A stretch of 34,507 bases of DNA. Origin: a virus. Its lineage: Duplodnaviria > Caudoviricetes. Below the pieces are notes generated by a model, which had not been told where the DNA came from, made no database searches, and saw only the letters and a list, made by a program, of their open reading frames with translations. Numbering within the stretch: position 1 is the stretch's first letter; each line of letters begins with the position of its first letter. Both the position numbers and the translations under genes were made by a program. Where the stretch lies: IMG/VR virus record IMGVR_UViG_3300044267_005327, positions 1 to 34,507 of that record; one strand, given 5' to 3'. Below, in pieces: positions 1-34,507 of this stretch.

Positions 1-42
1 GGACCCCCCTTAAGGCCCCAGATATCCAAAGAAACTGGCGTT

Positions 43-486
43 TCACCCTTCCACATCGTTGCCACCGACCACCTTTAAGACCGGCGAAGACTCCGACGAA
101 AGCGAGCGCACAGCCTCTAGATGCTCCCTATTAACGTCTGTTACGCGTATGTCCTGCTGCAGCTTATCCCCGTAATAACTCGGTGCCATTCGAGACGCTG
201 ACCACTTTAGCAAGTCTCCGGCAACCCGACCGATGTTTGGGTCAATCTTTCCAGCCAGCACACCCATCGCGATGTCACTAACCTGTTCGCCGTATCGGTC
301 ACCCCGCATCGAGCGGGCATCGTCATATGCCTGTTTAAAATCAGGGTCAGCTCGAAGCCATCTCTGAACCGACGTCATTGTCGGCATGTCTTCTTGTCGG
401 CAAATCGACCGCATCGATTTTCCGCTCGCTACCTGCTGGCATATCTTCTCCAACAACTGCGAACTCTTTTTCGGTTTCGCTGGCAT
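43..486 (-). CDS. terS: Terminase small subunit (Sf6/P22-like)
   Basis: N-terminal HTH 'ICQQVASGKSMRSICRQEDMPTMTSVQRWL...FKQAYDDAR' and C-terminal 'KWSASRMAPSYYGDK'; precedes terL on the circular map. Confidence 0.85.
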   Translation of the reverse strand: MPAKPKKSSQLLEKICQQVASGKSMRSICRQEDMPTMTSVQRWLRADPDFKQAYDDARSMRGDRYGEQVSDIAMGVLAGKIDPNIGRVAGDLLKWSASRMAPSYYGDKLQQDIRVTDVNREHLEAVRSLSSESSPVLKVVGGNDVEG

Positions 487-1693
487 TTTCCAATACTGCT
501 TTTTGCCCGGTGAATTCTTCCCAACGCTTAACGATTACATCCGAATACTTCGGGTCCAGTTCCATCAAGCGTGCGCTGCGTCCAGCTTTCTCGGCAGCGA
601 TTAGCGTGCTTCCCGACCCACCAAACAAGTCGAGAACAATATCTCCAGCATTTGAGCTATTCTTTATCGCCCGCTCACACAATTCGACTGGCTTTGTCGT
701 CGGATGCAACTCGCTCCGCTTTGGTCTGTCTATTTGCCAAACGTCAGACTGCTTTCGATCCTCGACATTCACCAACCGACTAGCCGACGCATTCCATCCA
801 TACCAAATCGGCTCGTATTGCGTATGATAGTCTTTCCGCGACAAAACGAGCGTGTCTTTGGCCCAAATCACCGTCGATGACCAATGAAACCCTGCCTCGC
901 GCAACGTACCGTCAACAACAGGCCATTCTTGTGCCGACATCACCATATAGATTGGCGCGCCAGGCTTCGTCGCCTCAAATAAACTCCCACAAAACCCCTG
1001 ACAAAACTCTAACCACTCGTCGTCAGACTTGTGATCGTTTAGTATTTTGCGAACCTTATATCCCTGGGCATTGCCCTCTTTAATCGCCCCGTAATTGACA
1101 TTCCACGGCGGATCAGTAAACACCATATCCGCCTGAGAGCCTCTCAGAAGCTCACACAGCGCCGTTGACTCAGTAGAGTCCCCCACCACCAAGCGATGCC
1201 TCCCAAGCGCCCAGACGTCCCCTAAACGGCTTGTAGGCTCTTCCGGTAGGTCAGGCACCGCATCATCATCGGTCAAACCTTCATCAACCGCACTGGCTTC
1301 GGCCAGCATGGCGTCAATTTCGGCTTCCTCAAATCCGGTGAGCGACACATCAAAGCCGTCAGCAAGTAAATCTTCAAACTCGAGCGCCAGCATTTCAGCG
1401 TCCCAGCCGGCGCTTAACGCGAGACGGTTGTCTGCAATAACATACGCACGCTTCTGTGCGTCACTTAATCCCTCAAGAACGATTGCCGGGACTTCGCCCA
1501 TGCCCATTCGCTGCGCAGCTTGCAACCTGCCGTGGCCAGCAATGATTTGACGCTCTTCGTCAACCAAGAGCGGGTTTGTCCAACCAAACTCTTTAATGCT
1601 CGCCGCAATCTGTGACACTTGTTCATCAGAGTGCGTGCGACTGTTTCTCGCATACGGTATCAGCGCGTTGACGCTAATATTTTCAATTTTCAT
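347..1693 (-). CDS. ParB-like N-terminal domain + N6/N4 DNA methyltransferase
   Basis: ParB-like 'PYARNSRTHS...IIAGHGRL', catalytic DPPW, 'HPTTKP' and SAM-binding 'LDLFGGSGST'. ATG at 1693 preferred over TTG at 1708. Confidence 0.92.
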   Translation of the reverse strand: MKIENISVNALIPYARNSRTHSDEQVSQIAASIKEFGWTNPLLVDEERQIIAGHGRLQAAQRMGMGEVPAIVLEGLSDAQKRAYVIADNRLALSAGWDAEMLALEFEDLLADGFDVSLTGFEEAEIDAMLAEASAVDEGLTDDDAVPDLPEEPTSRLGDVWALGRHRLVVGDSTESTALCELLRGSQADMVFTDPPWNVNYGAIKEGNAQGYKVRKILNDHKSDDEWLEFCQGFCGSLFEATKPGAPIYMVMSAQEWPVVDGTLREAGFHWSSTVIWAKDTLVLSRKDYHTQYEPIWYGWNASASRLVNVEDRKQSDVWQIDRPKRSELHPTTKPVELCERAIKNSSNAGDIVLDLFGGSGSTLIAAEKAGRSARLMELDPKYSDVIVKRWEEFTGQKAVLENASETEKEFAVVGEDMPAGSERKIDAVDLPTRRHADNDVGSEMASS

Positions 1694-1710
1694 GGGTATC
1701 GCCTGCAAAG

Positions 1711-1748
1711 CGTAATTGAAAATTACTGTTTTTCACGTGAACTGTCAA
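1711..1748 (-). promoter_or_regulatory. Sigma70-like promoter overlapped by a 17-bp operator
   Basis: Minus strand TTGACA (1748-1743), 17 nt, TAATTT (1725-1720). CGTAATTGAAAATTACT at 1711-1727 matches the operator consensus. Confidence 0.65.
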
Positions 1749-2278
1749 CATGTATCCACATGTGTCCACATGTCCGCCAATGACCGCTGCCATCTGCGCT
1801 TAATCGTTTGCGGATGCCGCCCAGTCATCTTCGCCAGCAGTTGCCATCGCGGTCCTCGATCCCGCACACACTTGTTCGCAAAATCGACAGCGCTATTCGC
1901 CACCAACCACAGATGCTTCGCCGCTTCCGCATCGAGGCATCGCAATCCCTCACCAACCAAATCGTAACGCGTAACTTCTTCGCTTGTGGCACCGCCCCAG
2001 CGCAATTCTACATCGCCATAGCCGTAGCCCATTTTATCCGGTGGAATGTCAGGCCAAAATCCCCTAACTCCGAGCCGGTACGCTGGCGGCAACTTTCTGT
2101 CAGTCACCGCAGCCTCAATTATCAAGCGTCCGAGTCCATCGACACTTCCGGCATGCCGACGAAGCTCTTCTCCTTTAGTGCGGATGCCCGCGCCACCACG
2201 TGAAGTCTGGATCAACTTTTTTCGCCCTCGTAATTTGATACATAAAGATCGAACCTTTTTTTGTCCGTTCGTAGACAC
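1745..2278 (-). CDS. DUF6362-like putative late transcription regulator with C-terminal HTH (start uncertain)
   Basis: 'EAAVTDRKLPP...WPD' and 'PRWQLLAKMTGRHPQTIKRRW'; sits in the Q-like position before the packaging operon. Confidence 0.6.
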   Translation of the reverse strand: MSTNGQKKVRSLCIKLRGRKKLIQTSRGGAGIRTKGEELRRHAGSVDGLGRLIIEAAVTDRKLPPAYRLGVRGFWPDIPPDKMGYGYGDVELRWGGATSEEVTRYDLVGEGLRCLDAEAAKHLWLVANSAVDFANKCVRDRGPRWQLLAKMTGRHPQTIKRRWQRSLADMWTHVDTC

Positions 2279-2450
2279 GCTGGGTCAAAATCCCCAACCC
2301 ACGTTTTGCATAAAACTGAGCCGCTCTCATTTTCTGGAACGCAGCACTTTTTTCGTCCCTGCTCATCCTAGCGATGTCACAAGAGTAATTGCCGACATAA
2401 TAAACCAGCGTATCGCCGGGCATCGCTTTCTGCATAAATTCCTCAATCAT
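2175..2450 (-). CDS. Hypothetical phage protein
   Basis: ATG at 2450 with GGAGG RBS at 2455-2459; MIEEFMQKAMPGDTLVYY... Confidence 0.7.
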   Translation of the reverse strand: MIEEFMQKAMPGDTLVYYVGNYSCDIARMSRDEKSAAFQKMRAAQFYAKRGLGILTQRVYERTKKGSIFMYQITRAKKVDPDFTWWRGHPH

Positions 2451-2477
2451 AAAACCTCCATTTCGAACCCATGCGTT

Positions 2478-2574
2478 GCCGAAACCGCATTTCTTAAGAA
2501 AAATGCGGCTTTTTCGGCTTAGAACCGCATTTGCCGCAAAAGCCGAAATTCGGCTTTTTCGGCTTTTTCGGCTT
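2478..2574. repeat. Nested inverted and direct repeats, candidate replication origin
   Basis: GCCGAAA-CCGCATTT...AAATGCGG-CT-TTTTCGGC inverted repeat, AGCCGAA-A-TTCGGCT palindrome and tandem TTCGGCTT(T) x3, directly downstream of the primase-helicase gene. Confidence 0.55.
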
Positions 2575-2578
2575 ACCC

Positions 2579-4393
2579 TCAATCACTGCCAATCACCCAT
2601 ACAAAATCGTCGTAATGGCCGACGAATTCGGACTCTAAAAGACCCTCAAATGCTCGTACAAAAGCGGTCGATTTATGTCGACTCTCGCCGGCCATCATGG
2701 GGTATGCATATCGCTGCCAAGCCTCAACGGAGACGCCTCGCACAAATGGATGTTCCGGTCCCGACCGACCTTCGCCGATATCGGTGACTGCTTTCATTAA
2801 GGCTTTAAAAATGACCTTTTGATTTTTGCCGCTTGGTCGCCGCGCTCGTTTACGCATGGCGACGTCGGATGGAACAACGACGCAAGATGTGACGGGCTTG
2901 CCGCGCAAGTTTGTGCCGATCTCGAGCGTCTCAAGTCCGAAGCCAAACTCGCCAGCGACCTCTAGCTCTCGCTGTTTGGTCACCGATGCCACGCTGCCGT
3001 CGAGGCCCACCGCAATTTCGATTTCTGTGTCGGTTGCCGCTCGCAGCGAACTATGACCTCGCGCCCCCGCAGCGAGGTCTTTCCCGGTGTGATGTACCAA
3101 CATCAGATGTGCGTCACACGCCTGTCGCACCTTGTCGCAGTTGGCAATCAGCGCGCCCATATCTTCCGATGAATTCTCGTTTCCGCCACTCATTACACGG
3201 GCGAGAGTGTCGAGTACCACCATCGATATCCCGCCAAACTGCTGCGCTTTTACTTTTATGGTGTTAACGAGACGCTGGACTGCCGCGTCGTCGTTCAAAA
3301 GGTTGACCGTTGTCGGTATAACCGTAAGTGGAACTTTCCCTGACAAGCCATAATGATTACGAAACGCAACGATGCGGTTACGAATGCCGTACGAGCCTTC
3401 GGCGGCGACATAAAGAACCCCGCCCTGGTTCACATCGCGGTCTCGCCAGCGCCAACCCAGCGCCACGTGAAGGGCCAGGTCGGTGGCAAAAAAGGTCTTA
3501 CCAGAGTTTGACGGACCATACAAAACGCTCATTTGCCCAGCCGTCAGGAAATCCTCAACAAAATCGTCGGCAACTGTGACTGCCGCCATTCCATCGGCAT
3601 CAATCGTTGGATAAACGTCGCTGGGGTCGAAATCGACGTCTTCTTCTTCCCGCAGCACAGGAAAGCCGCGCAGCCGCTGCATTAGTCCATCGGCGTTGTT
3701 TGTCTCAAGCCAGTCGGACATATCGCCTTGTGGCGGTAGCTCGCGGCAGATATCGCAATAACGCACTTCAGCGGCGACGGGCAGCATCGCCTTGGCGAAA
3801 TTCCGAGCCTGTTTATGGCCCGCCTTATCGTTGTCTGGAATAAAAAAGACCTTTTTATTTGAGAAGAAATCCAGAAATACTTGGTCGTCTACAGCAGTGC
3901 CGGTACTTTTACTTGTGGCCGGAATGCCAGCCGCCAGCATGCTTTCGACGTCTTTCTCGCCTTCCACAAAGCAGATTTCGTCATTTGCCAGCAAAACGTC
4001 GAGGCGATACGGCAACGCTTGTTTGCCGCCCATGCCCTTGACCCATTCGCCGTTGCGCAAGTGGTGCGGTCGAAAGTCTTTAGGCGTGTATCGGTAGACT
4101 TTATATGCAAGCTTGCCATCAGCTTTGCAGTAGGAATACTTGTCAGTGACTATCTGAAACTCGCGTTTGTTAGCGGATGCTTGCTCTTCGCCATTAAGTA
4201 GTTGCATGTCGCTCAACTTCGCTTTTACCTCTTTCCAATCGCAACCTGCGAAGCAATGCACCAATAATCCGTCGTCTGTATCTTTAACGCTAAGTGAGGG
4301 ATTTCGGTCGTCGTGTGCAGGGCATGGCATGATAAAGCCATCGGTTGTCCGCTTGCCGCCGAGCGCCTTTGATATTTTGGCGGCTTGGCTCAT
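2579..4393 (-). CDS. Primase-helicase fusion (Zn finger + TOPRIM + RepA/AAA_25-type helicase)
   Basis: CPAHDD...HCFAGC; 'FVEGEKD' and 'PDNDKAG'; Walker A GPSNSGKT; 'VVLDT'; 'HHTGK...ARGHSSL'. Confidence 0.92.
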   Translation of the reverse strand: MSQAAKISKALGGKRTTDGFIMPCPAHDDRNPSLSVKDTDDGLLVHCFAGCDWKEVKAKLSDMQLLNGEEQASANKREFQIVTDKYSYCKADGKLAYKVYRYTPKDFRPHHLRNGEWVKGMGGKQALPYRLDVLLANDEICFVEGEKDVESMLAAGIPATSKSTGTAVDDQVFLDFFSNKKVFFIPDNDKAGHKQARNFAKAMLPVAAEVRYCDICRELPPQGDMSDWLETNNADGLMQRLRGFPVLREEEDVDFDPSDVYPTIDADGMAAVTVADDFVEDFLTAGQMSVLYGPSNSGKTFFATDLALHVALGWRWRDRDVNQGGVLYVAAEGSYGIRNRIVAFRNHYGLSGKVPLTVIPTTVNLLNDDAAVQRLVNTIKVKAQQFGGISMVVLDTLARVMSGGNENSSEDMGALIANCDKVRQACDAHLMLVHHTGKDLAAGARGHSSLRAATDTEIEIAVGLDGSVASVTKQRELEVAGEFGFGLETLEIGTNLRGKPVTSCVVVPSDVAMRKRARRPSGKNQKVIFKALMKAVTDIGEGRSGPEHPFVRGVSVEAWQRYAYPMMAGESRHKSTAFVRAFEGLLESEFVGHYDDFVWVIGSD

Positions 4394-4776
4394 TTCAGCG
4401 GCGGCAGTCCCATTGGGTTATTTTCGTCAGCCCATTCCTGTTCCATCTTCCGGTCATAATCCGGTCGTATTTCTGTGAGCCGTGCGACGACGCATCTCAG
4501 AAACTCAAGCCATTTACTTTTGGGCAACTGTTTAAGATCGTGACCGTTTTCGAGACTCTTTAGGTACTCGAGACCGGCATCACCCGCCTCTTTTAGCATC
4601 TCATCTTCTACTGGCATCCAATCGGTCATATGCTTCTCCCAATAATCGCGGCAGTTTCGGCAGCAAAACCACCTGTCTTCTCCAGTTCTTCTCGCCAGAC
4701 GGGGAGAAAAACCCCAACCTCGCGCCACTCGAAAGCAACTGCGGCAAACTGATGTGCTACTCTTCGTGAAGCTCAC
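4390..4776 (-). CDS. DUF6511-like Zn-binding protein (start uncertain)
   Basis: CxxC...'ARGWGF'...FCCxxC pattern; stop overlaps the primase start (ATGA). Confidence 0.65.
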   Translation of the reverse strand: MSFTKSSTSVCRSCFRVARGWGFSPRLARRTGEDRWFCCRNCRDYWEKHMTDWMPVEDEMLKEAGDAGLEYLKSLENGHDLKQLPKSKWLEFLRCVVARLTEIRPDYDRKMEQEWADENNPMGLPPLK

Positions 4777-5056
4777 GAACGTAAACCGCTAGGTATTCTG
4801 TCGCTTCATAAAACGCGTCTAACTCGCTGCCGTACTTCACCTTTAGCTTTTTCTGGTTCAGCCGGTTTTGTTTAACGGTTCTAATCTCCGTTTTGTAAAA
4901 CGCGCCAAGCTCCTCGCCGGCCTCTTTCGCTTTGGCAATCAACTCACCTTCTAACTCTTTTAAGTCGGAGATTTGCTTTTTTACTTCCGCGAGTTGATCC
5001 GGCAGCGGAAGGTTGCGGTTTTCGCTTTTGTTGAGCGCAAAAACGTCATTTTCCAT
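4757..5056 (-). CDS. Hypothetical coiled-coil phage protein
   Basis: ATG at 5056 with upstream GGAG; fits the operon tiling. Confidence 0.7.
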   Translation of the reverse strand: MENDVFALNKSENRNLPLPDQLAEVKKQISDLKELEGELIAKAKEAGEELGAFYKTEIRTVKQNRLNQKKLKVKYGSELDAFYEATEYLAVYVRELHEE

Positions 5057-6011
5057 CGTCTGCCCACTCCTGGCCGTTGTTGAGTTTGTAGACGACGGTA
5101 TTGTCTCGGTCGTCCACATATTTAACCTCTCCCGGCACTAGCTCTGGCTTGTAGCGCTGGTCTCCGCAGCCAGCCATCTGGTCCGACATAGACAGCGGTT
5201 TGTCGTGTCGAGTACATCGCCAGCCGCTATCTTCGACCGGATCGGCATGAATGCATGTGCGGCAGTTTCGCTTTGGTGCCTTACCGCCGTGGCAAACCGC
5301 CCGTGACTCGCAGATGCGGCAAAGCCAGTAATCTTTGTTGTCGCTTATGCGTGGCGGGACGACGCGGTCGTAGATAATTCGTCGCGCTCGCTCAACGTAA
5401 ACCAGTGCTTTTTCTTTGTTAAAGTCGGTGCGGCAGGAGTCCCACTCTCTTCCACCCGCCGTGCTAACCACCATCCAGTGGCGCTTGCGCTTTCGGTAGA
5501 GCATGTACGATTGGGCTTGGGCGTAATAGGTCTGGTTCCAGTTTTCGAGCGTGTCCTTTTCGCCGTGCTTTTCTTTTAGCCGCTTGAACTCAGCGAAGAC
5601 TTTGTCGCTGACCGCTTTACATTCTCCAACGTGCCAGGTTTTGGGAGCTTGCAGAAGCCCCAAGACCTCAAAGTCGAGATGCCCACGGTAATGACCATCG
5701 AAGTCGTGAACGGCAATTTGCCTACCAGTGTCGATGTCTCGGTCGATGAGGGTAAGCCCGAGAACCGCTCGCAGCCGATCAATGGTTAAATCCTCGGTGC
5801 GGAAGCCGTCTTCAAACTTTTTAAGGGTTGCGAAGGGAAACGGTAGCACTCCGGCCATGATGAACTGATAGAAGCTTTTACGCTGGCATCCGCCGATCCC
5901 GCTCATGCCGAGATACCCGCGTGCTTGGCGCTCTGCTCCACGCGCCTCCAGCGCTGCGTCAGCCGCCGCCAGCGTCGGGTCTTCCATCGGTCTTTTAATG
6001 TCAATTTTCAT
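5046..6011 (-). CDS. Cas4-like PD-(D/E)XK exonuclease with Cys-rich C-terminus
   Basis: 'GHLDF...VGECK' and 'YYAQAQSYM'; N-terminal Cys plus C-terminal CxxCx5C (Fe-S cluster pattern). Confidence 0.8.
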   Translation of the reverse strand: MKIDIKRPMEDPTLAAADAALEARGAERQARGYLGMSGIGGCQRKSFYQFIMAGVLPFPFATLKKFEDGFRTEDLTIDRLRAVLGLTLIDRDIDTGRQIAVHDFDGHYRGHLDFEVLGLLQAPKTWHVGECKAVSDKVFAEFKRLKEKHGEKDTLENWNQTYYAQAQSYMLYRKRKRHWMVVSTAGGREWDSCRTDFNKEKALVYVERARRIIYDRVVPPRISDNKDYWLCRICESRAVCHGGKAPKRNCRTCIHADPVEDSGWRCTRHDKPLSMSDQMAGCGDQRYKPELVPGEVKYVDDRDNTVVYKLNNGQEWADDGK

Positions 6012-6014
6012 TTT

Positions 6015-6044
6015 AAAAAGGGGGCGGGGCCGAAACCCCGCCCC
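6015..6044 (-). terminator. Intrinsic terminator-like hairpin after the SSB gene
   Basis: Minus strand GGGGCGGGG-TTTCGG-CCCCGCCCC-CTTTTT. Confidence 0.7.
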
Positions 6045-6050
6045 AGTCTC

Positions 6051-6512
6051 CTAGCCCCAAGTCGGTCCATCAACTTGTGGGCTGGGATGTCCCGACGCGG
6101 GTGGTGGCGTGGGTAAACCCGGCGTCGGGACCGGGAGGAACCGGGTCACTTTATTTTTTGCCTTATGTTGAGCGCTTGCTGGCTCAACCACTACGTAACC
6201 GGCAAACCGCTTTCCGATTGCTTGGTCGGTGTCTCCAATTCTGCCGGGAAACCCCATCGCTTTTGAGAAGTCGTCAAATTCGTCTATTGCGCGGTTTTTG
6301 GTTGACGCATTGGGGTGGAAAACATTGAAATAATGCCAGATTGAGCCAGACGCGCCCTCCATCTGGAAGACCGCCATCAGCATCTCGTTGCCAGCTTTTG
6401 ACGTAGTTTTTTCCAGTTGCACAACGACAAGGTTGTACTGGCCTTCCGGTGCGGGCTGGAAATCAGTTGCGGTGCCATCATCCGGTGCGTATTCAATGTT
6501 AAGTGCCACCAT
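6051..6512 (-). CDS. DUF669-like single-stranded DNA-binding protein
   Basis: 'FQPAPEGQY...TSKAGNEML' and a Pro-rich tail ending in PTWG; AGGAG RBS; follows the Sak4-like ATPase. Confidence 0.75.
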   Translation of the reverse strand: MVALNIEYAPDDGTATDFQPAPEGQYNLVVVQLEKTTSKAGNEMLMAVFQMEGASGSIWHYFNVFHPNASTKNRAIDEFDDFSKAMGFPGRIGDTDQAIGKRFAGYVVVEPASAQHKAKNKVTRFLPVPTPGLPTPPPASGHPSPQVDGPTWG

Positions 6513-7284
6513 TTTCTTTCTCCTTTTCAAGTTGCAAATCTTTGATAGCGGACAAAACTGCCTCGCAGGAAAACTCAAGCTCATCGTGGGGGATGGGGTA
6601 GCGTGTTTTCGCTTGGAACGCTGGCCGTTCTGAAATTCTTAAAACGCGCTCACCGCTGCCGACCGCTCTGGTTCGCTTGGCAAAGCCACCATCCACCTTG
6701 ACGTTTGTCGTGCGAAAGTTGGCAAATCCGACAAGGTCAGACGCTTCGATGCAGACGGCAGCAGCATTGCGGTGCAGTTTTATTTGGTACTTATCCCAGC
6801 CGTCAGACTCTGGGTCGTTAAATGACTTAACGACCGAGTGAGCCAAATGAACGATAATCATACGCTTTTGAATTCTTAAGCGCTCGACCCGGCTCAAAAA
6901 TTGCGCCCAATAATCCAGCGCTGCGCCATATCCCTTGCCGTATCCAAAGTCCTCTATCTTATCAAAGTACTTACCTTCGACCCCTAATCGACAGGTATGT
7001 CGCCAAATCAGCCGCTCTAACCAATCGAGCGAGTCAACAACCAGCGTTTTATATTCATGGTCTTCCGCAAGAAGTTCATCCAAAGATGATAAAACTTCAG
7101 TGAAATCTTCCGCGAGAGGAAACCGCGCTGCACCAAGAACGTCAGCGCCATTTTCGGTCTGTAGAAAAATTGGGTTTGGCGCTCCGGCACCAAAGGTCGT
7201 TTTGCCAACACCTGGCGGGCCGTAAATTAAAAGTCGCGGTGGTAAAAAAACCGCTCCCGTCGTAATCCTGTCACTCAGTGCCAC
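6499..7284 (-). CDS. Sak4-like / AAA_24 ATPase (ssDNA-annealing recombinase)
   Basis: 'LIYGPPGVGKTT', 'TLVVDSLDWLE', 'GYGKGY' and 'AKTRY'. Confidence 0.88.
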   Translation of the reverse strand: MALSDRITTGAVFLPPRLLIYGPPGVGKTTFGAGAPNPIFLQTENGADVLGAARFPLAEDFTEVLSSLDELLAEDHEYKTLVVDSLDWLERLIWRHTCRLGVEGKYFDKIEDFGYGKGYGAALDYWAQFLSRVERLRIQKRMIIVHLAHSVVKSFNDPESDGWDKYQIKLHRNAAAVCIEASDLVGFANFRTTNVKVDGGFAKRTRAVGSGERVLRISERPAFQAKTRYPIPHDELEFSCEAVLSAIKDLQLEKEKENGGT

Positions 7285-7591
7285 CTTTTTTCTCCTGTAG
7301 TAGTTTCAAAACTGTCGACTCTTCCATGATGTAGAGACGGCGAGCGCGGTCTTCTCTAACGACCAAAAGGTCTGCGGAGTCTTGATCGAGTGCGGAGTAC
7401 AATTGTTTCCAACCGCTCTTTTTTCGTTTGCACTCGACCCGCAGACCTTCAAGAATGAGGTCTCCCTTGAAGTCTTCTCCGAGCATCTTGTAAGCGCCGG
7501 AAGCGAAAATGCGTCGGCATTCAAAGCCAGCCTCTTGCCAAAATGACCTTGTTTCGGCCTCAAGCTGATAACCCCTTTGTTTGTTGGTCAT
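7271..7591 (-). CDS. Hjc-like Holliday junction resolvase (PD-(D/E)XK)
   Basis: 'KQRGYQLE...SGA...GDL...VECKRKK'. Confidence 0.75.
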   Translation of the reverse strand: MTNKQRGYQLEAETRSFWQEAGFECRRIFASGAYKMLGEDFKGDLILEGLRVECKRKKSGWKQLYSALDQDSADLLVVREDRARRLYIMEESTVLKLLQEKKGGTE

Positions 7592-7796
7592 GCATTCTTC
7601 GCTCTCTCCACGCTCTTTGATGGTCGTCGGCTGTTATTTCGCCCTTTGTGACTTCCATGATTTTCTGGCAGATTTCAGCGGACGGGCGTTTTTTCCCGGT
7701 AGCGTAGTACATAACGCTCACCCGGCTAACGCCGATGCGCTTGCCGAAGTCTGTAAAGGTCATACTGTTTTCGGTGAGGTAATCTCGTAATTTCAT
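7560..7796 (-). CDS. cro: Cro-like HTH regulator
   Basis: 'MKLRDYL...FGKRIGVSRVSV...RPS...TKGEITADD'; divergent from the repressor gene. Confidence 0.85.
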   Translation of the reverse strand: MKLRDYLTENSMTFTDFGKRIGVSRVSVMYYATGKKRPSAEICQKIMEVTKGEITADDHQRAWRERRMHDQQTKGLSA

Positions 7797-7806
7797 GGTT
7801 GCAGTT

Positions 7807-7859
7807 CGTAACTATTAATTACGCCCTTGTCAACGGGGAAAACGTAACGCACAGTTACG
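7807..7859. promoter_or_regulatory. Immunity switch: two 17-bp operators and a leftward -35 box
   Basis: CGTAACTATTAATTACG (7807-7823) and CGTAACGCACAGTTACG (7843-7859), with minus-strand TTGACA at 7833-7828 between them. Confidence 0.8.
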
Positions 7860-7877
7860 TCAATAAAACGGGAGAAA

Positions 7878-8495
7878 ATGGTGGCGAAAAATAATATTAA
7901 AACGCTCGCTGCCGCAGCGGGCTTGACCATTCCAAAGCTTGCAAGTTTGGTTGATATGCAAGCCCCTGCGTTGCGCAGATACACAAGACAAGAAGTCCAG
8001 CCCAACACTAACCTTGCCGAACGCCTTGCAAGGGCGCTGGATTGTTCGATGGAAGAAGTCATTGGGCAAACGCTGACCAAAGCCCCACGCCCAACGGTAC
8101 CATTTGGAAAATTGCCGCTTTACGGTGCTGCTCAAGGCGGTGTGGGTGCCGATATCAGCGATGTTTCGGAGCCTCTCGAGTTTATATCTCCGCCACCGTG
8201 GATAAACGAAAACCGCGAAGCTTACGCCGTGTATGTTGTGGGCGAGTCTATGGAGCCGCGCTACTACAGCGGAGAAATAGTGTTTGCGCAGCCGGGATCG
8301 CCGGCTCGCCCTCATGATTTTGTTGTTGCCCAACTCAGAGATGAGAGCGGCGGATTATTTGCGATTATTAAACAATTGATTAGCGTCGATACCAATACGG
8401 TGGTATTCCGGCAGTTTAATCCAGATGCGACTTTAAGCTACGAAAAGTCGCAAGTTCGACGCATCCATGTAATTCGCGGAAGCCAATCTAGATAA
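7878..8495 (+). CDS. cI: CI-like repressor (XRE HTH + S24 peptidase)
   Basis: N-terminal HTH; S24 catalytic Ser in 'VVGESMEPRY' and Lys in 'AIIKQL'. Confidence 0.9.
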   Translation: MVAKNNIKTLAAAAGLTIPKLASLVDMQAPALRRYTRQEVQPNTNLAERLARALDCSMEEVIGQTLTKAPRPTVPFGKLPLYGAAQGGVGADISDVSEPLEFISPPPWINENREAYAVYVVGESMEPRYYSGEIVFAQPGSPARPHDFVVAQLRDESGGLFAIIKQLISVDTNTVVFRQFNPDATLSYEKSQVRRIHVIRGSQSR

Positions 8496-8499
8496 TAAG

Positions 8500-8537
8500 T
8501 TGACGGTCTTTGTTATATAGCGTAACTGTTAATTACG
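8500..8537 (+). promoter_or_regulatory. Early rightward promoter with operator
   Basis: TTGACG at 8500-8505; operator CGTAACTGTTAATTACG at 8521-8537; GGAGA RBS downstream. Confidence 0.7.
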
Positions 8538-8554
8538 CTTAAACGGAGATTGTT

Positions 8555-8683
8555 ATGATTAAAACGATATTTGAAGCTACGGTTTTCGCTTCAGCGCTCG
8601 CGTTAATGTACATGATGTTGATGGCGGGTTGCGCGATGAGCGATAGATGCAGCGAGGCCCACGGCGTTCACCATGTACGGTAA
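8555..8683 (+). CDS. 42-aa membrane peptide / possible lipoprotein (not in ORF track)
   Basis: MIKTIFEATVFASALALMYMMLMAGCAMSDRCSEAHGVHHVR; GGAGA RBS; hydrophobic stretch ending in MAGC. Confidence 0.65.
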   Translation: MIKTIFEATVFASALALMYMMLMAGCAMSDRCSEAHGVHHVR

Positions 8684-8927
8684 AACGCCGCCAAATTTTA
8701 CAAAGTCGGAGCTTGAGACAATTGGGCTTTGGCTTTTTGCCGAAAAGCGCCAACGAGAATTCGACGCCAAAACCATCGAAATGGGCGACGACTTTGCATC
8801 GGCTAATCGAACATTGGGAAAAGCATATGACTTGCAGAATGCGGCGAGCGTCATTGGACAGCTCATCGAAGGTCTTGAAGATCAAATCACAGCGAGCAGC
8901 ACCAAAGGTTCTTTTGAGCGTTCGTGA
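8673..8927 (+). CDS. Hypothetical protein
   Basis: 84-aa ORF overlapping the previous gene's end, in operon. Confidence 0.55.
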   Translation: MYGKTPPNFTKSELETIGLWLFAEKRQREFDAKTIEMGDDFASANRTLGKAYDLQNAASVIGQLIEGLEDQITASSTKGSFERS

Positions 8928-9081
8928 AGCTGCAATAGAATTATTCGGCGGTGATGATTACACAAGGTTGGAACGAGTCAGAAAACTGGTTCGTAGCAAT
9001 CAAATTAAATCGCTGCGCGACCGGAAACAATACTGGATTCCTCGCGCCGAAATTACTCGTCTTGCAGAGCCGCAATCATGA
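8875..9081 (+). CDS. Excisionase-like HTH protein (start uncertain: TTG 8875 or 8914)
   Basis: 'LLSVREAAIELF...VRKLVRSNQIKSLRDRKQYWIPRAEI' fits the MerR/Xis-like pattern; stop overlaps the next ATG. Confidence 0.65.
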   Translation: MKIKSQRAAPKVLLSVREAAIELFGGDDYTRLERVRKLVRSNQIKSLRDRKQYWIPRAEITRLAEPQS

Positions 9082-9440
9082 AGAAATGCAGCGTTTGCGG
9101 TGAAGAGGTTTTGTCGGAAATGTCTGATGGTGCCATTGTGAGCAAGCAGTGCGCTTGCGAAAAAATGCCGCTTGAACGAGCGGTTGTGCTGGAGACAGCC
9201 AAAGCGATGGTTTGTGGTGATCGCGCCAGGATGCATGGTGATGCTCATGTCACTTATGCGCTCTGTGCTGAATTTTGGAAGGCTTATAAAGGCGTCGATT
9301 TCACGGTGGTCGAGGTTTTGATGATGCTCGACCTGATGAAAAGCGCACGGCAGTGCCTCAACCCAGCAGAGGTCGATAATTATCAAGACGGCTGTGGATA
9401 TAAAGCTCTGGCTTGGGAGAGCCAAGCCAAGGAGATATAA
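9078..9440 (+). CDS. DUF6378-like all-alpha nucleotide hydrolase-like protein
   Basis: 'VCGDRARMHG...FWKAY...MLDLMKSAR...DNYQDGCGY'. Confidence 0.75.
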   Translation: MKKCSVCGEEVLSEMSDGAIVSKQCACEKMPLERAVVLETAKAMVCGDRARMHGDAHVTYALCAEFWKAYKGVDFTVVEVLMMLDLMKSARQCLNPAEVDNYQDGCGYKALAWESQAKEI

Positions 9441-9442
9441 AA

Positions 9443-9811
9443 ATGTTGGTGGTGTTGGAAAGTCCGTATGCGGGAGACGTCGAGGCAAACATTGACTATG
9501 CCCGAGAGTGCTTGAAGGACTCACTCATGCGCGGAGAGTCGCCGTTGGCGAGTCACCTATTGTACACTCAGCCCGGTGTGTTAGATGACACGGTTCCAGA
9601 GCAAAGAAGGCTTGGTATCGCTGCTGGTCTTTGCTGGCACGCAAGAGCCGATGCGTCAGTCGTCTATACCGATTTAGGTATATCAGACGGGATGAAGCAG
9701 GGGATTGCGTCAGCTAAGTTTTACGGACTTAAGGTGATCTATCGTCAGTTGCGAGGCACACCTTATGCTTCTCAAGACGCCGATACTTGCCGCCACGCCT
9801 TGCCGGTTTGA
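9443..9811 (+). CDS. Nucleoside deoxyribosyltransferase-like fold protein (DUF4406-like)
   Basis: 'VVLESPYAGDVEANIDYA...PLASHLLYTQ..LDD...GISDGM'; AGGAG RBS before ATG 9443. Confidence 0.7.
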   Translation: MLVVLESPYAGDVEANIDYARECLKDSLMRGESPLASHLLYTQPGVLDDTVPEQRRLGIAAGLCWHARADASVVYTDLGISDGMKQGIASAKFYGLKVIYRQLRGTPYASQDADTCRHALPV

Positions 9812-9858
9812 TTTTAGGCTTGAAATGCCGCAGAGCGGCGGCAGTGGCGTTGCGGCGT

Positions 9859-10272
9859 TTAGGCATTTGCATCTGCTGCGGCAGAGGTTGCGGGGGTGGA
9901 GCCGCGAGGCACAATTTTGACATCATATCCCTTGGCAGTTGCAGAGGCAGCAATCCTGCCAATGACGCGGCTATGCACGTTTGCCGAAGGCCAGCCGAGC
10001 GTTTCTGCCTCGTAGTCGTCGGTGCAGAAACCTAGCTCAATGGTCTGCGGGTTGCCGTGTTTTGTCTGCATTTCGTCAATCTTTGCAACGGCCTGATCGA
10101 TGGCATTCGACATGCGCTCTATCAAGTCAGCAAGCTCTGAGACGACGCCAACGGGTGCTTCATTCCGCCCACCGCACCAACTCTTAACGGTATCCAGTCT
10201 GACAGAGTGAAAATCAGCGGCTCTTTTTTGGCTTAAGCCGCTGACGTCCAGAAGCACTTTGTACAAGTTCAC
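9859..10272 (-). CDS. XRE-type HTH protein
   Basis: 'SGLSQKRAADFHSVRLDTVKSWCGGRNEAP'; AAGGTGG RBS before the GTG start. Confidence 0.75.
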   Translation of the reverse strand: MNLYKVLLDVSGLSQKRAADFHSVRLDTVKSWCGGRNEAPVGVVSELADLIERMSNAIDQAVAKIDEMQTKHGNPQTIELGFCTDDYEAETLGWPSANVHSRVIGRIAASATAKGYDVKIVPRGSTPATSAAADANA

Positions 10273-10350
10273 TTTTCCACCTTAAAATCAATTCATAATT
10301 AAATCATCACATAAATTAAATCCTGACGCCCATTTCTGCGATGATTAAAT

Positions 10351-10379
10351 AGCGCGGGCATCGTGTGAACGCCCGCGCT
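10351..10379. terminator. Hairpin, possible terminator or attenuator
   Basis: AGCGCGGGC-N11-GCCCGCGCT; U-tract is weak. Confidence 0.45.
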
Positions 10380-10387
10380 CTAGTTAA

Positions 10388-10639
10388 CTAACCATTGGCG
10401 GTGTGTTTTTCCCATGCCAGACGACAATGAGGGCAGTTCGCCAATTGCCACTTTTCCAGCGGCGAGCCGTCCCAATAGATGCCAGCCGGTCGATGGTAAT
10501 AGTTTACGCTTTTCCCCTCTGAACGGGCGTCTTCAACGGCATCGGTGCAGTCTGGACCCTCCGATGTTCCGATGACTTTTGATCCGTTGTAATCCGAGGC
10601 CACGATCCACCACATTTTATCGTTGTCCATAATGCTCAT
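10388..10639 (-). CDS. Hypothetical small protein
   Basis: 83-aa ORF starting 2 nt after the upstream stop; CxxC near the C-terminus. Confidence 0.65.
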   Translation of the reverse strand: MSIMDNDKMWWIVASDYNGSKVIGTSEGPDCTDAVEDARSEGKSVNYYHRPAGIYWDGSPLEKWQLANCPHCRLAWEKHTANG

Positions 10640-10641
10640 TT

Positions 10642-11016
10642 TTAGCTGTCTCCCTTCTCGACATCTGCAAAAAACTCACGAGCCTCGTCGATCATTTCAT
10701 TTATGTCTGGCCCGTAGCCGTTTGGGTAAGGTCCGGTTTCCTTATACATTTCCACGACATAAGCATGGAATAATCCCATGAATGCCTCTCGCTGTTGTTT
10801 AACCTGTGAGCGTATCCAATTCGGGTGCTGCTCTGTGTTGCAGAAAACTTTTAGGGCGGCACCCTCGATGCAGTCGCCGTTGCCGTCGCACTCGAGGTAG
10901 ATGTTCATGTCTTTTCGAGCGCGAGCGTAAAGGCGGCATCGACCGGCCTTCTCCCAAAGGTTCACCTTAATCCCTACTTGGGCTGCCCGGTCAATAATGT
11001 CTTGTGCTGTTGTCAT
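10642..11016 (-). CDS. Hypothetical protein
   Basis: 124-aa ORF with AGGAG RBS; first gene of the inverted cassette. Confidence 0.75.
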   Translation of the reverse strand: MTTAQDIIDRAAQVGIKVNLWEKAGRCRLYARARKDMNIYLECDGNGDCIEGAALKVFCNTEQHPNWIRSQVKQQREAFMGLFHAYVVEMYKETGPYPNGYGPDINEMIDEAREFFADVEKGDS

Positions 11017-11149
11017 CGTTTAGGTCTCCTAACCTCTTGCGGCGGGCCAATCCCGCTGCGTGAAATACAGTAAGCTATGCTTTCAGACTCTAGTCAAGTA
11101 TTGCAAAAATATTATGGTGCCTTTTGCTGCCTTTGGCCTGTTTTGGTGG

Positions 11150-11315
11150 CGAATGCTTGCGGATGCTTGCGGCTAAGTATATAAAAACAAAAGAAAACAG
11201 TGGCTTACGATGGGTGTGATTTCAGACACACAGTCTGATTTAATATTCCAGAACGCCACGCAATAACAAATAGTTAAGGTGGCTCATGAAAATTTATTCC
11301 CAAAATATCCCAAAA
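11150..11315. other. Candidate attP region
   Basis: Gene-free AT-rich region with central TCAGAC-ACACA-GTCTGA inverted repeat (11222-11238), flanking direct repeats (ATGCTTGCGG x2, TCCCAAAA x2) and an IHF-like TAACAAATAGTTA. Confidence 0.35.
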
Positions 11316-11319
11316 ATAA

Positions 11320-11393
11320 CGTAATTCCATATTACGTTATAAAAGTCTGATTGCACTCATTTGCTTGCTAACGTAACTTATAGTTACTATAGT
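11320..11393 (+). promoter_or_regulatory. Promoter of the integrase operon with two operators
   Basis: CGTAATTCCATATTACG (11320-11336); TTGCTA (11365-11370), 17 nt, TATAGT (11388-11393), with CGTAACTTATAGTTACT (11372-11388) in the spacer. Confidence 0.72.
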
Positions 11394-11420
11394 AACGGTA
11401 TCAGAAACGGGAGAAAAACA

Positions 11421-11633
11421 ATGGATAGCAACGAGTTTTTCGAAGAAGCCTTAAGCCAGATTGAATCGACTACCGAGGTTTTATTGGCCTACGGAATTGG
11501 CAAAGAGTTGACCGCGACTCAAGCCTTAAAACTTTGGATGGCGACCGACAAACTCATGAAAGTCCTGGGCGAAGCAAAGAACGCCGCGATGGAAAAAGAC
11601 CCACGATATACCGATGCAGAGGACTTAGAATAA
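11421..11633 (+). CDS. Hypothetical protein
   Basis: ATG at 11421 with GGGAG RBS. Confidence 0.7.
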   Translation: MDSNEFFEEALSQIESTTEVLLAYGIGKELTATQALKLWMATDKLMKVLGEAKNAAMEKDPRYTDAEDLE

Positions 11634-11863
11634 TGTTCATCAAAGACCGCACAGTAAACGAGATCGCTGAAGACCTTTTGCCGCTTTTTGAGATCGGCAA
11701 TTTTCATTCCCAAACACCAACGCGGGCGATTATCCCCGCAGCTTTGGACGCGCTGCAAGAGCGCCGCCTACCGGCCCGGCAAAACCTAGCCGGCATCGTT
11801 GCCAAGCGAGCAAAGGCTGCTTGGCTTGAAACCATCAACAAAACCAAACGGGAGCTTTTGTAA
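11633..11863 (+). CDS. Hypothetical protein
   Basis: TAATG coupling at both ends; MFIKDRTV... Confidence 0.7.
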   Translation: MFIKDRTVNEIAEDLLPLFEIGNFHSQTPTRAIIPAALDALQERRLPARQNLAGIVAKRAKAAWLETINKTKRELL

Positions 11864-12132
11864 TGACCAACCTACCGCACTACTTCGCTCGCCTTAAGCT
11901 TGACGAGGACTCAAAGGCCAAGCTTGAGGCGGGAACACATGAGATTGATCACATTGAGGTTGATAAGCTCGTTGTTCGAGAAATTGACCCGGTCCACATG
12001 CTTGATCGAGTTGAGGCAGAATTTGGAATTACAAACTGGCGCGGCGTTATTTTGAAGATGCTGGACAGCGGCTCGCTAAAGCCCATCGACCTTAAGCTGG
12101 CACTGGAAGAAGAAACAGAGTCGGTTTTATGA
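11863..12132 (+). CDS. Hypothetical protein
   Basis: TAATG coupling and GGGAG RBS. Confidence 0.7.
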   Translation: MTNLPHYFARLKLDEDSKAKLEAGTHEIDHIEVDKLVVREIDPVHMLDRVEAEFGITNWRGVILKMLDSGSLKPIDLKLALEEETESVL

Positions 12133-12311
12133 GTAAAAAATCTGACGAGCGCTTTATGTCAAAGAACGAAGACAGCGCTTTTTTAGATATCCGGCAACAT
12201 ATGTGGGAGAACGGTGATGCCAGCATGCGGACGCTGGCAACCGCTCTTCACGACCATCAATTTGCGCTTTTAGAAGAAGCGTATAGGGAGCGGGAAAGTG
12301 GCAAAGGCTAA
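12129..12311 (+). CDS. Hypothetical protein
   Basis: ATGA overlap with the previous gene; overlaps the integrase start. Confidence 0.55.
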   Translation: MSKKSDERFMSKNEDSAFLDIRQHMWENGDASMRTLATALHDHQFALLEEAYRERESGKG

Positions 12312-13542
12312 ACCAGTAAAATACAAAACCGCTGGCGGGAAGGTCCGGTTTAAATGCTACCTCGAGGCTTACGGTTTTGAGACCAAGCAGGGCTTCAAAA
12401 CAAAAGAAGAGGCACAAGACTACATAGATTGGGCAATCGACCAATCTCGACACGGCGTGACCAAGCATTCACTAAAAACGCCAACGATGCAGACCATTTG
12501 CGACGACTTTATTCGCTATCAGTCACAGCGGGTTATGCTTGGCGAAATTGGCGATGGAGACTTGGAAAATAAAGAGCGCATTTGCATTCAACTCTCGTCA
12601 ATGGAGATTGACGGAGAGTTGATTAAGAACATTCCAGTCGGTGACATTAGCGTAGGCGATGTTCGCACCAAGCTGGTACCGCAGATGTTCTGTAACGGCG
12701 TTAAAGAGTGGATTGATCAGAAAAATTACGAGTGGCATTTCGATTTTGAGAACGGACAATGCCCGTGGAACACCGCAATCCATCGTAAAAAGGTCTTGCA
12801 TATGCTTTTTAAGCACGCGGTGCTGATGGGACACATTGCCATCAACCCAATCGATAACATGGATTTCCCTGCCAAAAAGGACGGTGTCGAAGGGGGCTTC
12901 AAAATCGACCGGATATCAGAAGAGATTGTTCAGAAGGTAATACAGTGCGCGGCGATGATAGAAAACAAACGCCAAGGCAACCTACCGGACTCTGGAGGAA
13001 TAAAATGGGTGGCGGCGATACGCACCGCCGCTATGTCTGGCATTCGGGCTGGAGAACAGCGAGCGCTTCAGTGGAGCGACATAGATTTTCAAAAACGCAC
13101 TATCTCAATTACAAAGTCGGTAAAAAAGAACTACAAGATTGGCCCGCCTAAAACAGCAAAATCGCGCAGAGAAATAACAGTCGCCCCGTCACTCATTACA
13201 ACCTTACGGGAGTGGAAGCTGGCACAAACTTTGGTCGAGGCCAAAAACGACCTGGTATTTCCAAACCGGAGCGGGGGAATTTTGGAACATGGTCTGTTGC
13301 GTCGAAAGCTTCGGCAAGCATGCCGCCACGCCAAGGTTGGTGTTTTCCGCTGGCATGATTTGCGGCATTTTTATGCCTCGACACTTATCTTCAATCCGAA
13401 GTTTGACCAGACGCAGTTGGCACGCCTGATGGGACACGGGAGTCTCGCATTCACCTATAAAGTCTACGCCCACTGGTTTGCGTCAGTGGAACAGACTGAG
13501 CAACTGTCAGAAATAATGGAAGAGGCGTTTGCAAATCTTTAA
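12298..13542 (+). CDS. int: Tyrosine recombinase / integrase
   Basis: 'SGIRAGEQRALQWSDID', 'PKT', 'WHDLRH' and 'MGH...TYKVY' give the full catalytic R-K-H-R-H-Y set. Confidence 0.93.
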   Translation: MAKAKPVKYKTAGGKVRFKCYLEAYGFETKQGFKTKEEAQDYIDWAIDQSRHGVTKHSLKTPTMQTICDDFIRYQSQRVMLGEIGDGDLENKERICIQLSSMEIDGELIKNIPVGDISVGDVRTKLVPQMFCNGVKEWIDQKNYEWHFDFENGQCPWNTAIHRKKVLHMLFKHAVLMGHIAINPIDNMDFPAKKDGVEGGFKIDRISEEIVQKVIQCAAMIENKRQGNLPDSGGIKWVAAIRTAAMSGIRAGEQRALQWSDIDFQKRTISITKSVKKNYKIGPPKTAKSRREITVAPSLITTLREWKLAQTLVEAKNDLVFPNRSGGILEHGLLRRKLRQACRHAKVGVFRWHDLRHFYASTLIFNPKFDQTQLARLMGHGSLAFTYKVYAHWFASVEQTEQLSEIMEEAFANL

Positions 13543-13582
13543 CCGACGCAGACCTAGTTAATAACAAAACGGAGCAAACTAA

Positions 13583-13840
13583 ATGCGGTTTTATGAAGTA
13601 AGGGTAATTGCCGGCGATTGGCGTGCTGCCAAGTGGTTTACTAATCGCAGCGAAGGATGGAAATGGGCAATGCAAGTGTATCCTTCGATAAAGGAAGCGT
13701 ATGACGAAGAGCAAGAAGCCAGCAGCGATTATCCACAAAAATTAGATAAGGGGGAAGTTATAAGTATTGAGCCGTATGACATAGAGACCGACAAACAGGG
13801 CTTGTTGCGGTTTTTAAATTCTAATTGGCCGGCTTACTAA
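13583..13840 (+). CDS. Hypothetical protein
   Basis: GGAG RBS; 85 aa. Confidence 0.65.
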   Translation: MRFYEVRVIAGDWRAAKWFTNRSEGWKWAMQVYPSIKEAYDEEQEASSDYPQKLDKGEVISIEPYDIETDKQGLLRFLNSNWPAY

Positions 13841-13861
13841 GCGGTGCATTAAAGAGGAACA

Positions 13862-14566
13862 GTGATGAAAAGGACAAACAAAAAACGTGGACCGTCGTAT
13901 AAATTTAAGTCTTCCACTTTATCTGAGCAAGCCCACCGGGCGGCTGAACGATACGATCACACAAAAAAGTTTTGGGCGCTTAAAAAACGGCCATTTATTC
14001 GTCTCGCTGATACATTTGCATGGCGTAATCGCTATCAGATGATGGAACAGGCCTCTCAGGCGTTCGTTGCGATTGAAACCGGGGTGCCACAAGATGTGGG
14101 GCCGACGATCAGCGATTGGAAAAAATGCAGTGACAAAGCGAGTGTTGTAATTCGTCGTCTGTGTGCTTTGTCAATTTCTACGAGAGCAAGTTTTACCATC
14201 AGCGACTTAGAAGCGCGATTGCCGAGAGCTTATGCGTCTCGCAGGACCGTCCAAAACATTATTAATCGCGGGGAAGAGCTAGGATTAATTGAAAAAGAAA
14301 GCACCGACGTCTATTCGGTAACTGAGGCGTTTATAACCGAATTTAGTGATCGAAATTTAGTGAGGTTGCTAGACCCTGACATTGTGGCTTGGGCGCGGCA
14401 AATAGTTATGTTCGACGACATGATTAAGATTGCGAACACAACGGTGAAAAACGAGCAAATGGGGACACTTTTTGATTCGAATTTACGCACAATGTCAGAA
14501 CGCATTGATTCCGGCGATTACGATTCAGAAATAAAGTACGAACGCCCTCATAAAGACGACAAATAG
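13862..14566 (+). CDS. Winged-helix DNA-binding protein
   Basis: 'FTISDLEARL...SRRTVQNIINRGEELGLIEK' wHTH pattern; GAGG RBS. Confidence 0.65.
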   Translation: MMKRTNKKRGPSYKFKSSTLSEQAHRAAERYDHTKKFWALKKRPFIRLADTFAWRNRYQMMEQASQAFVAIETGVPQDVGPTISDWKKCSDKASVVIRRLCALSISTRASFTISDLEARLPRAYASRRTVQNIINRGEELGLIEKESTDVYSVTEAFITEFSDRNLVRLLDPDIVAWARQIVMFDDMIKIANTTVKNEQMGTLFDSNLRTMSERIDSGDYDSEIKYERPHKDDK

Positions 14567-14570
14567 TCAA

Positions 14571-14649
14571 GCGCAAATTATGCGCGCCACCGCGCAAATT
14601 ATGCACGCCACCGCGCAAATTATGCACGCCACCGCGCAAATTATGCGCG
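14571..14649. repeat. 21-bp tandem repeat, about 3.75 copies, each internally palindromic
   Basis: GCGCAAATTATGC(G/A)CGCCACC starting at 14571, 14592, 14613 and 14634 (last copy partial). Confidence 0.95.
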
Positions 14650-14682
14650 GGACTACGGGTGATTTTTTGGTAAAGTTTTGTC

Positions 14683-14904
14683 ATGGCACAAACCAGAAAA
14701 ATCACTGTCGTGACAGACGAAGATGGCGACGGCACAGACGTAGTTCTTGCTGACAAAGACGAAGGCATTAGTTGGAATTTTAAAAAACGCGCTGATGCTT
14801 GGATATTTGCCGAAGAGCTTGATCGGTTGCTGTCTGCATACACAGATGACCTAATTGACCTTCAAAAGGTTGGTTTCAATCTTGTGGACTCGCGTCTCCA
14901 ATAG
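14683..14904 (+). CDS. Hypothetical acidic protein
   Basis: 73-aa ORF with protein-like composition; no clear RBS. Confidence 0.5.
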   Translation: MAQTRKITVVTDEDGDGTDVVLADKDEGISWNFKKRADAWIFAEELDRLLSAYTDDLIDLQKVGFNLVDSRLQ

Positions 14905-15054
14905 CTTCTGCCGATGTGTATCGGAAGCCGCCTTCATCACGGCAAGCGGCAATGCGTGAACGCATGCGCTTAACACGATAGTAAAAATTATAAATATGAG
15001 CGCCAGTCCCAGTGGACTCGCCGGATTGCCTCTCCAACGTTGCGGCTGGTTCAC
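14851..15054 (-). CDS. Putative lipoprotein (spanin-like position)
   Basis: Hydrophobic signal ending in lipobox VLSAC; GTGA overlap with the holin stop. Confidence 0.5.
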   Translation of the reverse strand: MNQPQRWRGNPASPLGLALIFIIFTIVLSACVHALPLAVMKAASDTHRQKLLETRVHKIETNLLKVN

Positions 15055-15452
15055 TTGGTCAAGCCTTTCTGCTTTTCGTAGGTGCGTAAGCCGCCAAGCC
15101 CGAGCATTCCCATAAGAATCGTCATCAGGTGATCCATATCAAATTCTGGCGGCGGCACATGGAAACCAGCCAGCGTACCAATCCACTGCGCTGTCGGCCA
15201 AACGAGGTAATGAGCGCCCAAAGAAACTGCGGCGACCCAGCCGCAGCATGGTCGCCAACCGCTTACCCACACTGATCTGTGGGCGGCCTCCACTTTATTG
15301 ATTTCAAGATTTCCAAGCTGCCCCGCCATCGCGGCATCGACCAGCTTTCCCTCCAACTCTTGCTTGGCCTTTGCAGCGCCAGCCTTATCAGGCACTAGCC
15401 TATCAACGACCTCACCGACCATCGGCATGATGGCGCTAATCAGGGGAATCAT
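15051..15452 (-). CDS. 3TM (GTA-type) holin family protein
   Basis: 'EINKVEAAHRSVWVSGWRP..GW' and 'LMGMLGLGGLRTYEK.KG'. Confidence 0.85.
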   Translation of the reverse strand: MIPLISAIMPMVGEVVDRLVPDKAGAAKAKQELEGKLVDAAMAGQLGNLEINKVEAAHRSVWVSGWRPCCGWVAAVSLGAHYLVWPTAQWIGTLAGFHVPPPEFDMDHLMTILMGMLGLGGLRTYEKQKGLTK

Positions 15453-15837
15453 TCATTTTCTCCGTCACATCGAGCCAGCTTTGTGTCTCGTTTTTTGGGG
15501 TAAATTCATCCGTCAAAATCCGCGTGTTACTCCCAGTGATTTCACCAATCAGACGAAATAACGCGCATCGCTCTGGCAAAGCTACGAGGCAGCACACATC
15601 GGCTGTTTCGTCTGTCAGTCGAAGTTTTTTGTTATGTCCCCTAGACGTCATGAAGGCGTAGCGTTTGTTATTTTCACTACTTCGTTTGGATGCTGTTTTA
15701 ACTTCAATGCGAATCGGCTGTGGGATAAACGCGACAAGATCGAAGCCAGTTTGTTGACTAATCACGGTCTGCACGCCCATTCGGGCAAGTGCTGCGGCTG
15801 CAATGAAATCGCCAGCGCGGCCAACATCAATGTTCAT
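15436..15837 (-). CDS. Free-standing PD-(D/E)XK endonuclease (I-Ssp6803I/PDDEXK_5-like)
   Basis: 'GRAGDFIAAAAL...GFDLVA...IRIEVKTAS'. Confidence 0.65.
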   Translation of the reverse strand: MNIDVGRAGDFIAAAALARMGVQTVISQQTGFDLVAFIPQPIRIEVKTASKRSSENNKRYAFMTSRGHNKKLRLTDETADVCCLVALPERCALFRLIGEITGSNTRILTDEFTPKNETQSWLDVTEKMNDSPD

Positions 15838-16274
15838 CCGACCGCCTGCATTCTCTTGATGAGACGGTCTGCCCTCTGCGGCACCTGCCGACGCCAGCGG
15901 CTATCGTGCATCTCGTCGGCTGCCGCTTTAAAGTCTTCGCGGTGTATCGCATCAATCATTTTGCTGAATTTGCGGAGACGAGGCCCGCCGAGATTGAACG
16001 CCATGTTCGCCAAGATGCATTGTGCCTCGGCGGGTAGCTCTTCCCAATTCATAAAAATGTTCGAGCAGTCCTCCAGGCAGTTTTTAATATCAACCGCAAA
16101 CCATTCATCAACGCGCTCTCGACTAACGGGGGTGCCGACCGGAAGCTCGTATTCTGGGTCGCCTTCAACAAGAAGATGACCGATGCCAGCGGTCGGCAGT
16201 CCGAGATGGTCGAGATAAATCTCGTGCCGCACGCCCTCGTCATGCTCCAAGTCTTTTCGCAGTCGTTCAAGCAT
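15834..16274 (-). CDS. Endolysin, T4-type lysozyme (GH24)
   Basis: Catalytic E-D-T in 'DEGVRHEIYLDHLGLPTAGIGHL', 'NMAFNLG' and 'SRWRRQVPQRADRL'; ATG at 16274. Confidence 0.92.
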   Translation of the reverse strand: MLERLRKDLEHDEGVRHEIYLDHLGLPTAGIGHLLVEGDPEYELPVGTPVSRERVDEWFAVDIKNCLEDCSNIFMNWEELPAEAQCILANMAFNLGGPRLRKFSKMIDAIHREDFKAAADEMHDSRWRRQVPQRADRLIKRMQAVG

Positions 16275-16599
16275 TTGGGACGGGCGGATGTTTGTGGTTA
16301 TGCATGTTACGCAAATGACCAATTTCGGACTGTGCGTTTTTCACTCCCTCTTCACATTTGGTCAGCCGCTCAAATAAAAGTCGTCGTTTTTCTGGATCAA
16401 GAATTTTTGCCAAGACATCGACGCGAGCAGAGGTTAACTCACTTTTATCGACTCGCTGATCAAGCGCACGTAAACGTTTTTCAATGTCGGCCAGTTGTTC
16501 AATTACCGTTCCTAGTTTTGTTTTTACGATTACAGCGGCTGAGACGACTGAGACGAGCAGCGTTCCGATGCTGACTGCCATACGCAAATCAAGCTCCAT
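16267..16599 (-). CDS. Membrane-anchored coiled-coil protein (lysis accessory)
   Basis: Single N-terminal TM helix followed by a heptad-rich region. Confidence 0.7.
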   Translation of the reverse strand: MELDLRMAVSIGTLLVSVVSAAVIVKTKLGTVIEQLADIEKRLRALDQRVDKSELTSARVDVLAKILDPEKRRLLFERLTKCEEGVKNAQSEIGHLRNMHNHKHPPVPNA

Positions 16600-16906
16600 C
16601 GAGCGTCTCCCCAACCAAAAAAGAACAGGCTAGATTTTTGTTGGGGTAAATCCCCACAATCGCAAAATGCGTTGTGCTTTTCCACACTTCGATTAACGGC
16701 TGCGCGGGATCAATCGCCATATTCATCAGCCCGCGCTCGACTACACGCATACCGATATTTTTAAACTGACTTAATAAAATTTCTTTAGGCCAGCACGGGT
16801 AAGTCGCTCCGCGCAAAAACGACGGCGGCGAAAATTCAAACTTCGATGCGATTGCCGGATTGGCGAATAAGAGAAAAATCGCGATGGCGGCTATTCTTTT
16901 TTGCAT
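16589..16906 (-). CDS. Signal-peptide-bearing hypothetical protein
   Basis: MQKRIAAIAIFLLFANPAIA signal peptide; two Cys in the mature part. Confidence 0.65.
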   Translation of the reverse strand: MQKRIAAIAIFLLFANPAIASKFEFSPPSFLRGATYPCWPKEILLSQFKNIGMRVVERGLMNMAIDPAQPLIEVWKSTTHFAIVGIYPNKNLACSFLVGETLDGA

Positions 16907-17046
16907 TTTGTGACAATCCACTCGGCAAAGCGAACTGAATACCAAAGCACCGTTAACCCGGCTGCGACTGTGGGCAACCAATCTAGGACGGCGGCGAAGG
17001 CGGTGATCCCCGCCGCAGCGTCACCAATCGATTTCATGTCTGTCAT
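16891..17046 (-). CDS. Small holin-like membrane protein, 51 aa (not in ORF track)
   Basis: MTDMKSIGDAAAGITAFAAVLDWLPTVAAGLTVLWYSVRFAEWIVTKCKKE; TGATG coupling; hydrophobic core with basic tail. Confidence 0.7.
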   Translation of the reverse strand: MTDMKSIGDAAAGITAFAAVLDWLPTVAAGLTVLWYSVRFAEWIVTKCKKE

Positions 17047-17264
17047 CAGATGTCCCTTTGCAGTCTCATGCAGGAGATTTTTTGAACCGGAGCGTCATAG
17101 TGCTGACGGCTAAAATTCTTTAATTCCTGAAGATTGTCACGAACGTGGACACGGCATTCTGCCATCGAGCGAAATTGCAAAATCTGTGAGTTAAGATGAG
17201 TCACTTCGATTGCTTCAATCTCTGGAGTGATTGGCAAAAAAACAAAGATGATAATCTTAAACAT
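17046..17264 (-). CDS. Hypothetical small protein
   Basis: MFKIIIFVFL... with two Cys; starts 2 nt after the chaperone stop. Confidence 0.6.
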   Translation of the reverse strand: MFKIIIFVFLPITPEIEAIEVTHLNSQILQFRSMAECRVHVRDNLQELKNFSRQHYDAPVQKISCMRLQRDI

Positions 17265-17266
17265 TT

Positions 17267-17620
17267 CTACGGTTTCGTCGGCCACTCGATCAACATGGGA
17301 TTTCGAGTATTTGCCGGGAGATCACGAAGCGCTTGGCGGTACGCCGTTTGATCGGCGCTCATTGTCATGTCCGACAACGCCCACCAATCTGTCGCAGAAA
17401 GTCGCTCGTTGCGTTGCCTTCTCAAGCTCTCCCAAGCGTTCGCCGTGTCGTCAATTGTTGGGCGTGAAAAACTCGAGCCGTCGTATAAAAATCCCGGCGC
17501 TGCGTCTTGAGCGTCGACCATGATCATTCCAACCGGCGCTTCAATCGGGGCGTCTGAATCTATCAAGACCACGTTGTCCACAACGCCGTCTTCAACGATA
17601 GCTTTTCTCAAAATTGCCAT
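17267..17620 (-). CDS. Tail fibre assembly chaperone
   Basis: 'LRRQRNERLSATDW...YRQALRDLP...WPTKP'. Confidence 0.85.
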   Translation of the reverse strand: MAILRKAIVEDGVVDNVVLIDSDAPIEAPVGMIMVDAQDAAPGFLYDGSSFSRPTIDDTANAWESLRRQRNERLSATDWWALSDMTMSADQTAYRQALRDLPANTRNPMLIEWPTKP

Positions 17621-17631
17621 ATTAAAATTCC

Positions 17632-18945
17632 TTAAACCGTTGTGATCCGTACATACCCGGCACCACCAGCACCGGAATTTCCCGTGTTTGCACCACCCCC
17701 GCCGCCAGCCGGAAAAACACCAGCCGTGGCGTTGTCGCTTCCCGCTGCACCGGCCCCGCCGTTACCGCCGATCTCCGACGTTCCTTGACGGCGAGCGGTT
17801 CCGCCGCTCCCAGCGCTCCCAGAAGCACTTCCCCCGCCACCTCCTCCACCGCCAAAAGAAGAATCGCCACCGTTCCCCCCGGAACCAGAACCATTAGCCG
17901 CTCCGCCGCCAGCTCCACCCCCCAGCGTCGAAGAGCCGCCGTTGCCGCCGGACGCATTTGAGGATTGGCCGTCGCATCCGCCGCCGCCGCCGCCATTTAC
18001 GGAATCAGCGCCATTTGCGCCAGAGCCACTGCCCCCGCCGCCGCCGCTAGGGTTTCCGCCCGCCCCGCCGGTTGATGAACCAGCAGTTCCGGCTGATGCT
18101 TGCCCTCCGCCTCCCCCGCCCGCGTACTGTCCGCCGCCCGCTTTCCCGGCCCCGCCGCCGAAGCACTGAACATGACCGCCAAAACTCGTATTGCCGCCGT
18201 CATTCCCAATCGTGTCCGAGCTAGTTTGACTGGCACCGCCCGCGCCAATCGTTACGCTGACCGTCGCGCCGATGTCGCCAATCGGAAAAGTACCCTGCTC
18301 GTAGGCCCCGCCCCCGGCCCCCCCGCCCGAAGCTCCGCCAGTTCCCTTGCCGCCCGAACCACCACCTGCCCAGCATTCCACGATCACGATGCTGCCGCTC
18401 GATGGCTTCGTCCAGGTGCCGCTCGCCGTGAATGTTTGAACGTCGCCGCCGCCGGTTTCGATGTCTTGGAATGTCGGTGCGCTGCCAGAACCGTTGCTGG
18501 TTAGCACTTGCCCACTCGTTCCAGTGGCAGTCACTCCAATCGCGCTTGTGCCGTTCCCATGCAGCACGCCGTTTGCGGTGAATGTACCAGCACCAGTACC
18601 GCCTTGAGCTACAGACAGATCGGTCGTTAACCCGGTCAGCGAGGTGATATCTGAGTTTGCACCGCTCGCGGCTGCGCTTAAGTTCGATCTTGCGTCTCCA
18701 GCGTTGCTTGCCCCGGTGCCGCCGTCTGCAACGGCAAGGTCGGTAATGCCATTGATTGTTCCGCCATCAATATTTACTGAACTAAGCGCAGTCGTGCCGG
18801 CAACCGTGTCTGCGATTTGCTTCATCATTTCGCGCAGCGCATTGTTTATATTTGACGGCGCGCAATTTTCATCGATATCAATGCCGCCAATATCGGTATT
18901 TGAAGCGGCGGTTGCGGAATAATCATTCCATGAGTTTTTTGCCAT
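17632..18945 (-). CDS. Tail fibre protein with glycine-rich C-terminal domain
   Basis: 'PSNINNALREMM' attachment region, 'LAVADGGTGA'-type repeats, 'FTASGTWTKP' and a long Gly-rich tract. Confidence 0.85.
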   Translation of the reverse strand: MAKNSWNDYSATAASNTDIGGIDIDENCAPSNINNALREMMKQIADTVAGTTALSSVNIDGGTINGITDLAVADGGTGASNAGDARSNLSAAASGANSDITSLTGLTTDLSVAQGGTGAGTFTANGVLHGNGTSAIGVTATGTSGQVLTSNGSGSAPTFQDIETGGGDVQTFTASGTWTKPSSGSIVIVECWAGGGSGGKGTGGASGGGAGGGAYEQGTFPIGDIGATVSVTIGAGGASQTSSDTIGNDGGNTSFGGHVQCFGGGAGKAGGGQYAGGGGGGQASAGTAGSSTGGAGGNPSGGGGGSGSGANGADSVNGGGGGGCDGQSSNASGGNGGSSTLGGGAGGGAANGSGSGGNGGDSSFGGGGGGGGSASGSAGSGGTARRQGTSEIGGNGGAGAAGSDNATAGVFPAGGGGGANTGNSGAGGAGYVRITTV

Positions 18946-18962
18946 CTCTTCGGTTCTCCATT

Positions 18963-18988
18963 AAAAAACCCGCCTCGGCGGGCGGGTT
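18963..18988 (-). terminator. Intrinsic terminator
   Basis: Minus strand CCCGCC-GA-GGCGGG (or AACCCGCC...GGCGGGTT) followed by T6. Confidence 0.75.
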
Positions 18989-18990
18989 AA

Positions 18991-21018
18991 TTAGGGTATG
19001 TTAATCATTAACGGTAAACTGGACGACTGCCCTCCGGCAGCGCCGCCGACTGCAACCGGCGAAATTATTCGTCCCAACGCTTTAGGCGTTCCCGTTTTTA
19101 ATGCGTCTATAACTCGCCTTGCGCCTTGCGGATCGCTAATCGCTGACAGCGTGCGGTTCAAAGTTGCGTAGTCTGTAGAAGTAAGAATTTCGGCAAGTCT
19201 TTGCGCTGCCGCTTCCCGCTGTTGCTCCGCAACATTTTTCGCGTTGCGCCCGAACACTGAACGCACAACGTCAACGATACTTGACGGCGGCGGCATTGCA
19301 GTGGCAACGCGGTCGTCAACTTGCTGCATCGCCGCCTGACGCGCAGCCGTCGCGCTATTTCCGAGAACGGTGCTCGACGTTGCTTTCATGTCGATCTCGT
19401 TTTCAAGATTGGCAATAAATTTGTTAAATTTACGCTGCCCCGCTTCATTATTATCAAATGTCGAGCGTATAAGTTTCTTGCTGCGCTCCCGCTTAATCAT
19501 ATTTCGGGCAAGGTTCGCTGTATCAACACCGCCCTCAACGCCTTCCATCAGCGCGTTCATTGCGCCAATGCGAAACGCCTCTTTTTCTGATCGACCCATA
19601 AAGCCGATTGCGTCAGCTAGTTCGTCAGGGTCAGCGCGTAAAAACTTGCGCCCTTCTGTCATTGCGTTCTGCGCTGCGGTTTCGCCAGCCCAATAATCTC
19701 TAGCGCGTTTATAAGATGGATTATTGCGGTCGATATAATCTAAAAATTTTGCGCGGGTTTGCTTTATCCCAGCAGCCCTAACAGGACCGGAGCCGCCGAC
19801 CGGCATAGCATCTTTAAAAACCTGATCGTCAAGCGCGAGCTTCAGATAATGTAAAAATTTAGTTGATACGCCAGTAACGACATCGCCGTTTTCATCAACA
19901 AGCTGTCGGCGGTCGTTCAGCACTAACTTGGGCATTCTATAGCCCGCCTCTCTGCCGATCTCCGCTGCTTCCGCAAAGGCTTGTTTCAAGCTAGGGCGGT
20001 CTAAGATTGCAGTTAGTTCATTAGTAACAGGGACATTTTTTGATGTAGCAGTGTCGTATAATTTCCCGCCGAGACGTTTTTTCTTGGCTTGCATCGACTT
20101 GAATTCGGGGAAAAACCTTGCCCGTGACCCGAACGCCTGTTGCAAGTCTTCAGTCAATCGCGTGACCATTGACTTATCGCGCTCGCGCAAAAAATCGGTC
20201 GCCGTCTTTTTAGCTTCTCCAGGCAACTGCTTCACAACATCAAGCGTAGCTTGTAGATTTGGCCCCATATCTGCCAACGCCATCGGCTTGCCACCAGCCC
20301 CTGCAACTCTTTCGGCAACGCTTGCGGGCGTTACGGAATCAGACCTCATTGCATCGCGCACGATTGAGTCGGCTATATTTGATCCAGAACTTGCTGGCGT
20401 TCCCGTGCGTAAACTCTGCAAGCCGCCGCTAATTGCTCGCCCTGCGCCACTTAATGCGCCCTGCGTAAATGCGCCAATCGTCCCGCCCTTAACGGCTCCA
20501 GAAGTTCGACTTTCAGATTCATCGGCACCCCCCGCGCCAGAAAGTGCGCCTGACGCTGCTGCTGTTCCAATCGCTCTAGGAATTGTCGCGTACATTCCCC
20601 CAGGCACTAGCAAGCCAGTAACAACGCCGCCCGCTAATTCATAGCCGAGCGCGGCACCGGGGTTTTCATCCCGATATTTTCTCATTGCGCGCCGTTCTAG
20701 AATTGTCGCTACATCGCCCTCGTCAATTGGCTCAACATCTGCGCCTTGGCGCATTTGGTTGATGCCTTTAGTCAACATCGAGAGATCATCGTCGCCAACT
20801 GCCGCACGTAGCTCTCCGATAATTTCATCGGAAAAATTCATCGACGCGCCGGCAATGAAAGCTGCAAAGCCGCCGTCTAAAACCGACCCGGATTCCGCAA
20901 GCTCAACGACCCGTTTCGCAAGTTCGATTTTTTCGGGCTTTGTAATTGCGTTACGTTCCAGCGCCGCCTTTGTCTGATCGATGAAGGCGTTAAACGATGT
21001 TTCAATTTTTTCGGTCAT
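18991..21018 (-). CDS. Putative internal virion / DNA ejection protein
   Basis: 675 aa, Ala/Gly-rich with hydrophobic segments; third of three genes in the ejection-protein position. Confidence 0.65.
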   Translation of the reverse strand: MTEKIETSFNAFIDQTKAALERNAITKPEKIELAKRVVELAESGSVLDGGFAAFIAGASMNFSDEIIGELRAAVGDDDLSMLTKGINQMRQGADVEPIDEGDVATILERRAMRKYRDENPGAALGYELAGGVVTGLLVPGGMYATIPRAIGTAAASGALSGAGGADESESRTSGAVKGGTIGAFTQGALSGAGRAISGGLQSLRTGTPASSGSNIADSIVRDAMRSDSVTPASVAERVAGAGGKPMALADMGPNLQATLDVVKQLPGEAKKTATDFLRERDKSMVTRLTEDLQQAFGSRARFFPEFKSMQAKKKRLGGKLYDTATSKNVPVTNELTAILDRPSLKQAFAEAAEIGREAGYRMPKLVLNDRRQLVDENGDVVTGVSTKFLHYLKLALDDQVFKDAMPVGGSGPVRAAGIKQTRAKFLDYIDRNNPSYKRARDYWAGETAAQNAMTEGRKFLRADPDELADAIGFMGRSEKEAFRIGAMNALMEGVEGGVDTANLARNMIKRERSKKLIRSTFDNNEAGQRKFNKFIANLENEIDMKATSSTVLGNSATAARQAAMQQVDDRVATAMPPPSSIVDVVRSVFGRNAKNVAEQQREAAAQRLAEILTSTDYATLNRTLSAISDPQGARRVIDALKTGTPKALGRIISPVAVGGAAGGQSSSLPLMINIP

Positions 21019-22196
21019 TTATAGATACTCGGCACAGAAACACCCGTAGATTTTCCGGCAGGCGGAGTGAACTTGAAATTTCCAAAGCCTTGCCTCTTAT
21101 CAAAATCTAGCAAAGAGTTACCCTGCATAAGATAAAATCTGGTGGGGTTCGTATTAATTAATTCCTCATTTTCCAAAGCAAATTGGTTAAGGAATTTGGT
21201 TCTAGCAATCACCCGACGCGCCTTTTCTTTTGCCGCCGCTATCAGCTTCAAATTTCCTTCCCTTGTATTCATCAATTGAGGACCAGCTTGGAAGATCATG
21301 TCCAAGTCTCTATCTGTCGGATTTTGCCCTAGCTTTTTGACGTTAGAAATTGCTGCTTGCGTTGTGATTGCTAGGAATTGTTCTTCGTTTGAAACATCTA
21401 CGTCGGACAAGCCCGCAGCGCGGAGCGCTTTGTTAATTGTTGTAAATAATTCTTGCCCGAATCCTGTTTTAACTCCCTTATCATATAAAGATTCTAATTC
21501 GTTCATTTCGGAGAGGGTAGAGGCAGCAATACCTCCTGCCTCACGGCTTTCGTCCAAGCCTTTTAATATTAAATCTCCTGCACTTTTCCCCGTACTAACC
21601 GATACATTGGTTCCGGCAGGCGTAAGAAGTTTTGTTTTCATAGCTTCGAGGGTTGCCCTTTGCGGACTGCCTTCGGGTAACCCAGCTAAAGCCGAATCAA
21701 TATAATTTAATGTTTTTATAGATGTCGGCGTTCTGTCTTTTAAACCCGCACCTAGCACTGCACCAAACGCCTCGGCTCCCTTATCGCCTAAAACCAAGCC
21801 TCGCAATATTGGACGCATCGCGGCTGGTATAGATTGCATAAGCGCGGAGGGTTGTTGCACCGTCATCGGTGCCATGTCTTCATCCATCGTCTGAACGGTT
21901 TGCGGCTGTAACTCGTTAAGAAAGGCATCCCGAGCTTGTTTCTTCCGTTCATATTTTTCTTGCTCGCGTTTCCATAATTCGTCTTCGCGATTCAGCTTTC
22001 GCGCCAGAAGATTGCGCTGCGCGTCCGTGTTCAGGCTGTTTTGGTAGACCTTCATGATATTGCCGAAATCCAACCCTCGAGCGGTTGGATCGAGGCGAGC
22101 GGCACCGGCATTTTGTAATTGACTGCCCAATTCTGCAAGCGCTGCAAACGCGGCAAACCTGCGGGAATTTGGGCTTAAGAGATCGTTGTAATCCAT
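21015..22196 (-). CDS. Putative internal virion / DNA ejection protein
   Basis: 393 aa, helical; position; 'NPTDRDL' motif. Confidence 0.6.
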   Translation of the reverse strand: MDYNDLLSPNSRRFAAFAALAELGSQLQNAGAARLDPTARGLDFGNIMKVYQNSLNTDAQRNLLARKLNREDELWKREQEKYERKKQARDAFLNELQPQTVQTMDEDMAPMTVQQPSALMQSIPAAMRPILRGLVLGDKGAEAFGAVLGAGLKDRTPTSIKTLNYIDSALAGLPEGSPQRATLEAMKTKLLTPAGTNVSVSTGKSAGDLILKGLDESREAGGIAASTLSEMNELESLYDKGVKTGFGQELFTTINKALRAAGLSDVDVSNEEQFLAITTQAAISNVKKLGQNPTDRDLDMIFQAGPQLMNTREGNLKLIAAAKEKARRVIARTKFLNQFALENEELINTNPTRFYLMQGNSLLDFDKRQGFGNFKFTPPAGKSTGVSVPSIYK

Positions 22197-22210
22197 TTTT
22201 AAAAATCCTT

Positions 22211-23107
22211 TTACGGCTTCGGCTTTCCGCCAAATCCCTGTGCCGCCATTCCGCTGGCTCCCACCAATGACGCCAGGGTGCCGAATCCGCGTGCTGTCGG
22301 ATTTCCGAAAATAGGCTCTGTCGTCGTACCGGCTTGGCCGATTGTGCTGCCCTGCGTCAATGCCGCAAATCGATTAAGCGCTGCATCGCGCTCGCCCTGC
22401 AAAAAGTTGAATCGATTGATCTCGTCAGCGAGCGCTTCCTGCGCCTTGCCTTCAAGTATTCCACCGAAGCCAGCGAGTCGACTGATATCATCATAATCTG
22501 ACGCCGCTACTTGCGGCGCTAGTTGCGCGGCTTGCTGTCGTATTCCTGCGTCTGCCTGTGACAGACCGCCGAGAAGTCTTTGGGCTTCATGCTGTCGCGC
22601 ACGCTCGCGCTCGTAATCGTCGCGGTATATGGGTGCGACCGCGTCAGTCAATGCGGTCAAATTTGCGGTTGACCCTAGCCTACCAGCTTGACTCATTAGC
22701 CCCTGCACCTTGTCGGTTGCCCGCCCGACCGCAGCGTCAAGAAACGGATTTTGCCGATCTAAAAAATCACCTCTTGCTGTTTGCATCAAAAACGGCATGC
22801 CAGCATTGCGAAAATCCAACCCCTGCAGCATCGCGTCCCGCGATGCGTCGGCGAAGGGCGAGCCAGCCCGCGCACGATCAACCCCAAGGCCAATTGCCTC
22901 CGTTGTTAGGGGATCAAAGTCGACGAATGTCTGACCCCCGAAAAACTCCCGTGGCGTCTCGTAATTCGCCTGTGCCTCCTTTAAGACTCGCTCGAGATAC
23001 GGCTTGGCGTATGCAGGCGGATCGATGTTTTGCGTTGTAACTTTTGTCGCCTCTTGCTCAACCTTGCCACCAAAAACGTCTCCCACCAAATCACCAACGA
23101 AGCTCAT
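22211..23107 (-). CDS. Putative DNA ejection protein (P22 gp7-like position)
   Basis: Gly/Ala/Gln-rich; 'PPAYAKPYL' and 'QNPFL'; hydrophobic Gly-rich termini. Confidence 0.6.
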   Translation of the reverse strand: MSFVGDLVGDVFGGKVEQEATKVTTQNIDPPAYAKPYLERVLKEAQANYETPREFFGGQTFVDFDPLTTEAIGLGVDRARAGSPFADASRDAMLQGLDFRNAGMPFLMQTARGDFLDRQNPFLDAAVGRATDKVQGLMSQAGRLGSTANLTALTDAVAPIYRDDYERERARQHEAQRLLGGLSQADAGIRQQAAQLAPQVAASDYDDISRLAGFGGILEGKAQEALADEINRFNFLQGERDAALNRFAALTQGSTIGQAGTTTEPIFGNPTARGFGTLASLVGASGMAAQGFGGKPKP

Positions 23108-23460
23108 AATTTTCTCAGCATAATCGTTGCCGCCTCTTCATAATGTTCCAGGGTTCGAAGCCACCCGCGCCGACCGGCGATTGTGACCTTTTCATACCCG
23201 CGTGCCTTCGCGACTGCTGTGATGTCGCGCTCGATGTTTTTCAGTTCGTCCAGATGTCCGCCTGCCAGCCAAAAATGCAGATGCTTTCCGGCGGACAGGC
23301 TTTGCGTGACCACCGCGCTGCGGTTGCCGACATGCAACTCTGCGCGGCCTTCTTCTATCCGTTGATAAACGTCAGCGAGCGTGTGCATATCGCCACTGTG
23401 CTTCAGCGCATCCCGAATGTGGGGGAGCGCCAGCGGCCAGTCCCTAGCCAATGACGACAT
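23104..23460 (-). CDS. GNAT-like fold morphogenesis protein
   Basis: 'LHFWLAGG.LDEL...GRRGWLRTL'; ATG at 23460. Confidence 0.65.
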   Translation of the reverse strand: MSSLARDWPLALPHIRDALKHSGDMHTLADVYQRIEEGRAELHVGNRSAVVTQSLSAGKHLHFWLAGGHLDELKNIERDITAVAKARGYEKVTIAGRRGWLRTLEHYEEAATIMLRKL

Positions 23461-23761
23461 AGTCGAAACTACGTGTCGTTGATGCGCTCGCGTGCGTAAT
23501 CGTAAAAGTATTTTTCGAGCGGGCGCTGACAAACATTCCGCCCGCCGCCAGTTCGCTCGCGCCGTCGCTCGTCGTCGGCATGAACAGGATGACGCTTTCG
23601 GCACCGACCCTAAAATCTGTGACAGCAGTTGACGTCGCGCTGTTCGTCAGCGTTACCGATGCCGTTGCGTTTAGTTTTCCCTGTAAAATGTTATTAACTA
23701 CTTCAGCGTTTTCGCGCTGATCGGAATACACAGAAATACCACGAAAATTTACGCTTGGCAT
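23444..23761 (-). CDS. Small virion structural protein (tail needle-like position)
   Basis: Thr/Ser-rich beta composition; TGATG coupling to the tail hub gene. Confidence 0.65.
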   Translation of the reverse strand: MPSVNFRGISVYSDQRENAEVVNNILQGKLNATASVTLTNSATSTAVTDFRVGAESVILFMPTTSDGASELAAGGMFVSARSKNTFTITHASASTTRSFDYVVIG

Positions 23762-25230
23762 CAGCGCAGACCAGTTGCCTGGGCGTCAACGTCCACACCT
23801 TGCGCCTGGCGCCAGTCGTCTGACAATTCCAGACGGATGCGGTGAAAGCGTCCTTCTGACCGAACTGGGCAAAAGCCCTCTGAGTTGATGGCAGACGCTG
23901 CCGTAAATGTGACGCCTTCATGTTGTAGCGTCCTGCTTCCAACTTTTGCCGAGATGGTCGGTGCAATCGTTCCACCGCTAACGTACGGAATAACGGTATT
24001 GACGATTGAGCGACGTCCAGTTTCAACCTGGAATTCTCCGGTATCAATTACCGCCGGCAACGTTGTTCCGGTAAAACTTTGGATTTTTTTGTCCTTACTT
24101 GCCGCGAAGAAAAATGATCCGCCAGTGAACATGCCGTCGTCCAAAGACGCAGGCAGACTGTCAATGCTACTACTAATTGCGTCGAGTTGCTCTAAAGTGT
24201 GGCCCCCAGTGAATAGTGGTGCGAGCGTGTCACAGTCGACCACGGCTCGAGACCATTTATTCAAAAAATGATTGTAGATTAGCAACTCGTCGTTTGTGCC
24301 ATCGACAGAATCGACTGATGGATATGCCCATATGACTATCTGTTGCAGAGGGTCAATCGCTGCCCTCATGTTGCCGCGCTCCGAATGCTTCAAGCGCCGG
24401 AAAAAAAAGTCATTTATTTTTTCTGCACCAATCGGCACGAGATCAGCGCCGCTAAGCATATAAAAACCGTCGTCCGAAAGAAAGAAAACTTGTTGCGCTC
24501 CAATGGAGGCGACCGATCCAGGGACGGCGCAGCCGCGAGACGTAATAATCTTCTCGAACTGATAGATCAGCGGAGCGCCGACAAACTGACCGCGAACGAT
24601 GCCTCGCTCAAATAGCGCTATCGCGTATTCGCCTCCGACCAATCCGGTGCAATCGCCTAAATCTGCTACATCTTGGAAGTCGGAGAGATTTGTTCCAGGC
24701 GTCCATCCGGTCGCAGAGTTGATTGCGGACCACCACAGCCTGTACGGTTTTGTACCGTCGCTGCTGTCGTTCGTGTAGCCGACCATCACCTGATCTCGGA
24801 CGATTGCGATGAATTTCGCCCGTGGCGGCGTGCCGGATAAATTTGCAAAATTACCGCCAGCGGCAACCGCGCTTGTCTGGATTTGGTTGTCAAAATTTGT
24901 CGCTAACAACGTTTCGCCAAATTGAACAAACCGCCAAATATTAGTGCCGCTGGTCGAATAGCCGCCGCCGACGCTTTTATCCGCAAGCGATGAATCGGTT
25001 GTATCAAAAATATAGAGTTTTCCTTTATCGCCGACATAAAGGGCGCTATTGCCATCATCATCTTTGCCCGCAAACATTCCGAGAATATTGTTGGTGGCGG
25101 CTCCACTGACCGGGGCGATGTTTTTGAGTGATCGATATCCTCGCACCGCTGGAATGACATTTTTCGCCTCAACAACACCCGCGTTTTCGAAGGCAGGTTG
25201 ATCCGGCGTAAAGTCGGCGAAATTTATCAC
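23761..25230 (-). CDS. Tail hub / nozzle protein (P22 gp10 / tail tubular B-like)
   Basis: 489 aa with beta-propeller-like composition; 'FADFTPDQP...AKNVIP'; position. Confidence 0.75.
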   Translation of the reverse strand: MINFADFTPDQPAFENAGVVEAKNVIPAVRGYRSLKNIAPVSGAATNNILGMFAGKDDDGNSALYVGDKGKLYIFDTTDSSLADKSVGGGYSTSGTNIWRFVQFGETLLATNFDNQIQTSAVAAGGNFANLSGTPPRAKFIAIVRDQVMVGYTNDSSDGTKPYRLWWSAINSATGWTPGTNLSDFQDVADLGDCTGLVGGEYAIALFERGIVRGQFVGAPLIYQFEKIITSRGCAVPGSVASIGAQQVFFLSDDGFYMLSGADLVPIGAEKINDFFFRRLKHSERGNMRAAIDPLQQIVIWAYPSVDSVDGTNDELLIYNHFLNKWSRAVVDCDTLAPLFTGGHTLEQLDAISSSIDSLPASLDDGMFTGGSFFFAASKDKKIQSFTGTTLPAVIDTGEFQVETGRRSIVNTVIPYVSGGTIAPTISAKVGSRTLQHEGVTFTAASAINSEGFCPVRSEGRFHRIRLELSDDWRQAQGVDVDAQATGLR

Positions 25231-26270
25231 GCTGCTAATCTCCAGATTTCGCTGTCAGCAGAAACCTCTGCCCAAGTTTCGCCGCCAGCAGAAACCTCTG
25301 TCCAAGTTTCGCCGCCGGCAGAAATGTCGCTCCACGTTTCACCGAGTTTTTCGGATGTTGCCGAAATCTCGTATGCCGTAGTCACCGTGCTAGACACAAC
25401 GGCGATGATTGAGGACGACGCCGAAGTCGTTGATGAAATTTCCGCAGCCACCGTCGAGGCGGCAGTTAGCTGGGGAGTTGGAGTATTTCCGCTAACCTCA
25501 ATCGGTGCGGTTGCCGACATCCCATGAAGATGCTGCGAGCTTGCCGAAGCGGTGAGCGCAATCTCAACGGAATCAGCAACGGTCTGAATGCGCTCTGCCG
25601 CAGCGCTTGTTGTCACCGCAATCGACGACGACGCAGACGCTGAGAAAATACGCTCCGATGCCGCGCTCGCGGTTACCGCAATTGCGGCACTTGCGGTGAC
25701 AAGACTAACGTCTCCGAAACTCGCATTCGCTGTGACCGATATGTCTGCCGATGCCGTGACGGATTTAATGCTCGTCGCGCTTGCCGATGAAGCAACTGCA
25801 ACATCGACGCTGGCGGCGACAGCTTGAACCCGTTGTGCCGACGCACTTTCGGTAAGCGCGATGGCAGCACTGCCGCTGGCGGCTTGAACGCGCTGCGCCG
25901 ACGCTGTCGTCGTCGCGGCCACTGCCGCCGTTCCGCTGACAGATTGAATGCGTTCGGCGGAGCCGCTCGCTGTAACGGCAATTGCAGCAGAGCCGGAAAC
26001 ATCAACGAGGACTTCGGTTGTCGCAGTAGCCGTCGCCGTTACGCTGATCGAAGCCGGCGTACCGTGACTAGCTGCGTCAAGAGATGACGCGAGGTCATCG
26101 ATGCCGACGCAAAAAGCGTCAAGCTGTTCCAGAGTCGGGCTTGCCCGAAAATTTCCGGTCAGGCGCAGCTTTCTGGTCGTCCAACCGGAGTTGTCGAGCG
26201 AAAGGTCTAGGCTGTCGAGGTCACCCCAAGCGTCGAGTTGGTCAAGATTGGGGCCGGTGATTTCCGGCAT
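25227..26270 (-). CDS. Ala/Ser/Thr-rich repetitive virion protein
   Basis: About 21-aa repeats (e.g. SGSAAIAVTASGSAERIQSV) and C-terminal 10-aa ETW-E/D-SAGG repeats. Confidence 0.7.
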   Translation of the reverse strand: MPEITGPNLDQLDAWGDLDSLDLSLDNSGWTTRKLRLTGNFRASPTLEQLDAFCVGIDDLASSLDAASHGTPASISVTATATATTEVLVDVSGSAAIAVTASGSAERIQSVSGTAAVAATTTASAQRVQAASGSAAIALTESASAQRVQAVAASVDVAVASSASATSIKSVTASADISVTANASFGDVSLVTASAAIAVTASAASERIFSASASSSIAVTTSAAAERIQTVADSVEIALTASASSQHLHGMSATAPIEVSGNTPTPQLTAASTVAAEISSTTSASSSIIAVVSSTVTTAYEISATSEKLGETWSDISAGGETWTEVSAGGETWAEVSADSEIWRLAA

Positions 26271-26273
26271 GAA

Positions 26274-26660
26274 TTAAGCAGCCGTCACCGTAAGATCGCC
26301 GGAATTGATTCGCAAAACATCGCCCGAGCCGATTGTTTTCGCGCTTGCGAACGCGCCATGGAGTAATAAATTGCCTCCTGACGCGGCGTCAAAAATGCCC
26401 CAAAATCCGATTGAACCCCACGATCCAGTCGCGGTCGGGAAAGTTACCGTCGCATTCGTTGCGGCAGAGGCGCTCGATGCAGCGGCGAATGTGATCGCCT
26501 GACGGGCATAGCCGCTTCCGCTTAATTCGGTTCCGCTTGCGTCGTCTCCGAAGCTGCCGGTCGATAGCCCAATCCTAACAGTTGACGGCATCGTGTAGCT
26601 GCCGGTTCCGAGAATGTGATCCAGTATCTCGTTTTCAAGATGATCGCTCATTGCGCTCAT
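26274..26660 (-). CDS. Virion structural protein (tail-associated)
   Basis: 'SDHLENEILDH...ELSGSGYARQAITF...FDAASGGNLL'. Confidence 0.75.
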   Translation of the reverse strand: MSAMSDHLENEILDHILGTGSYTMPSTVRIGLSTGSFGDDASGTELSGSGYARQAITFAAASSASAATNATVTFPTATGSWGSIGFWGIFDAASGGNLLLHGAFASAKTIGSGDVLRINSGDLTVTAA

Positions 26661-27286
26661 GTAAGTTCTCCAAAATCAGTAGTTAGAGTTAGAGTACCAC
26701 CGCCAAACCGTGAACGGTCTTCGTCGTTTTGAATATCCTGGATGCCCTTCAAAAAGAGCGCATCGTGTTGCGCCCGCCGCGCCGGGTCCATCAAAAAGCC
26801 GAAAGCCTCTGCCAGTGCGCCGTGCAAATAAATGTCGGGGTGGCGCGTCAGTATATTGTTCGTCGCAGTGCTGTCAGACAGCGCGTCGATGTTGGCGACA
26901 TAAGCAATTTCGGCCTCGTAGCCGCTGTCGGGAATAGGCCGAAAATAAATCTCGGTGCCGACGATGCTGTAGCTTTGCGGCTTGCCTTGTCCAGTTCCCG
27001 AGTGCTGACGGTCAATACTGACGGGCGTCATAAATGACAGGTTCGTGATCGGTGAAGTGTTCAATCGAACATGACGTATGCGGCGCACGTCGCCGGGCAG
27101 CGAGACGTATTGGTCGCCAGCCACTAGCGTTGATGTGACGCGCTTCTCCTGACTGCGTGTCTCCACTTCTCGGTTCATTCGCGCTTCGGCCAGAGCGATA
27201 AATTCCGCAGCGCGACCCTGCAAGTCAGTGCGGGCAAGCCAGTTATCGACCGCCGTTTTCAACTCGGTAAAAGTCGAGATGGCCAT
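26657..27286 (-). CDS. Head-tail adaptor protein
   Basis: 'ELKTAVDNWLAR.DL...FIALAEARMNR' and 'PDIYLHGAL.EA'. Confidence 0.8.
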   Translation of the reverse strand: MAISTFTELKTAVDNWLARTDLQGRAAEFIALAEARMNREVETRSQEKRVTSTLVAGDQYVSLPGDVRRIRHVRLNTSPITNLSFMTPVSIDRQHSGTGQGKPQSYSIVGTEIYFRPIPDSGYEAEIAYVANIDALSDSTATNNILTRHPDIYLHGALAEAFGFLMDPARRAQHDALFLKGIQDIQNDEDRSRFGGGTLTLTTDFGELT

Positions 27287-27600
27287 TACAATTTTCCGCC
27301 CGTAGTACGCAAATACTGATTTTCTGGGTCGTTAAGGAATCGTTTCCAGGCCGCTAAGTTTTTTTGCGGCTCACCGAGCTTTTTGACGAGGTCGTAAAAC
27401 AAGACTGCCGGAAACTCCGCGACTTTGTGGGTATGCTTCGACCCGGTCATGTAGTCGCCGGGCTTCCACTCGTTTTTAAACTTCTTGTTTTGCTCCAGAA
27501 TTGGCGTGACCTCTTGCTCTGTGACAACGCTCATGTCGTCGCCTTCCCATTGCGCGTAGGTCCGCTTTCCAGGTGACTTACTCAGTAATTTTTTCATCAC
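27286..27600 (-). CDS. Conserved hypothetical protein downstream of the capsid gene
   Basis: 'EQEVTPILEQNK...VAEFP...LNDPENQYLRT'; TAATG coupling to the adaptor gene. Confidence 0.75.
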   Translation of the reverse strand: MMKKLLSKSPGKRTYAQWEGDDMSVVTEQEVTPILEQNKKFKNEWKPGDYMTGSKHTHKVAEFPAVLFYDLVKKLGEPQKNLAAWKRFLNDPENQYLRTTGGKL

Positions 27601-27627
27601 AAAAAAGGGGAGGCAAAAGCCTCCCCT
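27601..27627 (-). terminator. Intrinsic terminator after the major capsid gene
   Basis: Minus strand AGGGGAGGC-TTTT-GCCTCCCCT-TTTTT. Confidence 0.85.
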
Positions 27628-27652
27628 CTCCCGTTGTTATCAAGAGGTCTTA

Positions 27653-27896
27653 TTAAGACGTATTGAGATCAAGGACTGCTGCGTGTGCCTTTGGCGCACG
27701 AACAATCAATGTCCACTCCGACAAAATTGCGAATTGCGTCCGATCTCCAGTGGGCGCGACATCGCTCACGGAATACATCCGACCCGGCAAATGACCAATC
27801 GAGTAATGGTCACTGTCGATTAGAAATATTTCCGAATTAGACGCCTGTCGGTCAATGACAACATTCAACGTGCCGAAGTCGGTTAGGTACATAGAT
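27653..27896 (-). CDS. Major capsid protein, exon 2
   Basis: SMYLTDFGTLNVVIDR...EWTLIVRAPKAHA is the capsid C-terminus; in frame with exon 1 after intron removal. Confidence 0.9.
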
Positions 27897-28143
27897 CATT
27901 TGTGTTCGCCTTAGTTCGCGAAACTAAGACCGCTTCCGCTGCTGCGCGTCACCGCGCAGATCAGACCATATCATCGCCCCGAAGGGCGTCTGGCGCTTCG
28001 GCTGGGCTTCCAGCCTACTCCCCGAAGGGATGGTCGTTGCACCTTCCTCGTTAGAGGCTTGGCTCAGGATTGTCTATTTCCAGAGTTCCCCTGAGTTCAC
28101 CAGATTTTCGAGATTGATTTCTCAATCAAGCCGCATTCAGTTT
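27897..28143 (-). ncRNA. Group I self-splicing intron (IA-like, 247 nt, no ORF)
   Basis: 5' exon ends in U paired with G in P1 (CCGU/GCGG); terminal G at 27897; P3 UCUGGUG/CGCCAGA, P4 CUCAGG/CCUGAG, P7 A(C)GACCA/UGGUCU, J8/7 AUGAUA, plus P7.1, P7.2, P8 and P9 hairpins. Confidence 0.93.
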
Positions 28144-28850
28144 ACGGAACCGATCATGATGGCGTCTTGCGGTGCATTAGCCGTCATGTGCAGTTGGTTT
28201 GTCACCAGACTGCCGGAATTGAGGTCAGAAAACGCGACCTTATTCGCGGGAGAAACGACGAGCATGTCAGGTGTACCGCCGTCATCATAAGCCAGCTTCA
28301 TGGCATTATCGATGTCAGCTAGTGCAAGTGCGTCGTCAGTTCCCGACAAGGTGGCAGCGTCTGTTCCAGTTCCAGCCGAAGCCGACGAACCAGACTCAGC
28401 TACCACATTGGTGATCCACGACAGAAACTTTCCAGCTTTACGTGGATCGCTTCCGCTGCGGGCTTCGTTTTTAAACAGCGACTTGTCAATGTCGCGGCGC
28501 TGTTCCAATCCCTTTAAGACCTTCACATATGCAGACTCGCGGTCGCGCCCTGCTTTGTCCACGGTCTCCAAGGTACCGCTTACCTGTGCGGCTTGCACAG
28601 ATATTTGGTGGTGATTGCCGACACGGGTAGTGGCACTCGGGTTCACATAACTGTAGTCCGCACCTTCATTGACATGATTGTCGTCGGCGGCGGCTGTTAA
28701 TTCTTGAACCTGCCATTCGTGGAGTACACCTTTCGTTGTCTCCATTTTAGCGTTGCTTACCAGCGGGGTTTCAGCCGGGTCGATACGAGTGATTACATCA
28801 CTCAGGTCTTCCCGTTCGCCAACCGCTGCTGACGTGGCCCACGTAGCCAT
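28144..28850 (-). CDS. Major capsid protein, exon 1 (DUF5309/SU10-type; 316 aa spliced)
   Basis: 'GEREDLSDVITRIDPAETP...HEWQ...NEGAD...RRDIDKSL'; follows the scaffold gene. Confidence 0.92.
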
Positions 28851-28861
28851 TTTCTCGTCTC

Positions 28862-29863
28862 CTATTTTTGCAAAAGATAATCGACAGCGGCATCAACCGA
28901 CTGCCGTCCCCTCTGCTTGTTGATGTTCTGAAGCGCTTGTCTCTTCCGCTTCGAGTTAAGTTGTTTTTTGCTCGTAGGAGTACCCGCTTTGGCCATCTTC
29001 GGTGCCTTGGCCGCTTTCTTTGTTGCAGCCGGTTTGCTCTTCATTAGCTCGTCGTACAAATGGGCCTTTCGCAATGCTTTGATTGCACGGTGATCAGCTA
29101 TTCTGCCGACTTCGCTCTCGGTGTATCCAAGATCACGCATGGCATAAGTGTGGAGCGCAGACCTTTCTTTCTGCGCAATACGCTCATCGCGCCACTCGGG
29201 TATCACATCGAGTAATTTTTCAGCTTCCTGTGCGCGGTGTTCCTGTAACTGCGCTTGCAGTTGCTCATATTGCTCCTGACGAACCCGCTCTTGTTCAGCT
29301 TGCACTTGCGCACGTGCATCGCGCTGGTCTCGCCAAGCCTCTCGCTGCTTGACGTATTCGATTGGGTCTTCGTTTTGTAGCAACTCCCAGTATTCCTGGG
29401 TTGGCTCCGATTGGTTTAACGCGGTACTTATCTGTTCCAACTGAGCGGCATAGCTCTCTCGCTGTGCCAAAAGCGCGTCCAGTTCTGCCTCTGCCTTTTT
29501 CCGGTTTTCGGCAATTTGCTGTGTCTTGCGCGTGTAGTCCGATTGACGCATGTAGCCTAATTGCAATTCATCAAGCGTCAAATCGACTTCGTCTTCACCA
29601 ACACGAACCCGGTAAGTTTCCGGCTCTTCAGCACTGGCTTCAACTACCTCGGCTTCTTCGTCATCGTCTTCAGTGTCATCGCCTTCAGCGATGTCCTCAG
29701 ACTCTAACTCTTCGGCGTCGGCTTCAACTTCAACCTCGGCGGTTTCAGTAGCGGCTTCTTCTTCCTCAACAGGCGTATCCTCCTCAGGGGCCGTTTGATC
29801 AAGAAGTGCGTCCACGGCATTTGCAATGGACAGCGGAGTCCCTTCTTGGGGTGCTTCGCTCAT
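28862..29863 (-). CDS. Scaffolding protein
   Basis: Acidic N-terminus, 'TLDELQLGYMRQSDYTRKTQ', coiled coil and basic C-terminus; GGAG RBS at ATG 29863. Confidence 0.88.
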   Translation of the reverse strand: MSEAPQEGTPLSIANAVDALLDQTAPEEDTPVEEEEAATETAEVEVEADAEELESEDIAEGDDTEDDDEEAEVVEASAEEPETYRVRVGEDEVDLTLDELQLGYMRQSDYTRKTQQIAENRKKAEAELDALLAQRESYAAQLEQISTALNQSEPTQEYWELLQNEDPIEYVKQREAWRDQRDARAQVQAEQERVRQEQYEQLQAQLQEHRAQEAEKLLDVIPEWRDERIAQKERSALHTYAMRDLGYTESEVGRIADHRAIKALRKAHLYDELMKSKPAATKKAAKAPKMAKAGTPTSKKQLNSKRKRQALQNINKQRGRQSVDAAVDYLLQK

Positions 29864-29925
29864 AAAAATCTCCAAATTTTTTAAAGGCTGACGCACAGTG
29901 CGCCTTGGCCATCCCGACTACGGGA

Positions 29926-30204
29926 TTACATAAAGGACTTCTTGCGAAGCTCCTTAATCTGCTTTTCTGCCATAGACCCGGTCTCCATGACCGATTGTAA
30001 ATGGCTGCGGACGGCATCGACTGCTTGCGCCAAATAGTAAAGCCGCTCGCGGGTCTCGCCGTCTTTTAGAGCGGTCGCAGACCACTCCTCTTGATATCTC
30101 GCCTTAAGAAAGTCAAAACTCTCCTCAAAGATTGGGTTGCGAAATAACTCTGCGGCTTGCGCGGCTCGATTAATTTCTCGCTGCAGTTGAAGCTCGTCGT
30201 TCAA
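29926..30204 (-). CDS. Small conserved head-module protein
   Basis: 'AAELFRNPIFEE...RERLYY'; TTGA overlap with the upstream ORF. Confidence 0.75.
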   Translation of the reverse strand: MNDELQLQREINRAAQAAELFRNPIFEESFDFLKARYQEEWSATALKDGETRERLYYLAQAVDAVRSHLQSVMETGSMAEKQIKELRKKSFM

Positions 30205-30365
30205 TTCAAACCACCCTGCATATTATCCGCAACGTCTTCATCTACAAAAAAGTGCAAAAACTCACGGGCCTCCAAAACAGAATCGAAACCCTCGACACAA
30301 ATCGTTAAGGTCACGCCGCCTTTTTCATCCGTTTTTGTGTAGGCAGAATAGACGGGTACCCACAC
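30201..30365 (-). CDS. 54-aa hypothetical protein (not in ORF track)
   Basis: MWVPVYSAYTKTDEKGGVTLTICVEGFDS...; TAGTG and TTGA couplings fill the gap exactly. Confidence 0.6.
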   Translation of the reverse strand: MWVPVYSAYTKTDEKGGVTLTICVEGFDSVLEAREFLHFFVDEDVADNMQGGLN

Positions 30366-32410
30366 TACTGCGTTCTCGGAAGATTAGTCGAAACGTCGAC
30401 GCCGCTGATTGCTTCGACGCCGCGCAACTCTGCCTCAAGCTGCATTTCGCGCATCCGCATCTGCATTTTCATTTCCATCTCTTGCCGTTTAATCTCCAAC
30501 TCGGCAGCAGCCTTCTCGCGCTTCATCTCAATCTCGGCCTGCAACTTCATGCGGTCGTTTTCAATCTCGGCTTGCGCCTTCGCTTTCTCGAGCGCGATGA
30601 CCTTGTCTTCGGGACTTTCAGATTGTTCCGCACGCTCTTTAATTTTCTGCTGCGTCTCCGGGTCGAGATTGTCGGGTGACAAAAAGAAAACGCTGCTGTC
30701 CTTAAAGCCGCTTAACTCGACAATCTTGCCGAGCGTGTCGCGGTATTGTTGCAACGTACAAAGCGGATTTATCACGCCGAGCTTGGTCAGGATTTCTTCT
30801 TGCTTGGCGGCAATCTGCGTTAGCACCGCAATGCGGCGGTCGCTGTCTCCGGTGCCTAAGCCGACTTCAACAATCGTATCGAATTCGGTATTCCAACGCT
30901 GGGGGTCCATCTCAACAAATTTATTGCGAAGCCGGATGACGCGAGATTGCTGCTGGTACTCCGTCACCAAATTAAGCACGCTTTTCATCAGATGCTTCAC
31001 GCCGGTCTCGGCAAAGACGCGAGCTATCATTTCAATCTTCTGTTGGCTCGCTGATATCGTAGCCGCTACCGCAGCCTTCGTACTCGACTGCAACGCGTCA
31101 GGGTCCAAACCCATCGACGCCTTCGTCAAACCAGTGCGGTTCTCTTTTACGTTATCCATATACTCAAGAAGCGGAAATGCTGCTTGACTGATTGACGGCG
31201 GCGAAATGGGTTGCACCATTCCCGGCGCTCTCATTCGCACGATGCCGCCGGGGCGATTTGTCGTCAAATCATCCAAATTTACCTGACCCTCAACAGCCGC
31301 AATTCTTGCGTTGTTTGTCAAGTACACGTTATCCAGTTGCTGGCGAATGAGCGACGACTTGATTAACTGACAGTCCTTAATCAATTCCGCAATTGAGCGC
31401 CCAACCATTCTGTGCGGCATTAAAATTGGCGAAACAACGGAGAATGGAATTTCTCCAAACGGCTCGTTTTTTACAACTTCATAAGAAGGGCCAATCGTAC
31501 AAACACGCCTTAATTCGGCAATTCCATCTCCATCATAATCGGAATGAATGTAGACCTCTGTATACAGAACACCCTGCTCACTCGGATCGTGCGAGCTATC
31601 CGCATCGCCACTCTCCAAGTCTTGGAACCGTGTCTGCTTTTCTCCAACCTCGTCAATTTCCGAATAGCCAGCATGCTCTTCAACCAACTCACGGTCATAA
31701 CCCATCGCAACCAAATCGCTCACGCTTAAGGTCGTGCGATGTGCCGCAAATCGGCAGTCGTCAATGCTCTTTGAGCGGCGATTAAAAAGAAACTCTTCCG
31801 GCGGAATGTTCTCGATGCGAACGCGACCGTCCTGTTTTGTCCGCTTGACACGGATGTCGAACACCAAAGGCATAATTCCGCCATCCGGCGCTTCGACTTC
31901 GCGACTCTCCTGCTCTAAAACTTCAAGGGCAGGATTAGAAAGCAACGCCGTCAACTCATCTTCTGTTAAGTCTTCATAAACCTCTTCGGAAACGCTCTCA
32001 CTTTCATCAAAATAGTGCTTCACCACACCCATCTTAAAGAGCAAAGCATCTTTAAAGAAATTATGAAGAATAACGAAGCCATTGTTGTCTGAGTTAAGTA
32101 TAAAATTAACGTATTCTGTTGCTTGGTTTGCCGCGTCAATGTCTTCTGGGCCGCGAGGCGCAAAGCGGACGAAGTCGCCCGAAGCGGTGAAAATCTTCAT
32201 CAGACTCGGAAGAATGCTCTCAATGACATCCGAGACCTCAGTCATCACAACCTGGGATCGACCTTTTTGCTCATTACCAAAAGGCTCGCCCATATAAAAA
32301 TCCATCGTTTCTACACGGTCAGCGGCCAGTTCCTGATCAGTGAAATTAATCGCTGACTGGATTTCGCTGCGGACGATAGATTGGAATTCGTCGTCGTCTT
32401 TTTTTGCCAT
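30365..32410 (-). CDS. Portal protein (P22/SU10-like)
   Basis: 681 aa; 'FYMGEPFGNE..GRSQVV', 'FKDALL.KMGVVK', 'ENIPPEEF'; long C-terminal coiled coil. Confidence 0.92.
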   Translation of the reverse strand: MAKKDDDEFQSIVRSEIQSAINFTDQELAADRVETMDFYMGEPFGNEQKGRSQVVMTEVSDVIESILPSLMKIFTASGDFVRFAPRGPEDIDAANQATEYVNFILNSDNNGFVILHNFFKDALLFKMGVVKHYFDESESVSEEVYEDLTEDELTALLSNPALEVLEQESREVEAPDGGIMPLVFDIRVKRTKQDGRVRIENIPPEEFLFNRRSKSIDDCRFAAHRTTLSVSDLVAMGYDRELVEEHAGYSEIDEVGEKQTRFQDLESGDADSSHDPSEQGVLYTEVYIHSDYDGDGIAELRRVCTIGPSYEVVKNEPFGEIPFSVVSPILMPHRMVGRSIAELIKDCQLIKSSLIRQQLDNVYLTNNARIAAVEGQVNLDDLTTNRPGGIVRMRAPGMVQPISPPSISQAAFPLLEYMDNVKENRTGLTKASMGLDPDALQSSTKAAVAATISASQQKIEMIARVFAETGVKHLMKSVLNLVTEYQQQSRVIRLRNKFVEMDPQRWNTEFDTIVEVGLGTGDSDRRIAVLTQIAAKQEEILTKLGVINPLCTLQQYRDTLGKIVELSGFKDSSVFFLSPDNLDPETQQKIKERAEQSESPEDKVIALEKAKAQAEIENDRMKLQAEIEMKREKAAAELEIKRQEMEMKMQMRMREMQLEAELRGVEAISGVDVSTNLPRTQ

Positions 32411-33681
32411 TAGTCTAGCAATCCTAATATTTCACCGTCCCGCTCCAGCATCTTCGTCCGGTCGAGAACGTCTTGGTCCCATATGGCATAGTTGCGCGAG
32501 CCTTCGCCTGCGCCTCGACTGCCTCGGTCAAGGTATTTCACGCCGGGGATGCCAGCTTCGCGGAGAGCGTCGGCGGTTTTATTTTCAGCAACTTCATAGA
32601 ATTGGCGGCGAACACTTACATCTGAACCAATCGGCCAATCCAAAGACCCAGACTTTTCAACTATGAGATTATAAGCCTGCTCGCCGGTAATAGATGACCG
32701 CAATTTGGTATCAGGGTACAATTTTTCTAAAATAAAAGTAACCTTGTCACCAACCGCACCTTGTTCACTCAACGGTGCATCCCAGTCGAGAGTTTTAGCG
32801 GCATCGGCGTCGGGGATGTCGAGCTTGTAGAGGGTGCCTTTGGGGTAGCGCTCTTCGATGAACCGCTTGTTTGCAATCATAAAGTCTGCCGCATTAGAAA
32901 AGTCGTCAGCAGTTTTTAATGCTGTCGGTACATCATCAGCATGCTTTAAGTTCACAACATTATCTATATAGACATCGACGTCTTGCATCCACTCGGGAAA
33001 CTCCGACGCTTTTTTAAGCGGCTTACCGAATGCCACACGTTCAGCCTGTTCACGAATCTCTGAAGCCACAGCACTTAAGTCATAAGCCGTGTCGTTTAAG
33101 TCTTGTCCGGTATAATGTGAGTAAAACCCTAAACGCTGAAGTTCTGTAGCGTCATGTGGAACATGCCCTTTCGCAAAATCCACCCGCTCTCCTTTGTAAA
33201 AAATATCTGGGTCTCTGGTTAAATCGTCTCGATATCTTGTCCCGACCCCTTTCGACTCTGCCGTATAAAACCCCGGCCCATAAGCTTGCGCACCCTCGCC
33301 CGTTCCCATCTTGTCAAGGCGGGGGCGTCCATATGGGAAGCCCGGTTCCGCTGCCCACCTGTGCGGCCCGCCGTGCCATACGTTCGCCGCCAAGCTGCCG
33401 CTTGGAGCGCGGCCCAACAAGCCGCCGCCTAGCATCGTGTCCAGCGCCATTTGGCTTACATCTGTCGGCGTGGCGCGGTAGCCTTGCGCGGCGGCGCCAG
33501 GCAACATTGCGCTTTTTATTAGATCAATCGCAACCTCCGGTACGCCAAACTCGACAACAGACATCTCTTCCGGCACCATCGTGTCGCCGGTTGGGCGATA
33601 CGCTTTGACAAGTGGCAAAAGCGTCGAACGATGATGGACGGCGTCGTCAAGCAAACCACGAACGTTTGGCGTGTCAGTCAC
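32410..33681 (-). CDS. ADP-ribosyltransferase-like (polyvalent-protein ART-type) domain protein
   Basis: 'VWHGGPH...MGTGEGAQAYGPGFYTAE' and 'LREAGIPGVKYLD.GSR....SRNYAIWD'. Confidence 0.65.
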   Translation of the reverse strand: MTDTPNVRGLLDDAVHHRSTLLPLVKAYRPTGDTMVPEEMSVVEFGVPEVAIDLIKSAMLPGAAAQGYRATPTDVSQMALDTMLGGGLLGRAPSGSLAANVWHGGPHRWAAEPGFPYGRPRLDKMGTGEGAQAYGPGFYTAESKGVGTRYRDDLTRDPDIFYKGERVDFAKGHVPHDATELQRLGFYSHYTGQDLNDTAYDLSAVASEIREQAERVAFGKPLKKASEFPEWMQDVDVYIDNVVNLKHADDVPTALKTADDFSNAADFMIANKRFIEERYPKGTLYKLDIPDADAAKTLDWDAPLSEQGAVGDKVTFILEKLYPDTKLRSSITGEQAYNLIVEKSGSLDWPIGSDVSVRRQFYEVAENKTADALREAGIPGVKYLDRGSRGAGEGSRNYAIWDQDVLDRTKMLERDGEILGLLD

Positions 33682-33800
33682 TACGCCTTTTTCTTTCTTA
33701 CACGCTTCTTTTTAACAGCCGCCAACGGCTCGACTTTGCGCGGCCTTGCGTGAATAATCGTGTAAGGGCTGGCGTTAAGCGGGATTTCAACGCTTCGCAT
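33681..33800 (-). CDS. 39-aa basic peptide (not in ORF track)
   Basis: MRSVEIPLNASPYTIIHARPRKVEPLAAVKKKRVRKKKA; TAGTG coupling to the next gene. Confidence 0.55.
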   Translation of the reverse strand: MRSVEIPLNASPYTIIHARPRKVEPLAAVKKKRVRKKKA

Positions 33801-33894
33801 TTGTCAATCTCTTTCCGGTCTTCTTGGCATACTTTCTTGCCGCTGCCTTGCCCTTTGTCGAGTAACTGAAATGACGTTTTCCAACCTTTGGCAT
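33787..33894 (-). CDS. 35-aa basic peptide (not in ORF track)
   Basis: MPKVGKRHFSYSTKGKAAARKYAKKTGKRLTNAKR; GAGGGAG RBS. Confidence 0.7.
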   Translation of the reverse strand: MPKVGKRHFSYSTKGKAAARKYAKKTGKRLTNAKR

Positions 33895-33901
33895 AGCTCC
33901 C

Positions 33902-34507
33902 TCACACAACAAAACTGGTGTCTGGCTCAAAATCCTGAGTCCAGCCGTACTTCAAACCATGTGCGCCAATCACGGCATTGCTGGCAAAAGTCAGGCAAAA
34001 CGCATCCGCCATGTCGGGACTCGCAATCCCGCGCTTCCGCAACTCATCCTTACTCTCAACCTTAATCTTGCCAGCACTCGTAAACTGAAATCGCGGAGCC
34101 GCCATCTCAGCCACAAAAGCACCATCATCAGGTATCCGGCAGTCCTTCGCCTCAAACCACTCTCGGCTGCGATACCAAAGCTCGTCCCTTAAACGCATGT
34201 ATTTCTGCGCCATACTTGGCGACTCAGCGACGTTTATGCCGCGAGCGGGCAAATTTAACTCAATCAATCGGTCAGTCGTTCCGCTACCAATTCCAATCGA
34301 GTCCACCAAAATCTCAACCGGACGTTCGTCGTGGTTAGCCGCCTCGTACTCATTGTGAATAATGCCAGCTAACTCCATCGTGGACTTGTCGCGCCACGTT
34401 TTTATTGGCTCCAAAAGAACCGAACCCCGACGCTTCGCCAATGCCGACTTGTCACTGCCATATCTTGCACAGTCAACTCCCCACACAACCGGAGCGATGT
34501 TTGACTC
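33902..34507 (-). CDS. terL: Terminase large subunit, C-terminal nuclease domain (5' truncated by window edge)
   Basis: 'WGVDCARYGSDKS', 'VDSIGIGSG' and 'ESKDELRKRGIASPDMADA'; frame is open to the window end. Confidence 0.92.
   Translation of the reverse strand, partial: ESNIAPVVWGVDCARYGSDKSALAKRRGSVLLEPIKTWRDKSTMELAGIIHNEYEAANHDERPVEILVDSIGIGSGTTDRLIELNLPARGINVAESPSMAQKYMRLRDELWYRSREWFEAKDCRIPDDGAFVAEMAAPRFQFTSAGKIKVESKDELRKRGIASPDMADAFCLTFASNAVIGAHGLKYGWTQDFEPDTSFVV

What the first reader, a model, noticed from the sequence alone, without database searches (positions are those of the whole stretch)
27897..28143. ORF-less group I intron interrupting the major capsid protein gene
Seen: the capsid gene is split into 237-aa and 79-aa ORFs. 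Removing 28143-27897 joins GGT TCC GT|A TCT ATG TAC in frame (IMIGSVSMYLTDFG), giving 316 aa. The insert follows an exon U, ends in G, and folds into P1 (U-G wobble), P2 (GAAA loop), P3, P4-P6, P7 with a bulged C, P7.1 (UUCG), P7.2, P8 (UUCG), P9 (GUGA) and a further 3' hairpin. Known: extra stems between P7 and P3' typify subgroup IA, and described phage introns lie mostly in DNA-metabolism genes. Inference: a TGA lies 4 nt into the intron, so capsid production depends on splicing. This could tie virion output to guanosine/Mg2+ status, or the intron may simply be a homing relic.
Basis: partly seen in the sequence, partly recalled or inferred. Interest (0 to 1): 0.9.

Follow-up and report, generated by a model that had tools for sequence, protein, structure and literature searches.

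The report
Endonuclease-free intron in phage capsid gene
A 247-base group I intron with no endonuclease gene splits this phage's only major capsid gene and is likely removed by self-splicing; related capsid genes carry dozens of such introns at 14 sites, which likely spread as selfish passengers rather than acting as a switch on virus production.

Summary
Confirmed. Bases 28143-27897 (minus strand) are a group IA2 intron (Rfam 78 bits, cut-off 50). One short metatranscriptome contig reads exon 1 into exon 2 (weak: 8 bases past the shared base). The regulatory idea is not supported: 82 of 117 distinct related capsid genes have no intron and near-identical phages differ in presence. The larger picture: this capsid gene family holds at least 45 ORF-less introns, 14 sites in all, up to three per gene, and none elsewhere in 26 records searched. 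This intron is 85-96% identical to copies in capsid genes only about 67% identical, with short converted flanks, so it moved sideways; no endonuclease was found. Sister introns sit at sites with similar exon ends. Four of 7 same-site introns end the unspliced product in Ala-Ala; this lineage lost that tail. Capsid-gene introns (crAss-like phages) and ORF-less phage introns are in print, and this scan noted capsid introns before in at least 82 other genomes.

The parts
28144..28850 (-). Exon 1 of the SU10-type major capsid protein gene (codons 1-235 plus 2 nt); ends in the U of the P1 wobble pair
   Evidence: PF17236 E 8.7e-45, phrog_1328 E 1.3e-48
27897..28143 (-). Group IA2 intron, 247 nt, no ORF; after CDS nt 707 (codon 236, phase 2)
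   Evidence: Rfam RF00028 78.2 bits; cut points
27653..27896 (-). Exon 2 (last 80 codons and stop)
   Evidence: PF17236 E 1e-15, phrog_1328 E 8.5e-15 for the 79-aa ORF
28131..28147 (-). P1: exon 28147-28144 plus 28143 paired with internal guide 28135-28131; U28144-G28134 wobble marks the 5' splice site
   Evidence: invariant in 7 of 7
28137..28139 (-). In-frame TGA at intron nt 5-7; unspliced RNA gives a 237-aa product ending Val-Asn
28112..28127 (-). P2 with GAAA loop
   Evidence: 3 of 6 pairs compensatory
27989..28104 (-). P3 (28104-28098 with 27995-27989), enclosing P4 (28095-28090/28068-28063), P5 (28084-28073), P6 and P6a (28062-28042)
   Evidence: compensatory P3 and P4 variants across sites visible
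27963..28037 (-). P7 (28037-28031 with 27968-27963), bulged C28036, G28035-C27964 pair at the guanosine-site position
   Evidence: role of the pair from established group I knowledge
28000..28030 (-). P7.1 (28030-28019), GUA linker (28018-28016), P7.2 (28015-28000): IA2 signature
27975..27988 (-). P8 with UUCG loop
27897..27961 (-). P9.0 (27961-27960/27899-27898), P9 (27959-27942), P9.1 (27939-27932), P9.2 (27928-27910), terminal G27897
   Evidence: P9: 5 of 6 pairs compensatory in the main helix

Best explanation
This is a compact group IA2 intron in the phage's only major capsid gene, likely self-splicing and likely a selfish, near-neutral passenger rather than a regulator. Steps: (1) shown: intact ribozyme anatomy and exact splice sites. 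(2) Inferred from family membership: a guanosine attacks after U28144 and exon 1 then attacks after G27897, restoring the 316-aa frame; one RNA contig has the ligated form. (3) From the literature: the stop at intron nt 5-7 releases ribosomes before the ribozyme core. (4) Shown: this intron occurs at the same site in distantly related capsid genes, almost unchanged, with a short stretch of donor-type exon around it. Inferred: it travels by DNA gene conversion in co-infected cells or against a prophage, most likely driven by an endonuclease supplied in trans by a phage not in my sample (about 45%; none was found). (5) Inferred: new sites in the capsid gene were colonised by guide-directed reverse splicing into the abundant capsid mRNA. 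(6) Shown as a pattern, function inferred: the ancestor of this intron gave the unspliced product an Ala-Ala end, a possible ClpXP tag; this lineage replaced it with an earlier stop. Odds by step: intron and boundaries 0.98; splices in vivo 0.9; passenger rather than switch 0.85.
For: Intron. RNA: in metatranscriptome X1 a 151-nt contig lies on 28143-28285 with no mismatch and its 8-nt loose end equals the exon-2 bases that follow the shared base; a second contig covers 27709-27888 with no mismatch; these are the only 2 records laid on 19.9 kb. Passenger: 35 of 117 distinct full-length genes carry 1-3 introns, 82 none; presence differs between alleles 93-97% identical, including at this site (L090 vs L015/L016; L041 vs L101). 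Lateral spread: same-site introns form one clade (100/100) while their 7 host proteins need 7 changes on the capsid tree (quick tree); intron identity to 6 carriers 85-96%, exon identity 66-69%, third positions 34-41%. Co-conversion: L041 vs L101 differ at 8 of 42 bases round the site but 28 of 948 overall (p 1e-5); 6 of 19 carrier/non-carrier pairs have p<0.05; co-conversion marks DNA homing (PMC2988022 passages). Sites lie in conserved stretches (p 0.0016). Guide-directed moves: nearest-relative sites share 2.6 of 4 exon-end bases against 1.3 for all pairs (permutation p 0.001; Mantel p 0.02; core only, guide excluded). Ala-Ala: in frame 22 of 45, off frame 2 of 90 (both are relics in this lineage); length changes before the core are multiples of 3 in 9 of 9 site-344 introns and the last two Ala codons vary only at the third base; the three early-stop introns nest inside Ala-Ala carriers (100/94).
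Against: No endonuclease was found: none beside the capsid gene in 181 loci (motif scan and ORF clusters); HNH_3, HNH and GIY-YIG 0 of 26 records, phrog_59 1 of 26 (weak, E 6e-4, in an intron-less record); none named among 67 extra proteins, many of which have no family. 13 of 19 pairs show no excess of flank differences, and L015/L016 are intron-less yet have carrier-type flanks, so an intron-less allele could also give the RNA contig; that contig has depth 2 and only 8 informative bases, and no raw reads were available. For this site the nearest core by identity is site 344 with only 1 of 4 matching exon bases. Against the tag idea: this intron lacks it, 6 of 12 sites never show it, sites are not independent, and 2 of 11 ordinary gene families here also end in Ala-Ala. 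The P9.2 loop has C at 27919 region where the six other same-site introns have A, a possible mild defect.
Confidence: 0.6

Rival explanations
1. Endonuclease-free spread: the excised ribozyme reverse-splices into capsid mRNA of co-infecting phages and is fixed in DNA through a host reverse transcriptase and recombination; the high level of capsid mRNA explains why only this gene is hit.
For: All 22 Rfam group I hits in 26 records (about 704 kb) are the capsid introns, none in the longer portal or other genes (coordinates matched by hand); 45 of 45 introns are 208-285 nt and further pattern hits are short too; sister sites share exon ends; no nuclease found.
Against: Flank differences reach about 15 bases into exon 2, beyond P1/P10, which reverse splicing into the recipient RNA cannot make; no reverse transcriptase was named in the 50 plus 67 proteins scanned; PMC3984707 (passage) says the pathway lacks direct experimental evidence. 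15 of the 26 records were chosen for having capsid introns and 16 are under 90% complete or unrated.
Confidence: 0.2
2. Decayed homing intron: it once carried its own endonuclease, spread, and lost the gene.
For: Co-conversion and conserved target sites fit homing; 12 of 80 ORFs upstream of similar cores elsewhere are endonucleases.
Against: No endonuclease gene or remnant in any of 45 introns at 12 sites; all loops are short; site-specific scans for three sites returned no long member among the capsid loci examined (L521 is cut by its contig end); 92-96% identity between distant hosts implies movement in the ORF-less state or many parallel clean losses.
Confidence: 0.1
3. Regulatory switch: splicing ties capsid output to GTP or Mg2+ status.
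For: Capsid synthesis does need splicing; group I splicing needs guanosine and Mg2+; the idea is in print for other phage genes (PMC11878797 discussion).
Against: 82 of 117 related genes lack any intron and near-identical phages differ; 14 interchangeable sites; no riboswitch family above cut-off in the window; the early stop is a general feature.
Confidence: 0.07
4. Not functional: dead intron, pseudogene or assembly artefact.
For: Weak P10; one changed base in the conserved P9.2 loop.
Against: Three other contigs carry the identical intron; both exons are intact; no second capsid gene among the 50 ORFs scanned; compensatory changes; ligated RNA contig.
Confidence: 0.03

Closest known systems
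Group IA2 phage introns (T4 td/nrdB/nrdD, phiI/W31, Pf-WMP3, Bastillevirinae; Rfam RF00028)
   Same: Core P3-P7, P7.1-GUA-P7.2, exon U in P1, terminal G, early in-frame stop.
   Different: No endonuclease ORF; host gene is the capsid, whereas the 45 Bastillevirinae introns lie in DNA polymerase, terminase, thymidylate synthase and ribonucleotide reductase and 32 of 45 carry a nuclease.
Group I introns in the major capsid gene of crAss-like phages (Yutin et al. 2021, PMC7886860; passages seen)
   Same: Capsid gene interrupted, several introns per gene.
   Different: Those were found through intron-encoded protein domains in 100-190 kb genomes with introns in many genes; here a 35-kb podophage group, ORF-less introns, capsid gene only.
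Short group I introns of Jug jumbo phages (PMC12880540; passages seen)
   Same: Short (about 206 nt on average), numerous, splicing shown by metatranscriptome reads.
   Different: Jug genomes hold hundreds of mostly stand-alone homing endonucleases and introns in terL, nrdD and others; none was found in the 26 records here.
Staphylococcus phage Twort orf142 introns
   Same: Introns in a late structural gene (tail tube per PMC11878797); that there are three, ORF-less and IA2 is recalled and echoed by scan notes, not read in a paper.
   Different: Different gene and phage; no population-level spread described in what I read.
Collaborative / trans homing (free-standing endonuclease plus ORF-less intron; T4 mobE; PMC3984707 section 12, PMC2988022 passages)
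   Same: ORF-less intron, conserved target, co-converted flanks.
   Different: The defining partner nuclease was sought and not found.

Membership tests
Group I intron | Covariance-model match above the curated cut-off | tested here: met
   78.2 bits vs 50, model positions 1-253
Group I intron | Exon-terminal U paired with guide G in P1; terminal G | tested here: met
   U28144-G28134, G27897; U/G cut best-scoring for 34 of 35 distinct introns
Group I intron | P3-P7 pseudoknot core with bulge and G-C pair in P7; P4-P6 domain | tested here: met
Group I intron | Removal restores the host reading frame | tested here: met
   316 aa, no gaps against intron-less L008, L009, L010, L067
Group I intron | Ligated exons in RNA | tested here: inconclusive
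   One contig, depth 2, 8 informative bases; an intron-less allele is not excluded
Group I intron | Guanosine-dependent self-splicing in vitro | not testable with these tools
   bench assay
Subgroup IA2 | P7.1 and P7.2 between P7 and P3', linked by G-U-A | tested here: met
   28030-28000, linker 28018-28016; criterion from PMC3428280 passage
Subgroup IA2 | Best score to a subgroup-specific (GISSD) model | not testable with these tools
   only RF00028 is held
Self-mobile homing intron | Intron-encoded homing endonuclease | tested here: not met
   longest ATG frame 38 aa; 247 nt
Collaborative / trans homing system | Free-standing endonuclease linked to the intron and cutting the intron-less allele | tested here: not met
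   none found; LAGLIDADG, PD-(D/E)xK and EDxHD models were not searched genome-wide
Collaborative / trans homing system | Co-conversion of exon flanks | tested here: met
   2 of 5 site-707 pairs significant, 6 of 19 overall
Allosteric (riboswitch-controlled) group I intron | Aptamer next to the 5' splice site | tested here: not met
   no riboswitch family near the intron down to E 1
ssrA-like C-terminal degron on the unspliced product | Product ends in Ala-Ala | tested here: not met
   ends Val-Asn here; met in 4 of 7 same-site introns
SU10-type major capsid protein (PF17236, phrog_1328) | Profile match of both exons and portal-scaffold-capsid-adaptor order | tested here: met
   PDB 9ny2 E 2e-37 and 7z45

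The most novel reading that the evidence does not exclude
A family of protein-free group I introns that colonises one gene, the capsid gene, at 14 or more sites and moves between distant phages with no homing endonuclease at all: natural evidence that group I introns spread by guide-directed reverse splicing into the most abundant late mRNA, with an intron-encoded Ala-Ala tag that disposes of truncated capsid protein and is lost when an earlier stop arises.
Probability: 0.2. Interest if true: 0.85.

Novelty: new member of a known kind. Interest (0 to 1): 0.45.

Why it matters
Practically, about 30% of the capsid genes sampled in this phage group are split, and standard annotation breaks them (GenBank phage C72C1 lists two head-protein pieces and three spurious ORFs over an unrecognised intron), which affects capsid-based phylogeny and abundance markers. 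Conceptually, the family offers many natural carrier/non-carrier pairs at 14 sites in one gene, which makes two old questions testable: how ORF-less group I introns spread, and whether reverse splicing creates new sites. The single intron by itself is ordinary.

Tried and rejected
Neighbouring endonuclease: extra ORFs near the capsid gene were shadow frames or low-complexity proteins (judged by eye and a motif scan, not all by profile). Genome-wide HNH_3, HNH, GIY-YIG, phrog_59: nothing convincing. ORF 13862-14566 as a hidden nuclease: no atlas hit of 0.9 or more. Host: no tRNA in the window; four GTDB hits are short contigs in MAGs of different taxa and do not fix a host; nearest named phages are 56% (C72C1, no host given) and 42% or less. 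AlphaFold on a 9-sequence alignment gave mean pLDDT 31.7 and was not used. Promoter/terminator scan uninformative. Run X2 holds only relatives. No intron cover in X1 is not evidence of anything. Core-less mini-introns: no insert between 15 and 208 nt in the loci. Rows dropped: L229/L347 false cut from a damaged exon 1 (its site-707 intron was kept); distant loci under 55% identity; 2 of 82 duplicate ORFs; 11 of 71 duplicate or replication proteins. The careful capsid tree did not finish; the quick tree was used and no one-clade test was run. Paper searches (listings only unless named) showed no paper on introns in SU10/HTVC010P-type capsid genes or on Ala-Ala tails; subscription journals are largely missing, the supplement of PMC11878797 (its Table S1 lists known phage introns) could not be read, and the crAss and Jug supplements were not opened, so capsid cases may be listed there.

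Full report
Setting. The window is a 97% complete virus record of a temperate podophage: integrase, repressor pair, primase-helicase, Sak4-like annealase, and an SU10-type head module of portal, scaffold, capsid and adaptor. Both capsid ORFs hit PF17236 and phrog_1328 in successive parts of the profile, and no other capsid gene was found among the 50 ORFs scanned. The host is unknown; the only RNA match is a seawater metatranscriptome.

Observation. Rfam RF00028 scores 78.2 bits. Removing 28143-27897 gives 316 aa that align without gaps to intron-less relatives at 76-82%, and this U/G cut is the best-scoring one against an independent relative. I placed every helix and counted pairs on 7 same-site introns: 97% of cells pair, 16 of 73 pairs are compensatory, slid controls pair 28-41%. 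P7.1 and P7.2 are joined by G-U-A, the IA2 criterion given in PMC3428280 (passage).

Splicing evidence. In run X1 a 151-nt contig matches exon 1 without error up to the base shared by intron and exon 2 and continues with 8 bases of exon 2; a second contig matches exon 2 without error. Nothing else of the phage was laid over 19.9 kb. The three other DNA copies of this allele all carry the intron and the next nearest capsid gene is about 72% identical. Against: one contig of depth 2, no raw reads, and intron-less alleles with carrier-type flanks exist in another lineage. I count it as weak support.

The family. Of 117 distinct full-length related capsid genes (from 220 copies), 35 carry introns: 22 one, 8 two, 5 three (the sample is not random, since one search kept the best 80 hits and aimed at this site). 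There are 45 distinct introns at 12 sites, all 208-285 nt; two further sites appear in L502 and in GenBank phage C72C1. In 26 whole records the 22 Rfam hits are exactly the capsid introns. A core motif taken from this family matches about 6300 IMG/VR stretches; of 80 upstream ORFs scanned from that sample, 14 were capsid proteins (7 of this family), 13 nucleic-acid enzymes, 6 other structural, 12 endonucleases, 35 unassigned (the motif is biased to this family and some ORFs may not be the true exon). Capsid introns are therefore common in nature.

Movement. Presence differs among alleles 93-97% identical. The 7 site-707 introns are one clade, but their hosts are scattered over the capsid tree, with intron identity 85-96% against third-position exon identity 34-41%. 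All 6 distinct carriers share the same 8 exon bases before the site, against 3 of 94 non-carriers; part of this is forced by P1. L041 and L101, identical in protein, differ at 8 of 42 bases round the site and 28 of 948 overall, reaching beyond P1/P10; 6 of 19 pairs show such an excess, 13 do not. This is the co-conversion mark of DNA homing (PMC2988022 passages), yet no endonuclease was found in the introns, beside the gene, or in 26 records for four profiles. I commit to a nuclease acting in trans from an unsampled phage as the likeliest driver, at about 45%, with plain recombination, an RNA route or a lost nuclease as alternatives. For new sites, related cores sit at similar exon ends more than chance allows (p 0.001), the same kind of circumstantial evidence cited for reverse splicing in rDNA (PMC3984707 passage); this site itself does not show it by nearest identity, although the tree places it, with weak support, next to the site-228 and site-354 introns, whose exon ends are alike.

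The early stop and the Ala-Ala tail. A stop just inside the intron is general (PMC3073962 passage). A scan note (e1-5838823) suggested looking at the ends of unspliced products. Here 22 of 45 end in Ala-Ala in frame, at 6 of 12 sites, against 2 of 90 off frame; at site 344 four length classes all keep the frame; 6 of 7 SU10-type ORFs in the background sample end so, against 0 of 7 other capsid families and 2 of 19 other host genes. That C-terminal Ala-Ala is read by ClpXP is recalled, not tested. This intron does not have the tail: L090 has a stop before it, and the window, L292 and L229 have a stop plus a one-base shorter loop that leaves the tail out of frame; these three rows nest inside tail-bearing relatives. 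So the tail is ancestral at this site and dispensable. Also against: 2 of 11 ordinary gene families in these loci end in Ala-Ala, and the sites are not independent.

The switch idea. Capsid synthesis needs splicing, but a switch should be kept at one place across the group; instead 70% of the genes have none and the rest use 14 places. No aptamer is seen. I give it 7%.

Literature seen. PMC7886860 (passages): capsid-gene group I introns in crAss-like phages. [quoted passage not shown] PMC11878797 (first part, passages, discussion; supplement unreadable): described phage introns mostly in DNA-metabolism genes; Twort orf142 is a tail tube gene. PMC3984707 (passages, section 12), PMC2988022, PMC3073962, PMC3428280, PMC6487183, PMC11835236 (passages). 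Nine searches listed no paper on this capsid family's introns or on Ala-Ala tails. The scan's own notes hold 94 findings on capsid group I introns in at least 82 other genomes, none on look-alike sequence.

Verdict. A real, well-formed IA2 intron, a new member of a known kind. The interest lies in the family: capsid-only, ORF-less, laterally mobile, no driver in sight. Interest 0.45; the endonuclease-free reading has about 20% and would deserve 0.85.

Noticed in passing
L492:5322-5572 (GenBank OQ984150.1, phage C72C1): Unannotated 251-nt group I intron in the capsid gene after CDS nt 322 (Rfam 81.8 bits); the record shows two head-protein pieces and three small opposite-strand ORFs instead.
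   Followed up: partly
window 26274-26660 (-) and 25227-26270 (-): Two adjacent virion genes end in Ala-Ala, as do 41 of 51 and 31 of 45 distinct relatives; none of nine other gene families does so commonly.
   Followed up: partly
capsid CDS nt 707 and 726: Two intron sites 19 nt apart; no gene or 94 carries both. Three site-707 carriers have exon-2 codons like those just upstream of site-726 introns, which could reflect one shared nuclease target.
   Followed up: no
L276 site 238 vs L101/L104 site 175: Sister introns (core identity 0.85) at two sites with the same last five exon bases, both keeping the same Ala-Ala-ending tail in frame.
   Followed up: yes
L111 site 219: The intron starts with a stop codon and the exon itself ends in Ala-Ala; the L502 intron at this site follows Thr-Ala.
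   Followed up: partly
window 27916-27922 (-), P9.2 loop: One base differs (C for A) from the loop motif shared by the other six same-site introns and most of the family; identical in L001-L003, so not an assembly error.
   Followed up: no
window 27601-27626 (-): G+C-rich 8-bp hairpin followed by a run of T just after the capsid stop: terminator-like by eye; the consensus scan did not list it.
   Followed up: no
L388 (whole locus): A distant SU10-type capsid gene with four intron core motifs within 1.4 kb; two upstream frames end in Leu-Ala-Ala.
   Followed up: partly
window 32410-33681 (-) and the portal-scaffold interval of relatives: Variable, mostly unassigned genes of 140-890 aa sit before or after the portal gene in many relatives, in intron-bearing and intron-less phages alike.
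   Followed up: partly
hits H5, H8, H9, H11: The intron core matches 213 named phage records, over terminase, DNA polymerase or unannotated stretches (DSS3_VP1, Ralstonia BOESR1, Vibrio and Xanthomonas phages); some may be unannotated introns.
   Followed up: no
window 1-486 and 33902-34507: Small terminase at one end and the 3' part of the large terminase at the other: the record is a circular permutation lacking the start of terL.
   Followed up: no
L229:1375-1465: Exon 1 lacks about 15 codons with a frame shift, an assembly error or a broken allele, beside an intact site-707 intron.
   Followed up: no
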